This document shows positions 1 to 64,000 of a stretch of DNA of 64,000 nucleotides, piece after piece (positions within the stretch are counted from its first letter, which is position 1; every line of letters begins with the position of its first letter). Location of the stretch: sequence record LC739534.1. One strand, 5' to 3'. The DNA comes from Escherichia phage phiWec181. Made by a program: the position numbers and the translations under genes. The notes beneath the pieces are model-generated. The model did no database searches, had not been told where the DNA came from, and worked only from the letters and a program-made list of their open reading frames with translations.

Positions 1-1
1 A

Positions 2-844
2 CTAAGCATGACGGATTTGGCAAACGAAGCACAGGTCAAAAGTTTGGTGGTAGAATGCAACCCTGATTTCATTATTCACTTAGCGGCAGAGAGTCATGTG
101 GACAACTCTATCAAAAATCCACGAGCTTTCATCGACTCCAATATCATCGGTACATATAATTTACTGGAAGCTGCGAGACTACTCCCAAGGAATAAGCTGA
201 AGATGTTTGTACACGTCTCCACAGACGAAGTGTACGGCGATATGGCAGACTCTGGCGCTCCCTTTACCGAAGAGACAGCATATACTCCTTCAAGCCCGTA
301 CAGCGCGTCCAAGGCGGCTTCTGATCATCTTGTGAAAGCTTGGCACCGTACTTATGACTTGCCTGTAGTGATAACTAATTGCTCCAATAATTTTGGACCT
401 TACCAATACCCTGAAAAATTGATTCCAAAAGTAATCACAAGCATCTTGACGAACAAAGAAATCCCAGTGTATGGTAAAGGTGATCAGGTACGAGACTGGC
501 TTTTTGTTGAGGACCATGCACGAGCTATTCTTCAGGTAGCTTCTGGCGGCGAACCTGGACAAACTTACAACGTAGGTACACGTAATCCTAAAACCAATAT
601 GGAGATCATCTATATGATTTGTGATTACATGGATGCCGTACACCCGCAAAGTGGAACCTACCCCTCTTCAAGTTTAATAACTTTTGTTGAAGATCGTAAA
701 GGACATGACTTGCATTATGAAATCAACCCTGCTAAGATTGAATCTGAACTGGGTTGGAGTGCAAACTCCACATTTGAACAAGACCTTTACTCTACGATAG
801 AGTGGTATTTAAACAACCCTCAATGGTGGAGAGAAAAGATTTAA
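2..844 (+). CDS. rfbB: dTDP-glucose 4,6-dehydratase (RmlB/RfbB), 5'-truncated at window edge
   Basis: Translation has HLAAESHVD and [13 protein letters not shown] (YxxxK region) typical of RmlB; N-terminal Rossmann part lies upstream of window. Confidence 0.85.
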
Positions 845-852
845 GGAGGGTT

Positions 853-1731
853 ATGAAAGGTATTATTTTGGCTGGAGGAAGTGGAACCCGCCTACATCCA
901 GTAACACGCAGTGTGAGCAAGCAATTGCTCCCTGTGTATGACAAACCTATGATTTATTATCCTTTATCAGTCTTGATGTTGGCAGATATTAAGGATATCT
1001 TAATCATCACAACCCCAGGCGATCAGGAAGATTTTGAGTATCTTCTTGGAGATGGATCTATGTTTGGGATAAAGATCACTTACGCAATGCAGTCTGAACC
1101 ACGAGGTCTTGCAGATGCTTTCATCATTGGTAAAGATTTCATTGGGGAAGATTCTGTTGCCCTTATTTTAGGGGATAACTTGTTCTTCGGACAAAGTTTC
1201 GGAAAACTTCTTATCCAAGCCAGCGAAATGGTGGATGTTTGGGGTGGAGCTTGTATCTTCGGGTATCTGGTGAAAGATCCTGAACGATTCGGTGTTGTTG
1301 AGTTTGGAAGTAATCGCCAAGCTATCTCTATTGAAGAGAAACCGGAACATCCTAAATCAGACTATGCTGTCACGGGTTTGTATTTCTATGACAACTCTGT
1401 TGTTCAACGTGCATTGGAAGTAACCCCTTCCGAGCGTGGAGAACTGGAGATCACAGATATCAATCGCAGCTACCTCGAAGACAGGAAGTTACAAGTTGAA
1501 GTTCTTGGAAGAGGATTCACTTGGTTGGATACAGGGACACACGCCAGTCTAATGGAAGCAGGTCAATTCGTGCAGACTATTGAGAACTGCCAAGGATTGA
1601 AGATTGCGTGCCTGGAAGAGATCGCTTTCAAAAAAGGGTGGATTTCTTTAGAGACTTTGGTGTATCATGGCAACTCATTGAAGAAAACAGAGTACGGGCA
1701 ATATTTGTTAAAATTAGCGGAGGGTAAATGA
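853..1731 (+). CDS. rfbA: glucose-1-phosphate thymidylyltransferase (RmlA/RfbA)
   Basis: N-terminal [12 protein letters not shown] sugar-nucleotidyltransferase motif; SD AAGGAGG upstream of ATG 853. Confidence 0.9.
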
Positions 1732-2288
1732 AAATAAAAGAATTAAGTATTCCTGGTCTGGTTGTCTTTAAACCTCAAGTTTACAAAGATGATCGTGGTT
1801 ACTTCACGGAGACGTTTAACGAGAAGATTTACGAAGAGGTTATTGGCAAACAAACGTTTGTTCAGGATAACCATTCATTCTCTACTTTAGGTGTTCTTCG
1901 CGGAATGCACTTTCAAGTAAACAATCCGCAAGGTAAGCTTGTACGTTGCACACGAGGTGAAGTTTTTGACGTGGCTGTAGATCTTCGTGAAGGTAGTCCA
2001 ACCTTCGGACAATGGGAAGGTGTGATTCTTAGTGGGCGTAACAATAAACAGTTTTGGATTCCACCTGGCTTTGCACATGGTTTTGTTGTAACCTCTTATG
2101 AAGCCAACTTTGAATACAAGTGCACCAACTACTACGATCCGGCATCTGAACGTAGTTTGTTGTGGAACGATCCTACTGTGAATATTGATTGGGGTTTTGA
2201 TATGATTTTCAATGATGAGAATTTTGTACCTATCATTTCGGAAAAGGATGCACAAGCTAAAACACTGAAGGAGCTTATGGAATCATGA
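1728..2288 (+). CDS. rfbC: dTDP-4-dehydrorhamnose 3,5-epimerase (RmlC/RfbC)
   Basis: RmlC-like cupin sequence ([22 protein letters not shown]); start overlaps rfbA stop (ATGA). Confidence 0.85.
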
Positions 2289-3127
2289 AAACATATTTAG
2301 TATTGGGTGGTAATGGTCAATTAGGTCAGGCACTGCGTAAAGTGGTGCCGGAGAATGTGACTTTGGTGTATCCAGAAAAGCGTGTAGATATCACCAGTTT
2401 CGAAGCTGTAAGAAAAGCGATCATGGACACCCCAAATATTAACGGTGTTATCAACTGTGCGGCATACACTGCGGTGGACAAAGCAGAGACAGATGTTGAT
2501 GCAGCTATGGCTGTAAATTTACACGGGGCAGCTAATATTGCTGCCTTCTGTAAGGCTTGGGATATTGACATGGTGCATATTTCTACTGACTATGTGTTCA
2601 ACAGCGATAAACCGTTGTTCCATCAGGATGAACCCAACCCTATCAATGTTTACGGGTTATCTAAAAGTTTGGGTGAAGCTGCTGTTCGTGGTATCTACCA
2701 TAAAGCTTTTATTATCCGCACGGCTTCTGTGTATAGCGAGTTTGGTAACAACTTCCTGAAGACTATGGTGTCTCGTTACAACGATGGTCAAAGAGACTTC
2801 TCGGTAGTTGCAGATCAAACATCTCGACCAACTTATGCCCCAGATTTGGCTAAGATGATTTTCCAAGTGTTGGAAACAGGATATAACACCCGTACTTTGC
2901 ATTACGCTGGGAACATCACTGTTTCGTGGCACCAGTTCGCAAAAATGATATTGACACGTATGCCTGAATCTGTTATTATACACCCGACCTCTGCTGCAAC
3001 CTATAATTCGGCAGCGATGCGACCAGCAAAGTCTATACTAATTACGTCTGGTTGGAACGAACCTTCAAGCGTCGGACAAGGTATTGAAGAATCTTTAGCA
3101 GTATTACTTAATAAGGAGAGAGCATGA
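2285..3127 (+). CDS. rfbD: dTDP-4-dehydrorhamnose reductase (RmlD/RfbD)
   Basis: N-terminal LGGNGQLGQAL dinucleotide-binding motif, RmlD-like length; ATGA overlap with rfbC. Confidence 0.8.
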   Translation: MKTYLVLGGNGQLGQALRKVVPENVTLVYPEKRVDITSFEAVRKAIMDTPNINGVINCAAYTAVDKAETDVDAAMAVNLHGAANIAAFCKAWDIDMVHISTDYVFNSDKPLFHQDEPNPINVYGLSKSLGEAAVRGIYHKAFIIRTASVYSEFGNNFLKTMVSRYNDGQRDFSVVADQTSRPTYAPDLAKMIFQVLETGYNTRTLHYAGNITVSWHQFAKMILTRMPESVIIHPTSAATYNSAAMRPAKSILITSGWNEPSSVGQGIEESLAVLLNKERA

Positions 3128-3384
3128 ATTTTGTAATTTACGGCAAACCAAATTGCCAGTTCTGTGAAATGTCCAAACAACTCTTAACTATGCGTGAAAA
3201 AGAGTTTGAATATCTGACATTAGATCAGGACTATGATTTTGAAGTGATGACTCAAGCAGTGATCGCAGCAACAGGAATTGCACCTCGCACCTTCCCGCAG
3301 ATTTTTGTGGAAGAGCTTGGAGCAGTAACCCACGTAGGCGGTTTTACCGAACTGCGTGATTTCATGGCTCAAATTGCGGAGTAA
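3124..3384 (+). CDS. glutaredoxin/thioredoxin-like protein (NrdC/NrdH-like)
   Basis: 86 aa with CQFC redox motif near N-terminus, same layout as T4 NrdC thioredoxin; ATGA overlap with rfbD. Confidence 0.65.
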   Translation: MNFVIYGKPNCQFCEMSKQLLTMREKEFEYLTLDQDYDFEVMTQAVIAATGIAPRTFPQIFVEELGAVTHVGGFTELRDFMAQIAE

Positions 3385-3389
3385 TATAA

Positions 3390-3539
3390 ATGAAAAGTAA
3401 ACAGAAACGTAAGATCTTTTCTCGTGCTTTAGCAAACGAGCTTAAGTCCAACACAAAGAAGACGAAACCGAAACGTGAGACTTCTCCTGAACATTTACTG
3501 TTTGACGAACTGGATCACGGAGTAGAGGACGACGAATAA
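3390..3539 (+). CDS. small basic protein (49 aa), hypothetical
   Basis: ORF MKSKQKRKIFSRALANELKS... not in ORF track (<60 aa); no clear SD, so low confidence. Confidence 0.3.
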   Translation: MKSKQKRKIFSRALANELKSNTKKTKPKRETSPEHLLFDELDHGVEDDE

Positions 3540-3547
3540 AGGAAAAC

Positions 3548-4051
3548 ATGGCTAAAAAAGTAGTAGATGAGTTTGACATGTTGGCTGTTGATGAAGGACT
3601 GAAGCTGACTGTTTACCCAGACACCTTGGGATATTGGACAGTCGGCATTGGACACCTCTTAACTAAAAAGAAAGATAAGGCGGAAGCTATTCGTATTCTG
3701 GATGCTCTTGTTGGTCGCAAGACTAACGGAGTTATCACAGAGAAAGAAGCCCGTGCTATCTTTGCTGACGATGTTGAAAAGGCGAAAAAACAGATTAAAA
3801 ACAGTTCCATTCTTGCCCCAATTTATGATAAGGTGAGTGAAACCCGTAAACTGGCAATCATCAATATGGTGTTCCAGTTGGGGTTAACAGGAACGGAAGG
3901 CTTTAAAAATAGCTTGACTTTAATCAGTAATTCGTACTATACTCAAGCTGGTAAAAACATGAGAGCCAGTAAATGGTACTCTCAAACGCCAAACCGTGCA
4001 GAACGAGTAATCAAGGTTCTAACATCTGGGACTCTTGATTCTTACAACTAA
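3548..4051 (+). CDS. e: T4-type lysozyme (endolysin, GH24 muramidase)
   Basis: MLAVDEGLKLTVYPDTLGYWTVGIGHLLTK...ITEKEA...INMVFQLG...SKWYSQTPNRAERVI aligns along whole length with T4 lysozyme. Confidence 0.9.
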   Translation: MAKKVVDEFDMLAVDEGLKLTVYPDTLGYWTVGIGHLLTKKKDKAEAIRILDALVGRKTNGVITEKEARAIFADDVEKAKKQIKNSSILAPIYDKVSETRKLAIINMVFQLGLTGTEGFKNSLTLISNSYYTQAGKNMRASKWYSQTPNRAERVIKVLTSGTLDSYN

Positions 4052-4088
4052 CAAAGGGGCGCAAGCCCCTTCTATAAGGAGTGCTACT

Positions 4089-4844
4089 ATGGGAAAAACA
4101 GCTACCGCTAAATCACCGCGCCAGAAGTTAGCTTCTAATGCGAAAGTAGAAAGTCGTTATGCTGCAAAAGCAGTTGGAAATGATGACTATCGTTTAGATG
4201 GGTTTTCACCAGAAGGAGATCAGCAGCAAATCGTTCAAAGTATGATCTGGAATGATCTTACAGTCGTAAATGCTCCAGCAGGGACAGGCAAGACTTCCGT
4301 GACTTTATGGAAAGCTTTGCAGATGCTTCGAGCAGGAGATTTCCGTAAGCTTCTTTTTATTAAAAACCCGACTGAAGTTGGTGATGATCAGATTGGTTTC
4401 CTTTCAGGAGATAAAACTGATAAACTGGCGGCGCACTACGAATCAACCAAACGAATCTTCCAGCAGTTTATGACTGCAAACAAATTAGAGAATGATATTG
4501 GTTCCGGTAAGATTGAACTTAATATCCCGAACTACCTACTGGGTGCTACCCTGGACAACACTATTGTGATCATTGATGAAGCACAGCTTATGTCTCCAGA
4601 AACATTAAAACTTCTGGTAGAGCGTGCAGGGATCAACACTCATGTTGTTGTTCTTGGAGATGTTCGTCAAACCTACGCTATCAAGAAGCGTGCAAACGGT
4701 TTGAAAGATCTTCTTGACAAAGTTGCCCCTGAAGGTGAAGATGGTGTTCGTGTCCCTCTGGTAGACTTTATCGGTTATGTGCAGTTAACCACAGATGACA
4801 ACAAACGATCTCGTTTGTCTAAGTTCATCACGGAAATTTATTAA
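4089..4844 (+). CDS. phoH: PhoH-like ATPase
   Basis: Walker A NAPAGTGKT and Walker B-like VIIDEAQ; SD AAGGAG upstream of ATG 4089. Confidence 0.8.
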   Translation: MGKTATAKSPRQKLASNAKVESRYAAKAVGNDDYRLDGFSPEGDQQQIVQSMIWNDLTVVNAPAGTGKTSVTLWKALQMLRAGDFRKLLFIKNPTEVGDDQIGFLSGDKTDKLAAHYESTKRIFQQFMTANKLENDIGSGKIELNIPNYLLGATLDNTIVIIDEAQLMSPETLKLLVERAGINTHVVVLGDVRQTYAIKKRANGLKDLLDKVAPEGEDGVRVPLVDFIGYVQLTTDDNKRSRLSKFITEIY

Positions 4845-4883
4845 TAACAAAAAAGCAAGGATGCTTTATTAAAGGGAGGGTCG

Positions 4884-5381
4884 ATGGTACAGACAATTAT
4901 AGATCGGACTGGTATTGATGAATGTTACCAAACTGGGCTTGTGAAGCCTAACGAGTTCCGACAGATTTGCGTGAATCATATTGAGAAAGAAATTGCACTA
5001 ACTTTGGAGAACCTTACTCTCCGAGACAAGCTGTCAATGTTTGTGGCTTGGTGTAAAGGTGAAGATTGGTTATTGGCCCATTTTCAAGAACTTTCTGATA
5101 GTCAAGAAGGCTTATATGAATGTATAATAGGAATAGCTGGCTCCAATCCTGAACTTCTCCATTTGGAAGAAGAAGAGGCGAAGTTATTGTTCTTAAGCAA
5201 CATGTTCAATCGTAAAGCATTGCTTGTTCGTGAGTGTAGTGATCTTTTAAATCATCCACTGGCGATCACAAACGAAATACTGGTTGACAAAGAGACATTA
5301 CGTGCGATAGACTATCTGCGCAAGTATGTCAACGGCGGGAAAGCAGTTCTTAAAACATTAACAGAGGAGGAAGCAGAATGA
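4884..5381 (+). CDS. hypothetical protein (165 aa)
   Basis: ORF with SD GGGAGGG upstream; no recognisable motif. Confidence 0.5.
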   Translation: MVQTIIDRTGIDECYQTGLVKPNEFRQICVNHIEKEIALTLENLTLRDKLSMFVAWCKGEDWLLAHFQELSDSQEGLYECIIGIAGSNPELLHLEEEEAKLLFLSNMFNRKALLVRECSDLLNHPLAITNEILVDKETLRAIDYLRKYVNGGKAVLKTLTEEEAE

Positions 5382-6067
5382 CTACAATTATCGCAACCAA
5401 AAACAAGATCCTTAGCGACGGTAAAGTAACTTTCGGTGGTCGTGTAGATTCAACCAATTTCAAGAAAGTACGTAAGATTGGGGATTATCTCGTAGGTGGC
5501 GCAGGGCGTTTGACTTCGGTATTAGCTTTCTTCCAGTGGTTCGAACAGAACCTGCAATGTGAAGCGGCGCGTGAGGCAGTGCCTGGGTTGATGATCAGTT
5601 CTAACCCTGATCGTGAAGATGAAGAGTTTATTGCTCTCGTTGTTCACCCAGACGGACGTATTTTCCTGCATGAAGGTAATGATCCTACTCGTGCATACCC
5701 AATCGACGAAGAATACTACGCAGTAGGTAGTGGTTCCGATTTCGCGCTCGCAGCACTGGACGGCGGTGCTTCTCCAGAAGCTGCTATGGAGGTTGCCAAG
5801 AAGCGTGACGCATACTCCGGTGGCGAAACCTTCGTTGAAGAATTAGATGAGATCATTGAACTGACTGACGAAGATCTCGAAAACTTCACCAAACAAGAAC
5901 TGATCAACCTGCTCAAGTTTGGTGATCCTTCTGGTGAAGAAACTCCTCGTGACGTGGCAGGTGACGAGACGGTAGAAGAAGAGGTTGCTGTAGAAAAAGA
6001 CTTGACTTCTAAACCGGAAAATATTAATCTCGTAAACGTAGCGGATTTCGACAATCCCGCTGCTTAA
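5378..6067 (+). CDS. HslV-like N-terminal-nucleophile peptidase with acidic C-terminal extension
   Basis: Starts MTTII (Thr after Met), KVRKI and AVGSGSDFALAAL resemble HslV MTTIV/KVRRL/AIGSGG; ~50 extra acidic residues at C-terminus. Confidence 0.6.
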   Translation: MTTIIATKNKILSDGKVTFGGRVDSTNFKKVRKIGDYLVGGAGRLTSVLAFFQWFEQNLQCEAAREAVPGLMISSNPDREDEEFIALVVHPDGRIFLHEGNDPTRAYPIDEEYYAVGSGSDFALAALDGGASPEAAMEVAKKRDAYSGGETFVEELDEIIELTDEDLENFTKQELINLLKFGDPSGEETPRDVAGDETVEEEVAVEKDLTSKPENINLVNVADFDNPAA

Positions 6068-6073
6068 TAAAAC

Positions 6074-6096
6074 TGCCCCTTCGGGGGCATTTCTTA
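6074..6096 (+). terminator. rho-independent terminator
   Basis: GCCCC-TTCG-GGGGC hairpin followed by TTTCTT directly after CDS stop. Confidence 0.6.
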
Positions 6097-6112
6097 CACA
6101 GAGGAGATTATT

Positions 6113-6550
6113 ATGTTGAACGTTCCTGTTAAATTCGTCGATAGCTGTGTTAATGCTTACCAACAAACTTGTAAACGTGCCTCAAACTGTTTGCAGTCTT
6201 TGATTCAAACGCGGTACGTGATCCAAAAGAAAAGAAAGTGGTTTGGTAAGGATTCTTATAGTGTTAATGCGTTTGGGGAGTATCAACTCCAATATGACGA
6301 TAACATGCAGCACATCTTAGAGTTTTTACTGATAAAAGATAAAATCTCCCCTGCGGATTACCAGTTACTTAAATTCTACGATCAGAGTTTGTCTATTGAG
6401 GAAGTTATTGAAGATATCCTTTCTCGTAAGACAGATAAGAACACTATTGGTATTACAAACTTAGAGATGCAATTGCTTAATGAGATCTTTTTGTTTGTGG
6501 AAGATGAGTCTGTAACTAAGGAGGAGCTTTTAAATGGCTTTAAGCTATGA
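6113..6550 (+). CDS. hypothetical protein (145 aa)
   Basis: ORF with SD GAGGAG upstream. Confidence 0.5.
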   Translation: MLNVPVKFVDSCVNAYQQTCKRASNCLQSLIQTRYVIQKKRKWFGKDSYSVNAFGEYQLQYDDNMQHILEFLLIKDKISPADYQLLKFYDQSLSIEEVIEDILSRKTDKNTIGITNLEMQLLNEIFLFVEDESVTKEELLNGFKL

Positions 6551-7043
6551 TCGTCCAGAGTCCGATTACTATCCGACTCCGCAAAAAGCGATTAACTCGT
6601 TATTTAGCATTATTGATTTTAAAAATTTGAAAGAGGAAGGATTTACATTTGCAGAACCGTGTAAAGGACAAGCAGCGGCTATTTACCGTCACTTCCCTGA
6701 AGGTTCTCAGTATTGTGAGCTTGAAGAAGGTAAAGATTATTTTAGTCACGTATGGGAAAATCGTCCCGACATTATAATCACTAACCCCCCGTTCAAGCTG
6801 GCATTAGAGTTCTTGGAAAAGAGCTTGAAAGAAGCAGACGTATCAGTCTACCTGCTTCGCTTGGGATTCCTTGAGTCAAAGAAACGTCGAGCGTTTCATC
6901 AAGAAAACCCACCTACGAATTTGATTGTACTCTCCGAACGTCCTTCGTTCGTAGCGGGTGGAACAGATAAGACAGCGTATGCTTGGTACGTATACGATCC
7001 AAAACAAATTTTGGGTCTAACTCAACCATTTTATTTCGTTTAA
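6534..7043 (+). CDS. putative DNA N6-adenine methyltransferase (small, NPPF motif)
   Basis: IITNPPF (motif IV (D/N)PP(F/Y)) preceded by FAEPCKG AdoMet-binding-like motif and DYYPTP. Confidence 0.5.
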   Translation: MALSYDRPESDYYPTPQKAINSLFSIIDFKNLKEEGFTFAEPCKGQAAAIYRHFPEGSQYCELEEGKDYFSHVWENRPDIIITNPPFKLALEFLEKSLKEADVSVYLLRLGFLESKKRRAFHQENPPTNLIVLSERPSFVAGGTDKTAYAWYVYDPKQILGLTQPFYFV

Positions 7044-7053
7044 GGAGCACACT

Positions 7054-7290
7054 ATGGCTAAATTTATTATGACCGTTTCTATTGATTTTGATGATGAGGA
7101 CGGAGGCATTAACTTAGGTATTGCTCAGAACCTGGAAGGGGATTTGAACCCGACAGAAGCAGCTATGGCGGTATTCTTTAAAGATGCCATAACAGCCACA
7201 GCAACGCATTCTGCAAATCAAACTGTAGATTACGGTAGCATGGTTCAAGCCTTGGTTGATGCTCAAAACGGTGAAGATTGGGATGATTAA
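7054..7290 (+). CDS. hypothetical protein (78 aa)
   Basis: ORF with SD AAGGAG upstream. Confidence 0.45.
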   Translation: MAKFIMTVSIDFDDEDGGINLGIAQNLEGDLNPTEAAMAVFFKDAITATATHSANQTVDYGSMVQALVDAQNGEDWDD

Positions 7291-7493
7291 TGGCTTACAA
7301 TTATTATTGCGTTTACGCAAATGAAGCAAAGAAAGGCGACACTGGCACTAATGTCTATGCAGAATCAGAAATACATGCAAAAGAAATTGGTGCGATCCTT
7401 CTGTCACGTTGGACAGGTGGTAACTATTCTGCTGCGGATTTGTTCGCAGAAATGGATGACACCATCCAAGAAGATACCATCACCACAACCTGA
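7290..7493 (+). CDS. hypothetical protein (67 aa)
   Basis: ORF start overlaps previous stop (TAATG). Confidence 0.4.
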   Translation: MAYNYYCVYANEAKKGDTGTNVYAESEIHAKEIGAILLSRWTGGNYSAADLFAEMDDTIQEDTITTT

Positions 7494-7515
7494 TATTGCT
7501 TGAAGTAGTTGGTAC

Positions 7516-7545
7516 TCTCCTTGTTTCGGCAAGGAGGGTATTTTT
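7516..7545 (+). terminator. rho-independent terminator
   Basis: CTCCTTG-TTTCGG-CAAGGAG hairpin followed by GGTATTTTT. Confidence 0.5.
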
Positions 7546-7557
7546 AAGGAGGAAATT

Positions 7558-7749
7558 ATGCAGGAGAATGAAGAGATAGTTGTTAAAAAGTTCCCGACAC
7601 GTACACAGGCAGTCAACTTTGCCTCTGATTTGCTTTTGGATGTGGAAGGAGTTCTCATTAGACATGAAGGGGATTCCTGGAATGTCTCTTATAATGTAAA
7701 CAGATCAATTATATATTTAGGAGAAGAGAACTTCTCTCGTATAGAGTGA
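7558..7749 (+). CDS. hypothetical protein (63 aa)
   Basis: SD AAGGAGG 5 nt upstream of ATG. Confidence 0.45.
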   Translation: MQENEEIVVKKFPTRTQAVNFASDLLLDVEGVLIRHEGDSWNVSYNVNRSIIYLGEENFSRIE

Positions 7750-7763
7750 TCGAAGGAGCAATT

Positions 7764-8336
7764 ATGCGTTCTACTTACACAGGTAAGATTAATTCTGGTA
7801 TCATTTTAGCAGCAGCAGGAATCATCAGCAAAACTTTCAAAGTGGCAAACCTACCAGAGTGTGTAGATTTTGACCACGTATTCAATCCATTAAATCCTTC
7901 TCGTTGTGTTGTTCGTAGCAACGTTGAGAATCCAAATGAGAACTTGTTTTATGTAACATCACCTTCACAAAGTATTCTAAACCAAGTGGAGGCTAAAATT
8001 ATTACCGAAGGTAGTTATTTCTCATTGCTACCTTGTAAATCGGTGGAGATTGAAGATAGTATCACCTTCGCAAATAACTTGGTCTTGACCATGTTCATGG
8101 TTTCTGATAAAGACTGTGGAGACGATATGGTTTTAGCTGTAAGGAATGTTTATGACACATTGGGTATTGCTTATAGCTGTAAGTTGTGCGATGATTATAA
8201 ATCTTGTTCAGACTTTTACATAAATGGTGTTCGGGTATGCCGTGTTGAATCCTACTGGGTGCAAGACACATACATAACAGTAGCGAACGTGATCAATGAA
8301 CCTATGTTCAGCCACGCTTTAGCGTTAATCATTTGA
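7764..8336 (+). CDS. hypothetical protein (190 aa), Cys-rich C-terminal half
   Basis: SD GAAGGAG upstream of ATG 7764; ORF-track start 7746 lacks SD. Confidence 0.5.
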   Translation: MRSTYTGKINSGIILAAAGIISKTFKVANLPECVDFDHVFNPLNPSRCVVRSNVENPNENLFYVTSPSQSILNQVEAKIITEGSYFSLLPCKSVEIEDSITFANNLVLTMFMVSDKDCGDDMVLAVRNVYDTLGIAYSCKLCDDYKSCSDFYINGVRVCRVESYWVQDTYITVANVINEPMFSHALALII

Positions 8337-8346
8337 GGAGGAAGGA

Positions 8347-8676
8347 ATGGAAATTACTACAGAACAGGCTCTTATCGACGAAGGGCGTAAAATCTTAGAG
8401 AAGCATTTGGGAGATATACATCAAACCCCTGGCTACTTAGGGTGGCGCATGGTTGAAGCTGTAGATTTCCTTCCTCGTACAAAACAAGACGTTGAAATGC
8501 GTTCTCTGTTCTTGCTTGTCAAAGTAGACGGGGATACGCCTTTCAAACTCGCAGCTTCACACATTGAGAAGGTGGAGGAGAAAGCTTATTCAGAGTTTGC
8601 CGAACTCGTATTACAGGAGGATCTCGAAGGGAAGGTAAACATTTTTATTTTTCTGGATTTTGAGGAGGAGATATGA
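8347..8676 (+). CDS. hypothetical protein (109 aa)
   Basis: SD GGAGGAAGGA upstream. Confidence 0.5.
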   Translation: MEITTEQALIDEGRKILEKHLGDIHQTPGYLGWRMVEAVDFLPRTKQDVEMRSLFLLVKVDGDTPFKLAASHIEKVEEKAYSEFAELVLQEDLEGKVNIFIFLDFEEEI

Positions 8677-9410
8677 TTTTATATAAAGAGATTACCGTGG
8701 AGCAGGATCAAGACCTCTTCATCATCGGGGACTTACATGGTTGCTACGATCTTTACTTGAAAGGTAAGAATTATCTTGGTATCCGAGATACAGATGTGGT
8801 TGTGTCTCTCGGAGATTTGACAGATCGCGGTAAACAAAACTTCAAATGTGTTGTGGAATTTACACGCAAAGAGAATCGTTATGCGCTTTGTGGTAATCAC
8901 GAAGATATGATGATTAAAGGCTTACTGGAAGGGGATCGTCGTTACTACGAATGTTGGTATCAGAACGGTGGTCATACAGTGTTGGCAGAATGTGATGAAG
9001 AAGGCTCTACATTACTTGCTACGATGGTCGAGGACAACCCTGTGGTTTTGGTTGTGAATTACCGAGGTATGAAGTTAGGGTTTATTCATGGCGGATATCC
9101 TTCCTCTTTTGAATATATTCCGCTGACAGACATACCGCACCTACGTATGAACAAAGCAAGAGAGGCTACTTTTGCTGAAGCTTTGATGTGGGATCGTGAC
9201 ATGGTGGAGTGTGCTAAAGAAGGTATGAAACTTCCGGTTGTTATGGGTGTTGATTATGTGTTTCACGGGCACTCTTATGTGAAAGAACCTTTGATCAATG
9301 CTAATCGTGTTTATATGGACACTGGGTCTGTTTTCAATAACAACTTAACGTTTGCCTATTTTGATGCAGACGGTGGACTTCAGTTTTATTCAACTTTACA
9401 GGAGGATTAA
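8673..9410 (+). CDS. Ser/Thr protein phosphatase (calcineurin-like metallophosphoesterase)
   Basis: Ordered GDLHGC, GDLTDRG and GNHE metallophosphatase motifs. Confidence 0.75.
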   Translation: MILYKEITVEQDQDLFIIGDLHGCYDLYLKGKNYLGIRDTDVVVSLGDLTDRGKQNFKCVVEFTRKENRYALCGNHEDMMIKGLLEGDRRYYECWYQNGGHTVLAECDEEGSTLLATMVEDNPVVLVVNYRGMKLGFIHGGYPSSFEYIPLTDIPHLRMNKAREATFAEALMWDRDMVECAKEGMKLPVVMGVDYVFHGHSYVKEPLINANRVYMDTGSVFNNNLTFAYFDADGGLQFYSTLQED

Positions 9411-9703
9411 TGTATAAAATTACAATCGTAGAATCTGTGGGTGAGATTCGTAAAGAAATTATTCTGGAGACGGAAGATCTGGAACTGGTACGTGAAATCA
9501 TAATTGGTAAGAATGTAGACAAGGTGGAGTCGGACGCACCCAACCTGATGATCGATGACCAATATGCAGAATTTCGTCGTATTTTTGAGGAAGAAAGGAA
9601 GAAGTGGGGCAAAGAACCAAACGTTTTTCGTCCTTATAATCCGTATCCTTCTGGTGATCCGTGGATCATGACTAACAGAAACCCGTTTGAAATAACCTGT
9701 TGA
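9410..9703 (+). CDS. hypothetical protein (97 aa)
   Basis: ORF overlapping previous stop (TAATG). Confidence 0.45.
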   Translation: MYKITIVESVGEIRKEIILETEDLELVREIIIGKNVDKVESDAPNLMIDDQYAEFRRIFEEERKKWGKEPNVFRPYNPYPSGDPWIMTNRNPFEITC

Positions 9704-9711
9704 GGTGGCCT

Positions 9712-10290
9712 ATGAGCAACCTATTTTACACAGGCGTGGGAAGTCGAGAGATAACCCACGAAGAATGGGATTTAATGGTCGCTGTAGCAAAGTGGTTGGC
9801 TAACTGTGGTTTTACTTTACGTTCAGGTAATGCAAACGGTAGTGACTCTGCTTTCGAAACAGGTGTGGAAGAATCCAAAAACAAATCTCTCAAGGAGATT
9901 TATATCCCTTGGGAGAAGTTTGAAGGCAATGATATTCCAGGTGAGAAAATAGTTCTTGCTAAACCTGACAGTATGAACTATGCTATCAGTCTCCAGTGGA
10001 TAAAGGATATTCATCCGGCATTTGATAAATTGAAACAAGGTGCACGTAAATTGCATCAACGTAACGTTCATCAGGTGTTGGGACAAGATCTGGAGCATCC
10101 AATTCCTTCTTTGTTTTTACTGGCTTGTTCCAAAGAAGATAAGAAGGGAGACGTTATGGGTGGAACACGGACGGCGTGGCTCATCGCTAAAGCTAATAAC
10201 GTTCCATGTTTTAACTTACGTGGTAAAACAAAGGAAGAACTTTATGCTTTTCTTAAACCGTTGGTCAAGGGGGCAATCAGTGGCAATTAA
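9712..10290 (+). CDS. SLOG/DprA-like Rossmann-fold protein (putative nucleotide-binding)
   Basis: GVGSREIT...LRSGNANGSDSAFETG resembles the DprA/Smf GxR...SGxAxGxDxAAH core; assignment tentative. Confidence 0.4.
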   Translation: MSNLFYTGVGSREITHEEWDLMVAVAKWLANCGFTLRSGNANGSDSAFETGVEESKNKSLKEIYIPWEKFEGNDIPGEKIVLAKPDSMNYAISLQWIKDIHPAFDKLKQGARKLHQRNVHQVLGQDLEHPIPSLFLLACSKEDKKGDVMGGTRTAWLIAKANNVPCFNLRGKTKEELYAFLKPLVKGAISGN

Positions 10291-10804
10291 GTTAAATCGT
10301 GCAAACGTAGGTAATCGTTTTAACCTTAGCCGTATAAACGAGGACGTAGATGTTACAGCAGATATTGAAAAAATCATGCAGGGTATTGTCCATCACGGTT
10401 TGCGTTTTGCCAGGGATTTGGTAATCTTCCGTTATGACGGAGAAGATGATCGTTCAAAGAATGATGGGATTATCTTCGTAGATAAAGATTTAACCCAAGC
10501 AGATATTGAACAGATCAACCGTTATTTTATTGGTGTAGGGGATCTTCAAGACACGCAGCTTGCACGTATGGCAGAAATTCTGGCGAATAAATTGTTGCAA
10601 GATATCGGAAAAGTTCTTGACAAAAATCCAAAACATGTTATAGTGACTATCCACAAAATGAGTTTTATTAAGTATCTTAACAAACCTGGTAAACTGGGTT
10701 ATGGATGGATACGCACAAGTGGACCACAAACCACTCTCGAAACCGAGATGTGCTATACAATTGAAGAAGTAAAACGTGAGGAGGAAGAGAATGGCGGAAT
10801 TTAA
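10280..10804 (+). CDS. hypothetical protein (~174 aa), GTG start
   Basis: In frame with ORF-track 10040..10804; GTG at 10280 preceded by AAGGGGG and placed just before the upstream stop; longer version would overlap upstream gene. Confidence 0.4.
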   Translation: MAIKLNRANVGNRFNLSRINEDVDVTADIEKIMQGIVHHGLRFARDLVIFRYDGEDDRSKNDGIIFVDKDLTQADIEQINRYFIGVGDLQDTQLARMAEILANKLLQDIGKVLDKNPKHVIVTIHKMSFIKYLNKPGKLGYGWIRTSGPQTTLETEMCYTIEEVKREEEENGGI

Positions 10805-11081
10805 TGAAGTGAAAAGTTACGAAAGCAATTTCGTAAGCAATTGGGAAGCATGGGATGAGATGGGTGTTGGTGAACTCTATTTCTACAATGTAACCCTTCG
10901 TCCAGAATATCAACATCTCATTCCAGAAGGCACTGTGCAGATCGGTATGTTCATGTCTTCTCAAGACGGTGTTGTGCAGTTTGAGTTTTACTCTGACACA
11001 GAACAGAACGAATTCACTTATCGTGCATTCAATATCGTATTAGCTTTAGGAGAGGAGAAATTTTATGACGACGAAGTATAA
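10791..11081 (+). CDS. hypothetical protein (96 aa)
   Basis: SD GAGGAGGAAGAGA upstream of ATG 10791. Confidence 0.45.
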   Translation: MAEFNEVKSYESNFVSNWEAWDEMGVGELYFYNVTLRPEYQHLIPEGTVQIGMFMSSQDGVVQFEFYSDTEQNEFTYRAFNIVLALGEEKFYDDEV

Positions 11082-11262
11082 AACAGTAGCAGAAGCACTG
11101 AAAGCAGCACACGAAGCCATTGCAGAAGCTGAACAATTGGCTGATGAAACTGGCACAAGTTTTCACTTCTCTGTTGAATATGGGATGGGTGGTACTTATG
11201 ACCCAGAAGATGAGAACGAATACACTGGGACCAACTGGCACCCATCTTCCCTCGGTTGTTAA
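11065..11262 (+). CDS. small protein, paralog family G (N-terminal helix, C-terminal Cys)
   Basis: SD GGAGAGGAG upstream; shares architecture with the next two ORFs. Confidence 0.45.
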   Translation: MTTKYKTVAEALKAAHEAIAEAEQLADETGTSFHFSVEYGMGGTYDPEDENEYTGTNWHPSSLGC

Positions 11263-11276
11263 TAAGGAGAAATAAA

Positions 11277-11495
11277 ATGAGTGATCGTAATGCACAAGCA
11301 TTAGCAGACAAAGCAAAAGAAATCATGAAGCTTGTGGATGCACTGGCAGCAGAAGCAGAAAAGGAAGGTTTCGGTCTTAGCTTAGAAAACAATACAATCT
11401 GTTTTGAAGATTGGCAGTCTTCTGCTTGCTATGGCGAAGCTGATGATGGTTTCACCGTTGACTCTGACGGTGTTTGGTATAGCAGTAATTGTTAA
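11277..11495 (+). CDS. small protein, paralog family G
   Basis: SD AAGGAGA upstream of ATG 11277; Ala/Glu-rich N-terminus, ends ...WYSSNC. Confidence 0.45.
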   Translation: MSDRNAQALADKAKEIMKLVDALAAEAEKEGFGLSLENNTICFEDWQSSACYGEADDGFTVDSDGVWYSSNC

Positions 11496-11504
11496 GGAGG
11501 GATC

Positions 11505-11774
11505 ATGTCAGAAGGTAGTGCCTTAATCAAGGCAAAAGTTAAAGAGATGGAAGAATCACAACAGAAGTTCCGCAACGAGATTGAAGAGCTTTGTGAGCAG
11601 TTCCAAGAACAAGCGTGGATCGGTGATTACGGGAATGGGGAAACTTACTACCCAACAGGAACAAACGCAGAAGAACATTATCTCACCTATATCTGCGGAG
11701 ACTATGATATTGAGATTGACGAAAACGGTCTGATGACCGAAGGTCTTTGGGTGTCTTCCTCGGAAATGTGCTAA
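11505..11774 (+). CDS. small protein, paralog family G
   Basis: SD AAGGAGGG upstream; ends ...WVSSSEMC like its neighbours. Confidence 0.45.
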   Translation: MSEGSALIKAKVKEMEESQQKFRNEIEELCEQFQEQAWIGDYGNGETYYPTGTNAEEHYLTYICGDYDIEIDENGLMTEGLWVSSSEMC

Positions 11775-11782
11775 TAAATAAT

Positions 11783-11808
11783 AACCCGCTTCGGCGGGTT
11801 TTTTATTG
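11783..11808 (+). terminator. rho-independent terminator
   Basis: AACCCGC-TTCG-GCGGGTT hairpin followed by TTTTTATT. Confidence 0.65.
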
Positions 11809-11816
11809 TGTGAGTG

Positions 11817-11845
11817 TTGACAAGACACGAAGAACCTGGTAGACT
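11817..11845 (+). promoter_or_regulatory. sigma70-type promoter
   Basis: TTGACA, 17-nt spacer, TAGACT upstream of CDS 11874. Confidence 0.4.
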
Positions 11846-11873
11846 TGTCTCATCAACTAAGAGAGGAGGATAT

Positions 11874-12812
11874 ATGAAAGTATTAATCGGTAGTCGTGCG
11901 TTGGAAATGATTTGTCGTTCTCGTGGTGTAGAACTGTATCGTGCTTGCGTAGATCTGGATTACCTCTGCACTGAAGAAGAGTGGCAAGCAGAAGCCCAGA
12001 AATTCTCGAAAGATCGTTTCGTAGAAATTGTTGAACGTAAAGGTAACAAAGGGCATATCAAAATGATCGCGGGCGCTCATCTGGAATATGATATTGCACA
12101 ACCAGGCGACTCTACAGATGCTTTGATTCAATACATCAAAGAGAATGCAGATCATCTGCCGCGTATTGGTTATGATGTGGTCGCGCCTTTGGATGTTTTA
12201 TACCTTCTGAAGATGAGTCACCGTTTTAAGAAGGACAGTCCTCACTTCCTGAAAACAATGAAGGATATCCACTTCATGCGTAACCTTGGAGCGAAGATCC
12301 CTGAAGAGTTGGAAGATACATACAAACTGCGTCAGAAGGAGTCCTATAATTACGGGCACCCTAATCTGAACGTGAAAAGTAAAGATTTCTTCAAGGGTGA
12401 TGAAGTGCCTTATGTGTATGATCACGATAGCCTGCACAGAGTTTTAGCTGTAATGGAGGAACCAGCTTACACGAACTACCTAAAGGATGGTAACGAGGTA
12501 ATGACAAGTAAAGATAAGTTCTATGCTGTTGACGAAACTACCAGATTGCTTGGGGTGTTAGAGGAGAGTTTGGTTCTGGCTTCGGAAAGGTGTCTAATAC
12601 CTTTCAACTACAGTGTTACAGGGAAGAAGGCATTTCTTATGGCTTTGACTAAAGTTTGCACTTCTATCACATCGGGCTACTTTCGAGAATATGCTTATGA
12701 AAAGTTCTTCCTTGTGTGTAAGGTATACGATAATATGTATCCTAACGACGAGTGGGTGGATACGTTAAGACAAGCCATAGATAAGGGGGCTGTTGATGTA
12801 TATAAAGCATAA
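11874..12812 (+). CDS. hypothetical protein (312 aa), possible minimal nucleotidyltransferase fold
   Basis: SD GAGAGGAGG upstream; N-terminal LIGSRAL...VDLDYL loosely resembles the GS...DxD NTase motif (weak). Confidence 0.5.
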   Translation: MKVLIGSRALEMICRSRGVELYRACVDLDYLCTEEEWQAEAQKFSKDRFVEIVERKGNKGHIKMIAGAHLEYDIAQPGDSTDALIQYIKENADHLPRIGYDVVAPLDVLYLLKMSHRFKKDSPHFLKTMKDIHFMRNLGAKIPEELEDTYKLRQKESYNYGHPNLNVKSKDFFKGDEVPYVYDHDSLHRVLAVMEEPAYTNYLKDGNEVMTSKDKFYAVDETTRLLGVLEESLVLASERCLIPFNYSVTGKKAFLMALTKVCTSITSGYFREYAYEKFFLVCKVYDNMYPNDEWVDTLRQAIDKGAVDVYKA

Positions 12813-13407
12813 ATATTTAGGAATCACAGACGAAGACTCCAAAGATGGAGAATTCGTCTACACGATCACAGCAGCGAATGGATACTACCAGACCCGTATA
12901 GGGGGTTTATGGAGAGCTTTAAATGCGCGGGTAGGTAAGGGATCATACACAAACGTATGTGTAGATTTTAAAGATTTCAAAGAGTTTGCCGAGAGTGTAA
13001 CAATATTAGCCAATTATAAAACATTAGATAGTTATGGGAACCACTATCACTTAGATAAAGACTTAAAATGTTACAAGAAGGATAAATCTTACAACAAAGA
13101 TTCAGTGCTGTTTATCCCTGGGCACTTAAATACCGCCTTGAAAGGTGTGATCCCTTACTTGGAGTGTGGGGCTACTTGTGGAGTCAGTTTTAGTAAGATT
13201 CGGAATAAGTTTCGAGCCTACTGTAATGATGGCGGTAGTAGACAGATACATTTAGGGTACTTCGAAAGTAAAGAAGCTGCTCAAAAAGCTTGGGTATTGG
13301 AGAAGATAAATCAAATAAAACGTTCCTTAATCAAAGAGAACATCTCGGACGAAGATATTTTGTATTTTACGGGTGTTTTGATAAGCGATTTAGAAGGAGG
13401 TTATTGA
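12793..13407 (+). CDS. AP2-domain-like DNA-binding protein (possible homing-endonuclease relative)
   Basis: C-terminal GVSFSKIRNKFRAYCNDGGSRQIHLGYFESKEAAQKAW matches the AP2 pattern common in phage HNH/AP2 endonucleases; nuclease motif not evident. Confidence 0.4.
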   Translation: MMYIKHKYLGITDEDSKDGEFVYTITAANGYYQTRIGGLWRALNARVGKGSYTNVCVDFKDFKEFAESVTILANYKTLDSYGNHYHLDKDLKCYKKDKSYNKDSVLFIPGHLNTALKGVIPYLECGATCGVSFSKIRNKFRAYCNDGGSRQIHLGYFESKEAAQKAWVLEKINQIKRSLIKENISDEDILYFTGVLISDLEGGY

Positions 13408-13408
13408 T

Positions 13409-13807
13409 ATGGGTTGGTGTGATCAGTCACAAAGTTACTTCAAAGTGACACATGTGGATCTCAACAAGGCAAGAGTGAAGCTGTTGAGTATTGAAAAAGA
13501 AACAGCAGCTATTGACAAACGCCTCCGAGAGAGTAAAGTGGTAATCACTTCTTGGTTCGGACTGAAACGTAAAGTCCTCACGCAGCGAGAGCATGTAATT
13601 AAAAATATGCATGGTTGGGCTTGGTTCCACGACATGGCAAAACACCTGGGGTACATTTCTACTGAAGAACACGACCTCTTGGAGCTACGTTATCGCCTTC
13701 CAGATGTAGAAGATTTAGATTTGTGGATCAGTTCCGAACAAATCTTCTTAACCGAGAGCGATTGGAAGAAAGTCAATATTTGTCTTAAATGGAGGGAGAA
13801 TGAGTAA
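13409..13807 (+). CDS. hypothetical protein (132 aa)
   Basis: ORF with SD GAAGGAGG upstream. Confidence 0.45.
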   Translation: MGWCDQSQSYFKVTHVDLNKARVKLLSIEKETAAIDKRLRESKVVITSWFGLKRKVLTQREHVIKNMHGWAWFHDMAKHLGYISTEEHDLLELRYRLPDVEDLDLWISSEQIFLTESDWKKVNICLKWRENE

Positions 13808-14483
13808 AGTAGTTTTATCAACATTTGATGGATCTGGGATCATGGTACTTCGTTACGCAGAAGCGGGACATAAATGCTATTGTGTAAATGCTGACGAAGG
13901 TGATCACGGGGCTTATGAAGTTCGCATGGAACATCCTAACATCACTTACGTGAACGCATGGATTGATTCCAACTTCAACCCTGAAGATTACGGTATTCCT
14001 AAGCCAGATATTATCTTTGGCTTCCCTCCATGTACCATGCTTGCTGGTTGCGGTAGTAAGCACGAACGTAGCGCAGAAGAGTTGGAAGAAGCTTTGGCTA
14101 ACATTCGTATCGTGGAAGCTTTAGGAAATAAATACAACGTTCCGTGGATGATTGAGAATCCGGTGGGTAAACTGTCAACATTGTGGCGTAAACCGGATTT
14201 CTATTTCGATCCTTACGAATATGGCGGATATCTGTTTGATGAAGAAGGCAGCTTCCACCCTAAAATGCCTACCCGTGACGGTTACACAAAGAAAACCTGT
14301 ATTTGGCATGGCAATGGTTTTGTTAAGCCTGTGAAGAAGCCTGTGGAACATATTGGTTGCTTCTGGGGCTGGAAAAGTTTAGGCGGAGCAAGTGCGAAAA
14401 CAAAGCAACTCCGATCGTTAACTGCTCGCGGTTTTGCTCGTGCTGTGTTTTTATCTAACAACCTTTTAGATAAGGAGGAATGA
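13800..14483 (+). CDS. compact C5-methyltransferase-fold protein (motifs I, IV, VI only)
   Basis: FDGSG (motif I), GFPPC (motif IV PC) and ENPVG (motif VI ENV) in canonical order, but only 227 aa with no room for a TRD or motifs VIII-X. Confidence 0.5.
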   Translation: MSKVVLSTFDGSGIMVLRYAEAGHKCYCVNADEGDHGAYEVRMEHPNITYVNAWIDSNFNPEDYGIPKPDIIFGFPPCTMLAGCGSKHERSAEELEEALANIRIVEALGNKYNVPWMIENPVGKLSTLWRKPDFYFDPYEYGGYLFDEEGSFHPKMPTRDGYTKKTCIWHGNGFVKPVKKPVEHIGCFWGWKSLGGASAKTKQLRSLTARGFARAVFLSNNLLDKEE

Positions 14484-15148
14484 TGACCCATTTAAAACCT
14501 TTTGGTGGAAAACCTATTGTGGCGTATCAAGTAGATCGTGATGATTGGGAAGGCAGTGTAGTTGTCTTTGGTAATCATTTCTTTGCTGTGCGTCGTAAAG
14601 GCGCAAGCATGTTAGATTGTGAGGAGGAGTATTGTCATGTCTCCCGTGCCAAAGAATTCGACCAGTATGTAGAAAAAGGTTTTGTGCCTGTCAAAGCTTT
14701 ACTGGAGGCAGGATGGTGGATACACTCTGCTCATGATGGTGTTAGACTTGACGAGTCTGTAGATAGTCTTGAGGCAGATTTTGACGAATGTGAAGATGGC
14801 ATGTATATTGAGGGGGATCTTGTATTTTCCCTTGACGAGAAAAGTGTGTGGAAGAACTGGGAAGAAATGGAACGTCACGCGCATTTTATCAATGATGCTT
14901 TGATTCGTAAAGCTTGGTTCACGGAGGCGGTGAAGGTAGCGTATCCGCAATTCACCTTTACAGAGGTTTGGGGCGGTCCACACCACATCACCCATACAGC
15001 ATTTTTCGACTTCCCTGGTTCACGTTACAAAGGTAATGTAATGTGGGACTGGGATGAGAATGAAGTACCATCTGTTCAAGACTTTCGTTGTTATGTTTGC
15101 CAAGGCGATCAAGAAGCCCTTGACAAATACCTGCAAAGTCTGGTATAG
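14480..15148 (+). CDS. hypothetical protein (222 aa)
   Basis: SD AAGGAGG upstream; start overlaps previous stop. Confidence 0.5.
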   Translation: MMTHLKPFGGKPIVAYQVDRDDWEGSVVVFGNHFFAVRRKGASMLDCEEEYCHVSRAKEFDQYVEKGFVPVKALLEAGWWIHSAHDGVRLDESVDSLEADFDECEDGMYIEGDLVFSLDEKSVWKNWEEMERHAHFINDALIRKAWFTEAVKVAYPQFTFTEVWGGPHHITHTAFFDFPGSRYKGNVMWDWDENEVPSVQDFRCYVCQGDQEALDKYLQSLV

Positions 15149-15164
15149 TGCCAGCATCTGAACA

Positions 15165-15194
15165 AAGCCTCCTGCTTCAGGGGGCTTTTCTTTT
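15165..15194 (+). terminator. rho-independent terminator
   Basis: AGCCTCC...GGGGGCT hairpin followed by TTTCTTTT. Confidence 0.5.
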
Positions 15195-15206
15195 ATGGGA
15201 GGAAAT

Positions 15207-15701
15207 ATGTTTCAAGTAGAAATTCATGTGCACAACAGTTGTTCAAATTGCGAAACTTGTGGTTACAATAGTTCAACCATGATCACTGTTAGCGGAGACT
15301 TAGGACATGCCAAGTTTGGCGAAGTCGCAAGCTGCTTCAGCGGAGAGGATGCAGATTGGCATGATATTGCTTTGTGGCTATGCGGAAGACTGAATGTAAA
15401 TTGTAAAGACTTCCCTGAACTGTTGAGCCGAAATCTTATTGATAGTCGGGAACAAGCCTACAATATTTATGCCGCTTCTGTTTATGTTGATCATAAATGG
15501 GTAGAAGATGAAGAAGCTGAACGTTTGCTGCGCCTCTACTACGAAGCAGAGGAAGCTTATGATAACTATTATAGCATGTCCAACATTCTACGCTTGTTTG
15601 CAGAGTTTGATATTTACTTTGAAGTGAGTTATTCTGAAGAGGAAGTGTATGATTTTGATGACGATGATTACGAGGAGGATGAAGAATGCCAAGACGATTA
15701 A
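15207..15701 (+). CDS. hypothetical acidic protein (164 aa) with N-terminal Cys cluster
   Basis: SD GGGAGG upstream of ATG 15207; CSNCETCG motif; highly acidic C-terminus. Confidence 0.5.
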   Translation: MFQVEIHVHNSCSNCETCGYNSSTMITVSGDLGHAKFGEVASCFSGEDADWHDIALWLCGRLNVNCKDFPELLSRNLIDSREQAYNIYAASVYVDHKWVEDEEAERLLRLYYEAEEAYDNYYSMSNILRLFAEFDIYFEVSYSEEEVYDFDDDDYEEDEECQDD

Positions 15702-16486
15702 TAGTGATCAGCGGTGCTGGTCTAAGCGCCGATAGCGGTGTACGTACTTTCCGCACTGATACAGATAGCGGGAAAGCTTTGTGGGATGAATACGACCTTT
15801 CTGAAGTGTGCGATATTTTCAATTTCCGTGCTGGCTACCAGCAAGAACAATGTGTTCCTGGCGCTGCTGGTGGATTAGATGCAGAGGGATACAACCTCTA
15901 CCGTAAAACTCACGACTTCTACAATAAACGTCGCGTAGAGATGGATAGTGTGTCTCCTAACGCTGCGCATTACCAGATCGCAGAGTGGTTCCAAGAGTAC
16001 GGCTGCGATCGTGTTATCAACATCACAACAAACGTAGATGATCTTCTGGAACAAGCAGGGGTTGTTCATGAAGATGTTCTGCATGTTCACGGCTTCCTGC
16101 CTGAAGTGATTGTAGACAATAGAATCATCAAGGATGTTGGTTATGCTGCTATTGATGTAGATGATTACAAGTATGTGAAGCCCAATGTAGTGTTCTTTGG
16201 GGAGACTGCCCCACTGTATAACGATATGTACCACATCTTAGACGGCTTGACGGCTCAAGATATGGTGGTTGTAGTGGGCTGCTCTAATCAAGTGATCAAC
16301 TTCAACTGGGATTTGTTCCCAGCCCTCAACATAGGAACAAAGATGGTCGTAGTTAATCCTGGGGTTAATTACGAAGAAACACTTCTCTATGAAGATCGTG
16401 GAGTTTTTGTTTACCGAGAAAAAGCTGCAACAGCCTTCAGTAATGAAGGTTTCATTAAAATGATCGAAGACCACTTAAACAAATAA
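15686..16486 (+). CDS. SIR2-family (sirtuin-like) NAD-dependent protein
   Basis: N-terminal VISGAGLSADSGVRTFR matches sirtuin GAGISxxSGIPxFR; HVHGF resembles the catalytic His region. Confidence 0.7.
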   Translation: MPRRLIVISGAGLSADSGVRTFRTDTDSGKALWDEYDLSEVCDIFNFRAGYQQEQCVPGAAGGLDAEGYNLYRKTHDFYNKRRVEMDSVSPNAAHYQIAEWFQEYGCDRVINITTNVDDLLEQAGVVHEDVLHVHGFLPEVIVDNRIIKDVGYAAIDVDDYKYVKPNVVFFGETAPLYNDMYHILDGLTAQDMVVVVGCSNQVINFNWDLFPALNIGTKMVVVNPGVNYEETLLYEDRGVFVYREKAATAFSNEGFIKMIEDHLNK

Positions 16487-16493
16487 ACCAACC

Positions 16494-16518
16494 AAGGGGC
16501 TACGGCCCCTTTCTTATT
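16494..16518 (+). terminator. rho-independent terminator
   Basis: AGGGGC-TACG-GCCCCT hairpin followed by TTCTTATT. Confidence 0.6.
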
Positions 16519-16529
16519 AGGAGATTACT

Positions 16530-16802
16530 ATGCAACAAGAAACTTTCGATTTTTATCTCGCCAATTACGTCTACTACTTCTCTAATGGTACACAGAAAGG
16601 GGAAGGCAACCTTTACCTGGCTACCAACACTGGAGCAGGTGTTCGTAAAGCCAATATTGATTTAGCAAGAGAAACAGTTCGCTCTGGACTGGAAGAGACG
16701 CTTGAAACTCCCGTTGTTGTGGTTATACAAACTATCAGTTACCTTGCAACTTGTACTAAAGAAGATTTTGAGGCTCCTCAAACGCAATCTAACGAAGCAT
16801 AA
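16530..16802 (+). CDS. hypothetical protein (90 aa)
   Basis: SD AGGAG upstream. Confidence 0.45.
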   Translation: MQQETFDFYLANYVYYFSNGTQKGEGNLYLATNTGAGVRKANIDLARETVRSGLEETLETPVVVVIQTISYLATCTKEDFEAPQTQSNEA

Positions 16803-16836
16803 AAGAAAGGCACCCAAGTGGGTGCCTTTTCTATTT
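16801..16836. terminator. bidirectional rho-independent terminator at convergent gene junction
   Basis: GGCACCC-AAGT-GGGTGCC hairpin flanked by A-run on left and T-run on right, between last + gene and first minus gene. Confidence 0.6.
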
Positions 16837-16871
16837 GAGAGCGTCTCTGTGCGATTTAAGGGGGTTCTCGG

Positions 16872-17102
16872 CTATTTGTGAAGTGCTCTCTCGTACAACT
16901 CGATAATCAACTCGTCTTCGGCAGTAATACGGGCCATTTGATCTGTCTTCAGGATTGCTGGTTGGTAATGATGCATTTCACTGCTCAAGATACACTCCCA
17001 CTCATCTTCCCCTACTCTCTCACCTACGTGAATCTTCACAGGATACCAGAAAGGATTGTCCACCAGGAATGCCATACAACCTTCTTCGATTTTGCTCAAC
17101 AT
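16872..17102 (-). CDS. hypothetical protein (76 aa)
   Basis: SD AAGGAGA upstream of ATG. Confidence 0.5.
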   Translation of the reverse strand: MLSKIEEGCMAFLVDNPFWYPVKIHVGERVGEDEWECILSSEMHHYQPAILKTDQMARITAEDELIIELYERALHK

Positions 17103-17123
17103 AGTAATCTCCTTTGTTCAGAT

Positions 17124-17148
17124 ATGAAAAAACCCGCCGAAGCGGGTT
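17124..17148 (-). terminator. rho-independent terminator
   Basis: AACCCGC-TTCG-GCGGGTT hairpin followed by TTTTTT on minus strand. Confidence 0.6.
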
Positions 17149-17192
17149 CATGTGCTGCGGTAGGATCAGTATCCTACAACACGAATTGTTTG

Positions 17193-17477
17193 TCAACGTT
17201 TGGAGTAGAAAAACTCCTCATATTCTGATCGTGTGACTATTGCTGGGCGACCTTTAGTGCCGAAGAAGTTTGCGCTTGGGCCTTGTGCCATACCTTTATT
17301 GAACAAGCAGTAATCCCCACGCATATAAATCCCAGAGAATGTTTCAACAACATCGTATTTGCCAACGCTGGAGAACTTAATTTCTCCATCTGCATCTCGA
17401 ACTGCGATCACAGCTTGTTCAGGCCATTCTTCGTTGAGAGCTTTAAGACCGTTGTAAACTTCTTGTACGAGTTCCAT
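17193..17477 (-). CDS. hypothetical protein (94 aa)
   Basis: SD AAGGAGG upstream. Confidence 0.5.
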   Translation of the reverse strand: MELVQEVYNGLKALNEEWPEQAVIAVRDADGEIKFSSVGKYDVVETFSGIYMRGDYCLFNKGMAQGPSANFFGTKGRPAIVTRSEYEEFFYSKR

Positions 17478-17486
17478 ATTACCTCC

Positions 17487-17660
17487 TTAAAGTACGATTT
17501 TTTCTTCGTCTGGTTTGTCATAATTTGGAGAGTAGACATGTGAAGGGTTGAAACCCTTGAAGCTACCACGTCCTTTACGAGGACAGTTGAAAGTACGAGC
17601 CTGATGATCACCGAAAGACTTACCACAATGCACACATTTGAAGTTGGTAACTTTATTCAT
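17487..17660 (-). CDS. small zinc-ribbon-like protein (57 aa)
   Basis: SD AAAGGAGAAG upstream of ATG 17660; CVHCG...CPRKG Cys pairs; ORF-track start 17690 lacks SD. Confidence 0.45.
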   Translation of the reverse strand: MNKVTNFKCVHCGKSFGDHQARTFNCPRKGRGSFKGFNPSHVYSPNYDKPDEEKIVL

Positions 17661-17715
17661 GTTCTTCTCCTTTAGGTTAATAGGCTGCACCTATTAAGAT
17701 GCAGCTTTTGATAGA

Positions 17716-17817
17716 TTACTTAGATGAGTCCAGAATATCTTTTACTTTGGCGATGATAACATCTTGATACTTATGGATGTGATATCCTACTACTAAACCT
17801 ACGATAAATGCAATCAT
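17716..17817 (-). CDS. small hydrophobic peptide (33 aa)
   Basis: MIAFIVGLVVGYHIHKYQ...; SD GGAGAAA upstream; TAATG overlap with upstream gene; not in ORF track. Confidence 0.3.
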   Translation of the reverse strand: MIAFIVGLVVGYHIHKYQDVIIAKVKDILDSSK

Positions 17818-18416
17818 TATTTTCTCCTATTTTGCTCGAATGTAGCTTGTGTCGGTATGTCAAACCAGTGGAAGTAACCTTTTTGTTGGGGTGCGATGCT
17901 GGTGCCAGTTGCCACAGCCAACACATCCACACTGATACCTATCTGATCATCTTCTACCGTATAATCCGAGGACCATAATTTAACAGTCAACGGTGTCTTT
18001 CCGACGAGGAAGTGAAGTCCTGCGTTTCCCCAGAGATTCACTTCAATCGCCTCGTCTTGAGATACATCTTGCTCTACTTCCTGTAGTTTGTCAAACACTT
18101 TCTGCACATCTTTTGGGTTAAGACGGATACTGTGCAGATAGTCAAACATGTTCACAAAATCTTGTGCTCGTTTTGTGTTTTTGGATACAGGATGAAGACA
18201 GTGTGGCACTAACGGCGACACACGAATATACCCTCCATCATCGTACCAACGCACAATAAACACGTCTCGACTTGGCTGACGATCTTTTGCTAAGATCGTA
18301 ACTTCTTGACCCTCTTCAATAGATGGGTAGTCTGGATCATACGCTGATGCACCATAGACCAAAGCTACGTGTCCAACATCCAAAGGTGTTTTTCCGTCCC
18401 AATAATTTGTTTCCAT
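17817..18416 (-). CDS. hypothetical protein (199 aa)
   Basis: SD AGGAGGGG upstream. Confidence 0.55.
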   Translation of the reverse strand: METNYWDGKTPLDVGHVALVYGASAYDPDYPSIEEGQEVTILAKDRQPSRDVFIVRWYDDGGYIRVSPLVPHCLHPVSKNTKRAQDFVNMFDYLHSIRLNPKDVQKVFDKLQEVEQDVSQDEAIEVNLWGNAGLHFLVGKTPLTVKLWSSDYTVEDDQIGISVDVLAVATGTSIAPQQKGYFHWFDIPTQATFEQNRRK

Positions 18417-18425
18417 TTTCCCCTC

Positions 18426-18689
18426 CTAAATAAGATCTGTGAAGTAGTGAATAACTTCAATATTATGGAAAAGCGTTTTACGCTCTTTTGTGTATTCTGT
18501 TGTCGTGACAGTTACCTTCGCCACCCCAAAATCTTTCATAGGGAACGTGGGTGCCTCTTTCAGGATATTATGTACTGTTTGGATGGCTTCAAATTCTGTC
18601 TCCCAGTAACTGAAGTAACCTTCGTCATCCGTGACGAGATTCTTGCCTTCCAAGTTCACGAAACAATAAAACTCTCGCGGTGTTGTCAT
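18426..18689 (-). CDS. hypothetical protein (87 aa)
   Basis: SD GAAGGTGG upstream; ATGA overlap with upstream small ORF. Confidence 0.5.
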   Translation of the reverse strand: MTTPREFYCFVNLEGKNLVTDDEGYFSYWETEFEAIQTVHNILKEAPTFPMKDFGVAKVTVTTTEYTKERKTLFHNIEVIHYFTDLI

Positions 18690-18844
18690 TCCACCTTCTC
18701 CAAAGCTTTCTTGAAGAATGTAGCATGTAACAGATGGCCCTCTGTATCAAACCATGTCACTTTACAGGAGTCCCCGTAGTCCTCTGTGACGGTCATGATA
18801 ACAGCTTCCCCACGTAAGGTTACAACATCGCCTACTGTAATCAT
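18686..18844 (-). CDS. small protein (52 aa)
   Basis: SD CCGGAGGA upstream; ATGA overlaps at both ends; not in ORF track. Confidence 0.4.
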   Translation of the reverse strand: MITVGDVVTLRGEAVIMTVTEDYGDSCKVTWFDTEGHLLHATFFKKALEKVE

Positions 18845-19287
18845 AAATCCTCCGGTGTACCAGCACGTAAAGCAGCTAAAGGTTCGGCTACAGCTTCCAG
18901 GGCGGCTTCAATTTGATCTTCAATCACATCACGAACCATTGCAATACGCTCATCAATATGCACAACGAAAGCATCGCTATAAGCACCAACTAACGTATTG
19001 TAAAATGTTTCTTGTGCGCTTAACGCGCCGCTAAGAATGAAATTACGTTGATCTTCAGGTAGTTGTTGGTGCTCTTCATATTTGGCAAACGTTTCACGGT
19101 TGATTTCCAACAGAGTCCCCATCATAAGGTCAAACTGCAAATCTTTGTCCGAGGGATTTCCCATTACAATGGTATTGTAAATGTTCAGCAAGCTGGTGCT
19201 AACACGAGCATTGTTTTCTACACCTTCCATCTGACGGAAAATAGTTAACACATCAATAGTTTCTTCAATCTTTTCGTTTTGGTTCAT
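18841..19287 (-). CDS. hypothetical protein (148 aa)
   Basis: SD AGAGGAGAA upstream. Confidence 0.55.
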   Translation of the reverse strand: MNQNEKIEETIDVLTIFRQMEGVENNARVSTSLLNIYNTIVMGNPSDKDLQFDLMMGTLLEINRETFAKYEEHQQLPEDQRNFILSGALSAQETFYNTLVGAYSDAFVVHIDERIAMVRDVIEDQIEAALEAVAEPLAALRAGTPEDL

Positions 19288-19459
19288 ATACGTTCTCCTC
19301 TATTATTGGAAGATATCCTGTAGTTTTACAGGGATTGCACTCATAAAGCTGGCCTACATCAACCATAACGTAGCCTAAACCTCCACAATATGGACACTCC
19401 ATAGGGGTACAAGGTACAGGTGTTGTTACGGTTACATCCACAACACGGGCAATTCTCAT
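19265..19459 (-). CDS. small Cys-rich protein (64 aa), putative zinc-binding
   Basis: CPYCGG...CNPC Cys pairs; SD AGGAGA upstream of ATG 19459. Confidence 0.45.
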   Translation of the reverse strand: MRIARVVDVTVTTPVPCTPMECPYCGGLGYVMVDVGQLYECNPCKTTGYLPIIEENVYEPKRKD

Positions 19460-19683
19460 TCCCATTCTCCTATAAGCTGGGGATTCAAGGCGAATTGTGA
19501 CATACGTTCAGTGGGAGAGTATAAGTACGGAGGTGTAATTTGCTCCAGCACCTTAGCTGCACGTACTTCATCTTCCACATCAATATGGAAACCACGTTCC
19601 ATAGTTAATACGCCATGATCATTAAGAAGGAATAGAGATTCTACTCCATCTACCTTATCAATTGCAACATAAAGTTTAGTCAT
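19456..19683 (-). CDS. small protein, paralog family H
   Basis: SD GGAGAT upstream of ATG 19683; C-terminus FALNPQLIGEWE matches next gene. Confidence 0.45.
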   Translation of the reverse strand: MTKLYVAIDKVDGVESLFLLNDHGVLTMERGFHIDVEDEVRAAKVLEQITPPYLYSPTERMSQFALNPQLIGEWE

Positions 19684-19693
19684 ATTATCTCCA

Positions 19694-19909
19694 TTACCAT
19701 TCGGCAATCAGTTGAGGTTTGACAGCAAAAGCTTGAAAGGTTGTAATATCATAAAGAAAGACATTAGTCGCCTCTTTCAGCTTAGTTGTCATGCCAGCCT
19801 TAGTTTCTCCGTTCCACGGGAAGATAGCAACACCTTGCTCTCCAACTAACCACCAGTGGTAATTGCCGTCACGAAGATCTTTTGCTTTATAAAGATAATT
19901 AGTAATCAT
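19694..19909 (-). CDS. small protein, paralog family H
   Basis: C-terminus FAVKPQLIAEW; start set at ATG 19909 (SD GGGAGA) rather than ORF-track 19999. Confidence 0.4.
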   Translation of the reverse strand: MITNYLYKAKDLRDGNYHWWLVGEQGVAIFPWNGETKAGMTTKLKEATNVFLYDITTFQAFAVKPQLIAEW

Positions 19910-20072
19910 TGCCACGTTTCTCCCATCTTTGCATCGCCTGTAACCAGCCCTCGGCTCTTTCCCTGGTTTCGAAGTAGACAGGAATACCCGTCCCTGCAAA
20001 TGTGACCCACCAAGTGAAGATCCACCAACCTGTTTTTATGCGATATCCTGTTTCATATTCGACCACTTTCAT
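19899..20072 (-). CDS. small Trp-rich protein (57 aa)
   Basis: MKVVEYETGYRIKTGWWIFTWW...; SD AAAGGTGA upstream; explains the N-terminal part of track ORF 19694..19999 in another frame. Confidence 0.4.
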   Translation of the reverse strand: MKVVEYETGYRIKTGWWIFTWWVTFAGTGIPVYFETRERAEGWLQAMQRWEKRGNDY

Positions 20073-20094
20073 GAGTCACCTTTAAAATCGTCTC

Positions 20095-20124
20095 ACTATA
20101 TCATTTACTATGTGTGTCTGTCAA
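20095..20124 (-). promoter_or_regulatory. sigma70-type promoter
   Basis: Minus strand TTGACA, 18-nt spacer, TATAGT; A-tract upstream. Confidence 0.4.
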
Positions 20125-20262
20125 GTTTTTCTTAGGGAAGAAGAGATCACAATAATGAATGTAGAAAAGTTCCACCAAAACCTCATCCTTGTACGACAAA
20201 CACTGCTCATCCTATTATTTTACATTAAAGCTTGGATAACAACCATCAGACAAATCTTAGTA

Positions 20263-20427
20263 TCATCTTATGGCTACAAGATAGAAACATAGAACACATC
20301 CAACCACACTTACTAAGAAACTGACATAAACAACAAACCTGTTATCGTCCACAATAGCCACAGCTAATGCGGCAGATGTTATCAGGAAAAGAACCATCAA
20401 CAGAATATCCCTGTTTACTGCATCCAT
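20263..20427 (-). CDS. small membrane protein (54 aa)
   Basis: Hydrophobic MDAVNRDILLMVLFLITSAALAVAIV...; strong SD AGGAGGTG upstream; not in ORF track. Confidence 0.45.
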   Translation of the reverse strand: MDAVNRDILLMVLFLITSAALAVAIVDDNRFVVYVSFLVSVVGCVLCFYLVAIR

Positions 20428-20556
20428 AGACACCTCCTCTTGTTAGTTACAGAGAGTATAATACCGGAACGTTACGATTACAACTACGAAGAACGGGTGA
20501 TTTTTGATTGATAGGTAGGACTTATCTGAAAGGAATAATTGATAGGGAACGCTGTA

Positions 20557-20585
20557 TTGACTTTTGCGAAAAAACATGCTACCCT
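20557..20585 (+). promoter_or_regulatory. promoter-like element, extended -10 type (TTGACT N17 TGcTACCCT), copy 1
   Basis: Nearly identical element recurs at 61274..61303; on + strand inside a minus-gene block, followed by homologous structured sequence. Confidence 0.35.
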
Positions 20586-20714
20586 AAACATATGTTTACG
20601 AGCGATAGCGAGTAGTGATTTCTATAGTATTATTGCATGTTACTCACGATAGGGAGTAAGCAATGTTAGTGAGGTAGACAGACTATGATCAACCATCTAC
20701 CTACTAACTATCTA

Positions 20715-20915
20715 TTACTCAGAGAAGGTACATTCGAGTACAGTCCAGACTAATATTACAGTCCAAGATGCTAACAGTATCCTGAAGATAGTCCACCAAC
20801 TAAACACATCTACCGTAATCCAGTGTCCAGCTACCAGTGATCCTGCTAACCAACCTCCTACAACAGTGATAACCCAAAGAATAAAACCTATCAAAGAAAA
20901 CGTAGCAAGTTTCAT
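20715..20915 (-). CDS. small membrane protein (66 aa)
   Basis: Two hydrophobic segments rich in Trp; SD AGAGGAGAAG upstream. Confidence 0.55.
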   Translation of the reverse strand: MKLATFSLIGFILWVITVVGGWLAGSLVAGHWITVDVFSWWTIFRILLASWTVILVWTVLECTFSE

Positions 20916-21196
20916 TAGACTTCTCCTCTATAAAGTTTATCTTCTCTTCTAACTTCAATCTTACACTCTTTGTCTACCACAATCAAGACTGAACATGAGT
21001 AATATCCTTCTGCAACAGTCTCGATCTGTTCTTCCAGATCCTTCGTCAATTCCTCTCCCATGAGATAGAAGGCAAACTTCGTGCAATGTAATAACTCTTC
21101 CTTGAAGTTAACCATCTTGTAGATGTTCATCCCAGTCTTATGTTCATCTACTGTCCAACCACTTGATCGAAGTCTGACTGCTGCGTTATGTCTCAT
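20915..21196 (-). CDS. hypothetical protein (93 aa)
   Basis: ATG overlaps stop of upstream small ORF (ATGA coupling). Confidence 0.45.
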   Translation of the reverse strand: MRHNAAVRLRSSGWTVDEHKTGMNIYKMVNFKEELLHCTKFAFYLMGEELTKDLEEQIETVAEGYYSCSVLIVVDKECKIEVRREDKLYRGEV

Positions 21197-21336
21197 CGTC
21201 CGTTACCATTCAATTGATCACGTAGCTTTTCTGCATCTCGTTTCTGTGGGAACGTGGCAACAGAGACATTGAATTCATTAACAACAGAAAAGGACTTGTC
21301 CAGGTTTTCACGGATAGTAAAAGGTTTCTTGCTCAT
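21193..21336 (-). CDS. small protein (47 aa)
   Basis: MSKKPFTIRENLDKSF...; SD GGAGGGAGA upstream; ATGA overlaps at both ends; not in ORF track. Confidence 0.4.
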   Translation of the reverse strand: MSKKPFTIRENLDKSFSVVNEFNVSVATFPQKRDAEKLRDQLNGNGR

Positions 21337-21686
21337 AATCTCCCTCCATCTTTAAGACGATTTTTAACCCAGCGTAGACGATCTGGATCTGTGTGTTGTG
21401 AAGCGTTTTCCGAATCCAGTAAATAAGCCTTTCTTCCGAACGGATAGGTTTCACATAACCCTGCTTCAATAAACTGATTATACATCTCTTTCATAGTGTT
21501 TTCGATTAAATACCAGTTACCTTCTGGAAGGTCTAAATCATACAACCAATACTCAAGATTACCACACAACCCTACAGAAGAGCTAAACACGTCTTCCATA
21601 ACAAGGCCCGTCTCGTCTCCATTTTCAGCCCAAGATAACCAAGCCTGATAAAAATCTAAAAGTAATTTACTTGATGCAATCTTCAT
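21333..21686 (-). CDS. paralog family A member
   Basis: Family pattern L..FY..WL.W...GLC...PF(N/G)...RL.WVK.R; SD AGGAGAG upstream of ATG 21686. Confidence 0.6.
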   Translation of the reverse strand: MKIASSKLLLDFYQAWLSWAENGDETGLVMEDVFSSSVGLCGNLEYWLYDLDLPEGNWYLIENTMKEMYNQFIEAGLCETYPFGRKAYLLDSENASQHTDPDRLRWVKNRLKDGGRL

Positions 21687-21688
21687 GC

Positions 21689-21874
21689 TCACTCTCCTAC
21701 ACTTTCTGGTGTGCCATCCCAAGCACCTAAGACTTCTTTCAGGTGTGCACGGGGTTCTTTAAAATACTCCTCCATTTTATCCAGAAGATCGTCTGTGTTT
21801 GGGCTGTATCCCAACATCCCACGTAAAACTCTTTCTTCTTGCAAGACCAACCATCTATGATAGCTTCGAATCAT
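21689..21874 (-). CDS. small protein (61 aa)
   Basis: SD GGAGG upstream of ATG 21874; ORF-track start 22006 lacks SD. Confidence 0.4.
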   Translation of the reverse strand: MIRSYHRWLVLQEERVLRGMLGYSPNTDDLLDKMEEYFKEPRAHLKEVLGAWDGTPESVGE

Positions 21875-22289
21875 AATATTCCTCCAAGAGTTTCTCAATT
21901 CTCTGAACGGTCTTAGTATCCCAATAAACCTTATTAAAGTCAAGTGTTCCATGTGCATTTCTTTTTGTTTCGAAGTAATAACCACCTTCCCGCTCCAAGC
22001 GATCACGGATCACTTCTATAAGATGATCCTTACCTATCTGCGTCAAACAATAATCATACTCTCCTTTTAAGAGATCTATAGAAGGTTGACGGTTATCTCC
22101 AACCTGGGAAATCTTCCAATTTACCAATGATCCTTGTATACCAACGTCTGTCTGCTTCACAGCGAAGCCTTTGGCACCCCAGCTACCCAACGTTACCACT
22201 AACAGGGCTTCTCCCGTCAGAGAGCGATTAAGCGTGTCGCTTCGGGGTTCACTTAAAGTTGAAAACCATTTAAGAATCTTTTTAAACAT
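21855..22289 (-). CDS. hypothetical protein (144 aa)
   Basis: SD GAGAGGAG upstream of ATG 22289. Confidence 0.5.
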   Translation of the reverse strand: MFKKILKWFSTLSEPRSDTLNRSLTGEALLVVTLGSWGAKGFAVKQTDVGIQGSLVNWKISQVGDNRQPSIDLLKGEYDYCLTQIGKDHLIEVIRDRLEREGGYYFETKRNAHGTLDFNKVYWDTKTVQRIEKLLEEYYDSKLS

Positions 22290-22309
22290 TATATGCTCCT
22301 CTCGTTCAA

Positions 22310-22344
22310 CATGCACAAACAATAACACCCTCCAAAGAGGGTGT
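22310..22344 (-). terminator. putative rho-independent terminator
   Basis: ACACCCTC-TTTG-GAGGGTGT hairpin followed by T-rich run on minus strand. Confidence 0.45.
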
Positions 22345-22350
22345 CAATGA

Positions 22351-22560
22351 TTAATCGATCACAAAAAACGTAGCGTTCAAACGTCTGAATGTCGCAGGGC
22401 TATATCCATGATCACACTCTTCAATGAACTGATCTGTAGTCTGATCGTAACTATAATACTGATCATTTTGGAAATGGAAGGACGCACAGAACAAATCATT
22501 TCCTACAGTCCACACTGCCACAAAATTCTTACCGAACGGATAACCTTCAGCTACTTTCAT
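22351..22560 (-). CDS. hypothetical protein (69 aa)
   Basis: SD AGAGGAGGGAGA upstream of ATG 22560. Confidence 0.45.
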   Translation of the reverse strand: MKVAEGYPFGKNFVAVWTVGNDLFCASFHFQNDQYYSYDQTTDQFIEECDHGYSPATFRRLNATFFVID

Positions 22561-22571
22561 TCTCCCTCCTC

Positions 22572-22841
22572 TTACCAAGAAACATACATAGAATACACAA
22601 AATCATTGCAGTCTGTCGTAAACGTCGCACTGCAACCTTGAGATCTGAATTTATCACAAATCCCGCGTACAATCGAAGCTTGTAGTTCTTTACCTTTCGG
22701 TAGACCTAAAGCTTTTACTGGGTTCTGAATCGTCGTGCTGTAGTAACCCCCTTCTGCTGCCGTTGTAATGAGGATTTCTGCTCGTTTGATATATTCAAAG
22801 TTCACAGAGTCAGCCAAAGCGTGTAAAGAATATGCATCCAT
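22572..22841 (-). CDS. hypothetical protein (89 aa)
   Basis: SD GAGGAGG upstream. Confidence 0.5.
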   Translation of the reverse strand: MDAYSLHALADSVNFEYIKRAEILITTAAEGGYYSTTIQNPVKALGLPKGKELQASIVRGICDKFRSQGCSATFTTDCNDFVYSMYVSW

Positions 22842-22851
22842 TATAACCTCC

Positions 22852-23187
22852 TCAAGAACGATCGAGTTTCATTAAAAATACAATCATAGCTGCACGCAGT
22901 GGTTTATCGTCTTCACGGGACGGTACACCTTCTGTCTTCGCAAGCCAACCGCGAGGAAAACCATCTTCCCCTGTTACAGGGCTGATACAAATCCTATGTT
23001 TTACTATGATAGCCCAAGCATCTGCTGGATCATTGCAGTAATCATACCAAGTGTAATTGCCGTTGCAGTCATTCCCCACTGATCGTCCATCTGCATTGTG
23101 CGGATAACCTAAAGGCTTGACACCGTGGACTGCTGCAAACACACGCTTGTTGATTTCAAAATCACTCATTACTCCATATTCTGTCAT
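22852..23187 (-). CDS. hypothetical protein (111 aa)
   Basis: SD AAGGAGAAAG upstream. Confidence 0.5.
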   Translation of the reverse strand: MTEYGVMSDFEINKRVFAAVHGVKPLGYPHNADGRSVGNDCNGNYTWYDYCNDPADAWAIIVKHRICISPVTGEDGFPRGWLAKTEGVPSREDDKPLRAAMIVFLMKLDRS

Positions 23188-23513
23188 GCTTTCTCCTTAT
23201 CTTTGGATACTGGAAGGATATTGATCATAACAACCCCATCATATCCGTAGGTATCGTTGATTGTAGTTTCAACTTCACGTATGTCGGCTAAAGATGGAGG
23301 CCAATCTGTGAATTGCACATCAATATTACCTGTCCCGATAAAATTACCTTCTTCTGGTCTGTAGTTGTATACAAACACAGCATCGTAACGAAACTCCTTC
23401 TGTTTGTTACGCTTCTTAAAAGTGCGGTCTAAGGCATAGATGCTTCCTATGACACATACCGCTACAGCAACAACAACAATGTTAAAATAGAGTTCTTGTA
23501 AAATTGCGCTCAT
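23184..23513 (-). CDS. membrane-anchored protein (109 aa)
   Basis: N-terminal hydrophobic segment NIVVVAVAVCVIGSIYAL; SD AAAGGGGG upstream. Confidence 0.5.
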   Translation of the reverse strand: MSAILQELYFNIVVVAVAVCVIGSIYALDRTFKKRNKQKEFRYDAVFVYNYRPEEGNFIGTGNIDVQFTDWPPSLADIREVETTINDTYGYDGVVMINILPVSKDKEKA

Positions 23514-23515
23514 TG

Positions 23516-23845
23516 TTATTTACCCCCTTTCAGTTTTGATTTAACCCATGCCAACCGTTCTTTGTTCATATGTTGCGTGCCGTGCTCATAATCCTGCATA
23601 TAAGCTAAGTCACCAAATGGGTACAAGGTGTCTTGGAAATCTTTGAAAAGCATCTCTGCAAATGCTTCGTTAACTTCGTCAATTTCTTTTAATGAAAACC
23701 CTTGTTCCAGTAACCAGTAAGACAAAGAGTCGCAAAGCCTAACAAGTGTGCTGAAAGGTTTGACATTCTCTCTTTTCGGAGCCACTTTAGCCCAGGCTAA
23801 CCATGCCTTAAGAAATTGTTGGATAATCACTTCGTTCTTTGTCAT
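23516..23845 (-). CDS. paralog family A member
   Basis: Family A pattern (FLKAWLAW...YPFG...RLAWVKSKL); SD AGGAG upstream of ATG 23845. Confidence 0.6.
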   Translation of the reverse strand: MTKNEVIIQQFLKAWLAWAKVAPKRENVKPFSTLVRLCDSLSYWLLEQGFSLKEIDEVNEAFAEMLFKDFQDTLYPFGDLAYMQDYEHGTQHMNKERLAWVKSKLKGGK

Positions 23846-23853
23846 TTTAGCTC

Positions 23854-24528
23854 CTATTTGATGTTCAGTTTGTTGAGCAGACGTTGAACCGTATAAGGGT
23901 GCCATGTGGTACTGCCACGAACGGTTTCAATTTTCTCTTCAGTAAAGATCTCTGCAATTCGAGTCAGAGATGCTCCTGCTTTCCTCATTAACGTCACTTT
24001 ATCACGAAGCTTCTCTGCATACAAGACACTTTTATCATTTTTTCGAGGTTGTTTGTAGTCTTGACGTGATTCTTTATACTTAGGGGAAGCAGATCCTAAA
24101 AGAACTCCTTTGCTCTTAGCTACTGCCAAACCTTTTTTGATACGATCTGCCATACCGCGAACTTCCTGTTCGGCGAGAACAGATAAAAGCTGGATAACCA
24201 TCTTATCCGCATCTGGCATAATGGCGATCTTAACGTCGATCATTTCCAGCAAGATTGCTACCGAGGCGTTGTTACGACCTAAACGGTCCACTTTAGCTAC
24301 CAGGAGGGTTGCTCCGGTAGCTTTACACATCTCAACAGCCTTGACAAGTTCTTTACGTTGCTTCCAGTCACCTTTACCTGAATAGAATTCAGAAAACTCT
24401 CCGATCACTTCAGCCTCCGGCACAGACTCCAAGAAGTAACGGATATCGTTCTCCTGACTCTGCATACCATACTGGGCTTCGCCTTTCTTCTGTTTGGACA
24501 AACGGCTGTAAACAACAAACTTTTTCAT
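23854..24528 (-). CDS. serine recombinase (resolvase/invertase family)
   Basis: N-terminal VVYSRLS...Q with catalytic Ser, VDRLGR motif, C-terminal HTH-like SLTRIAEIF; SD GAGGAG 6 nt upstream of ATG 24528. Confidence 0.7.
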   Translation of the reverse strand: MKKFVVYSRLSKQKKGEAQYGMQSQENDIRYFLESVPEAEVIGEFSEFYSGKGDWKQRKELVKAVEMCKATGATLLVAKVDRLGRNNASVAILLEMIDVKIAIMPDADKMVIQLLSVLAEQEVRGMADRIKKGLAVAKSKGVLLGSASPKYKESRQDYKQPRKNDKSVLYAEKLRDKVTLMRKAGASLTRIAEIFTEEKIETVRGSTTWHPYTVQRLLNKLNIK

Positions 24529-24538
24529 GATCAACTCC

Positions 24539-24745
24539 TCAATCGTTATTAGGCTTCCATTTTACAAACTTGAAGCAGTTATTGTCAAGGAATTTATTGG
24601 CATCTTTTTCCTGTTTCCAAACGGTGCATTGTTCTTTAAGGGCTATCTGTTCATTCTGCACATCTGATACCACATCAGCAAGGAGGATCAGAAATCCCAA
24701 AAAGACCAACATCAATAACAGATTAAAGAAAGTTTGAAAACTCAT
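24539..24745 (-). CDS. small membrane protein (68 aa)
   Basis: Hydrophobic FNLLLMLVFLGFLILL; SD GGGAGG upstream of ATG 24745. Confidence 0.45.
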   Translation of the reverse strand: MSFQTFFNLLLMLVFLGFLILLADVVSDVQNEQIALKEQCTVWKQEKDANKFLDNNCFKFVKWKPNND

Positions 24746-24996
24746 GCGTCCTCCCATTTGATCCACAGAATCATTTCTTCAACGTAAACCTCTTTACCTT
24801 TGTTATTGATGAAAGTGTATTCTATGAACTCCGCTGTATACTTTTTGTTGTATTGCTCCGCTGCTGGGATCGGACACTTTGTCATACGTGTCTCAACCCA
24901 TTGACGATGAATCGTTGCCTTGTTTTTGGGGTCAAACGGGTGTAAATAGTGTGGTTCCCCACCCTGACTTTGCCCCATCTTATTTTTCTTTGCCAT
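24742..24996 (-). CDS. hypothetical protein (84 aa)
   Basis: SD GGAGGAGG upstream of ATG 24996. Confidence 0.4.
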   Translation of the reverse strand: MAKKNKMGQSQGGEPHYLHPFDPKNKATIHRQWVETRMTKCPIPAAEQYNKKYTAEFIEYTFINNKGKEVYVEEMILWIKWEDA

Positions 24997-25324
24997 GCTG
25001 CACCTCCTCCAGACGGTCATACACCCAAGCAAGACGATCGAAGTTTTTGTGTTGGGTGCCGGACTTCTTCTCAATCCAATAACAAGGAATCCAACCTGAC
25101 AGATCCCACTCGCCATCGAACGGATAGTTCCATTCTAAACCTTCCGCTTCAAACTGCTCTACCATTTCATCAGAAAGGGAAATATACAAATCTTGGTCTT
25201 CCCCGCAATACACTTCCACTGCATGACACAAACCGCAAGCTTTGATGTTTTCGTGCGGATCTTGGCCCATAGCCTGATCCAACCACCACTCATAAAACTC
25301 CAGTAAAGCTTCACTTGATCTCAT
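24980..25324 (-). CDS. paralog family A member
   Basis: Family A pattern (LLEFYEWWL...GLC...YPFDG...RLAWVYDRL); SD GGGGAGGGGAAG upstream. Confidence 0.6.
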   Translation of the reverse strand: MRSSEALLEFYEWWLDQAMGQDPHENIKACGLCHAVEVYCGEDQDLYISLSDEMVEQFEAEGLEWNYPFDGEWDLSGWIPCYWIEKKSGTQHKNFDRLAWVYDRLEEVQHGKEK

Positions 25325-25697
25325 TTTCTTCCCCTCCCCCTTTTCCAATAAGCGGCGAAGCCGCGATCATCGACTTATAGACAACTTCGGCTGTTCGGGT
25401 TAGCCCCGTCCAGTCCTTCGCTGCCTCCAACATTTCTGGGGTAGGCTCTTTCGGGACCAAGACATACCCTTCTGGGACACACATCCCACTCTCTTTCTTT
25501 TCGGCTTCTTCCGACATAACTTGCCACACTCCATAGCTGCAATTCTCGAACAAACAATAGAGTTCAGATCCTTCATCATCCACGACAATGAAACAGTTCT
25601 CATCTGCTACTTTGGCATTATAGATCCGACCTATGGTCAAATAGTCTCGGACATTAATAAACTTAGAGGCAAGAAACTTCACACGAATGTTTTTCAT
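25311..25697 (-). CDS. hypothetical protein (128 aa)
   Basis: SD CGGAG upstream. Confidence 0.5.
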   Translation of the reverse strand: MKNIRVKFLASKFINVRDYLTIGRIYNAKVADENCFIVVDDEGSELYCLFENCSYGVWQVMSEEAEKKESGMCVPEGYVLVPKEPTPEMLEAAKDWTGLTRTAEVVYKSMIAASPLIGKGGGEENEIK

Positions 25698-25933
25698 TTC
25701 TTAAACTCCGAAAAGCAACCCAAAGAGATGACCCCGCCATTATAGACGATAGCAAACTGGCACCCTGTCTTTGTGTCTGTGATGATGTAATCTAAAGCCC
25801 CAGTCATGCCAGTTTGAACAAAGCGATCCTTGGTTACAACTTTTGAGTCCGAGAAGCCGTTAACTTTCGGCACAGTGTCTGCCATAACAGTAGGAGTCAC
25901 CAGAAACAATGCGATCAGTAATGCCTTTTTCAT
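25694..25933 (-). CDS. small secreted protein (79 aa) with signal peptide
   Basis: MKKALLIALFLVTPTVMA signal-like N-terminus; SD TGGAGGG upstream. Confidence 0.5.
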   Translation of the reverse strand: MKKALLIALFLVTPTVMADTVPKVNGFSDSKVVTKDRFVQTGMTGALDYIITDTKTGCQFAIVYNGGVISLGCFSEFKK

Positions 25934-25944
25934 AAACCCTCCAG

Positions 25945-26259
25945 TTAGCCTTGAAATGAATTGCGACGACCAATACGGGCACAGCGATCACCTTCATAAG
26001 AGGTGAAATCCAGACTCACTCGGAAGCCAGGGTGGGTATCAGAGATCCCCACATTCTTCACCCACATCTCGAAACTGCCGATATGTAAGGTCATAATGTT
26101 TACATACCATTCCAGCGTCACTTCTGTGCCGTCTACGCCTGTGATGTAGAAATCACGAGCGAAATGGGTGTCGTGCTTCTGTTTCTGACGCTCATACTTA
26201 GCGATTGCACCTTTCTCAACAGCCGCTTTCAGGATCACTTCTAACTCTTCTATTTGCAT
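25945..26259 (-). CDS. hypothetical protein (104 aa)
   Basis: SD AAAGGAGAGAGA upstream. Confidence 0.5.
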   Translation of the reverse strand: MQIEELEVILKAAVEKGAIAKYERQKQKHDTHFARDFYITGVDGTEVTLEWYVNIMTLHIGSFEMWVKNVGISDTHPGFRVSLDFTSYEGDRCARIGRRNSFQG

Positions 26260-26288
26260 GTTCTCTCTCCTTTATTGTTGATGCAACC

Positions 26289-26317
26289 ACTATAATATGT
26301 CTGACACTCTCTGTCAA
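26289..26317 (-). promoter_or_regulatory. sigma70-type promoter
   Basis: Minus strand TTGACA, 17-nt spacer, TATAGT upstream of CDS 25945..26259. Confidence 0.4.
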
Positions 26318-26529
26318 ATGTTTTCTGCTTCCAGCACTACTCTTTGGATCTGCACGTCATCAATGTTTGCGAGACAATTCCCTAAAATAAGCCCTGCTCG
26401 GAAAGGGGCTTGGAACTTGGAGGAAGCCCCCACTCGAATAGAATACTCCACACCGCACATAACATAATCTACACGGTACATATTCAAGCCCATGAACATG
26501 AGTTCTTCTTCCGACTCTTCGATTTGCAT
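26314..26529 (-). CDS. hypothetical protein (71 aa)
   Basis: SD AGAGGAGA upstream. Confidence 0.45.
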   Translation of the reverse strand: MQIEESEEELMFMGLNMYRVDYVMCGVEYSIRVGASSKFQAPFRAGLILGNCLANIDDVQIQRVVLEAENI

Positions 26530-26541
26530 TTTTATCTCCTC

Positions 26542-27096
26542 TTAGTTCCAACTAATAATGATGTGTTTGATAACCCCAAAAACGCTATATTCCGCTGTTG
26601 TCAACGTTACATCTAAACCTTTTGCACGCAACATTGCGGCTACTACATTCACCCCTTCTTTCTGTTTATCCATCTCTTCGTAAGAAGAAGGGCTGTTACA
26701 CAAACCAAAACTCGAAGGTTCAAAATATTTTTGGAATTTTCCCTGTTCTGCATAATCTTCAATCTCCAGCAGAACACAGTCTACCATTTCAGTAAAATGG
26801 GAATTTGCTTGCAGTGCTTTACTACGTAGTTTATCACGTAAACTTCCCACAAACCCTTCCTGATCTTCTGTTTGCTCTACTTCACAGAAAGGATGAAGTT
26901 CAGCCCAGTCCCAAACGTCTCCCTCTAAAGCAAACGTTGTGTTGTAGTTGAAGAAGGTGCAACGTGGAAGTTCCCCGTTGAAAGAATCCTTCAGCAAAAT
27001 GTATTTCTTACCATTTGCGTGGAAGAGTTCCCCTTTGATAACCTTGCCTTTCTGGATATCGCTGTCGGTGGAACGGGTGCAGATAAACTGTTTCAT
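26542..27096 (-). CDS. hypothetical protein (184 aa), paralog family B (C-terminal domain)
   Basis: C-terminal FEPSSFGLCNSP...AMLRAKGLDV resembles CDS 33333..33635; SD GAGAGGAGAA upstream. Confidence 0.55.
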   Translation of the reverse strand: MKQFICTRSTDSDIQKGKVIKGELFHANGKKYILLKDSFNGELPRCTFFNYNTTFALEGDVWDWAELHPFCEVEQTEDQEGFVGSLRDKLRSKALQANSHFTEMVDCVLLEIEDYAEQGKFQKYFEPSSFGLCNSPSSYEEMDKQKEGVNVVAAMLRAKGLDVTLTTAEYSVFGVIKHIIISWN

Positions 27097-27150
27097 GATT
27101 TTCTCCTCTCTGTTTCGATGAGATGATTATGACAAAGACAGATCCTTCTG

Positions 27151-27477
27151 TCAACCAATTATTTCTTCTGCTATACGTTCTTTTACCCAGTTCACACGAT
27201 CCACATTCAAATGACAACGGCTTCTTTCCGCTTCTAAGGTGTACTTTCCAAAATTACTGTTGAAAGGCAACACCATAACCAAATCTTTGCGGTAGAACTG
27301 CTCATGCATTTCATCCAGTACAGGTTCGTATCGTTCGCTTTCCCCCATATCGTAAAAATCATAGAGGTTCGAGCACAAACCTGTGCAACGGGTGAACGGT
27401 TCACCTTCAGGAGCACCAGCTTCCAACCATGCCAAATACGTGCGGTAAAATGTTAATAGTTCTTCGCTCATTTCCAC
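27151..27477 (-). CDS. paralog family A member
   Basis: Family A pattern (LLTFYRTYLAWL...GLC...LPFNSN...HLNVDRVNWVKERI); SD AAGGAGAG upstream. Confidence 0.6.
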   Translation of the reverse strand: MEMSEELLTFYRTYLAWLEAGAPEGEPFTRCTGLCSNLYDFYDMGESERYEPVLDEMHEQFYRKDLVMVLPFNSNFGKYTLEAERSRCHLNVDRVNWVKERIAEEIIG

Positions 27478-27680
27478 TCTCCTTCATGATAGTAAACCTC
27501 AAAAGAATAGTAAGTGAACATGCTCATTGTAACACCTCCCATTTCTGGATCAACGGAAGTGTTGTTATACATGTCAACTACTGCCTGACCCGCTGCTTTG
27601 GCATGTGCTGCCGAATCACAGGCACAAACATCTTTCTCCCACGGAAACTTGCCATCATACTTAAGACGGACAATCCACAT
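27468..27680 (-). CDS. hypothetical protein (70 aa)
   Basis: SD TGGAGGAA upstream. Confidence 0.45.
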   Translation of the reverse strand: MWIVRLKYDGKFPWEKDVCACDSAAHAKAAGQAVVDMYNNTSVDPEMGGVTMSMFTYYSFEVYYHEGEWK

Positions 27681-27682
27681 GA

Positions 27683-27910
27683 TTATTCCTCCATCTTAAA
27701 CCATTGAGGGAATACTTTACGGAAGACACGAGTTGCTTCCAAAAGGAATTCCAATTCTTTTTCCCGATCTGCGTTCCAACCGTGTACTTTAACATTGATC
27801 GCCAGTGCATCAGCGCGCTGACTCAATGCTTGGCAAATCGGATCGCGCAACACTACCGCATCATAAAACTGACAAACAGCTTCAAGTTCATACCAATTAT
27901 AAGCAGCCAT
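27683..27910 (-). CDS. hypothetical protein (75 aa)
   Basis: SD AGAGGAGAA upstream. Confidence 0.45.
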   Translation of the reverse strand: MAAYNWYELEAVCQFYDAVVLRDPICQALSQRADALAINVKVHGWNADREKELEFLLEATRVFRKVFPQWFKMEE

Positions 27911-28236
27911 TATTCATTCTCCTCTGCAATACGATCTTTAACCCAATTAATCCTGTCCACGTTCAGGTGACAGGCATCTGCATCTGACTCTAAAACATAT
28001 GCATCGTAGTTCTCATTGAAAGGGAGTTCTTGACTCAACCCTTTATAGTGGAACTGTGCGTGCATCTCATCTGACAAGGTTATTATAATGAGATTGAAGC
28101 CATCCCTGTGCACATAATCGAACAAGTTGGCACACAAACCCACACTTGGCAGAAACGGTCTGCCATAAGGAGCACCATTTTCAATCCATGCCAGATACTT
28201 TTTGTAAAACTTCATCAACTCTTCACTTGTTTTCAT
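27910..28236 (-). CDS. paralog family A member
   Basis: Closest relative of 27151..27477 (…GLCANL…HLNVDRINWVKDRIAEE); SD GAGGTGG upstream. Confidence 0.6.
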   Translation of the reverse strand: MKTSEELMKFYKKYLAWIENGAPYGRPFLPSVGLCANLFDYVHRDGFNLIIITLSDEMHAQFHYKGLSQELPFNENYDAYVLESDADACHLNVDRINWVKDRIAEENE

Positions 28237-28474
28237 TTAGCCACCTCGTCAGTTTTTCTTGCTCTTTGTTTGCGCGTTCTAAGCTTCTAAACTTTAAACA
28301 AAGGGGAAGAGTATCCACACCCATGCACAAGCTTTTATCTAAGCTGTGCTCCCCAACCAACCAAAGAGAATATGTTTGAACATCTAACCCATAGTTTCTG
28401 TCTTTCCATAATCTCACCCCAAGAACATCAAAAGGCGCTTCCGCGACTAAAGAAAGAAACCGATCTTTATTCAT
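28223..28474 (-). CDS. hypothetical protein (83 aa)
   Basis: SD GAGGTGG upstream. Confidence 0.45.
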   Translation of the reverse strand: MNKDRFLSLVAEAPFDVLGVRLWKDRNYGLDVQTYSLWLVGEHSLDKSLCMGVDTLPLCLKFRSLERANKEQEKLTRWLNENK

Positions 28475-28475
28475 G

Positions 28476-28820
28476 TTACACCACCTCTACCACATGAATG
28501 GACACATCGTCACGGTAGTATTTATCATCCCCGTAAATCTGGCCCAAACGTACACATGCGTCGTAGATAGAAAGGGCTGGGATCTGATAAGTTTTAATAC
28601 TGCCGTTATCTTTTGTATACCGGATCTCAAAAAGACGCATCACATCTTCAGCTACCACCTCAAAAGTGGCGCAGCCCATTCTCAACTCAATAACACAATC
28701 TGTTCCGTCATCACTATTGATCCAGTAGTAGTCCACATCCTCGTCTGTATTTGTCACAGGGTATTGCTTACCAACAGTGAAATATGGAACGGAAGATGAT
28801 ACGCACAAAAGTTTAGTCAT
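28476..28820 (-). CDS. hypothetical protein (114 aa)
   Basis: SD AAGGAGAGAA upstream of ATG 28820; ORF-track start 28877 lacks SD. Confidence 0.5.
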   Translation of the reverse strand: MTKLLCVSSSVPYFTVGKQYPVTNTDEDVDYYWINSDDGTDCVIELRMGCATFEVVAEDVMRLFEIRYTKDNGSIKTYQIPALSIYDACVRLGQIYGDDKYYRDDVSIHVVEVV

Positions 28821-28848
28821 TTTTCTCTCCTTATTGTCTTGATGTGGT

Positions 28849-28877
28849 AAGCATACCATACAGAAATCAGGTGTCAA
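28849..28877 (-). promoter_or_regulatory. sigma70-type promoter
   Basis: Minus strand TTGACA, ~16-nt spacer, TATGCT upstream of CDS 28476..28820. Confidence 0.35.
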
Positions 28878-28880
28878 GCT

Positions 28881-29081
28881 TTATCGACACAGATAGTTGT
28901 AACGATCTGCTTTATCCTCTGCTTCAGCAAAGTCAGCAATCAAGGAAGTTTTGAGTTCTTCCAACTCTTTCACCCAAGAGTCGTAATCGCTCTGTGTTTC
29001 CCCGATGGTTTGGAGAAAACAATCGTCGTAGCCAATAGACATGGCTAACTCGATAATACGTTCCAGTTTTTCTTCCATCAT
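28881..29081 (-). CDS. hypothetical acidic protein (66 aa)
   Basis: SD GAAGGAGAGA upstream. Confidence 0.45.
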   Translation of the reverse strand: MMEEKLERIIELAMSIGYDDCFLQTIGETQSDYDSWVKELEELKTSLIADFAEAEDKADRYNYLCR

Positions 29082-29602
29082 TTCTCTCCTTCTACAGATT
29101 CTTGTTTAATATGATAATAGGCACCCCGTGCCAGATACACTTCGTGTTCTACATCGCTGATCGGGAACCCATCAGGATTGGAAAGTCCTTGCTCAATAGT
29201 GAGAATAAGGCTTCGCAAACTAAGAGCCAGCAATTCTATACGTGCTTCAAGCACACGGTTGTGTTTACGAGAAATATCGTAGTTGCACTGTGCTTCCTTC
29301 CATTGTTCGGTGGCATGTTCCGCTACACGCAGAAGAACAGCTTTCTCCTGTTCAGCTTTAGATACTTCCCAGTTCACAGAAGTGTCAGCAGGAACAAGAA
29401 TGAAAGGTTCTTCTTTCTCTCCCACAACAGACCAACGCCCCAGCTTACTATCTTTCAATGTATCCCACGCATAGTCCCCATCGTCACAAGTAAATCGGAA
29501 TACCTCTCCTTCCTTGGCCTCCCATTCAGCCTCGTAAGTTTTACCAGTGGTAACAAAGGAATGTTTAGAGAGACTACAGTAAACAGCGAATACCTTGCTC
29601 AT
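29078..29602 (-). CDS. hypothetical protein (174 aa)
   Basis: SD GAGGAGG upstream. Confidence 0.55.
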   Translation of the reverse strand: MSKVFAVYCSLSKHSFVTTGKTYEAEWEAKEGEVFRFTCDDGDYAWDTLKDSKLGRWSVVGEKEEPFILVPADTSVNWEVSKAEQEKAVLLRVAEHATEQWKEAQCNYDISRKHNRVLEARIELLALSLRSLILTIEQGLSNPDGFPISDVEHEVYLARGAYYHIKQESVEGEK

Positions 29603-29844
29603 TCTACCTCCTCATTAGAAATTACAGACAAAGAGAGCGTAGCAAAACCTACAGAGATTGCTCGCCCCTCATCAATAGCTTCGTTAATCATATAACTTAC
29701 CAAACTGGTAGTAGCAAAATCACCATCTTCAGTAAGGCGAAACACTTCTTGATCCGGTTCGGTGATGAAAGGCAGAAGGTATTCTTTCTTTGTATCCAGG
29801 AAACGTACTACATGGAATAAACGGGTTTTATTTCCGTAAGACAT
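29599..29844 (-). CDS. hypothetical protein (81 aa)
   Basis: SD AAAGGAGAGA upstream of ATG 29844. Confidence 0.4.
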   Translation of the reverse strand: MSYGNKTRLFHVVRFLDTKKEYLLPFITEPDQEVFRLTEDGDFATTSLVSYMINEAIDEGRAISVGFATLSLSVISNEEVE

Positions 29845-30109
29845 TCTTTCTCTCCTTTGCTTTTGGATACTCCCAACCCTCTGGGAGATCTTCGTTAAGC
29901 ATCCACTCAAAAGGCCAGCGACAATAGCTATGCCACTTTCCATCCAAGTAGAGGCAATCTTCATCTACTGGTCCACAAGGATTGATAACTACAACACACC
30001 CTTTTGCTCGCCAATACTGAACTATTTCGGGGTAAAAACAAGAAACATCAGTCCACTCCCAAATACGTTCATCATTCAAACGATACGCTGCTGGTAATGT
30101 TTCTTTCAT
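29828..30109 (-). CDS. hypothetical Cys/Trp-rich protein (93 aa)
   Basis: ORF; weak SD AGAGG. Confidence 0.45.
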   Translation of the reverse strand: MKETLPAAYRLNDERIWEWTDVSCFYPEIVQYWRAKGCVVVINPCGPVDEDCLYLDGKWHSYCRWPFEWMLNEDLPEGWEYPKAKERKNVLRK

Positions 30110-30113
30110 CCGA

Positions 30114-30560
30114 TCAAACCTCTGTCAAAGAGAAACGCCAATCTTTACTACTACCCACACCAAGGAAGTAATAGTCTCCGGTACTAACGGAAATACGCCA
30201 AGCGGAAATCCAGTCAGGAATCTCTGGCTTATGGCTGTAGCCATAGCGATCACCACTTGAATCTGTTGCAATATAATTAACAAATTCAGGCACATCTAAA
30301 GTTTCACCTTGATACTCTACACGCTTGAAGCCATCTTCCACTTGTTCCTCCCCTTCTACCAGAAGGGCAAGAAGCTGAATGTGCGGACAAGTGAAATCTT
30401 GCCCTGGATAACGTGAACGGATATCTGTAAGCAGAGCGATCACCGCGTCTGCCAGATTTTGGTAATCTTCATACTTCACGAACGTCCCTTTTGTAGGATC
30501 ATCCGAACACAAAAGCCAAGCGTCGTTCGGATTCACTCCATAATGTTTAACTTTAGACAT
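30114..30560 (-). CDS. hypothetical protein (148 aa), paralog family D
   Basis: YEDYQNLADAVIALLTD resembles YDDYQKLAEATSWLVSML of CDS 33121..33333; SD AGGAGGG upstream. Confidence 0.5.
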   Translation of the reverse strand: MSKVKHYGVNPNDAWLLCSDDPTKGTFVKYEDYQNLADAVIALLTDIRSRYPGQDFTCPHIQLLALLVEGEEQVEDGFKRVEYQGETLDVPEFVNYIATDSSGDRYGYSHKPEIPDWISAWRISVSTGDYYFLGVGSSKDWRFSLTEV

Positions 30561-30640
30561 ACACCCTCCTATTCGTACATTAAGAAGCCCAAAATAATAA
30601 TCAGGGCAGCGAAAATAATAATCTCTATCATATCACATTC

Positions 30641-30853
30641 TCACTTATTCATAGAAGCAGGAAGAATCGAATGACACTTCCTGCACACTTTCACTTTAAC
30701 AAGATTATCACTCCCTTCTGCGTAAATCAAAGCTTCTTTCAACTTATTCCCACACGAACAATACTCTGTTAGGTCCAGGGGAACATCAAAAAGCCCGTAA
30801 TCGCTCTCATATTGTTTCTTACACAACGAAACCACTCTTGTAAAGTAAGACAT
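30641..30853 (-). CDS. small zinc-finger-like protein (70 aa)
   Basis: CSCGNK...CRKCH four-Cys arrangement; SD GAGGAA upstream. Confidence 0.45.
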   Translation of the reverse strand: MSYFTRVVSLCKKQYESDYGLFDVPLDLTEYCSCGNKLKEALIYAEGSDNLVKVKVCRKCHSILPASMNK

Positions 30854-30856
30854 TTC

Positions 30857-31078
30857 TTATTCCTCGATCACTTCTACATCCCAAGAGAAGAATACATAGT
30901 CACAACCTTCCCAAACATCATCCTCCAGGATCTCACAACCTTCCACTTTAGCCATCTCTTCTTGGGAAACGAAGAATGTTTGCAGATCATCGCTGAAAAG
31001 GTGTGCTTCAACAACAAAAGGAAGCTGAACGTTCTCGAAACCTACATAGCCTGTAACATCAATAATCTTAATTTTCAT
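30857..31078 (-). CDS. small acidic protein (73 aa), paralog family C
   Basis: MKIKIIDVTGYVGFENVQLPFVV... resembles CDS 35471..35701; SD AAAGGAGAA upstream. Confidence 0.5.
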   Translation of the reverse strand: MKIKIIDVTGYVGFENVQLPFVVEAHLFSDDLQTFFVSQEEMAKVEGCEILEDDVWEGCDYVFFSWDVEVIEE

Positions 31079-31269
31079 GATGGTTCTCCTTTATAAAGTA
31101 AACCTCTTAGTTCGCATTCTGCCACCAATAGACGGTTGGCTTGATTGTCCATAGACACGTCTATCTCCACACTCCAAGCATTAATATACACTTCGTTGAT
31201 CTTTGCGTCAAGCATTTGTGCAACTAAAGCTACGGCTCCAGCATATTCAAGTTTGATCTCTATAATCAT
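31075..31269 (-). CDS. hypothetical protein (64 aa)
   Basis: ORF with start overlapping upstream stop; no clear SD. Confidence 0.4.
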   Translation of the reverse strand: MIIEIKLEYAGAVALVAQMLDAKINEVYINAWSVEIDVSMDNQANRLLVAECELRGLLYKGEPS

Positions 31270-31553
31270 TTAAGATGATCCCTTACCCATTGGATACGGA
31301 CAGCATTGAGATGAGAACCATCTTCCTTGTATTCTTTCGCGTAATCATCCCAATCCTTATTGAACGGGAGTTCTGGGTCCAACCCCGCAGCTTCAAACTG
31401 TTTTGACATTTCATACAGCAAATCATCATCACAATAACCGAAGAAATAGAGATTAGTACATAAACCCCATTCACGGCGGAAAGGATTACCGTCTGGCGCT
31501 CCCGCGTCCACCCAATCTGCGTAAGCTTGATAGAACTCTCGTAATGTTTTCAT
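31266..31553 (-). CDS. paralog family A member
   Basis: Family A pattern (LREFYQAYADWV...GLC...LPFNKD...RIQWVRDHL); ATG 31553 overlaps stop of upstream small ORF. Confidence 0.6.
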   Translation of the reverse strand: MKTLREFYQAYADWVDAGAPDGNPFRREWGLCTNLYFFGYCDDDLLYEMSKQFEAAGLDPELPFNKDWDDYAKEYKEDGSHLNAVRIQWVRDHLK

Positions 31554-31708
31554 AACCACCCCTTATCTTGATAACCTTTAGAAAACCCTTCTTCCCACTC
31601 TTGAAACTGTTCAGGATGTTTATTGGGATCGTAAGGATTGTGGCGGCAAAACATGCCGAATTTATAACCCTGTGCGTAGCCTTTATCGAATGCGTTCTTA
31701 CTCTCCAT
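31550..31708 (-). CDS. small protein (52 aa) with KGY repeats
   Basis: MESKNAFDKGYAQGYKFG...SKGYQDKGWL; strong SD AGAGGAGAGAA upstream; not in ORF track. Confidence 0.4.
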   Translation of the reverse strand: MESKNAFDKGYAQGYKFGMFCRHNPYDPNKHPEQFQEWEEGFSKGYQDKGWL

Positions 31709-31720
31709 TGTTCTCTCCTC

Positions 31721-31993
31721 TTATTCAACGTTCCAGAAAACACCCCGTTTATCTGTAATGTCTATACGATACTCCTCCCACATCTTAGTTACAAGAGGTC
31801 TTTTCACATAACCGTGAAAATAAACTTCAGAATGCACCCCGTAAGCTGTGTAATTGTCAACAGTCCCTTCTACCTTGAAGATCACCATGTCTCCACCTAA
31901 AAATCTTTCAAAAACCAAGGTGAAACAGTCGAACTTAACAACGTCTCCCTCGAAGAGGGAGATATCTTTCACCTTACAGAAATGTCCGATCAT
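31721..31993 (-). CDS. hypothetical protein (90 aa)
   Basis: SD AAGGAGAGAA upstream. Confidence 0.5.
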   Translation of the reverse strand: MIGHFCKVKDISLFEGDVVKFDCFTLVFERFLGGDMVIFKVEGTVDNYTAYGVHSEVYFHGYVKRPLVTKMWEEYRIDITDKRGVFWNVE

Positions 31994-32002
31994 TTTCTCT
32001 CC

Positions 32003-32194
32003 TTAATACACATCACCTACAAACCAGATTTCTGGATCGCCATACTGATCCTTCTCGTAAGATTTGTAGACACTACAGCAATATTTCAAAACACCGTCCA
32101 CAAGGATTGTTGATCTTTCTTCTGGAATCTCTGTGATCTCCCCTTTGCGGGTTTCGAAGATGGTATCACCCTTTTCAATTAGTCGGATTTTCAT
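32003..32194 (-). CDS. hypothetical protein (63 aa)
   Basis: SD GGGAGG upstream. Confidence 0.5.
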   Translation of the reverse strand: MKIRLIEKGDTIFETRKGEITEIPEERSTILVDGVLKYCCSVYKSYEKDQYGDPEIWFVGDVY

Positions 32195-32195
32195 A

Positions 32196-32393
32196 TCATA
32201 CCTCCCTCAATGCGATTAGTGCGTTCACCAGATTATCAACACCTTGAGCATCCAGGGCAATAACATCAAAGTTAAACCCTGTATCAGTTGGGACTTTACG
32301 TGTTATGGTGTAATAATCCTCTGCATGACGTTCAACATATGCGTATGGGTAACTGGTGTTCGGATCATGTTTTACGCGAATAGATGTTTTCAT
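32196..32393 (-). CDS. hypothetical protein (65 aa)
   Basis: SD AAGAGGAGAA upstream. Confidence 0.5.
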   Translation of the reverse strand: MKTSIRVKHDPNTSYPYAYVERHAEDYYTITRKVPTDTGFNFDVIALDAQGVDNLVNALIALREV

Positions 32394-32863
32394 GTTTTGT
32401 TCTCCTCTTTAGTTGCAACACGGAACTTATTAGCTTCTCTCACCTGGAACATGAAGTCTTTCTTCTTCATAATCCCGATGGACATTTCATCCAGTTCTTC
32501 TGGATGGATCTGGAGATTACGGCGATCGGACAGGAACCAAGATTTCTCCCACCAGAAGCGTTGATCCTCCTCCTTGTGGTGCTTGTATTCCTCTTTTTCT
32601 TTTTCTGTGAGGATCTTGAAGCGATTCTTTCCTTCCCAACGCATTGCTGTGTTAAAAGGAATACCGTTATCCCCATTATACACTGCGGAAGTAGGAAGGC
32701 AATAGCCAGTTTCTGCGTCGATCATTTGGTAGTGAAATTCACATTCCAGTTCAACGTACTCTAAATCCCCATAAAAATCACTGATCAAGAAAGCAATGTA
32801 AGTTTCACCATGTTCGGGAACAAATTCTTGCTTTGTCAACATCTCCAGTTTCAAACCTGCCAT
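32390..32863 (-). CDS. hypothetical protein (157 aa)
   Basis: SD AAAGGAGAAAG upstream. Confidence 0.55.
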   Translation of the reverse strand: MAGLKLEMLTKQEFVPEHGETYIAFLISDFYGDLEYVELECEFHYQMIDAETGYCLPTSAVYNGDNGIPFNTAMRWEGKNRFKILTEKEKEEYKHHKEEDQRFWWEKSWFLSDRRNLQIHPEELDEMSIGIMKKKDFMFQVREANKFRVATKEENKT

Positions 32864-32875
32864 TGCTTTCTCCTT

Positions 32876-33109
32876 TTAGTCGAACCAGTTATATTCAGAA
32901 GGGTAACGCGCATAGTTTGGCTTATACCCCAGCCTTTTCATCTTAACAGACATACGAGTGAAGCCAAAGGTTTTTTTGCCCTTAGACATAAACTTCTTCC
33001 CACTCTTCATTGGCTTCTTAGGGTCTTTGATCGCCTGGTTTAACGCTCGCGCAAGCCACAAAGTGTATGCGCTCGGTGCTTGGTTAACTTTCATCTTGTT
33101 ACCCTTCAT
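32876..33109 (-). CDS. small basic protein (77 aa)
   Basis: Lys-rich (KDPKKPMKSGKKFMSKGKK); SD AAGAGGAGA upstream. Confidence 0.5.
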   Translation of the reverse strand: MKGNKMKVNQAPSAYTLWLARALNQAIKDPKKPMKSGKKFMSKGKKTFGFTRMSVKMKRLGYKPNYARYPSEYNWFD

Positions 33110-33120
33110 ACGATCTCCTC

Positions 33121-33333
33121 TTATAAAATTTCAAGTTCTTCGAGTGTTTCTTTCAGGGAAACTGGCAAATCACACTCCACATCCAGCATCGAAACCAACC
33201 AAGAGGTGGCTTCGGCTAACTTCTGGTAATCATCATACAACACATAACCCCCTTCGTCAACCTCTACGATGCAACGATAAGATGCAAAAGGGTTTTTGCT
33301 CATTTCTTCAATGTCATAACGTTCAACAACCAT
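33121..33333 (-). CDS. small acidic protein (70 aa), paralog family D
   Basis: SD AGAGGTGA upstream of ATG 33333; related to CDS 30114..30560. Confidence 0.45.
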   Translation of the reverse strand: MVVERYDIEEMSKNPFASYRCIVEVDEGGYVLYDDYQKLAEATSWLVSMLDVECDLPVSLKETLEELEIL

Positions 33334-33635
33334 TATTTCACCTCTGACCAATCAACAGTAATACATTGATAAGCTTGATGATTTATGTCCAATTCAATAT
33401 AAACCACAAGCCCACGCTCGCGGAGTGCTGTTACCACCATATACATTAACTCGCGCTGTCTGGCGATCCCATCTTGGGAAAGAGGACGATTACAGAAGCC
33501 AAAATCAGAGGGCGTGAAATCCCGTTGGTAATTTCCCGCCCGTGCTTCTGAAAAACACGTCTCAATAACCTCTTCAATAGGAAAACCGATGGAAGCTTCT
33601 TTGGCAATACTGCGTAACTGTTCGGTCAAATTCAT
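33333..33635 (-). CDS. hypothetical protein (100 aa), paralog family B
   Basis: FTPSDFGFCNRP...TALRERGLVV resembles C-terminus of CDS 26542..27096; SD GAGAGGAGAA upstream. Confidence 0.5.
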   Translation of the reverse strand: MNLTEQLRSIAKEASIGFPIEEVIETCFSEARAGNYQRDFTPSDFGFCNRPLSQDGIARQRELMYMVVTALRERGLVVYIELDINHQAYQCITVDWSEVK

Positions 33636-33700
33636 TTCATTTCTCCTCTCGTCTGTGTATGCAAAGATTATCTACCAACGTGATCCTTATGTCAAGCTAT

Positions 33701-34213
33701 TTATTCAAAATAAACTTTAACTTGTGCCGTGCTGTAGCGATTGTAAATCTCGACCACGGCTTTAGCATTATCTTCTTTATAGGATTCTGCCAGATCTTCC
33801 GCATCTCGGATATTTCCGGCAACACCTACGAGAACAAGATCCACCATTACAAGATATTTTTTATCTTCTGGACTCTCTTGAGAAGGCTCTTGCACTGGTT
33901 CTTCCTTTGGTTCTGGTGGCAAACCAACCTCTGCCTCAACATAAGAGTCAAACCAAGTGATATCGTTAAAATGCTTTAACTCGTGTTTGGACAGCAGCAT
34001 ACCACAATCAACGAAAGCACCTGCATCAGCTTCAAAGACATGCCCTTCAAATGTTTGGAACTTAACCACATCCCCTTTTTCTGTTGTCTCCAACACCAGG
34101 AAGTGTTTTGGCCCCAGCAGATCTGAAATCTTTCGGTTCAGATTGACAGCTTCACGGAACGCATTGTACTCTTTTGTATTTTTGAATTTATAAGAATGCC
34201 CTTGAATAAACAT
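33701..34213 (-). CDS. hypothetical protein (170 aa), paralog family E
   Basis: SD AAGAGGAGA upstream; tandem duplicate of next gene. Confidence 0.55.
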   Translation of the reverse strand: MFIQGHSYKFKNTKEYNAFREAVNLNRKISDLLGPKHFLVLETTEKGDVVKFQTFEGHVFEADAGAFVDCGMLLSKHELKHFNDITWFDSYVEAEVGLPPEPKEEPVQEPSQESPEDKKYLVMVDLVLVGVAGNIRDAEDLAESYKEDNAKAVVEIYNRYSTAQVKVYFE

Positions 34214-34225
34214 AGTAGTCTCCTC

Positions 34226-34744
34226 TTAGTCAAATATCACATTACTTACGAGTTTCGCTGTGCTACGCAGAGTATAAATCTCCACAAGCTTCCCTGGACT
34301 CTCTTTCTTCGCTTTCGTGGCTCTTTCTTGTGCCTCTGAAAAAGATGATACAGTATGCACTACTACGTAGTCAACAATAACTGCAAACTTTTTAGGCACA
34401 ATATCGGCATCAGGACGATCGTCGTGCGCAGAAACATCCTTACCTGGCTGTGGTGCCAGCGGCGGCAAGCCTGTCATTAACAGTGCACCTCCATCAAAGA
34501 AATATCCGATTTCATCGTGTGCAATAAGGAAGCGATCCATTTGAGCATCACCTACTCCCTGATCCCAGAACACTTTCCTATCTTCTACGAAGATGATAAG
34601 GGACAGGACATTCCCATGAACATCCGTGTTAACTGGTTGGAACCAGTGATCCCCAATCGCTTCAGCCAATTGTTTAGAGATTGATTGAAACAACTCTTGG
34701 TACGTGCCTTGTCTGAAACGATATACATTATTTGTTTTAAACAT
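34226..34744 (-). CDS. hypothetical protein (172 aa), paralog family E
   Basis: SD AAGAGGAGA upstream; C-terminal KKFAVIVDYVVVHT...VEIY resembles previous gene. Confidence 0.55.
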   Translation of the reverse strand: MFKTNNVYRFRQGTYQELFQSISKQLAEAIGDHWFQPVNTDVHGNVLSLIIFVEDRKVFWDQGVGDAQMDRFLIAHDEIGYFFDGGALLMTGLPPLAPQPGKDVSAHDDRPDADIVPKKFAVIVDYVVVHTVSSFSEAQERATKAKKESPGKLVEIYTLRSTAKLVSNVIFD

Positions 34745-34766
34745 TAGTGTCTCCTCTTGTATTAAA

Positions 34767-35225
34767 TTATTGTTCTACTTCACGCAGCCACGCTAAAGCC
34801 TCTTCTGGGGATTTATCGAAGTCGTTGAGCAGTTCCTGCTCCAACTCCTCTTTCATTTCATTCAGCACTTGTAGTTGACGTGCCTTTTTCCACAAGGCTA
34901 CACGATAATCAACACCTTGTGGTGCTTCTTCTGCCACTTTTACATTACCTGTCGGGCAGCGAGGAAGATAGTCTTCAATATCTTCCAAGGCACGGCGATA
35001 ATTGGGGTCCATGTAGTTCACACGAACACGATTACATTCTAACAAAGTGGCACGGAACACTTCATAACGTGTTTCGGATAGAATGTGTTTCACACAGACA
35101 GCACCAGTATCTTCTGAAATTACGCTATACACTTCCAGTAGGCTGGAGTTTCTCTTGACATAATCTGTAACGCATTGCACATATGCTCCCAATATTGTGG
35201 AAGCTCTCGCTGGTTTTTCGCTCAT
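34767..35225 (-). CDS. hypothetical protein (152 aa)
   Basis: SD GGGGAGG upstream. Confidence 0.55.
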   Translation of the reverse strand: MSEKPARASTILGAYVQCVTDYVKRNSSLLEVYSVISEDTGAVCVKHILSETRYEVFRATLLECNRVRVNYMDPNYRRALEDIEDYLPRCPTGNVKVAEEAPQGVDYRVALWKKARQLQVLNEMKEELEQELLNDFDKSPEEALAWLREVEQ

Positions 35226-35461
35226 TTTCTACCTCCCCATAATGCCACCATTTTATTAAAGATGGAAGCGCGTCGTGCACGAGATGCTAACATACGATTG
35301 GCTTCTTCGTAGCCATAGAACAAACGATCTGTCAATACCAACGCCAGTGTCTTCTCTTGCAGAGACTGGCAATTATGTTCAGGACGACAGTCGTGCCCTG
35401 CATCGAAGTACAGATTGTTCAGATAGTTGTTTGCTCTCTCATTCTGCTTTGCAGTGATCAC
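35222..35461 (-). CDS. hypothetical protein (79 aa), GTG start
   Basis: ORF-track start is GTG preceded by AAGGAGGG; start uncertain. Confidence 0.4.
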   Translation of the reverse strand: MITAKQNERANNYLNNLYFDAGHDCRPEHNCQSLQEKTLALVLTDRLFYGYEEANRMLASRARRASIFNKMVALWGGRK

Positions 35462-35470
35462 GATCCCTCC

Positions 35471-35701
35471 TTAATGAACAATTTCATATTCGTGAGGAAG
35501 GAAAACATAATCTTCCCCTTCACCTGCATCTTCTTCATCCCAGAAGAAACCTGGTATCTCAATCATCTTCGAAAAGCGCACATGCGCCAACCCACTATAC
35601 CCTATCTGTGCATTCAGCACAACGGGTAACTCTGCACCAATCAGACCTACATACCCGCAAGCGGTTTCAATACGAATTTTCATACGTTTTATGTTATGCA
35701 T
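35471..35701 (-). CDS. small protein (76 aa), paralog family C
   Basis: Related to CDS 30857..31078; weak SD. Confidence 0.45.
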   Translation of the reverse strand: MHNIKRMKIRIETACGYVGLIGAELPVVLNAQIGYSGLAHVRFSKMIEIPGFFWDEEDAGEGEDYVFLPHEYEIVH

Positions 35702-35903
35702 CTTTCATATTCTCCACGAAGTGACGAGCAACAGGATTCCCGTAGAAATATTCATTGATGAAATCGATCACACAGGTTTCACTGCCTGTCACAACGGACG
35801 GTGCGAAGTTTCGGAACTGCACGAGTACACGACTTGCGTTAGCAAGGGCGTTCACACGATCAGTATTAGCTAAATACAAGGATACAGTTTTCATATTCGA
35901 CAT
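35694..35903 (-). CDS. hypothetical protein (69 aa)
   Basis: SD TGAGGAGA upstream. Confidence 0.5.
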   Translation of the reverse strand: MSNMKTVSLYLANTDRVNALANASRVLVQFRNFAPSVVTGSETCVIDFINEYFYGNPVARHFVENMKDA

Positions 35904-35974
35904 TTCAATCTCCTCATTGGCTATCTGTTATGCGCGGTATTGCGCCTCTCATGCAAACAAGTATACAGACATTT

Positions 35975-36343
35975 TTATTCAATGCAAGCATTATTTGCAT
36001 CTTCGATGCGATCTTTCACCCATTGAAGACGTAACGTGTTGGTATGACACGCCAAGTCTATACACTCTGAAAGGTAATCCATGCAATCTGCATTGAACGG
36101 AAGATTGTAGTCCAGTTTTGCACATGTAAATTGTTTCCTCATTTCGTATTTCAAACTATCCAACAAACGATCACGCCATCTTTTATCTTCTTCTCTAATT
36201 ACCTCACCAACAAAATCATCTACATAATCTACCAGACAACCACACAAGCCACTCGTTGTGCGATTCATTGCCGGATGGTTGGCAATCCATGCTTTATAGA
36301 ATCGTATTAATGTTGCACTGCTCAACGGAATGTTACTTTTCAT
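35975..36343 (-). CDS. paralog family A member
   Basis: Family A pattern (LIRFYKAWIANH...GLCGCL...LPFNAD...RLQWVKDRI); SD GAAGGAGG upstream of ATG 36343. Confidence 0.6.
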   Translation of the reverse strand: MKSNIPLSSATLIRFYKAWIANHPAMNRTTSGLCGCLVDYVDDFVGEVIREEDKRWRDRLLDSLKYEMRKQFTCAKLDYNLPFNADCMDYLSECIDLACHTNTLRLQWVKDRIEDANNACIE

Positions 36344-36698
36344 TATTGCCTCCTTCACAATCCTGGATACGATCTTCTACCCATTGCACACGCAGTCGGT
36401 TGAGATGACATTTTCTGTTTTCACATTCTTCCTCGTAGTCGAAGAAGTTGGTATTGAAAGGTGTGGTTTTAGACAACCCTGCATACATAAACTGTACCAG
36501 CATTTCATCAGCTAAAGCTTCACGCATCTCCCAAAACTGATCCACATCGGCACCATGTATCGGACACAATACGTCCCATGCAAAATTGCCTAAACATACG
36601 CACAAGCCATTCGCTGTGTTCACCAACTCACTACGGTGAGCCATCCAATTCTTATAGAACATCAGAAGAGTATCACTACTCAAGGGAATATTTTTCAT
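36333..36698 (-). CDS. paralog family A member
   Basis: Family A pattern; N-terminus MKNIPLSSDTLLMFYKNWM; SD AAAGGAG upstream. Confidence 0.6.
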   Translation of the reverse strand: MKNIPLSSDTLLMFYKNWMAHRSELVNTANGLCVCLGNFAWDVLCPIHGADVDQFWEMREALADEMLVQFMYAGLSKTTPFNTNFFDYEEECENRKCHLNRLRVQWVEDRIQDCEGGNNEK

Positions 36699-36699
36699 A

Positions 36700-37080
36700 T
36701 CAGGCTCCTTTACGATTATGGAAACAATCTTTCACTCGCTCTTGCACCCACTCTACACGAAGCTTGTTTTCATGCGCTCTGTTGTGGTTATGCTCTTGCA
36801 CATAGTCTTCGTAGTTCACATTAAAGGGAACACTGACAGACAATCCTGCACAACGAAATTGTTTCTTCATTTCTTTTAATGTCGCATCACTTAGGGCACA
36901 AAGCTGATTTGCCTGTTCCTCACTGAAGTTACTGTCCCACATCTCATCCCAGATAAAACTATCCAAGCATACACATAACCCATGCCTTGTGCGCTCTTTA
37001 GTATGATGATCAGCAAGCCAACTTTCATAGAAAGCTAACAACACCGGACTACTCAACGGAACATTTTTACTCTCTTGCAT
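36700..37080 (-). CDS. paralog family A member
   Basis: Family A pattern; SD AGAGAGGAGA upstream of ATG 37080; ORF-track start 37167 lacks SD. Confidence 0.6.
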   Translation of the reverse strand: MQESKNVPLSSPVLLAFYESWLADHHTKERTRHGLCVCLDSFIWDEMWDSNFSEEQANQLCALSDATLKEMKKQFRCAGLSVSVPFNVNYEDYVQEHNHNRAHENKLRVEWVQERVKDCFHNRKGA

Positions 37081-37133
37081 GATAATCTCCTCTCTTGGTT
37101 TCATGACAAACATCCTAATTCTCAACGAGGAAC

Positions 37134-37162
37134 ATCTTACGATCAATCCTCGGCAATTACAA
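37134..37162 (-). promoter_or_regulatory. putative sigma70-type promoter for the three tandem family-A genes
   Basis: Minus strand TTGTAA, 17-nt spacer, TAAGAT (same -10 as array promoters). Confidence 0.35.
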
Positions 37163-37437
37163 TTCATTTATCATCGCTTTTCCCTATCAATTATTCTATA
37201 TATACCTGTTATTTTTGACACCCCCTTTGGTCAAATATTAATCGGCAAAATATCTGGGGGTACTCTATAAAATGATGCCCCCTGTTCCTGCAATTTATCG
37301 AGGAGAATATCATTCGACTATCATCGGCAAAGAGACAGAAAAGCCTTTGGTAGCAAGGATTTATGGCGAGTACGTCAGGACTGCTTAACGCGAATTTTTC
37401 GGCCCCTCCACTTCTGCGAGCCGGAATCCTCAAATAT

Positions 37438-37470
37438 CAATGAGAATAATTATCATTATCATTCGTATTC
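37438..37470. promoter_or_regulatory. Fur-box-like palindromic operator motif
   Basis: AATGAGAATAATTATCATTATCATT: 16/19 identity to Fur consensus GATAATGATAATCATTATC; related copies at 52026..52140. Confidence 0.35.
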
Positions 37471-37859
37471 AATAACTTAGGCGATCTTTTCCCCTGCTAT
37501 AAGGTCGGGCCTAACTTAACCATCACTTTTCAAACAATCCTTTATCAATCAACTACTTAACAACCTAAACATATGATTACTACGGTGTAAAGGTGCCGCC
37601 CATAACAGACTACCTATAAAATAGATGAGAATGATTATTATTCAGACAATTCTTACAACAAATCGACCAACAAATCAAGAATTTTCTTATTTTTATTCAC
37701 GTTTAAGAGAACGTGCTCAACATTCCGCTACGCGTAACGGTTCGCCCCCAAAAGATTAGCCTTTGCTTTCCTGTATATTTATACACTATGTGCAAGGTGT
37801 CGCTACACGCTCGCCTTGCCCCGCATAATCCTTCACTGTGCTAATGATTTCATAGTGCA

Positions 37860-38060
37860 ACAATAACACTTATTATTATATTACGCTTAATTATTCTTAC
37901 ATACAATGCTAATAATAAGCCAGCGTAATTAGTGTAAGCGTAATACGCTTGCAATAATTGCAAGCTACATAATCACAAGAAATAACTATCACCGATAGTT
38001 ATGATTGTGGGGGTGTAGTTGGCTTATTATTAGCTCGCTACGTGTCCGGCGTAGCGTGCT
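37860..38060. repeat. cluster of four distinct perfect palindromes in non-coding DNA
   Basis: AAGCGTA-a-TACGCTT, GCTTGCAAT-a-ATTGCAAGC, ATAACTATC-acc-GATAGTTAT, CGCTACG-N7-CGTAGCG within ~120 bp. Confidence 0.45.
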
Positions 38061-38099
38061 AATGATGAGGCTTGGAATGATTCATTTTGCAATTATTAC

Positions 38100-38480
38100 A
38101 GTCTTCACTATTTTGATAATAGTTGTTCTTTTAATGGTTTCATTTGTTATCGTTAGTTAGTTGGTTGTTTTGTAGTGTTATCGTTATCTTGCTTAGTATT
38201 CATCACGGTTTGATTGTTTGTCGTTATCAATCATCTTTCTATTATTCCTTTGATTATGATTAGTTTGCTTATTGTTTTAGGTTGTTGGTTGGTTAGTTGT
38301 TGCGAACTATTATCAACATTATAGTTATGCACTTATATTGCATAGATACGCAAGGGTAGATGATAATGGTTATCATTGCACTGGAAAGGAAGAAAACAGC
38401 CTTTTTCGGTTGTTTGTTGTTGGTTGTTGATCTATTTTAACCGCTCTAAATAGCTCTCTAACAGCCTGTTTACCTGGGGT
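38100..38480. repeat. G+T-rich low-complexity tract with reiterated GTTATC / GGTTGG motifs (iteron-like)
   Basis: Multiple GTTATC(G/A) and GTTGTTGG repeats; no ORF with SD on either strand. Confidence 0.4.
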
Positions 38481-38583
38481 GTATGGTTATTCGTTTGCTG
38501 GTTGATTAGCTCGATACCGCGATTTATTCAGTTTTGTTCTGTGTCGGTTTTTCATAGGCGGAATCTATCAACATTGTTCGGGC

Positions 38584-38612
38584 AAAAAGAAAGGGCGCTT
38601 GGTGCGCCCCTT
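38584..38612 (-). terminator. rho-independent terminator
   Basis: AAGGGGCGC-ACCAA-GCGCCCTT hairpin followed by TTTCTTTTT on minus strand, just after CDS 38626..39045. Confidence 0.55.
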
Positions 38613-38625
38613 GTTTTGTTGTCGA

Positions 38626-39045
38626 TTATAACGCTTCATAGATTGAGTAGATCCGGTTCGCCAGGTCATTACGAAAGCGGAATTTTTCATCACGTTTAAT
38701 CATCAGATCCTTAAAACCGCATTCTTTCAAGGCTTCATTAACTTTACTGCGGCATACTTTCATATTGTCCTGCGCGTCACCAATAAACTTATTGCTATGA
38801 TGCATTGCTTTGATCTCTTCCTCCAGGACCAGGGCAACTACACGGATCGGATCAAGCTGATACGCGGTAACATCCATGCGGCATTGTAAACGGCTTTTAA
38901 CATCGTTTACCGGATACACTGCAACCTCTTCCCCGTCAACGTTCACGATAACCAGTTTGCCATCAATTTCGAAGCCTTTAGCGGCGCTACCGTGACAAAA
39001 AGCGTTATCGAAGGAGTAAGCCGGATTATTTGATTTAATGTTCAT
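38626..39045 (-). CDS. hypothetical protein (139 aa)
   Basis: SD AAAGGAC upstream; promoter TTGACA inside palindrome CCCCTGTCAATAGGGG upstream. Confidence 0.55.
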   Translation of the reverse strand: MNIKSNNPAYSFDNAFCHGSAAKGFEIDGKLVIVNVDGEEVAVYPVNDVKSRLQCRMDVTAYQLDPIRVVALVLEEEIKAMHHSNKFIGDAQDNMKVCRSKVNEALKECGFKDLMIKRDEKFRFRNDLANRIYSIYEAL

Positions 39046-39156
39046 GTTGTTGTCCTTTGTTTGGTTGCGTTGTTTGCTGCCAGTGAGTTAAATATAATAT
39101 AACGCCGATCCCCTGTCAATAGGGGATAGCGTATTATTTACATTTCTTTACGTTAA

Positions 39157-39175
39157 AGGGCGCTTAGTGCGCCCT
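39157..39175 (-). promoter_or_regulatory. intergenic GC hairpin (weak terminator or mRNA-stabilising element)
   Basis: AGGGCGC-ACTAA-GCGCCCT 10 nt after stop of CDS 39185..39553; only a short T-run follows. Confidence 0.35.
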
Positions 39176-39184
39176 TGTATAATC

Positions 39185-39553
39185 TTACTTTGTGCGGTTG
39201 TGAACGTTATCGCGTTCAACCATCAAGGCAAGGCGGATCAGTTGATCAGTTGTATCGCGTAAGCTGTCAGGCCATGTCTTATAGTTCCAGCTATCCAGGT
39301 TTGATTGTATATAGGTTTCAATCGCTTGATCCATATTATCAAACAAGTTTTCCTCCAAGCTCTCGGCTGTTTCACACTGGAAAGCATCAGCGACACTATT
39401 AATCAATAAGCAAGCCAGTAAATCAGCGTTGCGCCAATTTTTACGGATAGTTTCATCTGTCAGATAACCAACGAGATTAACCTTTGCGCCAGTGGTGGAC
39501 GTTGCGATCACTTCTTGCGCTTTTTCAACTGCTTTAATTGCTGATTTGCTCAT
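39185..39553 (-). CDS. hypothetical protein (122 aa)
   Basis: SD AAAGAGGAAAAG upstream. Confidence 0.55.
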   Translation of the reverse strand: MSKSAIKAVEKAQEVIATSTTGAKVNLVGYLTDETIRKNWRNADLLACLLINSVADAFQCETAESLEENLFDNMDQAIETYIQSNLDSWNYKTWPDSLRDTTDQLIRLALMVERDNVHNRTK

Positions 39554-39631
39554 CTTCTTTTCCTCTTTGTGGGCTTGCTGTATTGCTTGCCCTACGCAAT
39601 AACTATAAGTTAACAGGGTGTATAAAGCAAG

Positions 39632-39865
39632 CTATTTTTTATAAAATTTTTCTGCTGTGATATTCTTCCCTGTAGGCTTAACCGCTTGCAAAATCTTATC
39701 ATGTGCCGAACGTCCAAAGGAATAAGATCCGTAAACGGTAAACCAATAATCGCCATTGGGTTGCACGGTTACGGCGGCGTATGGTGTACCTCTCTCATTA
39801 TCACCGATAAAGTGTGAAACATTGCCGTTAACGTTCGATTTAGTGCTTTTAATTTGTCCGATCAT
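39632..39865 (-). CDS. hypothetical protein (77 aa)
   Basis: SD TAGGAAT upstream. Confidence 0.5.
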   Translation of the reverse strand: MIGQIKSTKSNVNGNVSHFIGDNERGTPYAAVTVQPNGDYWFTVYGSYSFGRSAHDKILQAVKPTGKNITAEKFYKK

Positions 39866-39885
39866 GGTGTTATTCCTATATTAGA

Positions 39886-39942
39886 CGGGAAACATTCCCG
39901 CCCTACGTGATAAATAATAATATAAGCGTGATCCGGTGTCAA
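39886..39942 (-). promoter_or_regulatory. promoter + 5'-proximal GC stem-loop cassette (PeSL-like), hairpin class IV
   Basis: Minus strand TTGACA, 17 nt, TATTAT, 10 nt, GGGAATGTTTCCC hairpin, then CDS 39632..39865. Confidence 0.5.
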
Positions 39943-40077
39943 TAGGTAGAATTGTAAAGATTTGATAGTTTGTCTCTTTGTTGTTTTGTTGTTTGATAGA
40001 TGTTAGCTATCAATATATAGCGGGGTCGTCCGGTGATTACCTCCCCCGTTGCCAGTGCCGCCCGTTCAATAAGCATA

Positions 40078-40107
40078 ACAAAAAACAGGACAAAAGCAAG
40101 CCCTGTT
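40078..40107 (-). terminator. rho-independent terminator
   Basis: ACAGGGCTTGCTTTTGTCCTGT hairpin followed by TTTTTTGTT on minus strand after CDS 40117..40320. Confidence 0.55.
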
Positions 40108-40116
40108 TTGTAAAGA

Positions 40117-40320
40117 TTAGATGATCTGCATATCCTCCACGATAATTTCTAATTTCCAAACAAGATGATCTAAGCTCCCTGATAAAAATGATTCCGATAC
40201 ATAACCGCCATCGGACACCGTAGCAAGGATCTCGCCATTTGCTTGCTCTTTGATTTGAACATCCAGGCGGTTAGCCTTTGCTTTGTTCAGGACGGCGATC
40301 AGGCGGTTAGCTGTAGTCAT
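40117..40320 (-). CDS. hypothetical protein (67 aa)
   Basis: SD GAAAGGAAAA upstream; loosely similar to CDS 41063..41299. Confidence 0.5.
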   Translation of the reverse strand: MTTANRLIAVLNKAKANRLDVQIKEQANGEILATVSDGGYVSESFLSGSLDHLVWKLEIIVEDMQII

Positions 40321-40340
40321 GGTGTTTTCCTTTCAGTTGT

Positions 40341-40398
40341 GAGCGGCACCATTGCCGCCCTACGTGATACATCTTACACTATCAGATACATTGTGCAA
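40341..40398 (-). promoter_or_regulatory. PeSL-like cassette, hairpin class I
   Basis: TTGCAC, ~16 nt, TAAGAT, 10 nt, GGCGGCA-ATGG-TGCCGCT hairpin ~20 nt before ATG of CDS 40117..40320. Confidence 0.5.
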
Positions 40399-40404
40399 GC
40401 TATT

Positions 40405-40596
40405 TTAGATCTCGTCACCTATATAATCAGATCTGTTCTTCTCTGTCATACGTTTTAATAATTCTTGCATATCGCTTATAGCTTGCAATGTGTCTTCTTC
40501 CAGGCTTGAATCCACATAGTCAGGATCATTCTTTACCTTGCTATGGTTATGATAGCGCAACGCTGCTAATACCTTTCTAACTTGTTCCACGTTCAT
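40405..40596 (-). CDS. hypothetical protein (63 aa)
   Basis: ORF; weak SD AAGGG. Confidence 0.45.
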   Translation of the reverse strand: MNVEQVRKVLAALRYHNHSKVKNDPDYVDSSLEEDTLQAISDMQELLKRMTEKNRSDYIGDEI

Positions 40597-40605
40597 GATG
40601 TACCC

Positions 40606-40725
40606 TTAAAATAGTGTGCCGATGGAAGATAGCAGGTCACTAATAACCAGGACCAGATCTACTATCACATATCTAATCAGGAAGGGGATTAGCGCCAGCG
40701 TCGCTACTATGATCCCCATTGTCAT
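40606..40725 (-). CDS. small hydrophobic peptide (39 aa)
   Basis: MTMGIIVATLALIPFLIRYVIVDLVLV...; SD GAGAAAGG upstream; not in ORF track. Confidence 0.4.
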   Translation of the reverse strand: MTMGIIVATLALIPFLIRYVIVDLVLVISDLLSSIGTLF

Positions 40726-40736
40726 GATTACCTTTC

Positions 40737-41027
40737 TCATTGTTGGCGGTTTACATAAGCTTTACCGTTTACGGTCATCGGTATGGCCTCAAGGTCTGGA
40801 TCTTCCTTAAGGTCGCGTGCAAGCTCACCGCACCGGACACCCTCGAATCCGTGGTATTCTGTTTCCCCGTTCTTAAAAGTTTTAGCGGCAAGGCATAGGC
40901 GATAATTAACACCGATCCGGTTTACTGCGTTGATATCGGTTAACGTGATCGATTCCGGCAAATCGTTAGCCATTACAGGCGCGTTAATACCAACAACCAG
41001 GGCAACTACTGCGATCATCTTTTTCAT
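40737..41027 (-). CDS. small secreted protein (96 aa) with signal peptide
   Basis: MKKMIAVVALVVGINAPVMA signal-like N-terminus; SD GGAAGAGGA upstream. Confidence 0.5.
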   Translation of the reverse strand: MKKMIAVVALVVGINAPVMANDLPESITLTDINAVNRIGVNYRLCLAAKTFKNGETEYHGFEGVRCGELARDLKEDPDLEAIPMTVNGKAYVNRQQ

Positions 41028-41062
41028 GTGTCTATCCTCTTCCTATTGCGTTTAATGGGGCG

Positions 41063-41299
41063 TTATTGATTGATGTTATGATGAAAGTTATTTTCTTCAA
41101 CGGCTTTTAAAATAAAGGCTGTTACCGCTTTCGTGTCTACTTGTTCGAACGTATCAGAATAAGCCCAATAATAATCATCCCCTACTTTAGGCGGGTAAAC
41201 CTGGACAAGGAGATCGCCACCTGGTTGATCTATAAGCTCAACATGTAAGCCGGATGATTCAGCGGTTTTAACGGCGTTTAATACTGTTGCAATACTCAT
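41063..41299 (-). CDS. hypothetical protein (78 aa)
   Basis: SD GAAAGGAAAAG upstream. Confidence 0.5.
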   Translation of the reverse strand: MSIATVLNAVKTAESSGLHVELIDQPGGDLLVQVYPPKVGDDYYWAYSDTFEQVDTKAVTAFILKAVEENNFHHNINQ

Positions 41300-41318
41300 A
41301 ATCTTTTCCTTTCTAATG

Positions 41319-41334
41319 TGGGGCGTTGCCGCCC
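41319..41334 (-). promoter_or_regulatory. intergenic GC hairpin without adjacent promoter
   Basis: GGGGCG-GCAA-CGCCCC between CDS 41344..41643 and 41063..41299; no -35/-10 next to it. Confidence 0.3.
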
Positions 41335-41343
41335 CTTTGTTGA

Positions 41344-41643
41344 TTAGATCGCTGTTTCCAGTAGTTCGGCTAACGTCTTACCGCCTGATAGTTGGTCTAA
41401 CGTTTGCTCTTCTGACAAGAAATTAGCGGATATTAAACCGACCTGGTTCCCTTTGTGCCAGTTAGCCTGGCGGGTGATTCCATCCTTTAAGGATTTTACC
41501 GCCATTGTGCAACCATCACCAAATGATTCATTTTTATGGTCCATCACTTCATAAGCGCCCAGCTTGCTGCTGTTAGGCACCATTAACGCGAATACATCAC
41601 CAACAACCAGTTTTTCTACGGTAACAATAGCGATAGTTTCCAT
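41344..41643 (-). CDS. hypothetical protein (99 aa)
   Basis: SD TGAGGAAAAC upstream. Confidence 0.5.
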   Translation of the reverse strand: METIAIVTVEKLVVGDVFALMVPNSSKLGAYEVMDHKNESFGDGCTMAVKSLKDGITRQANWHKGNQVGLISANFLSEEQTLDQLSGGKTLAELLETAI

Positions 41644-41660
41644 TTTGTTTTCCTCATTAT

Positions 41661-41718
41661 CGGCGGCACCATTGCCGCCCTACGTGGTAAATATTATCAC
41701 ACTGGCGATCTGTGTCAA
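41661..41718 (-). promoter_or_regulatory. PeSL-like cassette, hairpin class I
   Basis: TTGACA, 16 nt, TAATAT, 10 nt, GGCGGCA-ATGG-TGCCGCC hairpin, then CDS 41344..41643. Confidence 0.5.
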
Positions 41719-41724
41719 TACTTT

Positions 41725-42111
41725 TTATTCAATATAAATCAAATTATCTTCACCAATGTAAGCCGACACGTCCGGCATGAATTTAGCGGCATTTGTTAGG
41801 CGGTTGGCTGTGTTAGTAGTGTATATTTCAGGGCGATCCCAAAATCCTACGCCGTGACCGTTACGGGTAAAATGTAAATCATTCCCGATCTGGTTGGCTG
41901 TAGCGCCGTCGCTCATTGCTTCCGCAATAGCGGCAACGTTAGCATTACAAAATGATGTAACATCGTCCGCGATACGGTCCAGGGCTTGAGAAGAAAAATC
42001 ATAATCGTCTAAGTTATCAATAAAATCACCTTCGTGATCCCTGGCTGATTCAGCAAAAATAAAAACGTCTTTATAACCGTTGATGATTTCGTTAATGATT
42101 TCTGTTTTCAT
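41725..42111 (-). CDS. hypothetical acidic protein (128 aa)
   Basis: SD AAAGAGAGA upstream. Confidence 0.55.
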   Translation of the reverse strand: MKTEIINEIINGYKDVFIFAESARDHEGDFIDNLDDYDFSSQALDRIADDVTSFCNANVAAIAEAMSDGATANQIGNDLHFTRNGHGVGFWDRPEIYTTNTANRLTNAAKFMPDVSAYIGEDNLIYIE

Positions 42112-42125
42112 GTTGTGTCTCTCTT

Positions 42126-42230
42126 TTAACCGATACCGTGGGAAGATAGGATCATATTAGCCATAGTTGCAACCACTCCAACCGATAACGCCAGGCCAAC
42201 TACTGCAACCGTGAAAATTTTCTCTAACAT
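42126..42230 (-). CDS. small hydrophobic peptide (34 aa)
   Basis: MLEKIFTVAVVGLALSVGVVATMANMILSSHGIG; SD GAGGGTAG upstream; C-terminus resembles 40606..40725 peptide; not in ORF track. Confidence 0.4.
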   Translation of the reverse strand: MLEKIFTVAVVGLALSVGVVATMANMILSSHGIG

Positions 42231-42248
42231 GATGCTACCCTCATTAAT

Positions 42249-42310
42249 GGGCGTTGCCTTATTGCCCCGCCCTACGTAATACAGTTTACCCGATTTATAA
42301 TTGTTGTCAA
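42249..42310 (-). promoter_or_regulatory. PeSL-like cassette, hairpin class V
   Basis: TTGACA, 16 nt, TAAACT, 10 nt, GC hairpin GGGCG...CGCCC, then small ORF 42126..42230. Confidence 0.45.
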
Positions 42311-42311
42311 A

Positions 42312-42593
42312 TTATTTTTTCAAGCTTGACCACTCAAAACACGGCGGGATCTCGTTAAAACTTGCACCCTGTAAAGCACATAATTTTTTAGCAATAGCCG
42401 CCGTAACCTGGCGTTGTACGCGCGGATCTGCTACTGATTGGAGAAAGTAGGCGGCTTTATATGTGATCATGCTTTCGCCTGTTTCCTTGTTAACGTGGTG
42501 CACTATTTTAGCCTTATCATCTTTAACCAGGGTGTAACCGGATTCGATGGCCTTGATTGCAACGTCCAATGATATTTTCATGATTTGTCTCAT
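42312..42593 (-). CDS. hypothetical protein (93 aa)
   Basis: ATG only 7 nt after hairpin and without SD; possible short-leader translation. Confidence 0.45.
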   Translation of the reverse strand: MRQIMKISLDVAIKAIESGYTLVKDDKAKIVHHVNKETGESMITYKAAYFLQSVADPRVQRQVTAAIAKKLCALQGASFNEIPPCFEWSSLKK

Positions 42594-42599
42594 CTGATA

Positions 42600-42658
42600 A
42601 GCGGGGCGGTTGTCGCCCCTGTAAAATGAATACTACGCGCTTATTTTGCTGTTGTCAA
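42600..42658 (-). promoter_or_regulatory. PeSL-like cassette, hairpin class III
   Basis: TTGACA, 17 nt, TAGTAT, ~10 nt, GGGGCG-ACAAC-CGCCCC hairpin, then CDS 42312..42593. Confidence 0.5.
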
Positions 42659-42823
42659 CAACGGGCGAAAAAACTTTTTGATCTGGTTTGCTGTTAGGCG
42701 CATATCTGCTTTGAGCGTTGCCAGGCGATAAGCTTTACCCTTGATCAGTTTATGGTGTCCGGTGCCGTTGCCGATGATAACATCGATTTCACACAATACG
42801 CGGGAAGCATCAATCTTTTTCAT
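42641..42823 (-). CDS. hypothetical basic protein (60 aa)
   Basis: SD GAAAGGTAA upstream. Confidence 0.45.
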   Translation of the reverse strand: MKKIDASRVLCEIDVIIGNGTGHHKLIKGKAYRLATLKADMRLTANQIKKFFRPLLTTAK

Positions 42824-42843
42824 GTTGTTACCTTTCGTGTTAT

Positions 42844-42899
42844 GGGGCGCTTGTCGCCCCCTGTCTGATAAAGATAATCCCTTTCGGGATATCTGTCAA
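42844..42899 (-). promoter_or_regulatory. PeSL-like cassette, hairpin class III, with second hairpin in promoter spacer
   Basis: TTGACA, 17 nt (contains ATCCC-GAAA-GGGAT), TATCTT, 10 nt, GGGGCG-ACAAG-CGCCCC. Confidence 0.5.
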
Positions 42900-42905
42900 C
42901 TATTT

Positions 42906-43091
42906 TTATTGTACGGTGTGGCGATCGCTGTATTCAGCGTAAAACTCACATCCATCGTCACGGCTATCAAGTTTAACGATGTACCCGCTATTCCAACGTT
43001 CAACTGATACTACCGGATAATACTTCCCGTTAAGGATATTTTTCACCAGGTCGCCTTTTACCAGTTCTTTCGTTTTCTTGTAAGTAGTCAT
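42906..43091 (-). CDS. hypothetical protein (61 aa)
   Basis: ATG 43091 preceded by AGAAGAGAAAAC; ORF-track start 43172 would lie inside the promoter cassette. Confidence 0.45.
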   Translation of the reverse strand: MTTYKKTKELVKGDLVKNILNGKYYPVVSVERWNSGYIVKLDSRDDGCEFYAEYSDRHTVQ

Positions 43092-43110
43092 GATGTTTTC
43101 TCTTCTGTTT

Positions 43111-43172
43111 TGCGGTGGACCGTTCCGCCGCCCTATGTAATAAACTATACGCGCCAACGTTCCAGGCGTCAA
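43111..43172 (-). promoter_or_regulatory. PeSL-like cassette, hairpin class II
   Basis: TTGACG, 17 nt, TATAGT, 10 nt, GGCGGCGGA-ACGG-TCCACCGC hairpin. Confidence 0.5.
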
Positions 43173-43289
43173 GTATATTTTTAAAATTATTTTCTACAAC
43201 GTAAAACGCCCCAGCATAAGCCAGGGCGCACTAATTAAATCAGGTAGGGGATTGCATTGCCTTACACCTTTTAGGCTGTTAGCTGGCGA

Positions 43290-43517
43290 TTAGTAGCGTA
43301 GGATGTTTACACGCTCATCCCGCCCCAAGATATCTTCATATCTGTTTCCCCTTCCTTCGTACCAGATGATCACGGTGTCAGGATCAAACGGATTGTTTTC
43401 GATAGCCGTTACCTTACAAAAATCATAAAACGGGAACGGATAAACGCCAACCTGTAAACGCGCCCGATCTCCTGGGCGAATGGTAGCGGCACGATCTGCA
43501 ATGACATTGTTATACAT
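43290..43517 (-). CDS. hypothetical protein (75 aa)
   Basis: SD TAAGGGG upstream of ATG 43517. Confidence 0.45.
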   Translation of the reverse strand: MYNNVIADRAATIRPGDRARLQVGVYPFPFYDFCKVTAIENNPFDPDTVIIWYEGRGNRYEDILGRDERVNILRY

Positions 43518-43527
43518 AGTAAGCCCC

Positions 43528-43806
43528 TTAACGATTATAAACATTGTGGATGGCATCGAAAGCAAGCCGACCATAAGCCGCCAAATCGGGATTGATCCAG
43601 GCGTTATCTAACATCGTTTCAAGGACTGTGGAATCATCGTATAAAGCATCATAAAAATCTGCACGGATGATCGTTTCAATATCGTCCGGTGTTAGTTCCC
43701 TGTTAAGGTTGCAAACCGCTAAAACGTCCACCAATAATTTCCAATCTTGCAAATTAGTGGTTAATACTGTTTTCATTTCTTCGGTTGTGAGTTTAACGAT
43801 GGTCAT
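43528..43806 (-). CDS. hypothetical acidic protein (92 aa)
   Basis: SD AGAGAGATAA upstream. Confidence 0.5.
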   Translation of the reverse strand: MTIVKLTTEEMKTVLTTNLQDWKLLVDVLAVCNLNRELTPDDIETIIRADFYDALYDDSTVLETMLDNAWINPDLAAYGRLAFDAIHNVYNR

Positions 43807-43823
43807 GATTTTATCTCTCTGTT

Positions 43824-43882
43824 AGGCGGGGCGCTTGTCGCCCCTATGTGATACACTTTATCAGATTGGTTGGGCTTGTCAA
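43824..43882 (-). promoter_or_regulatory. PeSL-like cassette, hairpin class III
   Basis: TTGACA, 17 nt, TAnnnT -10, GGGGCG-ACAAG-CGCCCC hairpin, then CDS 43528..43806. Confidence 0.5.
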
Positions 43883-43883
43883 A

Positions 43884-43994
43884 CTATTTTTTCTTTTTCT
43901 TTGCTTCCAACCGTCTAAGGTTACGGCTTGACTTATTGCGCAAGGCGCTTAGATCGTCGTACCCTTTCCATGCTTGCATATCTTTCGGATTCAT
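43884..43994 (-). CDS. small basic protein (36 aa)
   Basis: MNPKDMQAWKGYDDL...KKKKK; SD TAAGGGGGG upstream of ATG 43994. Confidence 0.4.
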   Translation of the reverse strand: MNPKDMQAWKGYDDLSALRNKSSRNLRRLEAKKKKK

Positions 43995-44004
43995 GTTAGC
44001 CCCC

Positions 44005-44211
44005 TTAACGCGTTGCGTAAATAATATGACTTGCCGGACTACTGCAAACCAGGTTAAGCGGCTTGCTGTTATATTGCATCTTGTCGGCTTGTTTGCTTGC
44101 TGCGATGATTCCATCTATTACACGTTGCAAACTAACCTTTACCGCCTTTTTTGCCAACCGTTGACGCTTTACCAGTGCCTGGATCTTTTTCTTGTCTGCG
44201 TTGCTTAACAT
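44005..44211 (-). CDS. hypothetical basic protein (68 aa)
   Basis: SD TAAGGGCG upstream. Confidence 0.45.
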   Translation of the reverse strand: MLSNADKKKIQALVKRQRLAKKAVKVSLQRVIDGIIAASKQADKMQYNSKPLNLVCSSPASHIIYATR

Positions 44212-44220
44212 GGTGCGCCC

Positions 44221-44400
44221 TTACTTGTTAGCCGGATTGTATGCCAGGATCGCGCCGCTTGCTTTCACGCTTTCATCTTCATAGTTGCGCAGATCGTTTT
44301 CTGTAAGATTGAGCGCGATCACTTCCTCGATCTCAATGCCAGTGGCAAGGGCGATCTCTTTAATGATGTTTGATGATCTGATAACGTTTACTGTTTTCAT
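44221..44400 (-). CDS. hypothetical protein (59 aa)
   Basis: SD AAGGTG upstream of ATG 44400. Confidence 0.45.
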   Translation of the reverse strand: MKTVNVIRSSNIIKEIALATGIEIEEVIALNLTENDLRNYEDESVKASGAILAYNPANK

Positions 44401-44410
44401 GGTGTGCACC

Positions 44411-44530
44411 TTATAAGATGATTGATAAGATAGTGATAACGAAAGCGATAACACCAACGGCGATCGTAGTCTTACGCCCTTCGGATACTGCCGGATTCTC
44501 TACCGTGTATTCTACTGTGTATTTGTTCAT
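44411..44530 (-). CDS. small hydrophobic peptide (39 aa)
   Basis: MNKYTVEYTVENPAVSEGRKTTIAVGVIAFVITILSIIL; SD AGAGGATAA upstream; not in ORF track. Confidence 0.4.
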   Translation of the reverse strand: MNKYTVEYTVENPAVSEGRKTTIAVGVIAFVITILSIIL

Positions 44531-44552
44531 TGTGTTATCCTCTCGCTTGCTT

Positions 44553-44610
44553 TGAGAACTATTCCCGCCGCCCTATGAATTAAATATACACTATCCCAAA
44601 ATGATTGCAA
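44553..44610 (-). promoter_or_regulatory. PeSL-like cassette, hairpin class IV (degenerate stem)
   Basis: TTGCAA -35, TAnnnT -10, GGCGGCGGGAATAGTTCTC region with weaker pairing. Confidence 0.4.
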
Positions 44611-44629
44611 GCCTTTTTCTAAATTATTT

Positions 44630-44914
44630 TTATGCAGTAAACAGACCATCATTTACAACGGCGGCGATGATCTCCCGTGCCATTGATTCAGGGAACGGGG
44701 CGCTATAGTCCTGGCTTGTCTCGTCGCTGTCTGTTACCCAATGATAAGCCAACGAGTAAAAGCCTTTACTCCCTGTTTTCAGTGAAACGATGATCACTCG
44801 GTTAAGTCCATCGGTAAACGTTGCCGTTAATGTGTTATCATCTTGCGTCATGTTGGACAAGTAAGCGGCATCATTAACCAGGGAAAACAGTAGCACCGTG
44901 TTAGCTTTAACCAT
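44630..44914 (-). CDS. hypothetical protein (94 aa)
   Basis: SD GAGGAT upstream of ATG 44914, immediately after hairpin. Confidence 0.5.
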   Translation of the reverse strand: MVKANTVLLFSLVNDAAYLSNMTQDDNTLTATFTDGLNRVIIVSLKTGSKGFYSLAYHWVTDSDETSQDYSAPFPESMAREIIAAVVNDGLFTA

Positions 44915-44932
44915 GATTTGATCCTCAAACGG

Positions 44933-44990
44933 GCGCGGCACCATTGCCGCCCTACGTAATACACTTTACCTTATTTCTTCCAAAAAGCAA
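44933..44990 (-). promoter_or_regulatory. PeSL-like cassette, hairpin class I
   Basis: TTGCTT, ~17 nt, TAAAGT, 10 nt, GGCGGCA-ATGG-TGCCGCGC hairpin; -35 overlaps 3' end of upstream CDS. Confidence 0.45.
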
Positions 44991-45171
44991 GTTTATTTGC
45001 AATTGGTGACAAATAACGTTTACCCGCGTAAAACAGTACAGCGACACTAACCACGGCGGCGATCTCATGCATAGCCGACGGGAAACGAGTATCATAATAA
45101 GATCCAATAATAGCAATAGCGGCAACGGCTGCAACGTCGATAATGATTTTTTCTTGTTTTGCGGTGATCAT
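44971..45171 (-). CDS. small membrane protein (66 aa)
   Basis: Two hydrophobic segments; SD AAAAGGTAAAT upstream. Confidence 0.5.
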   Translation of the reverse strand: MITAKQEKIIIDVAAVAAIAIIGSYYDTRFPSAMHEIAAVVSVAVLFYAGKRYLSPIANKLAFWKK

Positions 45172-45192
45172 AATATTTACCTTTTTGTATGG

Positions 45193-45253
45193 TGGGGGGA
45201 ACTATTCCCCGCCCTGATGTAATACAGTTTAACAGATCCGGTTATAGTGTCAA
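45193..45253 (-). promoter_or_regulatory. PeSL-like cassette, hairpin class IV
   Basis: TTGACA, TAnnnT -10, GGGGAA-TAG-TTCCCC hairpin, then CDS 44971..45171. Confidence 0.5.
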
Positions 45254-45259
45254 CCACTT

Positions 45260-45445
45260 TTAAAGATATTTTATACTGATAACATTTTCCGGTTTAACCT
45301 GGTTGTGATAAGCATCAATGTAAATCAAACCATCGTTAGAAACGCCCAGGATCACGCCTTGCGCAATAAAACCGTATCGGTCGCGGTAACGTGCCGCCAC
45401 TTTGTTCGCTGCGTTGTAGGCTGTTTTAATCTCGTTTAAGGTCAT
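45260..45445 (-). CDS. hypothetical protein (61 aa)
   Basis: SD GAGAGGATAA upstream. Confidence 0.5.
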   Translation of the reverse strand: MTLNEIKTAYNAANKVAARYRDRYGFIAQGVILGVSNDGLIYIDAYHNQVKPENVISIKYL

Positions 45446-45469
45446 GTGCTGTTATCCTCTCGTTAGATA

Positions 45470-45493
45470 TAAGAAAGGGCGCTATTTGCGCCC
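45470..45493 (-). terminator. rho-independent terminator
   Basis: GGGCGC-AAATA-GCGCCC hairpin followed by TTTCTTAT on minus strand. Confidence 0.5.
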
Positions 45494-45503
45494 TTGATTT
45501 GTT

Positions 45504-45650
45504 TTAGTCTTCCAGGTCCATCCATGCACGTTTCTCGGTGCGGTCGCGCTTAGTTTTGTTGCGCTTGTCGCCCTTGCGGATCACTTCTTCATTCCACGCT
45601 GCGCGTGTTTTAGAAGATTGGATTTTTTCGGCGCGATTAGATGTATTCAT
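45504..45650 (-). CDS. small basic protein (48 aa)
   Basis: MNTSNRAEKIQSSKTRAAWNEEVIRKGDKRNKTKRDR...; SD AAAGAGGAAA upstream; not in ORF track. Confidence 0.4.
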   Translation of the reverse strand: MNTSNRAEKIQSSKTRAAWNEEVIRKGDKRNKTKRDRTEKRAWMDLED

Positions 45651-45672
45651 GATGTTTCCTCTTTTTAGTTGT

Positions 45673-45731
45673 GAGCGGCACCATTGCCGCCCTACGTGTT
45701 TTAATTTACTTTATTGTTTGATGCCTGTCAA
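45673..45731 (-). promoter_or_regulatory. PeSL-like cassette, hairpin class I
   Basis: TTGACA, TAnnnT -10, GGCGGCA-ATGG-TGCCGCT hairpin, then small ORF 45504..45650. Confidence 0.5.
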
Positions 45732-45748
45732 CTACTTTTAAAAACTTT

Positions 45749-46102
45749 TTATTCGTGGGAAAGTGTAAGGATCACACCTGCAATATATAACCAATAGTTT
45801 TCCCTTTCTTTCTGGATCTTGTTTTCGCTACTACGCTCGTTAATGTACCCCCAGGATGTTAACAACCGATCTACTTCCCAATACTCGAAAGCTATATTAA
45901 TATTTGACGGTAAACCTTGTAACCATGATGCTATTGCTCTGATAATGTTATGATCGTAACGTTTTTGATTATCGGTGTACCAATATTCAGATTTAAAACA
46001 GCGCATCAATTCCGCGATCTTCTCTTTCTCTTCTGTGATGCCATACTCGCTATAATCAATTGAGGCCAGAATATAAAGTTTAATTGCATTTTGTGCTTTC
46101 AT
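45749..46102 (-). CDS. hypothetical protein (117 aa)
   Basis: SD AGAAGAGAGA upstream. Confidence 0.5.
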   Translation of the reverse strand: MKAQNAIKLYILASIDYSEYGITEEKEKIAELMRCFKSEYWYTDNQKRYDHNIIRAIASWLQGLPSNINIAFEYWEVDRLLTSWGYINERSSENKIQKERENYWLYIAGVILTLSHE

Positions 46103-46121
46103 GGTGTCTCTCTTCTGTTGT

Positions 46122-46179
46122 GAGCGGCACCATTGCCGCCCTATGTGTTACATCTTACCGGATTTTTAAAACTTGTCAA
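46122..46179 (-). promoter_or_regulatory. PeSL-like cassette, hairpin class I
   Basis: TTGACA, TAAGAT -10, GGCGGCA-ATGG-TGCCGCT hairpin, then CDS 45749..46102. Confidence 0.5.
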
Positions 46180-46401
46180 TCATTTTTCTACTATCATTTG
46201 ATAACCTGTTTCAAGGTTAGTAAACACCGTGATCCCGTCCTGGCGTTCACTCATAAGCAAGCAAGGCGCTAACATCCTTCCTACTTCCTTGCACTCGTTA
46301 TAAGCGGCGGTAATGTCTCCCGCTGCTTTGTCTTCTGTGGTGAATGTATCGTTTACGTAAACTTTACCAGCGACAACGGCGACAATAGCAAAAGTGATCA
46401 T
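46180..46401 (-). CDS. hypothetical protein (73 aa) with hydrophobic N-terminus
   Basis: SD AAAGAGGAAAAC upstream of ATG 46401; ORF-track start 46473 lacks SD. Confidence 0.45.
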   Translation of the reverse strand: MITFAIVAVVAGKVYVNDTFTTEDKAAGDITAAYNECKEVGRMLAPCLLMSERQDGITVFTNLETGYQMIVEK

Positions 46402-46479
46402 GATGTTTTCCTCTTTGTGTTTTTCGTTTTGATTAGTTGATAATACAGCAATTCGCAGATTAGTCTTTAGCAATTCATG

Positions 46480-46698
46480 CTATTTACTCACAACAGTATC
46501 GAAAACAAATTTTTCTTTGTTGTCGAAGCTAACATATCCGATTCGACCACGCAAGCCGCCAGTAGTGCCGTATTCGTAACCATCAAGGCCTTTAACCTTC
46601 CAATCCGTACCCATTAAAACCGCATTATATTTCTGACCAACTACAAACGCGCCACCAGTTGATTCAATGCAAACAACTTTAATTTTACGGATTGCCAT
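46480..46698 (-). CDS. hypothetical protein (72 aa)
   Basis: SD AAAGAGAGAAAG upstream. Confidence 0.5.
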   Translation of the reverse strand: MAIRKIKVVCIESTGGAFVVGQKYNAVLMGTDWKVKGLDGYEYGTTGGLRGRIGYVSFDNKEKFVFDTVVSK

Positions 46699-46766
46699 TT
46701 TCTTTCTCTCTTTGTGGTGATTGGTTTCTCTTCTCTATAGCGCCCATTATAAGGCGCTATAACGAA

Positions 46767-46934
46767 AAGTCAACGATTATTTTTTACGGCTTAAGGTGCC
46801 CAAGTTATCAGCGTGACGCAGACCAGGGAAGATCCAAGCGCCGGATTCATCTTTTACAGGTGCCTTAACACTTGCGCCCAGGTTGGCGGCGTTAACTTTA
46901 CGTGCTACGTTGCGAGCGGCTTCACGGGTAGTAA
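46767..46934 (-). CDS. small protein (~55 aa)
   Basis: MITFTTREAARNVARKVNAANLGA...; SD AGAGGAAAAC upstream; not in ORF track. Confidence 0.4.
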
Positions 46935-46957
46935 AAGTAATCATGATGTTTTCCTCT

Positions 46958-47020
46958 TCTCTTTGTTAGGCGGTGGACCATTCCGCCGCCTTGATGTAAT
47001 ACAGTTTACTCTATTTTTAT
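46958..47020 (-). promoter_or_regulatory. PeSL-like cassette, hairpin class II
   Basis: TTGCAA, 16 nt, TAAACT, ~11 nt, GGCGGCGGA-ATGG-TCCACCGCC hairpin. Confidence 0.5.
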
Positions 47021-47165
47021 TTCTTTGCAACTACTTTTATATTTTCTTTCTTTGCCTCTTCCACCTGGTCCGCCCACTGCTTACCCCACGTTTGAGCGTT
47101 ATAGTGATATTGACAAAGAGCAACACCACGTTTTAAACCAGCGATAGACTTTTTACCACATTGAC
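47007..47165 (-). CDS. small Cys-containing protein (52 aa)
   Basis: MKTCQCGKKSIAGLKRGVALCQYHY...; SD TAAGGGA upstream; overlaps -35 of downstream cassette; not in ORF track. Confidence 0.4.
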
Positions 47166-47186
47166 AAGTTTTCATTTTGTGATCCC

Positions 47187-47399
47187 TTAGTTGATGATAG
47201 TCAGTGTAAAATTATAATCACCATTCTTATATAACACCATATTACCGAAGGTGCCGACTCGACGCATATCCATACGGATACCTATAACATCTTTAACGTC
47301 TTTAATGTTTTTAACGCCCGTGATATCTTTATTAAAATATTCCTCGTCTGAAAATAAAACTTGACTTGCATTTTTTAACAGTGTGCGGATATTAGCCAT
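47187..47399 (-). CDS. hypothetical protein (70 aa)
   Basis: Purine-rich AGAAGAGAGA upstream. Confidence 0.5.
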   Translation of the reverse strand: MANIRTLLKNASQVLFSDEEYFNKDITGVKNIKDVKDVIGIRMDMRRVGTFGNMVLYKNGDYNFTLTIIN

Positions 47400-47422
47400 C
47401 GTGATAATCTCTCTTCTGTTGT

Positions 47423-47480
47423 GAGCGGCACCATTGCCGCCCTACGTAATACAGTTTACTCTTTTTCTTTCCGGTGTCAA
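47423..47480 (-). promoter_or_regulatory. PeSL-like cassette, hairpin class I
   Basis: TTGACA, 16 nt, TAAACT, 10 nt, GGCGGCA-ATGG-TGCCGCT hairpin, then CDS 47187..47399. Confidence 0.5.
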
Positions 47481-47488
47481 CAATCTTT

Positions 47489-47716
47489 TTAGATTAATTC
47501 GTCCAGGCATAACAGGCGATCAACGTTGAGATCGGTCAGGCTGATGGTTGGCACCTGATAAGATTCGATGTACTCGACGCTTGCATATTCCCCAAAGTTA
47601 GCAATAGCCCACTTATTCAAGATCTCACATACATCATTAATCTTTTTGTTTGTTACAACTGCAATAACCTGGGAAGTGCCAACGGTGCCGGATACGCGAA
47701 CAATATTGATAGCCAT
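47489..47716 (-). CDS. hypothetical protein (75 aa)
   Basis: SD AGAAGAGAGAAAA upstream. Confidence 0.5.
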   Translation of the reverse strand: MAINIVRVSGTVGTSQVIAVVTNKKINDVCEILNKWAIANFGEYASVEYIESYQVPTISLTDLNVDRLLCLDELI

Positions 47717-47735
47717 GATTTTTCTCTCTTCTGTT

Positions 47736-47794
47736 AGGCGGGGCGCTTGTCGCCCCTATGTGATACATCTTACACTAATTTAAAACTTTGTCAA
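47736..47794 (-). promoter_or_regulatory. PeSL-like cassette, hairpin class III
   Basis: TTGACA, TAAGAT -10, GGGGCG-ACAAG-CGCCCC hairpin, then CDS 47489..47716. Confidence 0.5.
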
Positions 47795-47795
47795 A

Positions 47796-47876
47796 TTATT
47801 TTCTATTTCTTCCGTAATAGCCCAATTTATGATCTAAGCTAAAACGTTTTGTGAGATAGGTCGAACGATGTTTCAT
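47796..47876 (-). CDS. tiny basic peptide (26 aa), speculative
   Basis: MKHRSTYLTKRFSLDHKLGYYGRNRK; SD AAAGGAGAC upstream; may be spurious. Confidence 0.25.
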   Translation of the reverse strand: MKHRSTYLTKRFSLDHKLGYYGRNRK

Positions 47877-47889
47877 TTTTATGTCTCCT

Positions 47890-48129
47890 TTACATTCCAA
47901 CCATAGCGGCGCGGATCGCGGTAGTGCTATACTTGAAACCGTCTGGAGTTTTATCTTGTCCAGTCTGTTCCAGAAAGAGCATCATATCACGCGCCGCATC
48001 GTTACGGTTAGAATTATAACTAATAAATTCTTTCGCGGTGCGGTATAATGATTCATCGTTATTAATCCAAAGGCTTACATTCCAATGAGTTTTGTTTTTG
48101 TGACCTAAGAACATTTTTGATTTAGCCAT
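47890..48129 (-). CDS. hypothetical protein (79 aa)
   Basis: SD AAAAAGAGA upstream. Confidence 0.5.
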   Translation of the reverse strand: MAKSKMFLGHKNKTHWNVSLWINNDESLYRTAKEFISYNSNRNDAARDMMLFLEQTGQDKTPDGFKYSTTAIRAAMVGM

Positions 48130-48150
48130 GATGTTAATCTCTTTTTCAGT

Positions 48151-48212
48151 GAGGCGGGAACTATTCCCGCGCCCTATGTAATACAGTTTACTCTTTTTAT
48201 TCGTGCTGTCAA
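48151..48212 (-). promoter_or_regulatory. PeSL-like cassette, hairpin class IV
   Basis: TTGACA, TAAACT -10, GCGGGAA-TAG-TTCCCGC hairpin, then CDS 47890..48129. Confidence 0.5.
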
Positions 48213-48218
48213 TGCTTT

Positions 48219-48572
48219 TTATAAATCTTTTTTACGTTTTACATCGCTTGCATGACTGTATACAGCGATCCCATTATCACGACAAAAACGGGTAAGGTAT
48301 GATCCGCGTGAAAACTCTTTCCCTTCCAGGTCAACAACCTTGCTAAATTCTTCCAGGGCAACGGTATCAAAATGATCACCATAACCATATTGAAACGGCA
48401 CGTTAACAACTTCAATCAATTTACCGCCGATCTCAACGTCCACGCTTAAAGAAAAATATGTGTTACCGTAGGACTGTTGAAACCAGCGACGGGCGCTAAT
48501 GTGAACGGCTTCAATCTCACCAATTTTAAATTGAGTGTTACCCAGGATCGCAACGTTGATATTTTTAGCCAT
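48219..48572 (-). CDS. hypothetical protein (117 aa)
   Basis: SD AAAGAGAGAAAA upstream. Confidence 0.5.
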   Translation of the reverse strand: MAKNINVAILGNTQFKIGEIEAVHISARRWFQQSYGNTYFSLSVDVEIGGKLIEVVNVPFQYGYGDHFDTVALEEFSKVVDLEGKEFSRGSYLTRFCRDNGIAVYSHASDVKRKKDL

Positions 48573-48597
48573 GATTTTTTCTCTCTTTTTGGTTAGT

Positions 48598-48649
48598 GGG
48601 AAGTGTTCCCGATAAAAGTTATTATGCTTATACTATCGTTTTTTGTCAA
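48598..48649 (-). promoter_or_regulatory. PeSL-like cassette, hairpin class IV
   Basis: TTGACA, 17 nt, CATAAT, 10 nt, GGGAAC-ACT-TCCC hairpin, then CDS 48219..48572. Confidence 0.45.
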
Positions 48650-48668
48650 TAGTATAAGACTAAAACTT

Positions 48669-48848
48669 TTAACGATAATCATCGTAGGCTTTATTAACCT
48701 GGCGAATATAACATTCGAAAGCGAGATCAATAGAATCATATTCCCGCACATAATCCCCGTAAGAAACTACATACACACCTTTTTGATCCTCAAACGTCAT
48801 GATGATAGAATCCAGGCCGATGATTTCAGTTTTAGCGATGATAGTCAT
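48669..48848 (-). CDS. hypothetical protein (59 aa)
   Basis: MTIIAKTEIIGLDSIIMTFEDQKGVYVVSYGDYV...; SD AAAAAGGT upstream; not in ORF track. Confidence 0.45.
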   Translation of the reverse strand: MTIIAKTEIIGLDSIIMTFEDQKGVYVVSYGDYVREYDSIDLAFECYIRQVNKAYDDYR

Positions 48849-48867
48849 AATAATAACCTTTTTATTG

Positions 48868-48926
48868 TTGGCGGCACCATTGCCGCCCTACGTGATAAAC
48901 TATACCAGAATTTTAAACAGTGTCAA
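48868..48926 (-). promoter_or_regulatory. PeSL-like cassette, hairpin class I
   Basis: TTGACA, TAnnnT -10, GGCGGCA-ATGG-TGCCGCC hairpin, then CDS 48669..48848. Confidence 0.5.
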
Positions 48927-48936
48927 ACGTTTTTTC

Positions 48937-49182
48937 TTAGTTTGCGAAATATGGCGCGGCGGCTGATGCCGTTAATCTCCAAGTGATTTGGCTATCGATC
49001 AAGTATTCTTCATTCTTGATCCGCACGGTATCAATCGAGAAGTTACTGAAAGGCTTGCTCTTGATTTTACGAACAACCGTTACACGACGGTTATTTTTCA
49101 TCTCTTTTAACTGAATCCAGGCGTAACCTTTTTCATTGACAAATATTTCATTGTGATTGGTGATAGATGATAAGTGTTTCAT
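48937..49182 (-). CDS. hypothetical protein (81 aa)
   Basis: SD AGAAGAGAGAAAA upstream. Confidence 0.5.
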   Translation of the reverse strand: MKHLSSITNHNEIFVNEKGYAWIQLKEMKNNRRVTVVRKIKSKPFSNFSIDTVRIKNEEYLIDSQITWRLTASAAAPYFAN

Positions 49183-49203
49183 GATTTTTCTCTCTTCTGT
49201 TTT

Positions 49204-49265
49204 GAGCGGTGGACCATTCCGCCGCCCTATGTGTTACATCTTACTACTTTTTTAAACATTGTCAA
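49204..49265 (-). promoter_or_regulatory. PeSL-like cassette, hairpin class II
   Basis: TTGACA, TAAGAT -10, GGCGGCGGA-ATGG-TCCACCGC hairpin, then CDS 48937..49182. Confidence 0.5.
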
Positions 49266-49273
49266 GGATATTT

Positions 49274-49555
49274 TTAACTATATGATCCACATCGTTCGCA
49301 GTAGTGATCATCGTCGTCATCTGCTACCTGGCTGATAAAATGATCTACCTTTGCTTTCAAATTATTATAATTGCTTTCTACTTCCTGTAGTCGTCGTTGG
49401 TAGTATTCCAGGGCTTGCACATAGGCCATTTGTTCGGTTTTAGCTTGCATAGCTAAATTCATGCCACGCGTTTCATCGTATAACCAATAACCATCATTAC
49501 ATTCACTAATAGATAGTGTAGGGCTTAGTTTTTCGTGACGGATAACCTTGCTCAT
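49274..49555 (-). CDS. hypothetical protein (93 aa), coiled-coil-like with C-terminal CxxC
   Basis: SD TAAGGGG upstream; ends ...HYCERCGSYS. Confidence 0.5.
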   Translation of the reverse strand: MSKVIRHEKLSPTLSISECNDGYWLYDETRGMNLAMQAKTEQMAYVQALEYYQRRLQEVESNYNNLKAKVDHFISQVADDDDDHYCERCGSYS

Positions 49556-49565
49556 AGTGTGCCCC

Positions 49566-49676
49566 TTACTTCAAAATGATTGTTGTGATAACTGCTACGG
49601 TGATCCAGAATGGAACAACTAAGATAATAGCGTTAATCGTTCCAACTGTCAAACTATTTTCTTTCTTGATCATCAT
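49566..49676 (-). CDS. small hydrophobic peptide (36 aa)
   Basis: MMIKKENSLTVGTINAIILVVPFWITVAVITTIILK; SD AAGGAAAAC upstream; in frame with track ORF 49566..49799, whose N-terminal extension is rejected. Confidence 0.4.
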   Translation of the reverse strand: MMIKKENSLTVGTINAIILVVPFWITVAVITTIILK

Positions 49677-49683
49677 GTTTTCC

Positions 49684-49767
49684 TTACAGTGTCCAAAGAA
49701 TGATTTCAAGTGCAGCACGGAAACCAGGAATAAAATTGATTGCAAAAAACAGGGAAGTAGTAAACAT
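49684..49767 (-). CDS. small hydrophobic peptide (27 aa)
   Basis: MFTTSLFFAINFIPGFRAALEIILWTL; SD GAAAGGATAG upstream; not in ORF track. Confidence 0.35.
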   Translation of the reverse strand: MFTTSLFFAINFIPGFRAALEIILWTL

Positions 49768-49786
49768 TTTTCTATCCTTTCAGTTG

Positions 49787-49845
49787 TGAGCGGCACCATT
49801 GCCGCCTGATGAGTTAACTATAAGGGATCACGTTTTACCTGTCAA
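49787..49845 (-). promoter_or_regulatory. PeSL-like cassette, hairpin class I
   Basis: TTGACA, TAnnnT -10, GGCGGCA-ATGG-TGCCGCT hairpin, then the two small hydrophobic peptide ORFs. Confidence 0.5.
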
Positions 49846-50399
49846 CCTAAATCATCAAAATAAAGATAATTTTTTTCGGCTTCTTTCTTCTCTTCCTGTG
49901 ATGCCTCAAAGACTGGGAGAAAGTGATCAAAGGCGACGCACTCAACCGCTTGATCGTCTTCCTCTTCCTGGTCTTCCTCCTGGGCTATGGCTGCAATTTT
50001 GGCTAATTTCCTTTCAGCCTGGATCAGCTTACCATCTAAAACGCTTTTAGCGGTGCTGTACGCCGTCCAAGTGATGCGCTTACTTTCCAGCGCGGCATCA
50101 AGCGCCGCTATCTTGCTGGGGTATTCATCCAGGACACGAAAAGCCGGATCTACCTTGTACAGCGGATTATCTTTCGCGCCGTCGCTATCATCTGCGGCGC
50201 TTGCAATGTCAGCGTTACCATTCGCCAGCCAACCAGGGCGATCGCTGCGTGTTTTGGTATTCCCATGACTACGCGCCGATCTGTTGCCTACTTGCTCGCC
50301 ACTATAGCCAGGAGCATGATCGATCATGTCGTCCGGTATAATGCGCGGATCATTAACGTCATGTTTTACCCAGGACTGGATCACATATTCGCGCCCCAT
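49842..50399 (-). CDS. hypothetical protein (185 aa), acidic C-terminus
   Basis: SD AAAAGGGGTG upstream. Confidence 0.55.
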   Translation of the reverse strand: MGREYVIQSWVKHDVNDPRIIPDDMIDHAPGYSGEQVGNRSARSHGNTKTRSDRPGWLANGNADIASAADDSDGAKDNPLYKVDPAFRVLDEYPSKIAALDAALESKRITWTAYSTAKSVLDGKLIQAERKLAKIAAIAQEEDQEEEDDQAVECVAFDHFLPVFEASQEEKKEAEKNYLYFDDLG

Positions 50400-50659
50400 T
50401 ATACACCCCTTTTAACAATCATTTCACACACAAGAAATAAGCTGGCGGAATCACGGCAAGGATAGAAAGATGTACGATAATCTCTCACCCCTGCTTTTAT
50501 GATCTCCGTGGTTTTACCTGATAGCACATTGTAAATAGTGTAACTTGTCGGACTGTTTTTATATACCTTGCCAGGGTAGATCATAACATAACGAGCAAGG
50601 TTATAAAATTCCTCGTTACGAAAGGCTATGATCTTCCCGCATACCTTAAGAAAGTGCAC
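50399..50659 (-). CDS. hypothetical protein (86 aa), GTG start
   Basis: GTG preceded by TAAGGGGGG at 6 nt; start overlaps downstream gene stop. Confidence 0.45.
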   Translation of the reverse strand: MHFLKVCGKIIAFRNEEFYNLARYVMIYPGKVYKNSPTSYTIYNVLSGKTTEIIKAGVRDYRTSFYPCRDSASLFLVCEMIVKRGV

Positions 50660-50669
50660 GTTAGCCCCC

Positions 50670-50942
50670 TTACAGCAAAAAGTTTACTTGTCTTGCTGTT
50701 AATGTAGTATCAACCATTTTCGGGCTTTTATAATTGACAAAACGCGCGGTTTTTTCAATAGCGAAGCCGAGATAATCTTGTTTGTTGAAATTACATTCTT
50801 TCTTAAATGTTTCCCGTGCAATGGCGATCGCTGCGTCCAGGGATAAACGCCCGTCAATATTGATATTTGCGAAAGATCCGCCACCGCTCATAGGTTTACC
50901 AGTGGTGCCCGTTACGATCATTGTTGCGCTATATGATGCCAT
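50670..50942 (-). CDS. hypothetical protein (90 aa)
   Basis: ATG 50942 preceded by AAGAGAGATTATC; ORF-track start 50978 would lie inside the hairpin cassette. Confidence 0.5.
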   Translation of the reverse strand: MASYSATMIVTGTTGKPMSGGGSFANINIDGRLSLDAAIAIARETFKKECNFNKQDYLGFAIEKTARFVNYKSPKMVDTTLTARQVNFLL

Positions 50943-50964
50943 GATGATAATCTCTCTTAGTTGT

Positions 50965-51026
50965 GAGCGGTGGACCATTCCGCCGCTCTACGTGATACAT
51001 CTTATCAGGTTGTTGCCTGTTGTCAA
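50965..51026 (-). promoter_or_regulatory. PeSL-like cassette, hairpin class II
   Basis: TTGACA, TAAGAT -10, AGCGGCGGA-ATGG-TCCACCGCT hairpin, then CDS 50670..50942. Confidence 0.5.
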
Positions 51027-51032
51027 TACTTT

Positions 51033-51230
51033 TTATTCAAGCCCTACGATATGTAAGACACGGCGATTAGCAATAGCGTGCTGGTCTTCTGTTATAACGC
51101 CCATTTCTACCAGTGAATCAAGAAAGGAAAGCACCGTGATATATTCGTCATCGGGTACACTCATTTCATTAGTACCGTTTACCACTACGTTGATTTGTCC
51201 TGCTTTCGCTACAATGTGCAATGTTGCCAT
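51033..51230 (-). CDS. hypothetical protein (65 aa)
   Basis: SD CTGGAG upstream; long GC-rich leader. Confidence 0.5.
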   Translation of the reverse strand: MATLHIVAKAGQINVVVNGTNEMSVPDDEYITVLSFLDSLVEMGVITEDQHAIANRRVLHIVGLE

Positions 51231-51365
51231 GATCTTAACTCCAGGTGATGAATGATGTTTTTTGTTGGTTGACGGTGGATTATGGAGATCCTCACCTTTG
51301 CCCGTCCTGCATTGCGCCCTCCTGTTGTTTATTGTCGTTGTGCCTCGCCCCCCTCGACAAGATTA

Positions 51366-51394
51366 ATACTACGCTACCAGGTGCGGAACGTCAA
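51366..51394 (-). promoter_or_regulatory. sigma70-type promoter with long GC-rich leader
   Basis: Minus strand TTGACG, 17-nt spacer, TAGTAT; ~130-nt leader before CDS 51033..51230. Confidence 0.45.
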
Positions 51395-51504
51395 CGACTT
51401 TTTCAATCTTTTTTATTTTCTTTTTGCTTGCTATATATAAAGGAAAGGGCTATCATCTTTCTACCGCGCCAACCAGGGCGCACAACAGAAGAAAGGGCGA
51501 CACC

Positions 51505-51771
51505 ATGACAACTACTACATTACACCTTATGCACTCGTTAGGCTGGCAAGGCGGCACGGTCCACCAGGTAGCAAGCGCAACGGGCTTAAAGGTTGAAACA
51601 GTTCTCAACCTGGGCGATCATAAAGTGGAAGAGATAGACCATTTTGATCCGTTCGCTGATGGTTATCTCTGGGCTTGCAGTGGCGGCGGGGAAAGCAAGA
51701 TACCGCCAGCCGCGCGGGGCGATATGCATTTTTGGTTAGGTGTTCTCTCCTGGCAAGAAAACAAAAAATAA
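51505..51771 (+). CDS. hypothetical protein (88 aa) in GC-rich island, opposite strand to neighbours
   Basis: ATG 51505 preceded by GAAGAAAGGG; codon composition visibly more GC-rich than surrounding genes. Confidence 0.35.
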   Translation: MTTTTLHLMHSLGWQGGTVHQVASATGLKVETVLNLGDHKVEEIDHFDPFADGYLWACSGGGESKIPPAARGDMHFWLGVLSWQENKK

Positions 51772-51773
51772 TC

Positions 51774-51802
51774 TTGACAAGCCCAGGGATCGGGCTTATA
51801 CT
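51774..51802 (+). promoter_or_regulatory. near-consensus sigma70 promoter on + strand with no downstream SD-led ORF
   Basis: TTGACA, exactly 17-nt spacer, TATACT; downstream ~150 nt GC-rich with no convincing ORF. Confidence 0.5.
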
Positions 51803-52025
51803 GTTTTACATACAGAAGAGGAAGCGCCACCCCACGGCGTAAAGGCGGGGCTAACATACCAGGGGCACTGGTTGGAAGGTCGATCGCCGGGAGGCTGGGC
51901 GCTATATATTTGTAAAGAAATGTAAAGATAAAATAATCGCTTGCTTTCCTGGCTGGATCTGTTATTCTTATTACATGGCGAGGGGACACGGGAGCGCGAG
52001 ACAATCACCGGACCTGCCCGTCATT

Positions 52026-52140
52026 CTGCAAATGAGAAAAATTCTCATTTGCAAATAAGACTCATTCGCATTTAATAATTGAATGAGAATCATTCTCATT
52101 CTCATTCGTATTTCGATTTTAAGTGAGAATAATTCTCATT
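52026..52140. promoter_or_regulatory. three palindromic operator-like sites (AATGAGAAT-n-ATTCTCATT), Fur-box-like
   Basis: 27-bp perfect palindrome TGCAAATGAGAA-AAA-TTCTCATTTGCA at 52026..52052; further copies at 52082..52100 and 52121..52140. Confidence 0.45.
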
Positions 52141-52152
52141 TCGGTAATTTTC

Positions 52153-52338
52153 ACGTAAACTTTAGAATTTGCTTTTCAACTTTCACTTTTGTAAAAGCAA
52201 AAAAACTTTAAATACCTGGTGCGCGCGACTTTTTAAAAAATTTTTCTCGGTTTTTTGCTTTGAAATCTGGCCCACCAATTTGAGATAGTGTACGTAAACT
52301 TTAGAATTTGGTTTTGGATTCTCACTTTTGTAAACTCG
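52153..52338. repeat. pair of ~46-bp direct repeats in non-coding DNA
   Basis: ACGTAAACTTTAGAATTTG(C/G)TTTT...TTCTCACTTTTGTAAA at 52153..52198 and 52292..52338; TTGAGATAGT also repeated. Confidence 0.45.
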
Positions 52339-52483
52339 TAAAAAGTTTAAATAATTGTAGGGATTTTGAGATAGTTTGCTTGTAAGGTTTGAGATAATCC
52401 TTCCCGAAGATGTTACGCAGCCTACAGCCTACCTGAATGCTCGTCTAACGAGATTAACTCTAAAAGATGAGTGTTGGTGTAGC

Positions 52484-52521
52484 TAAAGAGAAAAGGCTCT
52501 CTACGGTGTTGTAGGAGCCTT
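52484..52521 (-). terminator. rho-independent terminator after NADAR gene
   Basis: AAGGCTC-N15-GAGCCTT hairpin followed by TTTTCTCTTT on minus strand. Confidence 0.45.
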
Positions 52522-52591
52522 ATTTCTGTGGCACAAAGTTGACGTATTCTTTTTAAAAACGAATTTTTTCAAAATATCACGAATATCGCCT

Positions 52592-53119
52592 TTATGGTAT
52601 TTTGGCTGGGAACAGGATTTTAATCAGATTGTTGTGGTATTGTCCTAAAAGATTCTGCCCTTTCCAGTTGGCAGGATTAAGCACCCCTGGTTCGTACATA
52701 CCCATTCCAATTCCGTAAACCTTATCATAAGGACTCGCCTCAACGAACGTTTTGAATTGGTACAGTCGCAAGTCAGAATAAAGATCAGGGTTCTGTGTAT
52801 ACTTCAAGCATAAGCCTCGCATTACGATACGCTCTCGGTACTCTTCCCACATGTCATTATTAAAACCAGACACCGCTCGACCCATGCGCTTGTAGTATGC
52901 CTGTCCCTTCTCGTCGTCACGCTTCATTGAGTGATCAAGGATAGCTGCTGCGATTACCTGATCCTTGAACAGCAAAGCCTTACGCCACATCATGTATTGC
53001 TCTACACAACAGAAAGTTTCATTGTACCCTGGTTCCGTCTCTGTGAATGGTGCAATGTACCAATTGCTAAACACATCTTTATGTGAAAAGAAGAATACAT
53101 ATTCATTAGTTATTCGCAT
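52592..53119 (-). CDS. NADAR-domain protein (YbiA-like, NAD/ADP-ribose processing family)
   Basis: N-terminal FFFSHKDVFSNWY and overall ~175 aa layout resemble NADAR/DUF1768 (YbiA). Confidence 0.65.
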   Translation of the reverse strand: MRITNEYVFFFSHKDVFSNWYIAPFTETEPGYNETFCCVEQYMMWRKALLFKDQVIAAAILDHSMKRDDEKGQAYYKRMGRAVSGFNNDMWEEYRERIVMRGLCLKYTQNPDLYSDLRLYQFKTFVEASPYDKVYGIGMGMYEPGVLNPANWKGQNLLGQYHNNLIKILFPAKIP

Positions 53120-53294
53120 TTTTCATGCCTCTTAAGACTTCAGCTTGCCCGTCTTGAAAAGCTTTCATCAGAACTATCTTAAGATTGACTTCCAAGCGTT
53201 CTTCATCCTCTTTATAACAATCCAACACTGCCTTAAGTTCATCATAGTGGTTCAGAATAGGTTTAAAGATTTCATGATCTGCTAAACGTGCCAT
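53106..53294 (-). CDS. hypothetical protein (62 aa)
   Basis: SD AAAGGAGAAAC upstream of ATG 53294. Confidence 0.45.
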   Translation of the reverse strand: MARLADHEIFKPILNHYDELKAVLDCYKEDEERLEVNLKIVLMKAFQDGQAEVLRGMKNANN

Positions 53295-53307
53295 AGTTTC
53301 TCCTTTG

Positions 53308-53673
53308 TTAGTCCATCCACCAGTAGCCATAAACTGCGTCTGCGTCGATGAGTTTGTGTTTGTTGTTCCGCATGTAGTCTAAGATAAGTAGACGTTTATT
53401 GTATCTGGAGAGATTATGACCCTCTTTTCCGCCATAGTCAAAATATTTTGCAAGACTTTTACACTCAAACAAAATCAGTTCGGGAGTTTCTTCACATTGG
53501 TCTGTCTGGTACACTTGACGGATGATCATGTATACGTCATCGTCTTCCGCTAAGTGCTCTACTGGTCCACACCCAGCAGGAATAAATTCATAGTCCCATC
53601 GAATCAGATGTTTCTCTACTGCTTCAAAGAAATCCATTTTTTCGCTACGCATGATCTGAACATCAATTAACAT
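53308..53673 (-). CDS. hypothetical protein (121 aa)
   Basis: SD CAGGAGGAAAA upstream. Confidence 0.5.
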   Translation of the reverse strand: MLIDVQIMRSEKMDFFEAVEKHLIRWDYEFIPAGCGPVEHLAEDDDVYMIIRQVYQTDQCEETPELILFECKSLAKYFDYGGKEGHNLSRYNKRLLILDYMRNNKHKLIDADAVYGYWWMD

Positions 53674-54679
53674 AATTTTCCTCCTGTCTCATTATTCCAC
53701 CTGCTTGGTTGATAGCACTTAAGACAACAGCCAAATCCTCACGCAGGAAGGTTTCACTATGACCGTCTTTCATGTGCAACGCTTCCACACAGCCGATAGA
53801 CGGTAGGATCTGATCAGTCTTAGATTTTAGCTTACTCTCTAACGCCCTGCAAGCCTGGTAGGACGGCAGATCAAACAATGCTACACGTTGCATAAAGTAG
53901 TTATTATTTGCATTCTGAATCTTCAAACGTATATCACTATCCTTTGCAATCCCCAGCTTGAAAGCTCCCGTATCTTCTCCATACTCATCAAGGATAACGT
54001 TGATGTAAAATTCTTGCTGTGATCTGCCTTTACATTCAGAACAACCATTCCCACTTAGATACTTATTAGGTGTTATCGTTTGTTCTCCGTGCTCACTACA
54101 TAAATATTTAAACTTAGACATGGTTCCCACCTTACCAACGAACCCTATAAACTGGTCCCCTCGTTCCTGGCAAGCTTCAGTCATACGGAAAATCCATTGC
54201 GCAGGAGTGTAACGATGGTTTTTAGAACAACGGCAAGCAAGCAGCCCATCTCTAAGACTGCTCCTCGTTACTTCAAACCTACCGTTACACACGCCAGCCT
54301 TTACATATTCGTCATGAGAACATACGGAACACTTAACTATCCAATAAGCCGCCCATCCTTTACTATCTAATCTATCACTACGATAATACTCACGCGGAAC
54401 GTTATCAGGACACGCTTTGTTAAAGGTTGTGATATGGATTGAATCATCAATTAAACATGTTTGCCTTATTGCTTCCACCCTACAACCTTTACAACCACTT
54501 CCTATTTTAGCATTATCTATAGAAGTTGTTCTCCATTCCCCATGTATAGAACATTCACAGGTTAGTTTAGTGCGTGCCCCCTTCCATTCACCATGCCACC
54601 CCGTAATGGTCCACGGTTTATCCTGGTAAGCTTGTTCTATTTCTTCCTGATATTCCTCCCAACTTTTAGCCCTCATCAT
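53663..54679 (-). CDS. T5orf172-like (GIY-YIG-related) domain protein with N-terminal CxxC zinc-ribbon repeats
   Basis: Repeated CxxC pairs, then C-terminal KLGIAKD...R...KDGHSETF resembling T5orf172; paralog of CDS 58247..59200. Confidence 0.5.
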   Translation of the reverse strand: MMRAKSWEEYQEEIEQAYQDKPWTITGWHGEWKGARTKLTCECSIHGEWRTTSIDNAKIGSGCKGCRVEAIRQTCLIDDSIHITTFNKACPDNVPREYYRSDRLDSKGWAAYWIVKCSVCSHDEYVKAGVCNGRFEVTRSSLRDGLLACRCSKNHRYTPAQWIFRMTEACQERGDQFIGFVGKVGTMSKFKYLCSEHGEQTITPNKYLSGNGCSECKGRSQQEFYINVILDEYGEDTGAFKLGIAKDSDIRLKIQNANNNYFMQRVALFDLPSYQACRALESKLKSKTDQILPSIGCVEALHMKDGHSETFLREDLAVVLSAINQAGGIMRQEENYVN

Positions 54680-54716
54680 CCCCCCTACAACAAATGCCCC
54701 TTGCGGGGCATCTTTA

Positions 54717-55856
54717 TTAGAACACGCTACTTAAGGTTGCAGATCGTGTAGTGGTTGGTTCCAGAACCACACGGAACGTATCCCCAGGTTTATCGCTCAC
54801 TACTACAATCTTACCACCTTCGATCAGGTCACACTTCAAACCTTCGGCAGTAGCTTTCAGGTCGATGCGTGGATCGCCATCATCATCCAGGATAACGTAG
54901 CTGCTATCTTCGAGAGGCTCCAGTTCTTCGTCTTTCACGGCTTCCAGGTAGATGTTCAGTTCACATGCACCAGACAAGAACTTGGTAGGAGTGAACTCAT
55001 GCCAGTTGTTGACCCAGTTAGGCTTGATAGCTTTACCGTTGACAACAATAGAGCTAATCGTCCAGCGTGCATCGTTACCCAGAGAGATACCCATCATCTC
55101 CAGACAGGTCTTGAACGTCATTTTCGGATAGAAGTTTAACTCTTCTACGATCCCTTGAATAACATCGAAAGACAGTTCAGTGCTAACATCCCACAAACGT
55201 TGGAAGCTTTCAACATGTTTGCGATTCTTCAGATTCTTGTCCAGGTAGTCCAGCATAGTTTCAATAGACAGTTTGTCGTAGTTGAAGCTATAGAAGATAC
55301 GGCTCGGACGGTTGACGAAGTATTCCGAGATGTATCCGCTGTTCTTTGTCAGCATGAACAGTTTGTTACCGCTACCTGTGCCATCCAGCAGAGTCAGCAG
55401 TGCTTCCTGATCTTCCTTCTTGGAATACACTTTGTCGAACTCATCGAACAGTACTACTGCGCGTTCAGAGATCTTACTCATGAACTCCAGGAAATTGGCA
55501 TCAGAATATGGCTGCGTTACCAGAATAGTTGGGATTCCCAGGTCTTCCGCTTCCAACAGAGTGTTACTGATCAGTTTTGCCAGCATTGTCTTGCCACTGC
55601 CTTTTGTACCCGACAACAGGACACCTGTGTTCTTACCTTCTTTACTACGACGAGCGAAGGTACGGATAACGTGGGCTGCACGTTCTTTGGTTTCCCCGTA
55701 CAGGCGATCAGGAATCGTGAACTTATCAGCGCGACTAAGAGAATAGTTACCATGTGGATCACAATTGACAGTCCAAACGCCAGCGGGGAGTTTATCAACC
55801 TCTACACCAAAATCTTTATTAACAATTGCAACATCCCCATAAACTGTGTATTTCAT
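54717..55856 (-). CDS. AAA+ family ATPase
   Basis: Walker A GTKGSGKT and Walker B VVLFDEFD; SD AGAGGAGAAAG upstream. Confidence 0.7.
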   Translation of the reverse strand: MKYTVYGDVAIVNKDFGVEVDKLPAGVWTVNCDPHGNYSLSRADKFTIPDRLYGETKERAAHVIRTFARRSKEGKNTGVLLSGTKGSGKTMLAKLISNTLLEAEDLGIPTILVTQPYSDANFLEFMSKISERAVVLFDEFDKVYSKKEDQEALLTLLDGTGSGNKLFMLTKNSGYISEYFVNRPSRIFYSFNYDKLSIETMLDYLDKNLKNRKHVESFQRLWDVSTELSFDVIQGIVEELNFYPKMTFKTCLEMMGISLGNDARWTISSIVVNGKAIKPNWVNNWHEFTPTKFLSGACELNIYLEAVKDEELEPLEDSSYVILDDDGDPRIDLKATAEGLKCDLIEGGKIVVVSDKPGDTFRVVLEPTTTRSATLSSVF

Positions 55857-55879
55857 TTACTTTCTCCTCTTCTGTTGGA

Positions 55880-55916
55880 ATAGACGTATTATCTCTTGTC
55901 TAATACGTCTTGTCAA
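55880..55916 (-). promoter_or_regulatory. sigma70-type promoter overlapped by 10-bp inverted repeat (operator-like)
   Basis: TTGACA, 17 nt, GATAAT; inverted repeat AGACGTATTA / TAATACGTCT spans the spacer and -10. Confidence 0.45.
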
Positions 55917-55924
55917 TACTTGTT

Positions 55925-56284
55925 TTAGATCCCTTCGCCTTTAGTGATGATAGCTTCCATCACCACAGCTTTCTTCTTACGTTGAACATCTTGACGGATC
56001 AGGAGGCTACCACCTTGATCATCCTTATACTGCTTCATGATGATGAAGTTGTTGCCACACACAGCGCCGATAGCCACGTATGGGCGATTAGAATTATCCA
56101 CATCCGCAGATGGGGTTACATCCGTGCAAGTAAAGAACTTGCCATCAGGATCAGTATAAGCAAAGTGGCCTTTAGCAGTTACTGCAACTTCTCCGGTGCT
56201 TGTGGACTGTGCAGCCACAAACGGTGCAGCAGATGCTACGAAACTTGCAGACAGCAGGGCTACAGCTAAAATAATCTTTTTCAT
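55925..56284 (-). CDS. secreted protein (119 aa) with signal peptide
   Basis: MKKIILAVALLSASFVASAAPFVAA signal-like N-terminus; SD AAGAGGAGA upstream. Confidence 0.55.
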   Translation of the reverse strand: MKKIILAVALLSASFVASAAPFVAAQSTSTGEVAVTAKGHFAYTDPDGKFFTCTDVTPSADVDNSNRPYVAIGAVCGNNFIIMKQYKDDQGGSLLIRQDVQRKKKAVVMEAIITKGEGI

Positions 56285-56296
56285 GGTGATCTCCTC

Positions 56297-56458
56297 TTAT
56301 TCCAACAACATACACAATGCAGCTACAACCAAGAACAGAGTAGCCACGCTTAAAGCGATAAACATTCCTAATTGAGAATGAAATTCGCCTATGATAGGTG
56401 CAGACAACGCACTTAGCAAACAACCTGTCAAACTTGCTTTGATAATAAGATCTAACAT
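56297..56458 (-). CDS. small membrane protein (53 aa)
   Basis: Two hydrophobic segments; strong SD TAGGAGGTAAT upstream; not in ORF track. Confidence 0.45.
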   Translation of the reverse strand: MLDLIIKASLTGCLLSALSAPIIGEFHSQLGMFIALSVATLFLVVAALCMLLE

Positions 56459-56466
56459 ATTACCTC

Positions 56467-56718
56467 CTACAATTCCACAATAGTTTTATCTAAGTGGTGT
56501 GCCTCAACTTGAGATAAGGTTAGCACTTCAACCAAACCTCTGTCAATACCTAATTTGATCACTTGCAAATAATCACCGAAAAGATCAGAGATTTCAATCT
56601 GGTGTTCAGTAACCACCACGACCTCGTTACCCTTGGTATACTCTCTCCAGATTCGTCCACACTTATAAATGAAATCTTTCTGGTCTTCACTGATCATCTT
56701 AGGCTTAACGCTTAACAT
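56467..56718 (-). CDS. hypothetical protein (83 aa)
   Basis: SD CGGGAG upstream. Confidence 0.5.
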   Translation of the reverse strand: MLSVKPKMISEDQKDFIYKCGRIWREYTKGNEVVVVTEHQIEISDLFGDYLQVIKLGIDRGLVEVLTLSQVEAHHLDKTIVEL

Positions 56719-57056
56719 TACATACTCCCGTAGTCTGGTTCAATATGGTGTTTACGACAAATAGCATCCCAACGTTCACTACCGAAACCCCGTCCGTGTA
56801 GTGCATCGTATGCGAAATGTTCTGCCAACCACAATACTACACCATCTGGTTCAGTGTCAAGCGGAATTCGAAATTCTCGATCATAACGCATACGGAGAAC
56901 AAACTCATTACCGTCTTCCAGGAGATGCATGTGACTTTTCGCTCGTGATGCCAAGTCAAAGAAAGGTGCCTCGTCTTTCCAAACCTGGCGCTCAACCTCA
57001 ATACCGTGATCAACTACCAGGGTAGCAATCACATCTTTCATTTCTTTACTAAACAT
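56718..57056 (-). CDS. hypothetical protein (112 aa)
   Basis: SD TAGGAGGGAAT upstream of ATG 57056. Confidence 0.5.
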   Translation of the reverse strand: MFSKEMKDVIATLVVDHGIEVERQVWKDEAPFFDLASRAKSHMHLLEDGNEFVLRMRYDREFRIPLDTEPDGVVLWLAEHFAYDALHGRGFGSERWDAICRKHHIEPDYGSM

Positions 57057-57064
57057 ATTCCCTC

Positions 57065-57310
57065 CTAATAATGTTTTAAAGTCCACTCAATACCTGACGG
57101 GTAACTGCCTCGACAAATCTTACCATCGGAATGCCAGTTAATGCTATCAGGGAAAGTATGATTTAGTGTTTTTTCATGAGGAAGCCATTCTGTAGGCTTC
57201 TCTCCACCATTGATCCATACAAAACCTTCGTCTTCCAGTAAACCTAAAGCAAACTCCATCTCTTCTGCATCGTGAACCGTTACTTTCTGACCTTTCTGTA
57301 ATTTAATCAT
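57065..57310 (-). CDS. hypothetical protein (81 aa)
   Basis: SD TAAGGGGG upstream. Confidence 0.5.
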   Translation of the reverse strand: MIKLQKGQKVTVHDAEEMEFALGLLEDEGFVWINGGEKPTEWLPHEKTLNHTFPDSINWHSDGKICRGSYPSGIEWTLKHY

Positions 57311-57319
57311 ATTACCCCC

Positions 57320-57493
57320 TTAACCAATTAGTTGGACTGCCTTGCAGATGTAAATCCAAACAGGACTAAGCATAAGTGCTACAATACTGGGGTAAATCCC
57401 TTTTGGCTCTATCTCAATTATTGATAAGATTAAGGTGACAGCACTGATAAACATATAAGCTCCCAAGAAAGCCAGCGTCAAGAATTCAGACAT
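57320..57493 (-). CDS. small membrane protein (57 aa)
   Basis: Two hydrophobic helices; SD GTGGAG upstream of ATG 57493. Confidence 0.45.
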   Translation of the reverse strand: MSEFLTLAFLGAYMFISAVTLILSIIEIEPKGIYPSIVALMLSPVWIYICKAVQLIG

Positions 57494-57495
57494 AA

Positions 57496-57828
57496 TTAGC
57501 TCCACAAGTTATGAAAATATTCAGCAAACAGGCAACGACCTTCGATTTTATCCGTTTTGGTCATAACGGATTCAGGTTTAAAACCTTCAATCATTTGATC
57601 AATAATGGATAACCACTCCACTGTAGCTTCCCGCTCCTGCTCTTCTGTTAGTTTACGGTAATCTGACACATATTTAGCCCAAATCTTAGATGGGATAAGG
57701 ATATCCCCTCGTTCCACAATACGTGCCTTGAACGCGTACAGTCCAGCACAGATAATCGCGGAGAACGTATCATCCAGGTCTTGCAGATCTTCTACGCCAA
57801 ATTGTAATTCATCATGGATAATTTTCAT
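57496..57828 (-). CDS. hypothetical protein (110 aa)
   Basis: SD CGGGGAGAAAC upstream. Confidence 0.5.
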   Translation of the reverse strand: MKIIHDELQFGVEDLQDLDDTFSAIICAGLYAFKARIVERGDILIPSKIWAKYVSDYRKLTEEQEREATVEWLSIIDQMIEGFKPESVMTKTDKIEGRCLFAEYFHNLWS

Positions 57829-58112
57829 TTTGTTTCTCCCCGCTCTGCGTCTAATTTCAATAAGAAGGCTGCATACTCTTCCGAACCTTTGTGTAAGAAC
57901 ATACGATAAGAACTCACCAGTTTCTTCGTTGTTGTATAACGCTCCATTCCGCCGACAACCCCTGTACCGAGAGTGTAGAGAACAACACCTTCAACCCCAA
58001 CATGGGTTACGACTTCAACCATGTCCGTGTTATCCCAGTGATATTTAGGGGATACAATAAGATCGCCAACTGCTAATTTGATGTTTGCCGCTTCGTCTTG
58101 TGAATAGTACAT
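57825..58112 (-). CDS. hypothetical protein (95 aa)
   Basis: SD GAGAGGAGAA upstream. Confidence 0.5.
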   Translation of the reverse strand: MYYSQDEAANIKLAVGDLIVSPKYHWDNTDMVEVVTHVGVEGVVLYTLGTGVVGGMERYTTTKKLVSSYRMFLHKGSEEYAAFLLKLDAERGETK

Positions 58113-58157
58113 TTTGTTCTCCTCTCACATTAGGACACGTTTTGTGTCGATGGGTGT

Positions 58158-58186
58158 AGATTACGTGAGCACAAAGGGGTTGTCAA
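58158..58186 (-). promoter_or_regulatory. sigma70-type promoter
   Basis: Minus strand TTGACA, 17 nt, TAATCT upstream of CDS 57825..58112. Confidence 0.45.
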
Positions 58187-58194
58187 CTACTTAT

Positions 58195-58222
58195 TGACAA
58201 AAATTTCTAAACGTTGTAAATT
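58195..58222 (+). promoter_or_regulatory. sigma70-type promoter, divergent from 58158..58186
   Basis: TTGACA, 16 nt, TAAATT upstream of + strand CDS 58247. Confidence 0.45.
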
Positions 58223-58246
58223 AAAAACATCTACAAAGGAGGAAAC

Positions 58247-59200
58247 ATGAAATACGAAGATTTTAAACAAATAGTTAAAGACGATGTGGTATTTGAGAAC
58301 TTACAGGAAGGTTGTGAAGTCTTAGGTTGGACAGAAAGAGATAGAAACTTTGCAAAAATATACGTAATACGTTGTAGTGTTTGTGCCAAAGACCCCGAAA
58401 TGTATGGAGATGGTCTTTTTACAGCTACAAAAGGGCGTTTAGTGAAAGGTCAGAAATGTTGCGCGTGCGCTGTATCCTTTAAATACAGTCAAAACCAACA
58501 CCTAATTCTGCTAAACAGGCATTTAAGTGTCGCAGGGTACAGCATAGTTTCTATTGGTGCTTGGGAGTGTTCTAAGACGAGAATAGAGTTTAGTTGTGAG
58601 AATGGACACACGAAGAACAGAACCCTGGCTCAAGCAAAGGTAGTAGAACCTTGTAAACAGTGTCTTGAAGAAGGCTGTACAAAACACAAACAAGATGAGG
58701 CAGAGGCAAAAATTATGAAGATAATAGAAGATAAATGTTTACCTTATGTATTTGTAGGGTGGGATACTTCTTACAAGAATGTAACTTCAAAATTCAACCT
58801 CATCTGTTCGGATCACGGTTTAAAAACAATAAGATACGCTTGTTTCCTAAATGGTCATTTTTGTAACGAGTGTTCTGGTAGAAATTGCCTAAGTCTTTAT
58901 TTATTAGGAGTTTATGATAGAGACTTGTTGGTAGGTTTAAAATTTGGCATCTCTCAGAGTCCAGTAAGAAGGGTTCAACAGTTAAATAAAAGGAACTTAT
59001 TTAAATGTAAAATACTACAGATTTGGACTTTTACATCACATGATCAAGCTGTACGGATGGAAACATTATTAAAGAACACATTGCGAACTGGAATATTTAC
59101 TAAAAGAGAGATGAAAGATGGTCATACAGAAACCACAGAAGTTACTAATTTAGAAACCATAATGGACCTTATGACCTCATCTCATGGATTGGTTAGTTAA
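58247..59200 (+). CDS. T5orf172-like (GIY-YIG-related) domain protein with CxxC repeats; + strand gene inside minus-strand block
   Basis: Repeated CxxC pairs, then C-terminal KFGISQS...R...KDGHTETT; own divergent promoter; SD AAAGGAGGAAAC upstream. Confidence 0.5.
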   Translation: MKYEDFKQIVKDDVVFENLQEGCEVLGWTERDRNFAKIYVIRCSVCAKDPEMYGDGLFTATKGRLVKGQKCCACAVSFKYSQNQHLILLNRHLSVAGYSIVSIGAWECSKTRIEFSCENGHTKNRTLAQAKVVEPCKQCLEEGCTKHKQDEAEAKIMKIIEDKCLPYVFVGWDTSYKNVTSKFNLICSDHGLKTIRYACFLNGHFCNECSGRNCLSLYLLGVYDRDLLVGLKFGISQSPVRRVQQLNKRNLFKCKILQIWTFTSHDQAVRMETLLKNTLRTGIFTKREMKDGHTETTEVTNLETIMDLMTSSHGLVS

Positions 59201-59495
59201 CAAAAACCTTAACATTTCCGATGTTCTTGCTGACTTCTTGTGAGAACATTGAAAGTACCTTGTCAAGCAGTTTTACTAATTCATTTGTAATTTGTTCCTC
59301 TGAACGAGAAGAAGTAAGTACCTTACTCTCACCAACGATGTGCATCACCTTGATAGGAGCATTCAGGATAACATTGTGCTTTTCATCTTCTTCGAAAGAT
59401 GCTAACCACTTCTCATTATTCCCGTGCAAAGCCACGATAACACCAAAACCGTTAATAGTTTGTGAAATGTTCTTAGTTGCTAATGTAATGTTCAT
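59193..59495 (-). CDS. hypothetical protein (100 aa)
   Basis: SD AAGAGAGGTGA upstream; 3' end overlaps 3' end of + strand gene by 8 nt. Confidence 0.5.
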   Translation of the reverse strand: MNITLATKNISQTINGFGVIVALHGNNEKWLASFEEDEKHNVILNAPIKVMHIVGESKVLTSSRSEEQITNELVKLLDKVLSMFSQEVSKNIGNVKVFVN

Positions 59496-59523
59496 TGTTC
59501 ACCTCTCTTAATAATGTAGGGCT

Positions 59524-59582
59524 ATTGTACACTAAAAATATTTCAGGTCAAGTGTTGACAAGCTTTTTGGTTCTGTTATGAT
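59524..59582. promoter_or_regulatory. back-to-back divergent sigma70-type promoters at strand-switch point
   Basis: Minus: TTGACC, 16 nt, TACAAT (59524..59551); plus: TTGACA, 16 nt, TATGAT (59555..59582); -35 boxes 4 bp apart. Confidence 0.45.
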
Positions 59583-59612
59583 TAGCTCATACTAAATGAG
59601 AGGAGAAAACAA

Positions 59613-60050
59613 ATGCAAAACATCAAACTGACTTGGACCGAAGCTAAAGAAGCAATGAAGGAAGGTAGACGTGTTAAACACGAGTATTTCTGTGGTGGGG
59701 AATGGTTTGAGATGCAATATGGTGTTATTCTGGACGAACATGGTTATAATATGACTGATTGGTATCGTGACGAAGCTTGGCAGGATGATGGTTGGTCTGT
59801 GGTTGAGAAAGAAGGTAATGAGGAAGAAGGACTGTTGTCTAATGTAGAGCGCGAAATGCGGGAAACAAAGGTGCCCGAACTGGACTACCATCACCTGGAA
59901 CTTCTTGTGGCAGCATCTTTCGCTACTGGAGATACAATGTGGCAAACTCCGGTGTCCCGTGTCGATAACCAAAATAAACCGTCTGCCCGTAATCACAAGC
60001 TTTACAAAGGTAAAGGTCATAACAAACTGAAGAAAGGAAAGAAGAAATGA
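59613..60050 (+). CDS. hypothetical protein (145 aa), Lys-rich C-terminal tail
   Basis: SD GAGAGGAGAAAAC upstream. Confidence 0.55.
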   Translation: MQNIKLTWTEAKEAMKEGRRVKHEYFCGGEWFEMQYGVILDEHGYNMTDWYRDEAWQDDGWSVVEKEGNEEEGLLSNVEREMRETKVPELDYHHLELLVAASFATGDTMWQTPVSRVDNQNKPSARNHKLYKGKGHNKLKKGKKK

Positions 60051-60193
60051 TCTACAAAAACAAGTTCACTGGTTGTCTACGTAAGTTTGTCGATAAAAAA
60101 GGTTATGTTTCGCTTGACAACGGGACTACATGGGTGCAGAATGGGACTTCAGAACAATTGATCAAGGCTCTGCCTTACTACGAGGAGGTTTAA
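60047..60193 (+). CDS. small protein (48 aa)
   Basis: ATGA overlap with upstream stop; next gene starts directly after its TAA with SD GAGGAGG inside it; not in ORF track. Confidence 0.4.
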   Translation: MIYKNKFTGCLRKFVDKKGYVSLDNGTTWVQNGTSEQLIKALPYYEEV

Positions 60194-60517
60194 ATGTCCA
60201 ACAATCTGTTTAGCGTGTCAATCGCACCGCGTGTTAATATTCGCTGTCAGTTTGTTACCTTGCCAGGCGTGACACACATTACTTTAGAGTATGATCCTCG
60301 TTCACGAGAGAACCCAATTACAGGCAAGATTGATTCAGCCTACGGCGACTTCCTAATGGATCACCAAGCGATCTTATGTTGTGTGCAACGCTTACAGGCA
60401 GGGTCTTTATACATCTTTAAGAAGTCTGTGTTCCAAGAGATTGCTCAAGCAGTTGAAAGCGGTATGGAGACTCTTAACGCTATGATTGAAGCAGCCAACA
60501 AGAAGGAGGTTTTATGA
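60194..60517 (+). CDS. hypothetical protein (107 aa)
   Basis: SD GAGGAGG upstream. Confidence 0.55.
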   Translation: MSNNLFSVSIAPRVNIRCQFVTLPGVTHITLEYDPRSRENPITGKIDSAYGDFLMDHQAILCCVQRLQAGSLYIFKKSVFQEIAQAVESGMETLNAMIEAANKKEVL

Positions 60518-60771
60518 CACTCTATCACGTAACCACTGAAGGCGATACCGAAGGTCGTACTACAAAAGACTTAGGGTATGTTGAAGCAGATTCGCCTGAA
60601 CATGCAATCAAGTATCTGCACTCTATAGGGAAGTATGCAGGGTATAAATATGACATTCAAGAAGTTGAAGTCAACCCTGTACAAGTGGCAACACCTATGG
60701 TAGAGTTGCAGTATCTTAAAGCCAAGGTTACACCTGGGCCTTTGGGCGGTTATAAGGGAGAGGTAAAATGA
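60514..60771 (+). CDS. hypothetical protein (85 aa)
   Basis: ATGA overlap with previous gene; SD AAGGAGG upstream. Confidence 0.5.
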   Translation: MTLYHVTTEGDTEGRTTKDLGYVEADSPEHAIKYLHSIGKYAGYKYDIQEVEVNPVQVATPMVELQYLKAKVTPGPLGGYKGEVK

Positions 60772-60977
60772 GCGGTTGGATTAAGGTATCTGGCACCGAA
60801 GATGTTCCTGTAGGAGAGTGGCTTGTCATCATGGCAGACGGCAAGAAGGGCTTCTGTGAGGTGCACAAAGCCGCAAAAGGGACAATAGCAGTCATTAACC
60901 GTTTATTTTACTTTGACTGTGAACCTGTAATAGCGTATCATGCATTACCAACTTATGAAGAGGAGACTAACAAATGA
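60768..60977 (+). CDS. hypothetical protein (69 aa)
   Basis: ATGA overlap; SD GGGAGAGG upstream. Confidence 0.5.
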   Translation: MSGWIKVSGTEDVPVGEWLVIMADGKKGFCEVHKAAKGTIAVINRLFYFDCEPVIAYHALPTYEEETNK

Positions 60978-61270
60978 GCCTTACCACTATGCACAAAACA
61001 CTGCTCAAACTATTTAACAATCAACGTAATCTTTTGATCGAAGATTTCCGTAGCTTTAAACGTAACAAGGTCAATCGTGCCTACATGCCTCATTCAGCCT
61101 TTGATGCCACGTTAAAAGAGTTTCGTAACCGTATCTCTGAAATGGATGCTTACATCCGTGGCACAAAGCTTGCACGCACAGTAACTATCCAAACAGGATT
61201 GTTGCACTTTTATGATGGAACTACCGGATCGATCTACAATCCAGACAGCATAGAGAATTATTTAAAATAG
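60974..61270 (+). CDS. hypothetical protein (98 aa)
   Basis: ATGA overlap; SD GAGGAGA upstream. Confidence 0.5.
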   Translation: MSLTTMHKTLLKLFNNQRNLLIEDFRSFKRNKVNRAYMPHSAFDATLKEFRNRISEMDAYIRGTKLARTVTIQTGLLHFYDGTTGSIYNPDSIENYLK

Positions 61271-61273
61271 TTG

Positions 61274-61303
61274 TTGACTTTGATATACGAAGTATGCTAC
61301 CCT
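61274..61303 (+). promoter_or_regulatory. promoter-like element, extended -10 type (TTGACT N18 TGcTACCCT), copy 2
   Basis: Shares TTGACTTT and ATGCTACCCTA with element at 20557..20585. Confidence 0.4.
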
Positions 61304-61470
61304 ACCCACGAAGTGCCGAGCGGGAGCGAGGTATAAGTGTTACCCTCCCGTTAGGGTAGAGGGTAGTAATTATAGTTTCTATCGTTAGATTGTTCGAAGA
61401 ACAGAAACTTAGATCTTGTTCTTATCGTTAGATGATCGTAAGATCAAGAACATAATATAGAGGAGATAAA
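61304..61470 (+). promoter_or_regulatory. structured 5' leader with inverted and direct repeats
   Basis: CGAGCGGGAGCGAGG block and TTACCCTC...GAGGGTAG hairpin homologous to 20600..20665; GTTC-gaa-GAAC palindrome; two CGTTAGAT repeats. Confidence 0.35.
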
Positions 61471-61472
61471 GA

Positions 61473-62009
61473 ATGAAATTGTTAGACTATGCGATGGTTA
61501 TGGATCTTAGTGTGCTTCGTGACGATGCTCAATACATGACACAGAACCAGGATGGCACCTTAAACCTGTATTCTGCCTATCCACGTAATCATGGTCCAGT
61601 TACAACTTACGGTTGGGGTGATAGCAACTTCCTGGATTACTACCCAGCACCACGTAGCCTGGAAACTGCTGAAGATTGGTTCCACTCTATTATCAACTTG
61701 CAAGCAATCCGTGACTACCAAGAGAGTGGGTCAGATAGCAACCTGGCAAATACATTGGGAACGTTGAATACCATCTCTTACAAAGAGAAGCCGCCTAAGC
61801 TTTACTTCCTGCGGGATATTCCAGAAGGCACTTTCTTTGTCTATGGCGGTGCTGACGCTTCTGGTGAGCCTCCTATCTGGCAGAAAGTAGATGGCGGTTT
61901 AGCAGTTATGTTTGATACAGGGATCACTTCTCCGCAAGATACTTTCTCTCAAGATCGTGTGTGGAAAATCTTGAAAGCGCATCTGACTGTTAGCCCAATC
62001 CGAGAATAA
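61473..62009 (+). CDS. hypothetical protein (178 aa)
   Basis: SD AGAGGAGATAAAG upstream. Confidence 0.55.
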   Translation: MKLLDYAMVMDLSVLRDDAQYMTQNQDGTLNLYSAYPRNHGPVTTYGWGDSNFLDYYPAPRSLETAEDWFHSIINLQAIRDYQESGSDSNLANTLGTLNTISYKEKPPKLYFLRDIPEGTFFVYGGADASGEPPIWQKVDGGLAVMFDTGITSPQDTFSQDRVWKILKAHLTVSPIRE

Positions 62010-62087
62010 TCTTAATCTGCAAATAAGTCTTGATCACAAGGTTGTATTCTGATAGAATGCAATCTCACTAAACAAAAGGAGATTTAA

Positions 62088-62285
62088 ATGGCTACGAAGA
62101 AACAAAAAATGAAATGTCTGTCACTAACTCAACTGGGACACAGTGCAGGTTGTGTGACGATCGGTAAAACCTACTCCACCACTTTGAATAAAGAGAACAA
62201 CAGCTTTACATTCAAAGATGACAATGGTAACATGCAGGTGGGGATTTACCCTGAGTGTGCATTCGGTACTTGGGAAAAAGTTTAA
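62088..62285 (+). CDS. hypothetical protein (65 aa)
   Basis: SD AAAAGGAGA upstream. Confidence 0.5.
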   Translation: MATKKQKMKCLSLTQLGHSAGCVTIGKTYSTTLNKENNSFTFKDDNGNMQVGIYPECAFGTWEKV

Positions 62286-62304
62286 TTAACTGATCGGAGG
62301 GAGT

Positions 62305-62478
62305 ATGCAAGACAAGAAAAACAATGTTCGTTATGCTTTGTACGGACGTATGGGCGTAGACTGCGAATGGAGACTTCTGTTACAGCGTATTCCCTCTTAT
62401 CAAGAAGCTATGACGAAGCGAGAACATTATAAGAAGACGTGGAGACACGTTGTTTGCAAACATTACGAGGAGGCATAA
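62305..62478 (+). CDS. small basic protein (57 aa)
   Basis: MQDKKNNVRYALYGRMGVDCEWRLL...; SD GGAGGGAG upstream; TAATG overlap with next gene; not in ORF track. Confidence 0.4.
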   Translation: MQDKKNNVRYALYGRMGVDCEWRLLLQRIPSYQEAMTKREHYKKTWRHVVCKHYEEA

Positions 62479-62786
62479 TGAGCACATTATCAACAGCAGT
62501 CAAGTTCCACCAGGATTATGAAGAAGCTGTCAAAGATGCTGACAATCCTTCCTCGTTAGTGTTTGAGGATCGTACAGGTTTGAAGTGGGTTAAATCTTTC
62601 GATGAGATCTATTTCTGGTATCCGCAGGGAGCCACAAGCAATAGTTCTCTGTATAGCTACGAACTGGAATACCGTGGCCCTGTAGATGAAGATGAAAACT
62701 TTATCATGTATTTCGTAAATAATGGTTGCGGTGAAACGTTTAATGTTGTATTCTCTAAAGCAGATGAGTCTGACGAGGAGGTGTAA
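62478..62786 (+). CDS. hypothetical protein (102 aa), paralog family F
   Basis: SD GAGGAGG upstream of ATG 62478; ...DENFIMYFVNNGCGETFNVVF resembles next gene. Confidence 0.5.
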   Translation: MSTLSTAVKFHQDYEEAVKDADNPSSLVFEDRTGLKWVKSFDEIYFWYPQGATSNSSLYSYELEYRGPVDEDENFIMYFVNNGCGETFNVVFSKADESDEEV

Positions 62787-63091
62787 TGCAGTACAATACG
62801 ACTTTAAGTTTGGCAGTTGCAGCCCACATGCTGTACAATGATTCTGTGAAGGATGAGTTGTCGCCTGTGAGTTTAGCTTTCTATCTGATAGAAAGGGATT
62901 GGATGTTCTCTGGTGAGGACGAAATCTACTACGTAAATTCGCGCGGTTTTATTGAAAGTTTTGAACTTGAACATCGCGCACCAACAGCAGAAGATGATCG
63001 TTTTATTATGTTCTGTGTAAGTGATGGTTACGGAGAGGTATATGATGTAGTATTCTTCAAAAACCGACAGAAGATTGAAGAGGAATTCTAA
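62786..63091 (+). CDS. hypothetical protein (101 aa), paralog family F
   Basis: ...DDRFIMFCVSDGYGEVYDVVFF parallel to previous gene; SD GACGAGGAGG upstream. Confidence 0.5.
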   Translation: MQYNTTLSLAVAAHMLYNDSVKDELSPVSLAFYLIERDWMFSGEDEIYYVNSRGFIESFELEHRAPTAEDDRFIMFCVSDGYGEVYDVVFFKNRQKIEEEF

Positions 63092-63454
63092 ATGAAAAAG
63101 CTACTTTGTGTCCTGATGTTGATGATTGCCACCAATGCTACAGCCGCCCGTGACGGTTTCAAGATTGGGGTGGAAGGTAGCCAATTCTTCACTTGGTACG
63201 GTGGTGAAGCTGTCTACCAGGTGGATGATAAAAAGTATAACTGTAAGTTTGATCGTATAGATCGTGGAGTAGATAATTGGGGCGACGCTTATAAAGCAAC
63301 AGGTTTTTATTGCACCAAAGAAATCTACATTACGGTCAAAGAACCACAAGACAACAGAAAGGTGTTGTTTATTGTGATAAACCCTGCTAAATTTGAAGAA
63401 CGTAAAGCTTACTATGCAGATATGTTCATTGAATACAAAAAGGAGGAAAAATGA
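63092..63454 (+). CDS. secreted protein (120 aa) with signal peptide
   Basis: MKKLLCVLMLMIATNATAA signal-like N-terminus; SD GAGGAA upstream. Confidence 0.5.
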   Translation: MKKLLCVLMLMIATNATAARDGFKIGVEGSQFFTWYGGEAVYQVDDKKYNCKFDRIDRGVDNWGDAYKATGFYCTKEIYITVKEPQDNRKVLFIVINPAKFEERKAYYADMFIEYKKEEK

Positions 63455-63813
63455 GAGAAACAATCGTAGATGTTGTTATTAATGGACAACGTTATGTACC
63501 TGTTATAGAGAAAGCTGAACCAGACGCTTTAGATGTTGTCTTTGAAGATGATGATCTTGGCACTGTTACTGTACGTGAATATTTCAGACGACTACTCTCT
63601 ACACTTTGGGAAGAAGAAGACAGTTTTAGTGGAAAACGACCTTTTGGTAACTCTTGCTGGCAGTTCGATTTGATTATCGGTTTGATCGATGCTGGCTACC
63701 TGGAGGGTAAAGTTTATCGTGACGAAGATGGAGGTATAGAAGATACCGACTATGATCGTGAAGAAGCAGATAAACTCATTCAAGGTCTAATTTCACGTAT
63801 GTGTTTGGGGTAA
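63451..63813 (+). CDS. hypothetical acidic protein (120 aa)
   Basis: SD AAAAAGGAGGAAAA upstream; ATGA overlap. Confidence 0.55.
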   Translation: MRETIVDVVINGQRYVPVIEKAEPDALDVVFEDDDLGTVTVREYFRRLLSTLWEEEDSFSGKRPFGNSCWQFDLIIGLIDAGYLEGKVYRDEDGGIEDTDYDREEADKLIQGLISRMCLG

Positions 63814-63814
63814 T

Positions 63815-64000
63815 ATGAAAGTCTTGAACTTCTACCATTTAGGTAAAGTTGTTCCCGACACTGCAATATACATTGGACGCGCGATGCCCCACTTCGGGTT
63901 GAAAGCGTCAAAGTTTGCCAACCCGTTCAAACTGAAAGAGGATGAACCAAGAGGTGCTACCATTCAAAGATACAAAGAGTGGTTGTGGGATCAGATCCGT
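63815..64000 (+). CDS. hypothetical protein, 3'-truncated at window edge
   Basis: ORF MKVLNFYHLGKVVPDTAIYIGRAMPHFGLKASKFANPFKL... continues past window end; weak SD. Confidence 0.4.
   Translation, partial: MKVLNFYHLGKVVPDTAIYIGRAMPHFGLKASKFANPFKLKEDEPRGATIQRYKEWLWDQIR

Follow-up and report, generated by a model that had tools for sequence, protein, structure and literature searches.

Genes for a predicted dTDP-L-rhamnose pathway between nrdB and a glutaredoxin gene of an Escherichia phage, with four putative glycosyltransferases as candidate users

The genome of an Escherichia phage of the phiWec179 type (Stephanstirmvirinae; phiWec179/PsgM04F clade, proposed as "Wecvirus") carries four adjacent genes, rmlB, rmlA, rmlC, and rmlD, which are supported by sequence comparison as an intact dTDP-L-rhamnose pathway kept by selection. 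During infection, the phage copies of RmlA, RmlB, RmlC, and RmlD would turn glucose-1-phosphate and dTTP into dTDP-L-rhamnose, which most likely feeds the phage's own four putative glycosyltransferases, encoded about 80 kb away. These would build a rhamnose-containing glycan, probably not on phage DNA; proteins, whether of the virion or not, and envelope glycans are the candidate targets. Taken as a whole, a working Rml pathway, a glutaredoxin serving ribonucleotide reductase, and a rhamnose glycan on a probably non-DNA target form a proposal to which we give about an even chance of being correct. The rml clusters of phAPEC8- and phi92-like phages, together with the idea of DNA glycosylation, were described by Olsen et al. 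in 2020 (PMC7552041), and the rml genes were also noted by Maffei et al. in 2021 (PMC8594841). The presence of the pathway in this phage group and the DNA-glycosylation guess have therefore been known since 2020.

The rml genes and a following glutaredoxin gene (grx) occupy the plus strand of the window, the 64,000-nucleotide stretch of phage DNA that was analyzed. The window begins within rmlB (rffG-like; positions 2 to 844), which encodes dTDP-glucose 4,6-dehydratase and is represented by its 3' 280 codons. The window edge falls 149 nt into the gene, with the initial 50 codons upstream, and the full gene encodes 330 amino acids at positions 42284 to 43276 of the source genome (LC739533.1). 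It is followed by rmlA (853 to 1731), encoding glucose-1-phosphate thymidylyltransferase, rmlC (1728 to 2288), encoding dTDP-4-dehydrorhamnose 3,5-epimerase, rmlD (2285 to 3127), encoding dTDP-4-dehydrorhamnose reductase, and grx (3124 to 3384), encoding a glutaredoxin-fold redoxin. The start of rmlA is the ATG at 853, and the listed GTG at 802 is an in-frame upstream extension. The initial annotation, which reported a complete four-gene pathway coupled by ATGA overlaps, placed all five genes, including grx, correctly; the pathway is complete in the source genome, but the 5' end of rmlB lies outside the window. The junction sequences show ATGA overlaps at rmlA/rmlC, rmlC/rmlD, and rmlD/grx, whereas at rmlB/rmlA the TAA stop codon is followed by an 8-nt spacer containing AAGGAGG and then by ATG. 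A sigma-70-like promoter match (2951 to 2979, plus strand; TTGACA, 17 nt, and TATTAT, with an upstream TG and a score of 11/12) lies within the 3' end of rmlD, 145 nt ahead of grx. This match is only a lead and no proof of function, since the region has 23 promoter-like sites against 22.7 expected from shuffled sequences.

The identity of the Rml proteins was assessed with NCBIfam equivalog models, and all four scored above the respective cutoffs. Even in truncated form, RmlB matched TIGR01181 with 381.9 bits (E = 2.1e-114; cutoff, 365.1), and the matches of RmlA to TIGR01207 (465.7 bits; E = 4.5e-140; cutoff, 360.65) and of RmlC to TIGR01221 (246.1 bits; E = 1.8e-73; cutoff, 155.75) were far stronger than required, whereas RmlD passed TIGR01214 narrowly (244 bits; E = 1.6e-72; cutoff, 224.05). 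Conserved motifs were read from alignments, extending along the lengths of the four proteins, with Rml enzymes of known structure. Full-length RmlB aligned with PDB 1g1a (E = 6e-110) with STDEVYGD and YSASK conserved, in agreement with the GxxGxxG Rossmann motif, the T-D-E residues, and the YxxxK of the SDR family. RmlA has GGSGTRL in its alignment with 4ho0 (E = 2.5e-123), corresponding to the nucleotide-binding motif GxGTRL. In the alignment of RmlC with 2ixi (E = 5.7e-62), the H of RGxHxQ, the K of QGKLVR, the Y of YK, and WNDP are retained; these His, Lys, Tyr, and Asp residues are those we take to be catalytic from RmlC structures. RmlD aligned with 3sc6 over GGNGQLG, STDYVF, and YGLSK, the last two covering the T/YxxxK triad. 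The phage proteins thus belong to the same four enzyme families, at the equivalog level, as bacterial RmlA, RmlB, RmlC, and RmlD, including those encoded by the rfbBDAC clusters of E. coli and Salmonella and the rffG and rffH genes of enterobacterial common antigen (ECA) synthesis. The gene order differs, being B-A-C-D in the phage and B-D-A-C in bacteria, and the phage genes, unlike the bacterial clusters, are part of a nucleotide-metabolism operon of a lytic phage. In addition, phage RmlD is nearest to a Bacillus anthracis structure (3sc6; E = 1.4e-49) and not to that of Salmonella (1kbz; E = 1e-25). The enzymes are probably active, and their predicted product is dTDP-L-rhamnose and not, for example, dTDP-6-deoxy-L-talose.

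Intact rml genes occur in three genera, and their dN/dS ratios, where dS could be estimated, range from 0.03 to 0.27. Compared with phAPEC8, RmlB and RmlA are nearly identical (94% and 97%), whereas RmlC and RmlD share only 64% and 66% identity; across the deep divergence of rmlC and rmlD (51 to 67% amino acid identity), dN/dS nevertheless remains at 0.1 to 0.27. Such purifying selection argues for functional Rml proteins and for that alone. RmlC was found in 169 phage records, 105 of them from Escherichia phages, and the 131 records with at least 60% identity come from the three genera and from Klebsiella, Citrobacter, and Serratia relatives. In phage ESCO37 (PMC10269720), rmlB and rmlA have been cleanly lost and rmlC, rmlD, and grx kept, and about 18 Escherichia phage records contain RmlC but lack RmlA (87 records with RmlA versus 105 with RmlC). 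On the host side, DNA resembling the rml cluster was detected in all 5,426 complete E. coli genomes, with the best matches over rfbB, rfbA, rfbC, and rfbD, and rmlC-like DNA was detected in at least 1,582 of the 5,426. The phage cluster has only about 64% nucleotide identity to any of these genomes, which indicates that it is not a recent host capture. The genes rmlC and rmlD, which are present in only a part of the E. coli hosts, would for this reason be the indispensable half of the cassette, whereas rmlB and rmlA, which have been lost repeatedly, may merely raise a flux that RffG and RffH supply in every host.

The glutaredoxin gene, which had been grouped with the pathway genes in the initial annotation, belongs instead to the nrdAB module. 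Its product matches Pfam PF00462 (41.8 bits; E = 1.3e-10; cutoff, 22.9), has the CxxC site C11-Q-F-C14 (CQFC), and falls into phrog_22, labeled "thioredoxin domain" in the category of DNA, RNA, and nucleotide metabolism. It could be placed in none of the named NCBIfam subfamilies GrxA, Grx3, and NrdH (TIGR02181, 45.3 versus a cutoff of 90; PRK11200, 38.1 versus 84), and it is called only a glutaredoxin-fold redoxin here because every NCBIfam score was below its cutoff. The grx family occurs in 470 phage records, compared with 169 for RmlC, and includes Vequintavirus. The Vequintavirus DrSchubert has the order thyX, nrdA, nrdB, and grx, with grx starting 4 nt past nrdB and no rml genes, whereas in phiWec179, phAPEC8, and EmilieFrey the rml genes are located between nrdB and grx. 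As read from this gene order, the rml cassette is an insertion into an older nrdB-grx arrangement, and the present nucleotide-supply operon runs thyX, nrdA, nrdB, rmlBACD, and grx. The glutaredoxin would reduce the phage ribonucleotide reductase and have no part in sugar synthesis. Like E. coli Grx1 and NrdH and the NrdC of T4, which reduce ribonucleotide reductase, it is a small CxxC protein of the glutaredoxin fold encoded with nrdAB; it differs from them in its CQFC active site and in being separated from nrdB by the inserted cassette.

As the initial annotation had observed, the window shows no glycosyltransferase: Pfam or PHROGs scans of its 24 ORFs with 180 or more amino acids detected none, and the pharokka-style annotation of the relative PsgM04F likewise has none in the corresponding region. 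The initial annotation suggested looking for a partner elsewhere in the genome, and a conserved cluster of four putative glycosyltransferase genes does lie about 80 kb downstream, located just upstream of the primase/helicase and DNA polymerase genes, with Ter- and lysis-like genes on the other side. The cluster putatively encodes one protein with a modeled GT-A fold, one probable GT-A protein, and two GT-B paralogues. The protein designated GT1 is assigned as a glycosyltransferase only from PHROG labels, the presence of a DxD motif, and low-scoring matches of a few homologues to the Pfam GT2 family. The only match to a rhamnosyltransferase model in the cluster, to TIGR01556, was nonsignificant (E = 0.12). 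phAPEC8 (Phapecoctavirus) and the phi92-like phages (Justusliebigvirus) share with this phage both the rmlB-A-C-D-grx order downstream of nrdAB and the same four-glycosyltransferase cluster beside primase and polymerase.

The glycosyltransferase cluster is present in the same approximately 130 phage records that carry the rml genes; the cluster count is 133, with 106 records from Escherichia phages. Neither the cluster nor RmlC was found in about 108 Vequintavirus-type Escherichia records with grx. Inside one phage lineage, however, such co-occurrence may stem from common descent and not from a shared function, and the distance of about 80 kb between the two clusters also speaks against a link. 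Among 80 environmental phage loci with a homologue of the GT-B enzyme, none had an rml gene within 10 kb. In other phages, the glycosyltransferase module therefore functions with no phage-encoded rml genes, and in this phage, too, it may draw on other donors. The idea that the phage uses dTDP-rhamnose as a glycosyl donor thus gains four candidate consumers codistributed with the rml genes, while grx drops out of the unit and DNA becomes the least likely acceptor. It is also conceivable, but in our view very unlikely, that the rml genes amount to an auxiliary metabolic leftover unlinked to the glycosyltransferases, which may tune dTTP and dTDP-sugar pools or feed host pathways with a small benefit. 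The disappearance of rmlB and rmlA from ESCO37 and the other records, the insertion of the cassette into the nrdB-grx arrangement, and the wide occurrence of glycosyltransferase homologues with no rml genes nearby are all compatible with such a leftover. However, the retention of rmlC and rmlD in about 131 records under purifying selection, despite deep divergence, would not be expected if these two genes were neutral passengers.

The preferred reading, in which dTDP-L-rhamnose feeds the phage glycosyltransferases, requires an acceptor, and the phage's own DNA, its virion, and the host surface had all been proposed. Transfer of rhamnose to genome bases, comparable to the glucosylation of hydroxymethylcytosine in T-even phages, perhaps sparse or limited to certain motifs, would help the phage to evade host nucleases. 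The location of both the rml and the glycosyltransferase clusters among nucleotide and replication genes is the expected appearance of a DNA modification system, and in other phages the glycosyltransferase family adjoins DNA methylases and Mom. In addition, GT2 weakly matches TAGT (E = 0.002) and phrog_842, the PHROG of the T-even beta-glucosyl-HMC alpha-glucosyltransferase (3e-7), and T4 AGT and BGT are mid-ranked among the structural neighbors. However, the TAGT match is confined to the DxD region and, at 18.5 bits, is below the Pfam cutoff of 27.5, and no Pfam matches to the T4 glucosyltransferase families were found in the cluster. Pfam or PHROG scans of the 24 window ORFs with 180 or more amino acids, and the annotation of the relative, gave no dCMP or dUMP hydroxymethylase, no TET/JBP dioxygenase, and no C5 methylase, and the sole thymidylate synthase homologue is of the ThyX type (PF02511, 9e-9; phrog_85; no ThyA match in PDB). 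Published work (PMC8594841) calls Justusliebigvirus (phi92-like) phages that have these rml and glycosyltransferase genes "exceptionally susceptible" to restriction-modification. Moreover, avoidance of restriction sites in the phage genome is extreme. The window would be expected to contain 176 ± 11 CTAG sites but has none, the phiWec179/PsgM04F clade alone is wholly devoid of them, and 24 of the 64 palindromic hexamers are missing from 132.5 kb, where about 500 occurrences of those 24 were expected. Such purging is the pattern expected where DNA is exposed to restriction, and it therefore counts against hypermodified DNA. The phage resembles T-even phages in having glycosyltransferases, with GT-B folds, encoded among replication genes, and differs from them in the lack of a detected hydroxymethylase and of a specific Pfam match to the T4 enzymes and in the restriction sensitivity of its relatives. 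T4 has no sugar pathway of its own and relies on the UDP-glucose of its host. On these grounds, DNA is an improbable acceptor and the least likely of the three. A rhamnose glycan attached to DNA with no hydroxymethyl-pyrimidine intermediate, sparse or motif restricted so that most restriction sites remain cleavable, would fit the placement of the rml and glycosyltransferase genes amid those for nucleotide metabolism and replication, as well as the proximity of the family to methylases and Mom elsewhere. DNA modification of this type would be new, and we consider it highly improbable.

The virion or another phage protein is a possible acceptor, which we propose tentatively. The four glycosyltransferases would decorate capsid, tail, or fiber proteins with an oligosaccharide that includes rhamnose, much as in actinobacteriophages and giant viruses that are glycosylated, and the rml genes would secure the donor in any host. 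Environmental homologues of the GT-B/GT-A pair are often located beside head morphogenesis, packaging, and sugar-tailoring genes: 150 immediate neighbors include 9 XkdF prohead proteases, 13 hexapeptide acyltransferases, and several SAM methyltransferases, and the wider neighborhoods contain 10 to 12 terminase and 7 portal genes. By structure, the phage enzymes have protein O-glycosyltransferases and capsid glycosyltransferases of chloroviruses among their neighbors (GtfA, SdgB, ppGalNAc-T, PBCV-1 A64R, and B736L). On the other hand, the cluster in this phage lies beside replication genes and distant from structural genes, the head, decoration, and tail-tube proteins have no Ser/Thr-rich extensions or tails, and a literature search gave no report of glycosylated Stephanstirmvirinae virions. 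Phage glycosyltransferases glycosylate the virions or capsids of mycobacteriophages, and mimivirus and chloroviruses have rhamnose pathways of their own that supply the glycans of capsids or fibrils; these systems use UDP-L-rhamnose or host donors. The phage described here is like mimivirus and chloroviruses in combining a nucleotide-sugar pathway, known here from its genes, with several glycosyltransferases in one virus, but its glycosyltransferase genes lie outside the structural module.

The host envelope is a rather unlikely acceptor. In this case, the phage would raise the dTDP-rhamnose level, and its glycosyltransferases would act on undecaprenyl-linked or LPS-core acceptors, altering LPS, O-antigen, or ECA, for example, to block superinfection or to keep progeny off debris. 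Rhamnose is a typical sugar of O-antigen and LPS core, and these phages depend on the LPS core, since waaG and waaT mutants are resistant (PMC12548472). Moreover, the top structural neighbors of the cluster protein GT4 include enzymes that act on lipid-linked glycans and LPS (the Campylobacter Und-PP-glycan GalNAc transferase, WlaC, PimA, WaaG, and WbnH), and PHROGs assigns the glycosyltransferases to the category "moron, auxiliary metabolic gene and host takeover." However, the annotated relative has no initiating transferase, flippase, polymerase, or ligase of phage origin, and a lytic cycle leaves little time for rebuilding the outer leaflet.

The analysis narrows the question by taking grx out of the unit, marking rmlC and rmlD as the probable essential half of the cassette, naming four candidate glycosyltransferase genes, and making DNA the least likely target. 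Selection has kept the sugar pathway and the four putative glycosyltransferases in more than 130 sequenced coliphages, several of which are therapy candidates with very broad host ranges. If the virion is the target, the glycan would bear on immune recognition and on the stability of therapeutic phages; if the cell envelope is the target, the modification would amount to surface conversion by a lytic phage.

The four dTDP-L-rhamnose genes rmlB (2-844), rmlA (853-1731), rmlC (1728-2288), and rmlD (2285-3127) and the glutaredoxin gene grx (3124-3384) all lie on the plus strand. All four Rml proteins passed the NCBIfam equivalog cutoffs, with concordant Pfam assignments, and aligned lengthwise to their solved counterparts in the PDB (E values of 1e-49 to 1e-123). 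The catalytic motifs are conserved, namely, STDEVYG and YSASK in RmlB, GGSGTRL in RmlA, STDYVF and YGLSK in RmlD, and the His/Lys/Tyr/Asp set in RmlC. The phage enzymes are typical RmlA, RmlB, RmlC, and RmlD proteins. The pathway described as complete in the initial annotation is so only at the level of the genome; the window starts 149 nt into rmlB and thus lacks the start of that gene. Of the four junctions, three have the ATGA overlaps of the described translational coupling; the exception is rmlB/rmlA, where an 8-nt gap contains a strong Shine-Dalgarno sequence.

The first 3,500 bases of the window are 100% identical to the genomes of phiWec179 (LC739533.1, from 42433 onward) and phiWec186, 95% identical to those of phiWec188/190, 94% identical to a record named Pseudomonas phage PsgM04F, and about 82% identical to those of Phapecoctavirus phages such as phAPEC8. 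These phages are lytic myoviruses of ~150 kb within the Stephanstirmvirinae, and the new genus "Wecvirus" has been proposed for the phiWec179 group (PMC12548472). At least the first 9,568 bases of the window match LC739533.1 exactly. Identity throughout was rejected, since 107 extra bases are present before position 63675; the two sequences are not strictly collinear between 9568 and 63675, and 107 bases is also the difference in length between the phiWec186 and phiWec179 records. Because of this difference, LC739533.1 was used as a near-identical reference and not as the exact source. Several near-identical Stephanstirmvirinae genomes have also been deposited as "Campylobacter phage" (e.g., MG065650 and MG065689), "Pseudomonas phage PsgM04F," and "Acinetobacter phage ABPW7," and such host labels on otherwise coliphage genomes look doubtful.

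The five genes occur in identical order in phAPEC8 and in EmilieFrey, a phi92-like BASEL phage. Pairwise dN/dS ratios, taken only where synonymous sites were unsaturated, ranged from 0.03 to 0.27, which indicates that the Rml proteins are under purifying selection. RmlB and RmlA share 94% and 97% identity with those of phAPEC8, RmlC and RmlD share 64% and 66%, and the flanking NrdB, lysozyme, and PhoH share 86 to 89%. In phage ESCO37, rmlB and rmlA are cleanly gone, with rmlC, rmlD, and grx kept (PMC10269720). RmlA was found in 87 Escherichia phage records and RmlC in 105. The cluster behaves as two submodules, with rmlBA dispensable and rmlCD retained. Each of the 5,426 complete E. coli genomes contained cluster-like DNA, with the best matches over rfbB, rfbA, rfbC, and rfbD, and rmlC-like DNA was detected, at about 65% identity, in at least 1,582 of them. 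Every E. coli strain is also known to carry rffG and rffH, which serve enterobacterial common antigen. Because rmlC-like DNA is present in fewer E. coli genomes than the rmlB/A-type supply, the phage would need its own RmlC and RmlD, which would assure dTDP-rhamnose in any host, with RmlB and RmlA merely adding flux. The host rml genes share about 64% DNA identity with those of the phage and are arranged in the order B-D-A-C, which indicates that the phage genes were not recently captured from E. coli.

The glutaredoxin had been grouped with the rhamnose pathway because of its ATGA overlap with rmlD, a grouping that is not upheld, since the family tracks nrdAB in rml-free phages. It was found in 470 phage records, including those of Vequintavirus, and RmlC was found in 169. 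Immediately preceding the rml genes in the source genome are thyX, nrdA, and nrdB. Vequintavirus DrSchubert carries thyX, nrdA, nrdB, and grx, with grx beginning 4 nt past nrdB and rml genes absent, which indicates that in the Stephanstirmvirinae the rml cassette was inserted between nrdB and grx. The insertion includes three or four small ORFs besides the rml genes. The protein has a glutaredoxin fold and a CQFC site, and it reached no NCBIfam cutoff for the named glutaredoxin subfamilies. Redoxins of this type serve ribonucleotide reductases, and the most plausible role for the phage protein is to reduce the phage-encoded enzyme. A near-consensus promoter-like site within the end of rmlD, 145 nt ahead of grx, is only a lead, because shuffling the sequence yields such sites about as often.

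A T4-lysozyme-family gene (PF00959; 3548-4051) lies between grx and the gene of a PhoH-like ATPase (4035-4844), in the middle of the nucleotide metabolism region; a second cell wall hydrolase (PF07486) is encoded outside the window, near the glycosyltransferase genes described below. Two candidate DNA methyltransferases are encoded near the rml cluster. One (6534-7043; 169 amino acids [aa]) has an NPPF motif and is labeled DNA methyltransferase in relatives, the other (13800-14483; 227 aa) matches the DNA methyltransferase family phrog_757 (1e-82), and neither has a Pfam match. A Sir2-family gene is located at 15686-16486. The GC skew reverses near 16, 38, and 58 kb of the window, consistent with many small genes grouped into blocks of opposing transcription. 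No tRNA genes were found in the 64-kb window, and the tRNA block of a relative lies elsewhere.

As the initial annotation had noted, the window contains no glycosyltransferase gene; none was found among the scanned window ORFs, and none is annotated in the matching stretch of PsgM04F. The search for a partner elsewhere in the genome, which it had proposed, yielded four putative glycosyltransferase genes (GT1 to GT4) ~80 kb downstream of rmlD, outside the window, at 125324-128464 of LC739533.1 (19325-22465 of L003, a locus cut from the phiWec179-type genome). They are annotated as "hypothetical" in phiWec179 and as four adjacent "glycosyltransferase" genes in PsgM04F, and they are directly followed by an HNH gene and genes for a primase/helicase and DNA polymerase I. 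Matches of the four to PHROG glycosyltransferases are strong (1e-102, 6e-74, 3e-138, and 4e-135), and their Pfam matches are weak. GT1 (187 aa) is a putative glycosyltransferase, as suggested by PHROG labels, an invariant DxD, and weak matches to Pfam GT2 in 4 of 22 homologues; profile-profile comparison revealed no tie of GT1 to GT2 or GT4. GT2 (227 aa) is modeled with a GT-A fold, and GT3 and GT4 (about 315 aa each) are GT-B paralogues. Sequence searches of the PDB with GT2, GT4, and the GT1 family profile gave chance matches only, which made fold models necessary. Just upstream of the cluster, also outside the window, are a tellurite resistance-type module (TerC, TelA, vWA-TerF-like, and TerD) and, after it, a cell wall hydrolase, all within L003:10787-18627 (about 116.8-124.6 kb of LC739533.1). 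The whole cluster was found in 133 phage records (106 of Escherichia phages) and lineage-type RmlC (at least 60% identity) in 131, essentially the same set; neither was seen in Vequintavirus-type records. This codistribution is the main argument that GT1 to GT4 may consume dTDP-rhamnose, and common descent might produce such a pattern as well.

At least 533 relatives of the GT-B proteins were retrieved from IMG/VR, mostly on contigs of 30 to 50 kb, and the neighborhoods of the best 80 loci were analyzed. Among these 80, a GT2-family neighbor was present at 31 loci and a GT1-family neighbor at 8. The rml genes were expected beside these glycosyltransferases in some phage outside the lineage, but none was found within 10 kb at any of the best 80 loci. 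A bacterial island (L011) with a GT4-family homologue was rejected as a parallel to a three-gene GT1-GT2-GT3 arrangement, its neighbors not being homologous to GT1 or GT2. Immediate neighbors were enriched in GT2 enzymes, hexapeptide acyltransferases, SAM methyltransferases, and XkdF-type prohead proteases, and wider neighbors included terminase and portal genes as well as N6/N4 and C5 DNA methylases and Mom. In one 36-kb phage contig, a GT-A/GT-B pair immediately precedes terS, terL, portal, and capsid genes encoded on the same strand. The module is typically located at the boundary of DNA modification genes and the head-packaging operon, a position compatible with a virion target and a DNA target alike. 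The sugar-tailoring neighbors fit a decorated glycan better than base modification. With head and packaging, sugar-tailoring, DNA methylase, and Mom signals mixed, the acceptor is not decided by neighborhood.

DNA glycosylation is the published guess for these genes (PMC7552041 and PMC10844046), but a T4-like scheme requires a hydroxymethyl base, and neither a hydroxymethyl-base enzyme (dCMP/dUMP type or TET/JBP) nor a C5 methylase was found in Pfam and PHROG scans of window ORFs or in the annotation of PsgM04F. The "thymidylate synthase" of PsgM04F, considered as a hydroxymethylase, is of the ThyX type instead. BASEL phages that share these rml and glycosyltransferase genes are reported to be "exceptionally susceptible" to restriction-modification systems (PMC8594841), and the genome shows the pattern expected of DNA that restriction enzymes can attack, which also argues against the scheme. 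CTAG is absent from the 64-kb window (versus 176 ± 11 occurrences in shuffles), and none occurs in 132.5 kb of the phiWec179-type genome or 150 kb of PsgM04F. Those 132.5 kb also lack 24 of the 64 palindromic hexamers, including CTGCAG, GGATCC, CAGCTG, and GGTACC, for which base composition predicts about 500 occurrences in total, versus 2.2% of the nonpalindromic hexamers missing. In phAPEC8, ESCO37, and EmilieFrey, the same hexamers are 4- to 7-fold depleted and CTAG counts are normal; CTAG occurs at 1.3 to 1.9 per kb in these three and a Vequintavirus. The total CTAG purge is specific to the phiWec179/PsgM04F clade, and the paper describing these phages makes no mention of it. Phage DNA is the least likely of the acceptors ranked and appears improbable, although a sparse or motif-specific modification might still occur. 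An envelope glycan ranks above DNA but is still an unlikely acceptor. The virion or another protein ranks first, as a tentative possibility; no Ser/Thr-rich tails hinting at O-glycosylation were found on the head, decoration, and tube proteins.

Earlier publications already cover the presence of rml genes in these phages, their unusual location amid DNA metabolism genes, the DNA hypothesis, and the contrary restriction data; the observation is thus real but not new. Experiments addressing what these genes do were not found in the literature. The additions made here are incremental, namely, the placement of grx in the ribonucleotide reductase module, the rml cassette as an insertion, the rmlBA/rmlCD split, the four codistributed glycosyltransferase genes as natural knockout targets, and DNA as the least likely acceptor. 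Which substrate is rhamnosylated by these widely used broad-host-range coliphages is a directly testable question.

Follow-up and report, generated by a model that had tools for sequence, protein, structure and literature searches.

An HslV-like N-terminal-threonine peptidase with an acidic C-terminal extension in Escherichia phage phiWec181, a member of the phage family PHROG 1040

Results

The peptidase gene and its surroundings

We analyzed a 64,000-nucleotide stretch of DNA from Escherichia phage phiWec181 (LC739534.1), hereafter called the window, in which an open reading frame at 5378..6067 (+) had been predicted to encode an HslV-like peptidase. The ORF was found exactly as predicted, and its product of 229 amino acids starts with MTTIIATK and contains KVRKI at residues 30-34 and GSGS at residues 117-120. 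The features assigned at the locus are as follows:

4884..5381 (+): upstream neighbor encoding a 165-aa, all-alpha protein (phrog_14834), a candidate partner by conserved adjacency only
5364..5381 (+): translation initiation region, with the Shine-Dalgarno sequence GAGGAGG at 5364-5370, 7 nt before the peptidase ATG, as read from the sequence
5378..6067 (+): peptidase gene, complete ORF of 229 aa plus stop; PHROG 1040, proteasome-beta/HslV-like N-terminal-Thr peptidase
5378..5842 (+): Ntn-hydrolase core, residues 1-155, from the family alignment, the mapping to HslV and a pLDDT of 94-99
5843..5920 (+): conserved extension, residues 156-181, an acidic linker plus helices 164-169 and 172-181; pLDDT ~90
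5921..6064 (+): disordered, fast-evolving acidic tail, residues 182-229; net charge -11, pLDDT 52-61
6074..6097 (+): terminator-like GC-rich hairpin TGCCCCTTCGGGGGCA followed by TTTCTT, starting 7 nt past the peptidase stop, by consensus match only

The ATG of the peptidase gene (5378) and the TGA stop of the upstream gene (5379-5381) overlap as ATGA, suggesting that translation of the peptidase gene is coupled to that of its neighbor. The hairpin at 6074..6097 likely marks the end of the transcription unit. The peptidase gene is the last of a co-directional block consisting of dTDP-sugar genes, a glutaredoxin-like gene, a T4-type lysozyme gene, PhoH, the 165-aa ORF and the peptidase gene itself. 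Inspected by eye, the four co-directional ORFs at 8..3127 (+) resemble a dTDP-rhamnose-type pathway, with a dTDP-glucose 4,6-dehydratase, a glucose-1-phosphate thymidylyltransferase, a 3,5-epimerase and a 4-dehydrorhamnose reductase, and three of the four are annotated in related records (dehydratase/epimerase-type; rffG). These genes are an unusual cargo and may serve in DNA or surface sugar modification. The glutaredoxin-like ORF (3124..3384) follows them. Farther downstream, three tandem ORFs of 65, 79 and 89 aa at 11065..11774 (+) share a helical region at the N-terminus and end in W-x-S-S-x-C, and from their sequences they look like a local paralogue family.

Bases 4000-8000 of the window showed 100% identity to Escherichia phages phiWec179 and phiWec186 (Phapecoctavirus, Stephanstirmvirinae), ~97% to "Pseudomonas" phage PsgM04F and ~75% to phAPEC8-type phages. 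Whole-genome checks were therefore run on the 154,443-bp phiWec179 genome rebuilt around the window; an end-join check together with a comparison of coordinates suggested that the window departs slightly from phiWec179 in places other than the peptidase region. The peptidase is single-copy, as no second PHROG 1040/T1-family paralogue was found in the phiWec179 genome.

Gene order and dispensability

The 165-aa phrog_14834 ORF was the one consistent immediate neighbor of the peptidase gene. Its homologues, with 30-36% identity, were located directly upstream of the peptidase gene in three divergent contigs, in one of them with a 4-nt overlap. The order lysozyme-PhoH-small ORF(s)-peptidase was seen again in metagenomic phages with peptidases of only 45-54% identity and, more loosely, with additional genes in between, in phages of Vibrio and Aeromonas. 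This order is kept within the rV5/phi92-like superclade. It was absent from the Rhizobium, Caulobacter and Erythrobacter phage loci and is therefore read as inherited synteny, for which reason PhoH was rejected as a functional partner of the peptidase. At one of the loci, that of Vibrio phage 1.193.O, an IS605 OrfB/TnpB-type transposase gene (3767..4867 of locus L002) lies directly upstream of the peptidase gene, after PhoH.

In Escherichia phage VEcB (P0069), the N-terminal half of PhoH is fused in frame to the peptidase from residue 63 onward. The underlying deletion takes out the remainder of PhoH and the upstream ORF, along with the peptidase's catalytic Thr and Lys. Since VEcB was propagated with this deletion, the stretch of PhoH, upstream ORF and peptidase appears to be dispensable, at least in culture.

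The location of the gene also bears on whether this peptidase, being phage-encoded, might be a head-maturation (prohead) protease. The gene lies in a nucleotide-metabolism/lysozyme/PhoH block ~35 kb from the head module, which has a candidate protease of its own between the portal and capsid genes (a match to phrog_3017). A prohead-protease role is therefore unlikely, and we regard it as extremely so.

A phage-specific clade of the proteasome-beta/HslV superfamily

The PHROG 1040 'peptidase HslV family' profile matched the protein with E=3.5e-59, residues 1-216 aligning to profile positions 14-229 of 277, and the Pfam Proteasome family (PF00227) matched with 25.5 bits vs a gathering score of 22.4, placing the protein in that family and its Ntn alpha-beta-beta-alpha fold. 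The best PDB sequence match was Thermotoga HslV (E=1.4e-8). A profile made from 67 sequences of the family matched HslV at E=6.5e-18 to 1e-15 and 20S beta5 at ~1e-14. An AlphaFold2 model of the monomer, computed on the 67-homologue alignment, had a mean pLDDT of 87.7, with 94-99 in the core. These family, profile and structure matches indicate a T1-family Ntn hydrolase that is roughly equidistant from HslV and 20S beta. On sequence grounds, the protein is a member of the proteasome-beta/HslV superfamily (MEROPS T1, PF00227) and falls in a phage-specific clade, listed as PHROG 1040. The original prediction of an HslV-like peptidase is borne out in fold, family and catalytic residues.

An exhaustive HMMER search detected homologues in 1,930 cluster representatives (50% identity) at E<=0.001, 111 at 1e-10 and 11 at 1e-30. 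Among GenBank phages, 193 records with a homologue were found by tblastn, 106 of them Escherichia; the homologue-bearing phages were dominated by those of Escherichia, Vibrio, Aeromonas, Klebsiella, Rhizobium, Caulobacter and Shewanella, with Pseudomonas also named. The same fold occurred in 46 viral structure clusters, including jumbo phages and a Gordonia phage. The PADLOC defense/anti-defense models gave no match.

Close relatives are already annotated as "peptidase HslV family", "ATP-dependent protease subunit" or "putative 20S proteasome". The orthologues from PsgM04F and phAPEC8-type phages, which belong to the same catalogued family, are labeled "peptidase HslV family", and an HslV gene without HslU has been remarked on in the Salmonella jumbo phage pSal-SNUABM-04 (PMC7823757). 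The phiWec181 peptidase is thus a further member of a known, catalogued phage family, in which both close relatives and orphan HslV genes had been noted before. Our search of the literature on the function of phage HslV-like proteins yielded annotation-level mentions only, with no functional study or biochemistry for any member. Unlike the phiWec181 protein, some other phage HslV-like proteins are short forms of 130-190 aa that lack the C-terminal extension.

Conservation of the catalytic residues

The N-terminal ~175 residues had been predicted to match HslV on the basis of a Thr right after Met, KVRKI and GSGS. The Met-Thr start and both motifs are present, but the Ntn core extends over ~155 residues rather than ~175. 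Within the core, the catalytic and structural set consists of Thr2, Asp14, Lys30, Gly40/Gly43, Ser118-Gly119 and Asp144/Ser147-Gly-Gly. T1, D17, K33, G45 and S124-G125 of E. coli HslV aligned with T2, D14, K30, G40 and S118-G119 of the phage peptidase. In the alignment of 67 homologues, which reach down to ~27% identity, T2, K30, G43, G117 and G119 were invariant, and D14, S118, D144, S147, G148 and G149 were at least 90% conserved. An MTT start was found in 188 of the 227 relatives collected. Near-invariance of the catalytic set is the pattern expected from selection, suggesting that the protein is likely an active N-terminal-Thr peptidase. By analogy with the biology of HslV, methionine aminopeptidase would expose Thr2 as the nucleophile.

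The same Thr nucleophile could in principle serve a non-proteolytic Ntn enzyme such as an amidase or a Connectase-like protein ligase. The residue set, including D-x-x-S-G-G, is that of the proteasome/HslV proteases, and the matches to HslV and 20S beta were much stronger than those to Connectase or other Ntn hydrolases, which makes a non-proteolytic enzyme improbable.

Search for an unfoldase

The absence of an HslU-like gene next to the peptidase, as first reported, was confirmed at the locus and extended to the window and the whole 154-kb genome: tblastn with E. coli HslU gave no match in the window or in the rebuilt genome of 154,443 bp. Around the annotated orthologue of PsgM04F, no AAA+ gene was found within 20 kb on either side (40 kb), and none adjoined the homologue in eight other phage loci. 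HslU-like genes of phages were found mainly in Erwinia and Salmonella jumbo phages, and only 4 of 164 records bore an Escherichia name. Some jumbo phages thus encode an HslU-like ATPase, unlike phiWec181.

A Walker-A scan identified eight ORFs, PhoH having been identified separately. Six of them were searched against Pfam, which revealed a UvrD-type helicase, a DnaB-like primase-helicase, a tail-fiber-like protein and one classical AAA ATPase; the remaining two of the six had no Pfam match, and one of these matched a PHROG exonuclease family. The AAA ATPase is encoded as follows:

54717..55856 (-): classical AAA ATPase, 379 aa; PF00004, phrog_2376; 49 kb from the peptidase

This protein might act in trans as the unfoldase of the peptidase. 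It was the sole PF00004 match among the Walker-A ORFs scanned with Pfam, and Walker A and B, an SRH-like segment and a further C-terminal domain were recognized by eye, but the canonical aromatic-hydrophobic-Gly pore loop was absent on the same inspection, and the gene is located 49 kb away on the opposite strand. Homologues of the ATPase were found in Enterococcus, Bacillus, Staphylococcus, Lactobacillus, Lactococcus and crAss-like phages and in several jumbo phages. The summary for the peptidase names none of the first six groups, and the Vibrio, Rhizobium and Caulobacter phages that it does name were absent from the summary for the ATPase. The distribution of the ATPase does not track that of the peptidase, and co-occurrence therefore lends no support to a partnership, which we consider to have little likelihood.

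The region of the AAA ATPase gene is flanked, on opposite strands, by two Cys-rich paralogous ORFs at 53663..54679 (-) and 58247..59200 (+), encoding proteins of 338 and 317 aa in which C-x-x-C is repeated and a common K-D-G-H-[ST]-E-T motif lies close to the C-terminus. Their sequences suggest that they may be mobile or homing-type genes.

Loss of the HslU-docking features of HslV

To place the peptidase relative to HslV, we compared it with the NCBIfam HslV equivalogs NF003964 and TIGR03692, for which it scored 32.4 bits vs a cut-off of 137 and 31.0 bits vs a cut-off of 157.75, respectively. It shares with HslV the N-terminal Thr after Met and the Asp/Lys/Gly/Ser-Gly catalytic set. It differs from HslV in that its core is ~20 residues shorter, with the H2 region deleted or non-helical, in that its C-terminus is extended by 74 residues absent from HslV, and in that it comes from a genome without hslU. 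Unlike the archaeal and eukaryotic 20S beta subunits, the phage peptidase has no propeptide and no accompanying alpha-subunit gene, and it scored 27.3 bits vs a cut-off of 224 for the archaeal 20S beta equivalog TIGR03634. BPH and Anbu are farther from the peptidase than HslV or 20S beta and so are not its closest relatives; they are cellular proteins without the acidic extension and its conserved helix motif, whereas the peptidase is viral. Judged by its sequence, the peptidase is HslV-like but is not an HslV orthologue. Membership in HslV fails on three tested features, and the label "HslV" on such phage proteins is to be read accordingly.

Three residues of HslV, K28, R83 and R86, are presumably also HslU contacts. 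In the alignment, K28 is replaced by Ser in the peptidase (S/N/Q/D in the family), R86 is variable, and the positions of A79, K80 and R83 fall inside an 11-residue deletion found throughout the phage family. The HslV residues known to accommodate the C-terminus of HslU are F54, F57, A79, K80 and Q114 (PMC6429459). Apart from the deleted A79 and K80, Q114 is replaced by Leu in the peptidase (Leu/Met/Glu in the family) and F54 by Leu, while F57 stays Phe. In the model, one long helix (residues 45-67) is followed by coil (68-83) where HslV has its second apical helix, H2, and the family consensus has two conserved prolines in the H2-equivalent region. The alignment and the model both indicate that the HslU-docking residues and helix of HslV are lost in the phage family.

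These results bear on the original proposal that the peptidase hijacks an unfoldase of the host. The peptidase would dock on the host HslU hexamer, replacing or supplementing HslV, so that ATP-dependent unfolding by the host feeds a chamber under phage control. HslV is the best match in sequence and structure, the phage has no HslU-type unfoldase of its own, and the H1 pocket position F57 is retained. Proteobacteria generally encode HslUV, and the hosts named by tblastn are all Proteobacteria, so a non-canonical interaction with HslU would be possible. Against the proposal, the residues that receive the HslU tail are replaced (Q114 by Leu) or deleted (A79/K80), the H2 equivalent is modeled as coil, and the scores fall far below the HslV equivalog cut-offs. 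The proposal is thus unsupported by the alignment and the model, and we consider it unlikely.

A two-part C-terminal extension

The peptidase had been predicted to carry a tail of about 50 highly acidic residues. The acidity is real, but the tail is not uniform: 74 residues follow the core, they form two parts, and only residues 182-229 are disordered. Residues 156-229 have a net charge of -17, and residues 154-201 constitute the second most acidic 48-aa segment among 270 phage ORFs, with 0.03% of such segments being as acidic. The PHROG 1040 profile spans the extension, indicating that the two-part architecture is the norm of the family and not a peculiarity of this phage.

The first part is characterized by the clade motif L-T-x-E-x-[LA]-x-x-[MLF]-[ST]-K-E-E-L-L-x-x-L-F-G. 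T163 was conserved in 48 of 67 sequences, E165 in 54 of 67 and K172 in 53 of 66, followed by E-E-L-L-x-x-L-F-G, and a loose form of the motif was detected in 105 of the 129 relatives with a tail of at least 30 aa. Elsewhere in the phage proteome, the search for [ST]K-E-E-L-L gave only one other loose match, and no wider motif family emerged. The downstream 145-aa ORF at 6113..6550 (+) (phrog_15078) ends in ...EDESVTKEELLNGFKL, which weakly echoes the peptidase motif T-K-Q-E-L-I-N-L-L-K-F (BLASTP E=0.07).

The second part evolves rapidly. Residues 182-229 showed 11-30% identity to most relatives and 64% to the closest one (P0001), compared with 53-92% for the core. The tails of homologues were almost all net acidic (-10 to -36). 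Two distant relatives, P0148 and P0169, have strongly basic C-terminal tails (net +12 and +13) in place of acidic ones. Longer relatives reach 379 aa, with additional C-terminal regions; a Pfam search of the long C-terminal extensions of ten homologues gave nothing significant, and an impression of SAP/HeH-like motifs was backed only by a Rho_N hint at E=0.39. The tail is thus a hallmark of the family with a defined motif, and it offers clear targets for truncation and mutation.

Acidic competitor or mimic tails occur in other phage proteins, and the extreme acidity of this C-terminus fits the suggestion, also made at the outset, that the protein is a decoy or inhibitor whose tail titrates host HslU, ClpX or another factor without cutting. 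The complete catalytic set, N-terminal Thr included, stays near-invariant over deep divergence, for which a pure decoy would have no need, and the HslU docking determinants are absent. A purely non-catalytic decoy is therefore very unlikely.

Discussion

A model for the phage peptidase

We lean toward the interpretation that the protein is a catalytically competent, ring-forming T1 peptidase that works without canonical HslU docking, its extension substituting for HslU. The peptidase would be expressed with the nucleotide-metabolism/PhoH gene block and not with the head genes, and it would assemble into a ring-shaped, self-compartmentalizing particle like BPH or like HslV, which forms a double hexameric ring. 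As the helix and the pocket residues that contact HslU are missing, its action would not depend on HslU docking in the canonical mode. The helical segment 156-181 might pack on the core or on a neighboring subunit and so replace the stabilization or activation that HslU provides, and the disordered acidic tails might project from the particle, where they could bring in basic substrates or partners or else regulate entry. The likeliest targets would be host or early-phage proteins, or peptides.

As a rule, proteasome-like peptidases rely on an unfoldase or activator, and we know of no activity for BPH and Anbu, the orphan relatives. Without a partner, HslV is a poor protease (PMC6429459). On both counts, a protease that dispenses with an unfoldase is not an obvious solution. 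In a large phage clade, the features for docking HslU have disappeared and a conserved module has been acquired at the C-terminus. If the phage peptidase is active alone, it would represent another mode of T1 peptidase activation and would point to a phage strategy for remodeling the host or phage proteome in infection.

How the extension might substitute for HslU is suggested by residues 164-170 of the peptidase, DEDLENF, the reading of the Escherichia-phage subclade, which resemble the C-terminus of E. coli HslU (...DEDLSRFIL). Segment 156-181 could be a built-in surrogate of the HslU C-terminal tail that holds the peptidase in its active state by inserting, in cis or in trans, at an interface between subunits. 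The product would be a constitutively activated, ATPase-independent mini-proteasome, in which the acidic tails, possibly together with the upstream protein, select basic substrates. We offer this version as speculative. The aromatic residue of DEDLENF is kept in the enterobacterial-phage subclade and is Met or Leu in the wider family, and the region is compositionally biased; the likeness to the HslU tail is therefore treated as a hypothesis and not as evidence.

In some other phages, two PHROG 1040 paralogues are adjacent, unlike the single copy described here. Aeromonas phage 4L372D encodes such a pair (4432..5885 of locus L003), consisting of a short protein of 183 aa, with GCG for GSG, and a long one of 294 aa with the acidic extension. 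From its sequence, this pair hints at hetero-oligomeric rings in some phages.
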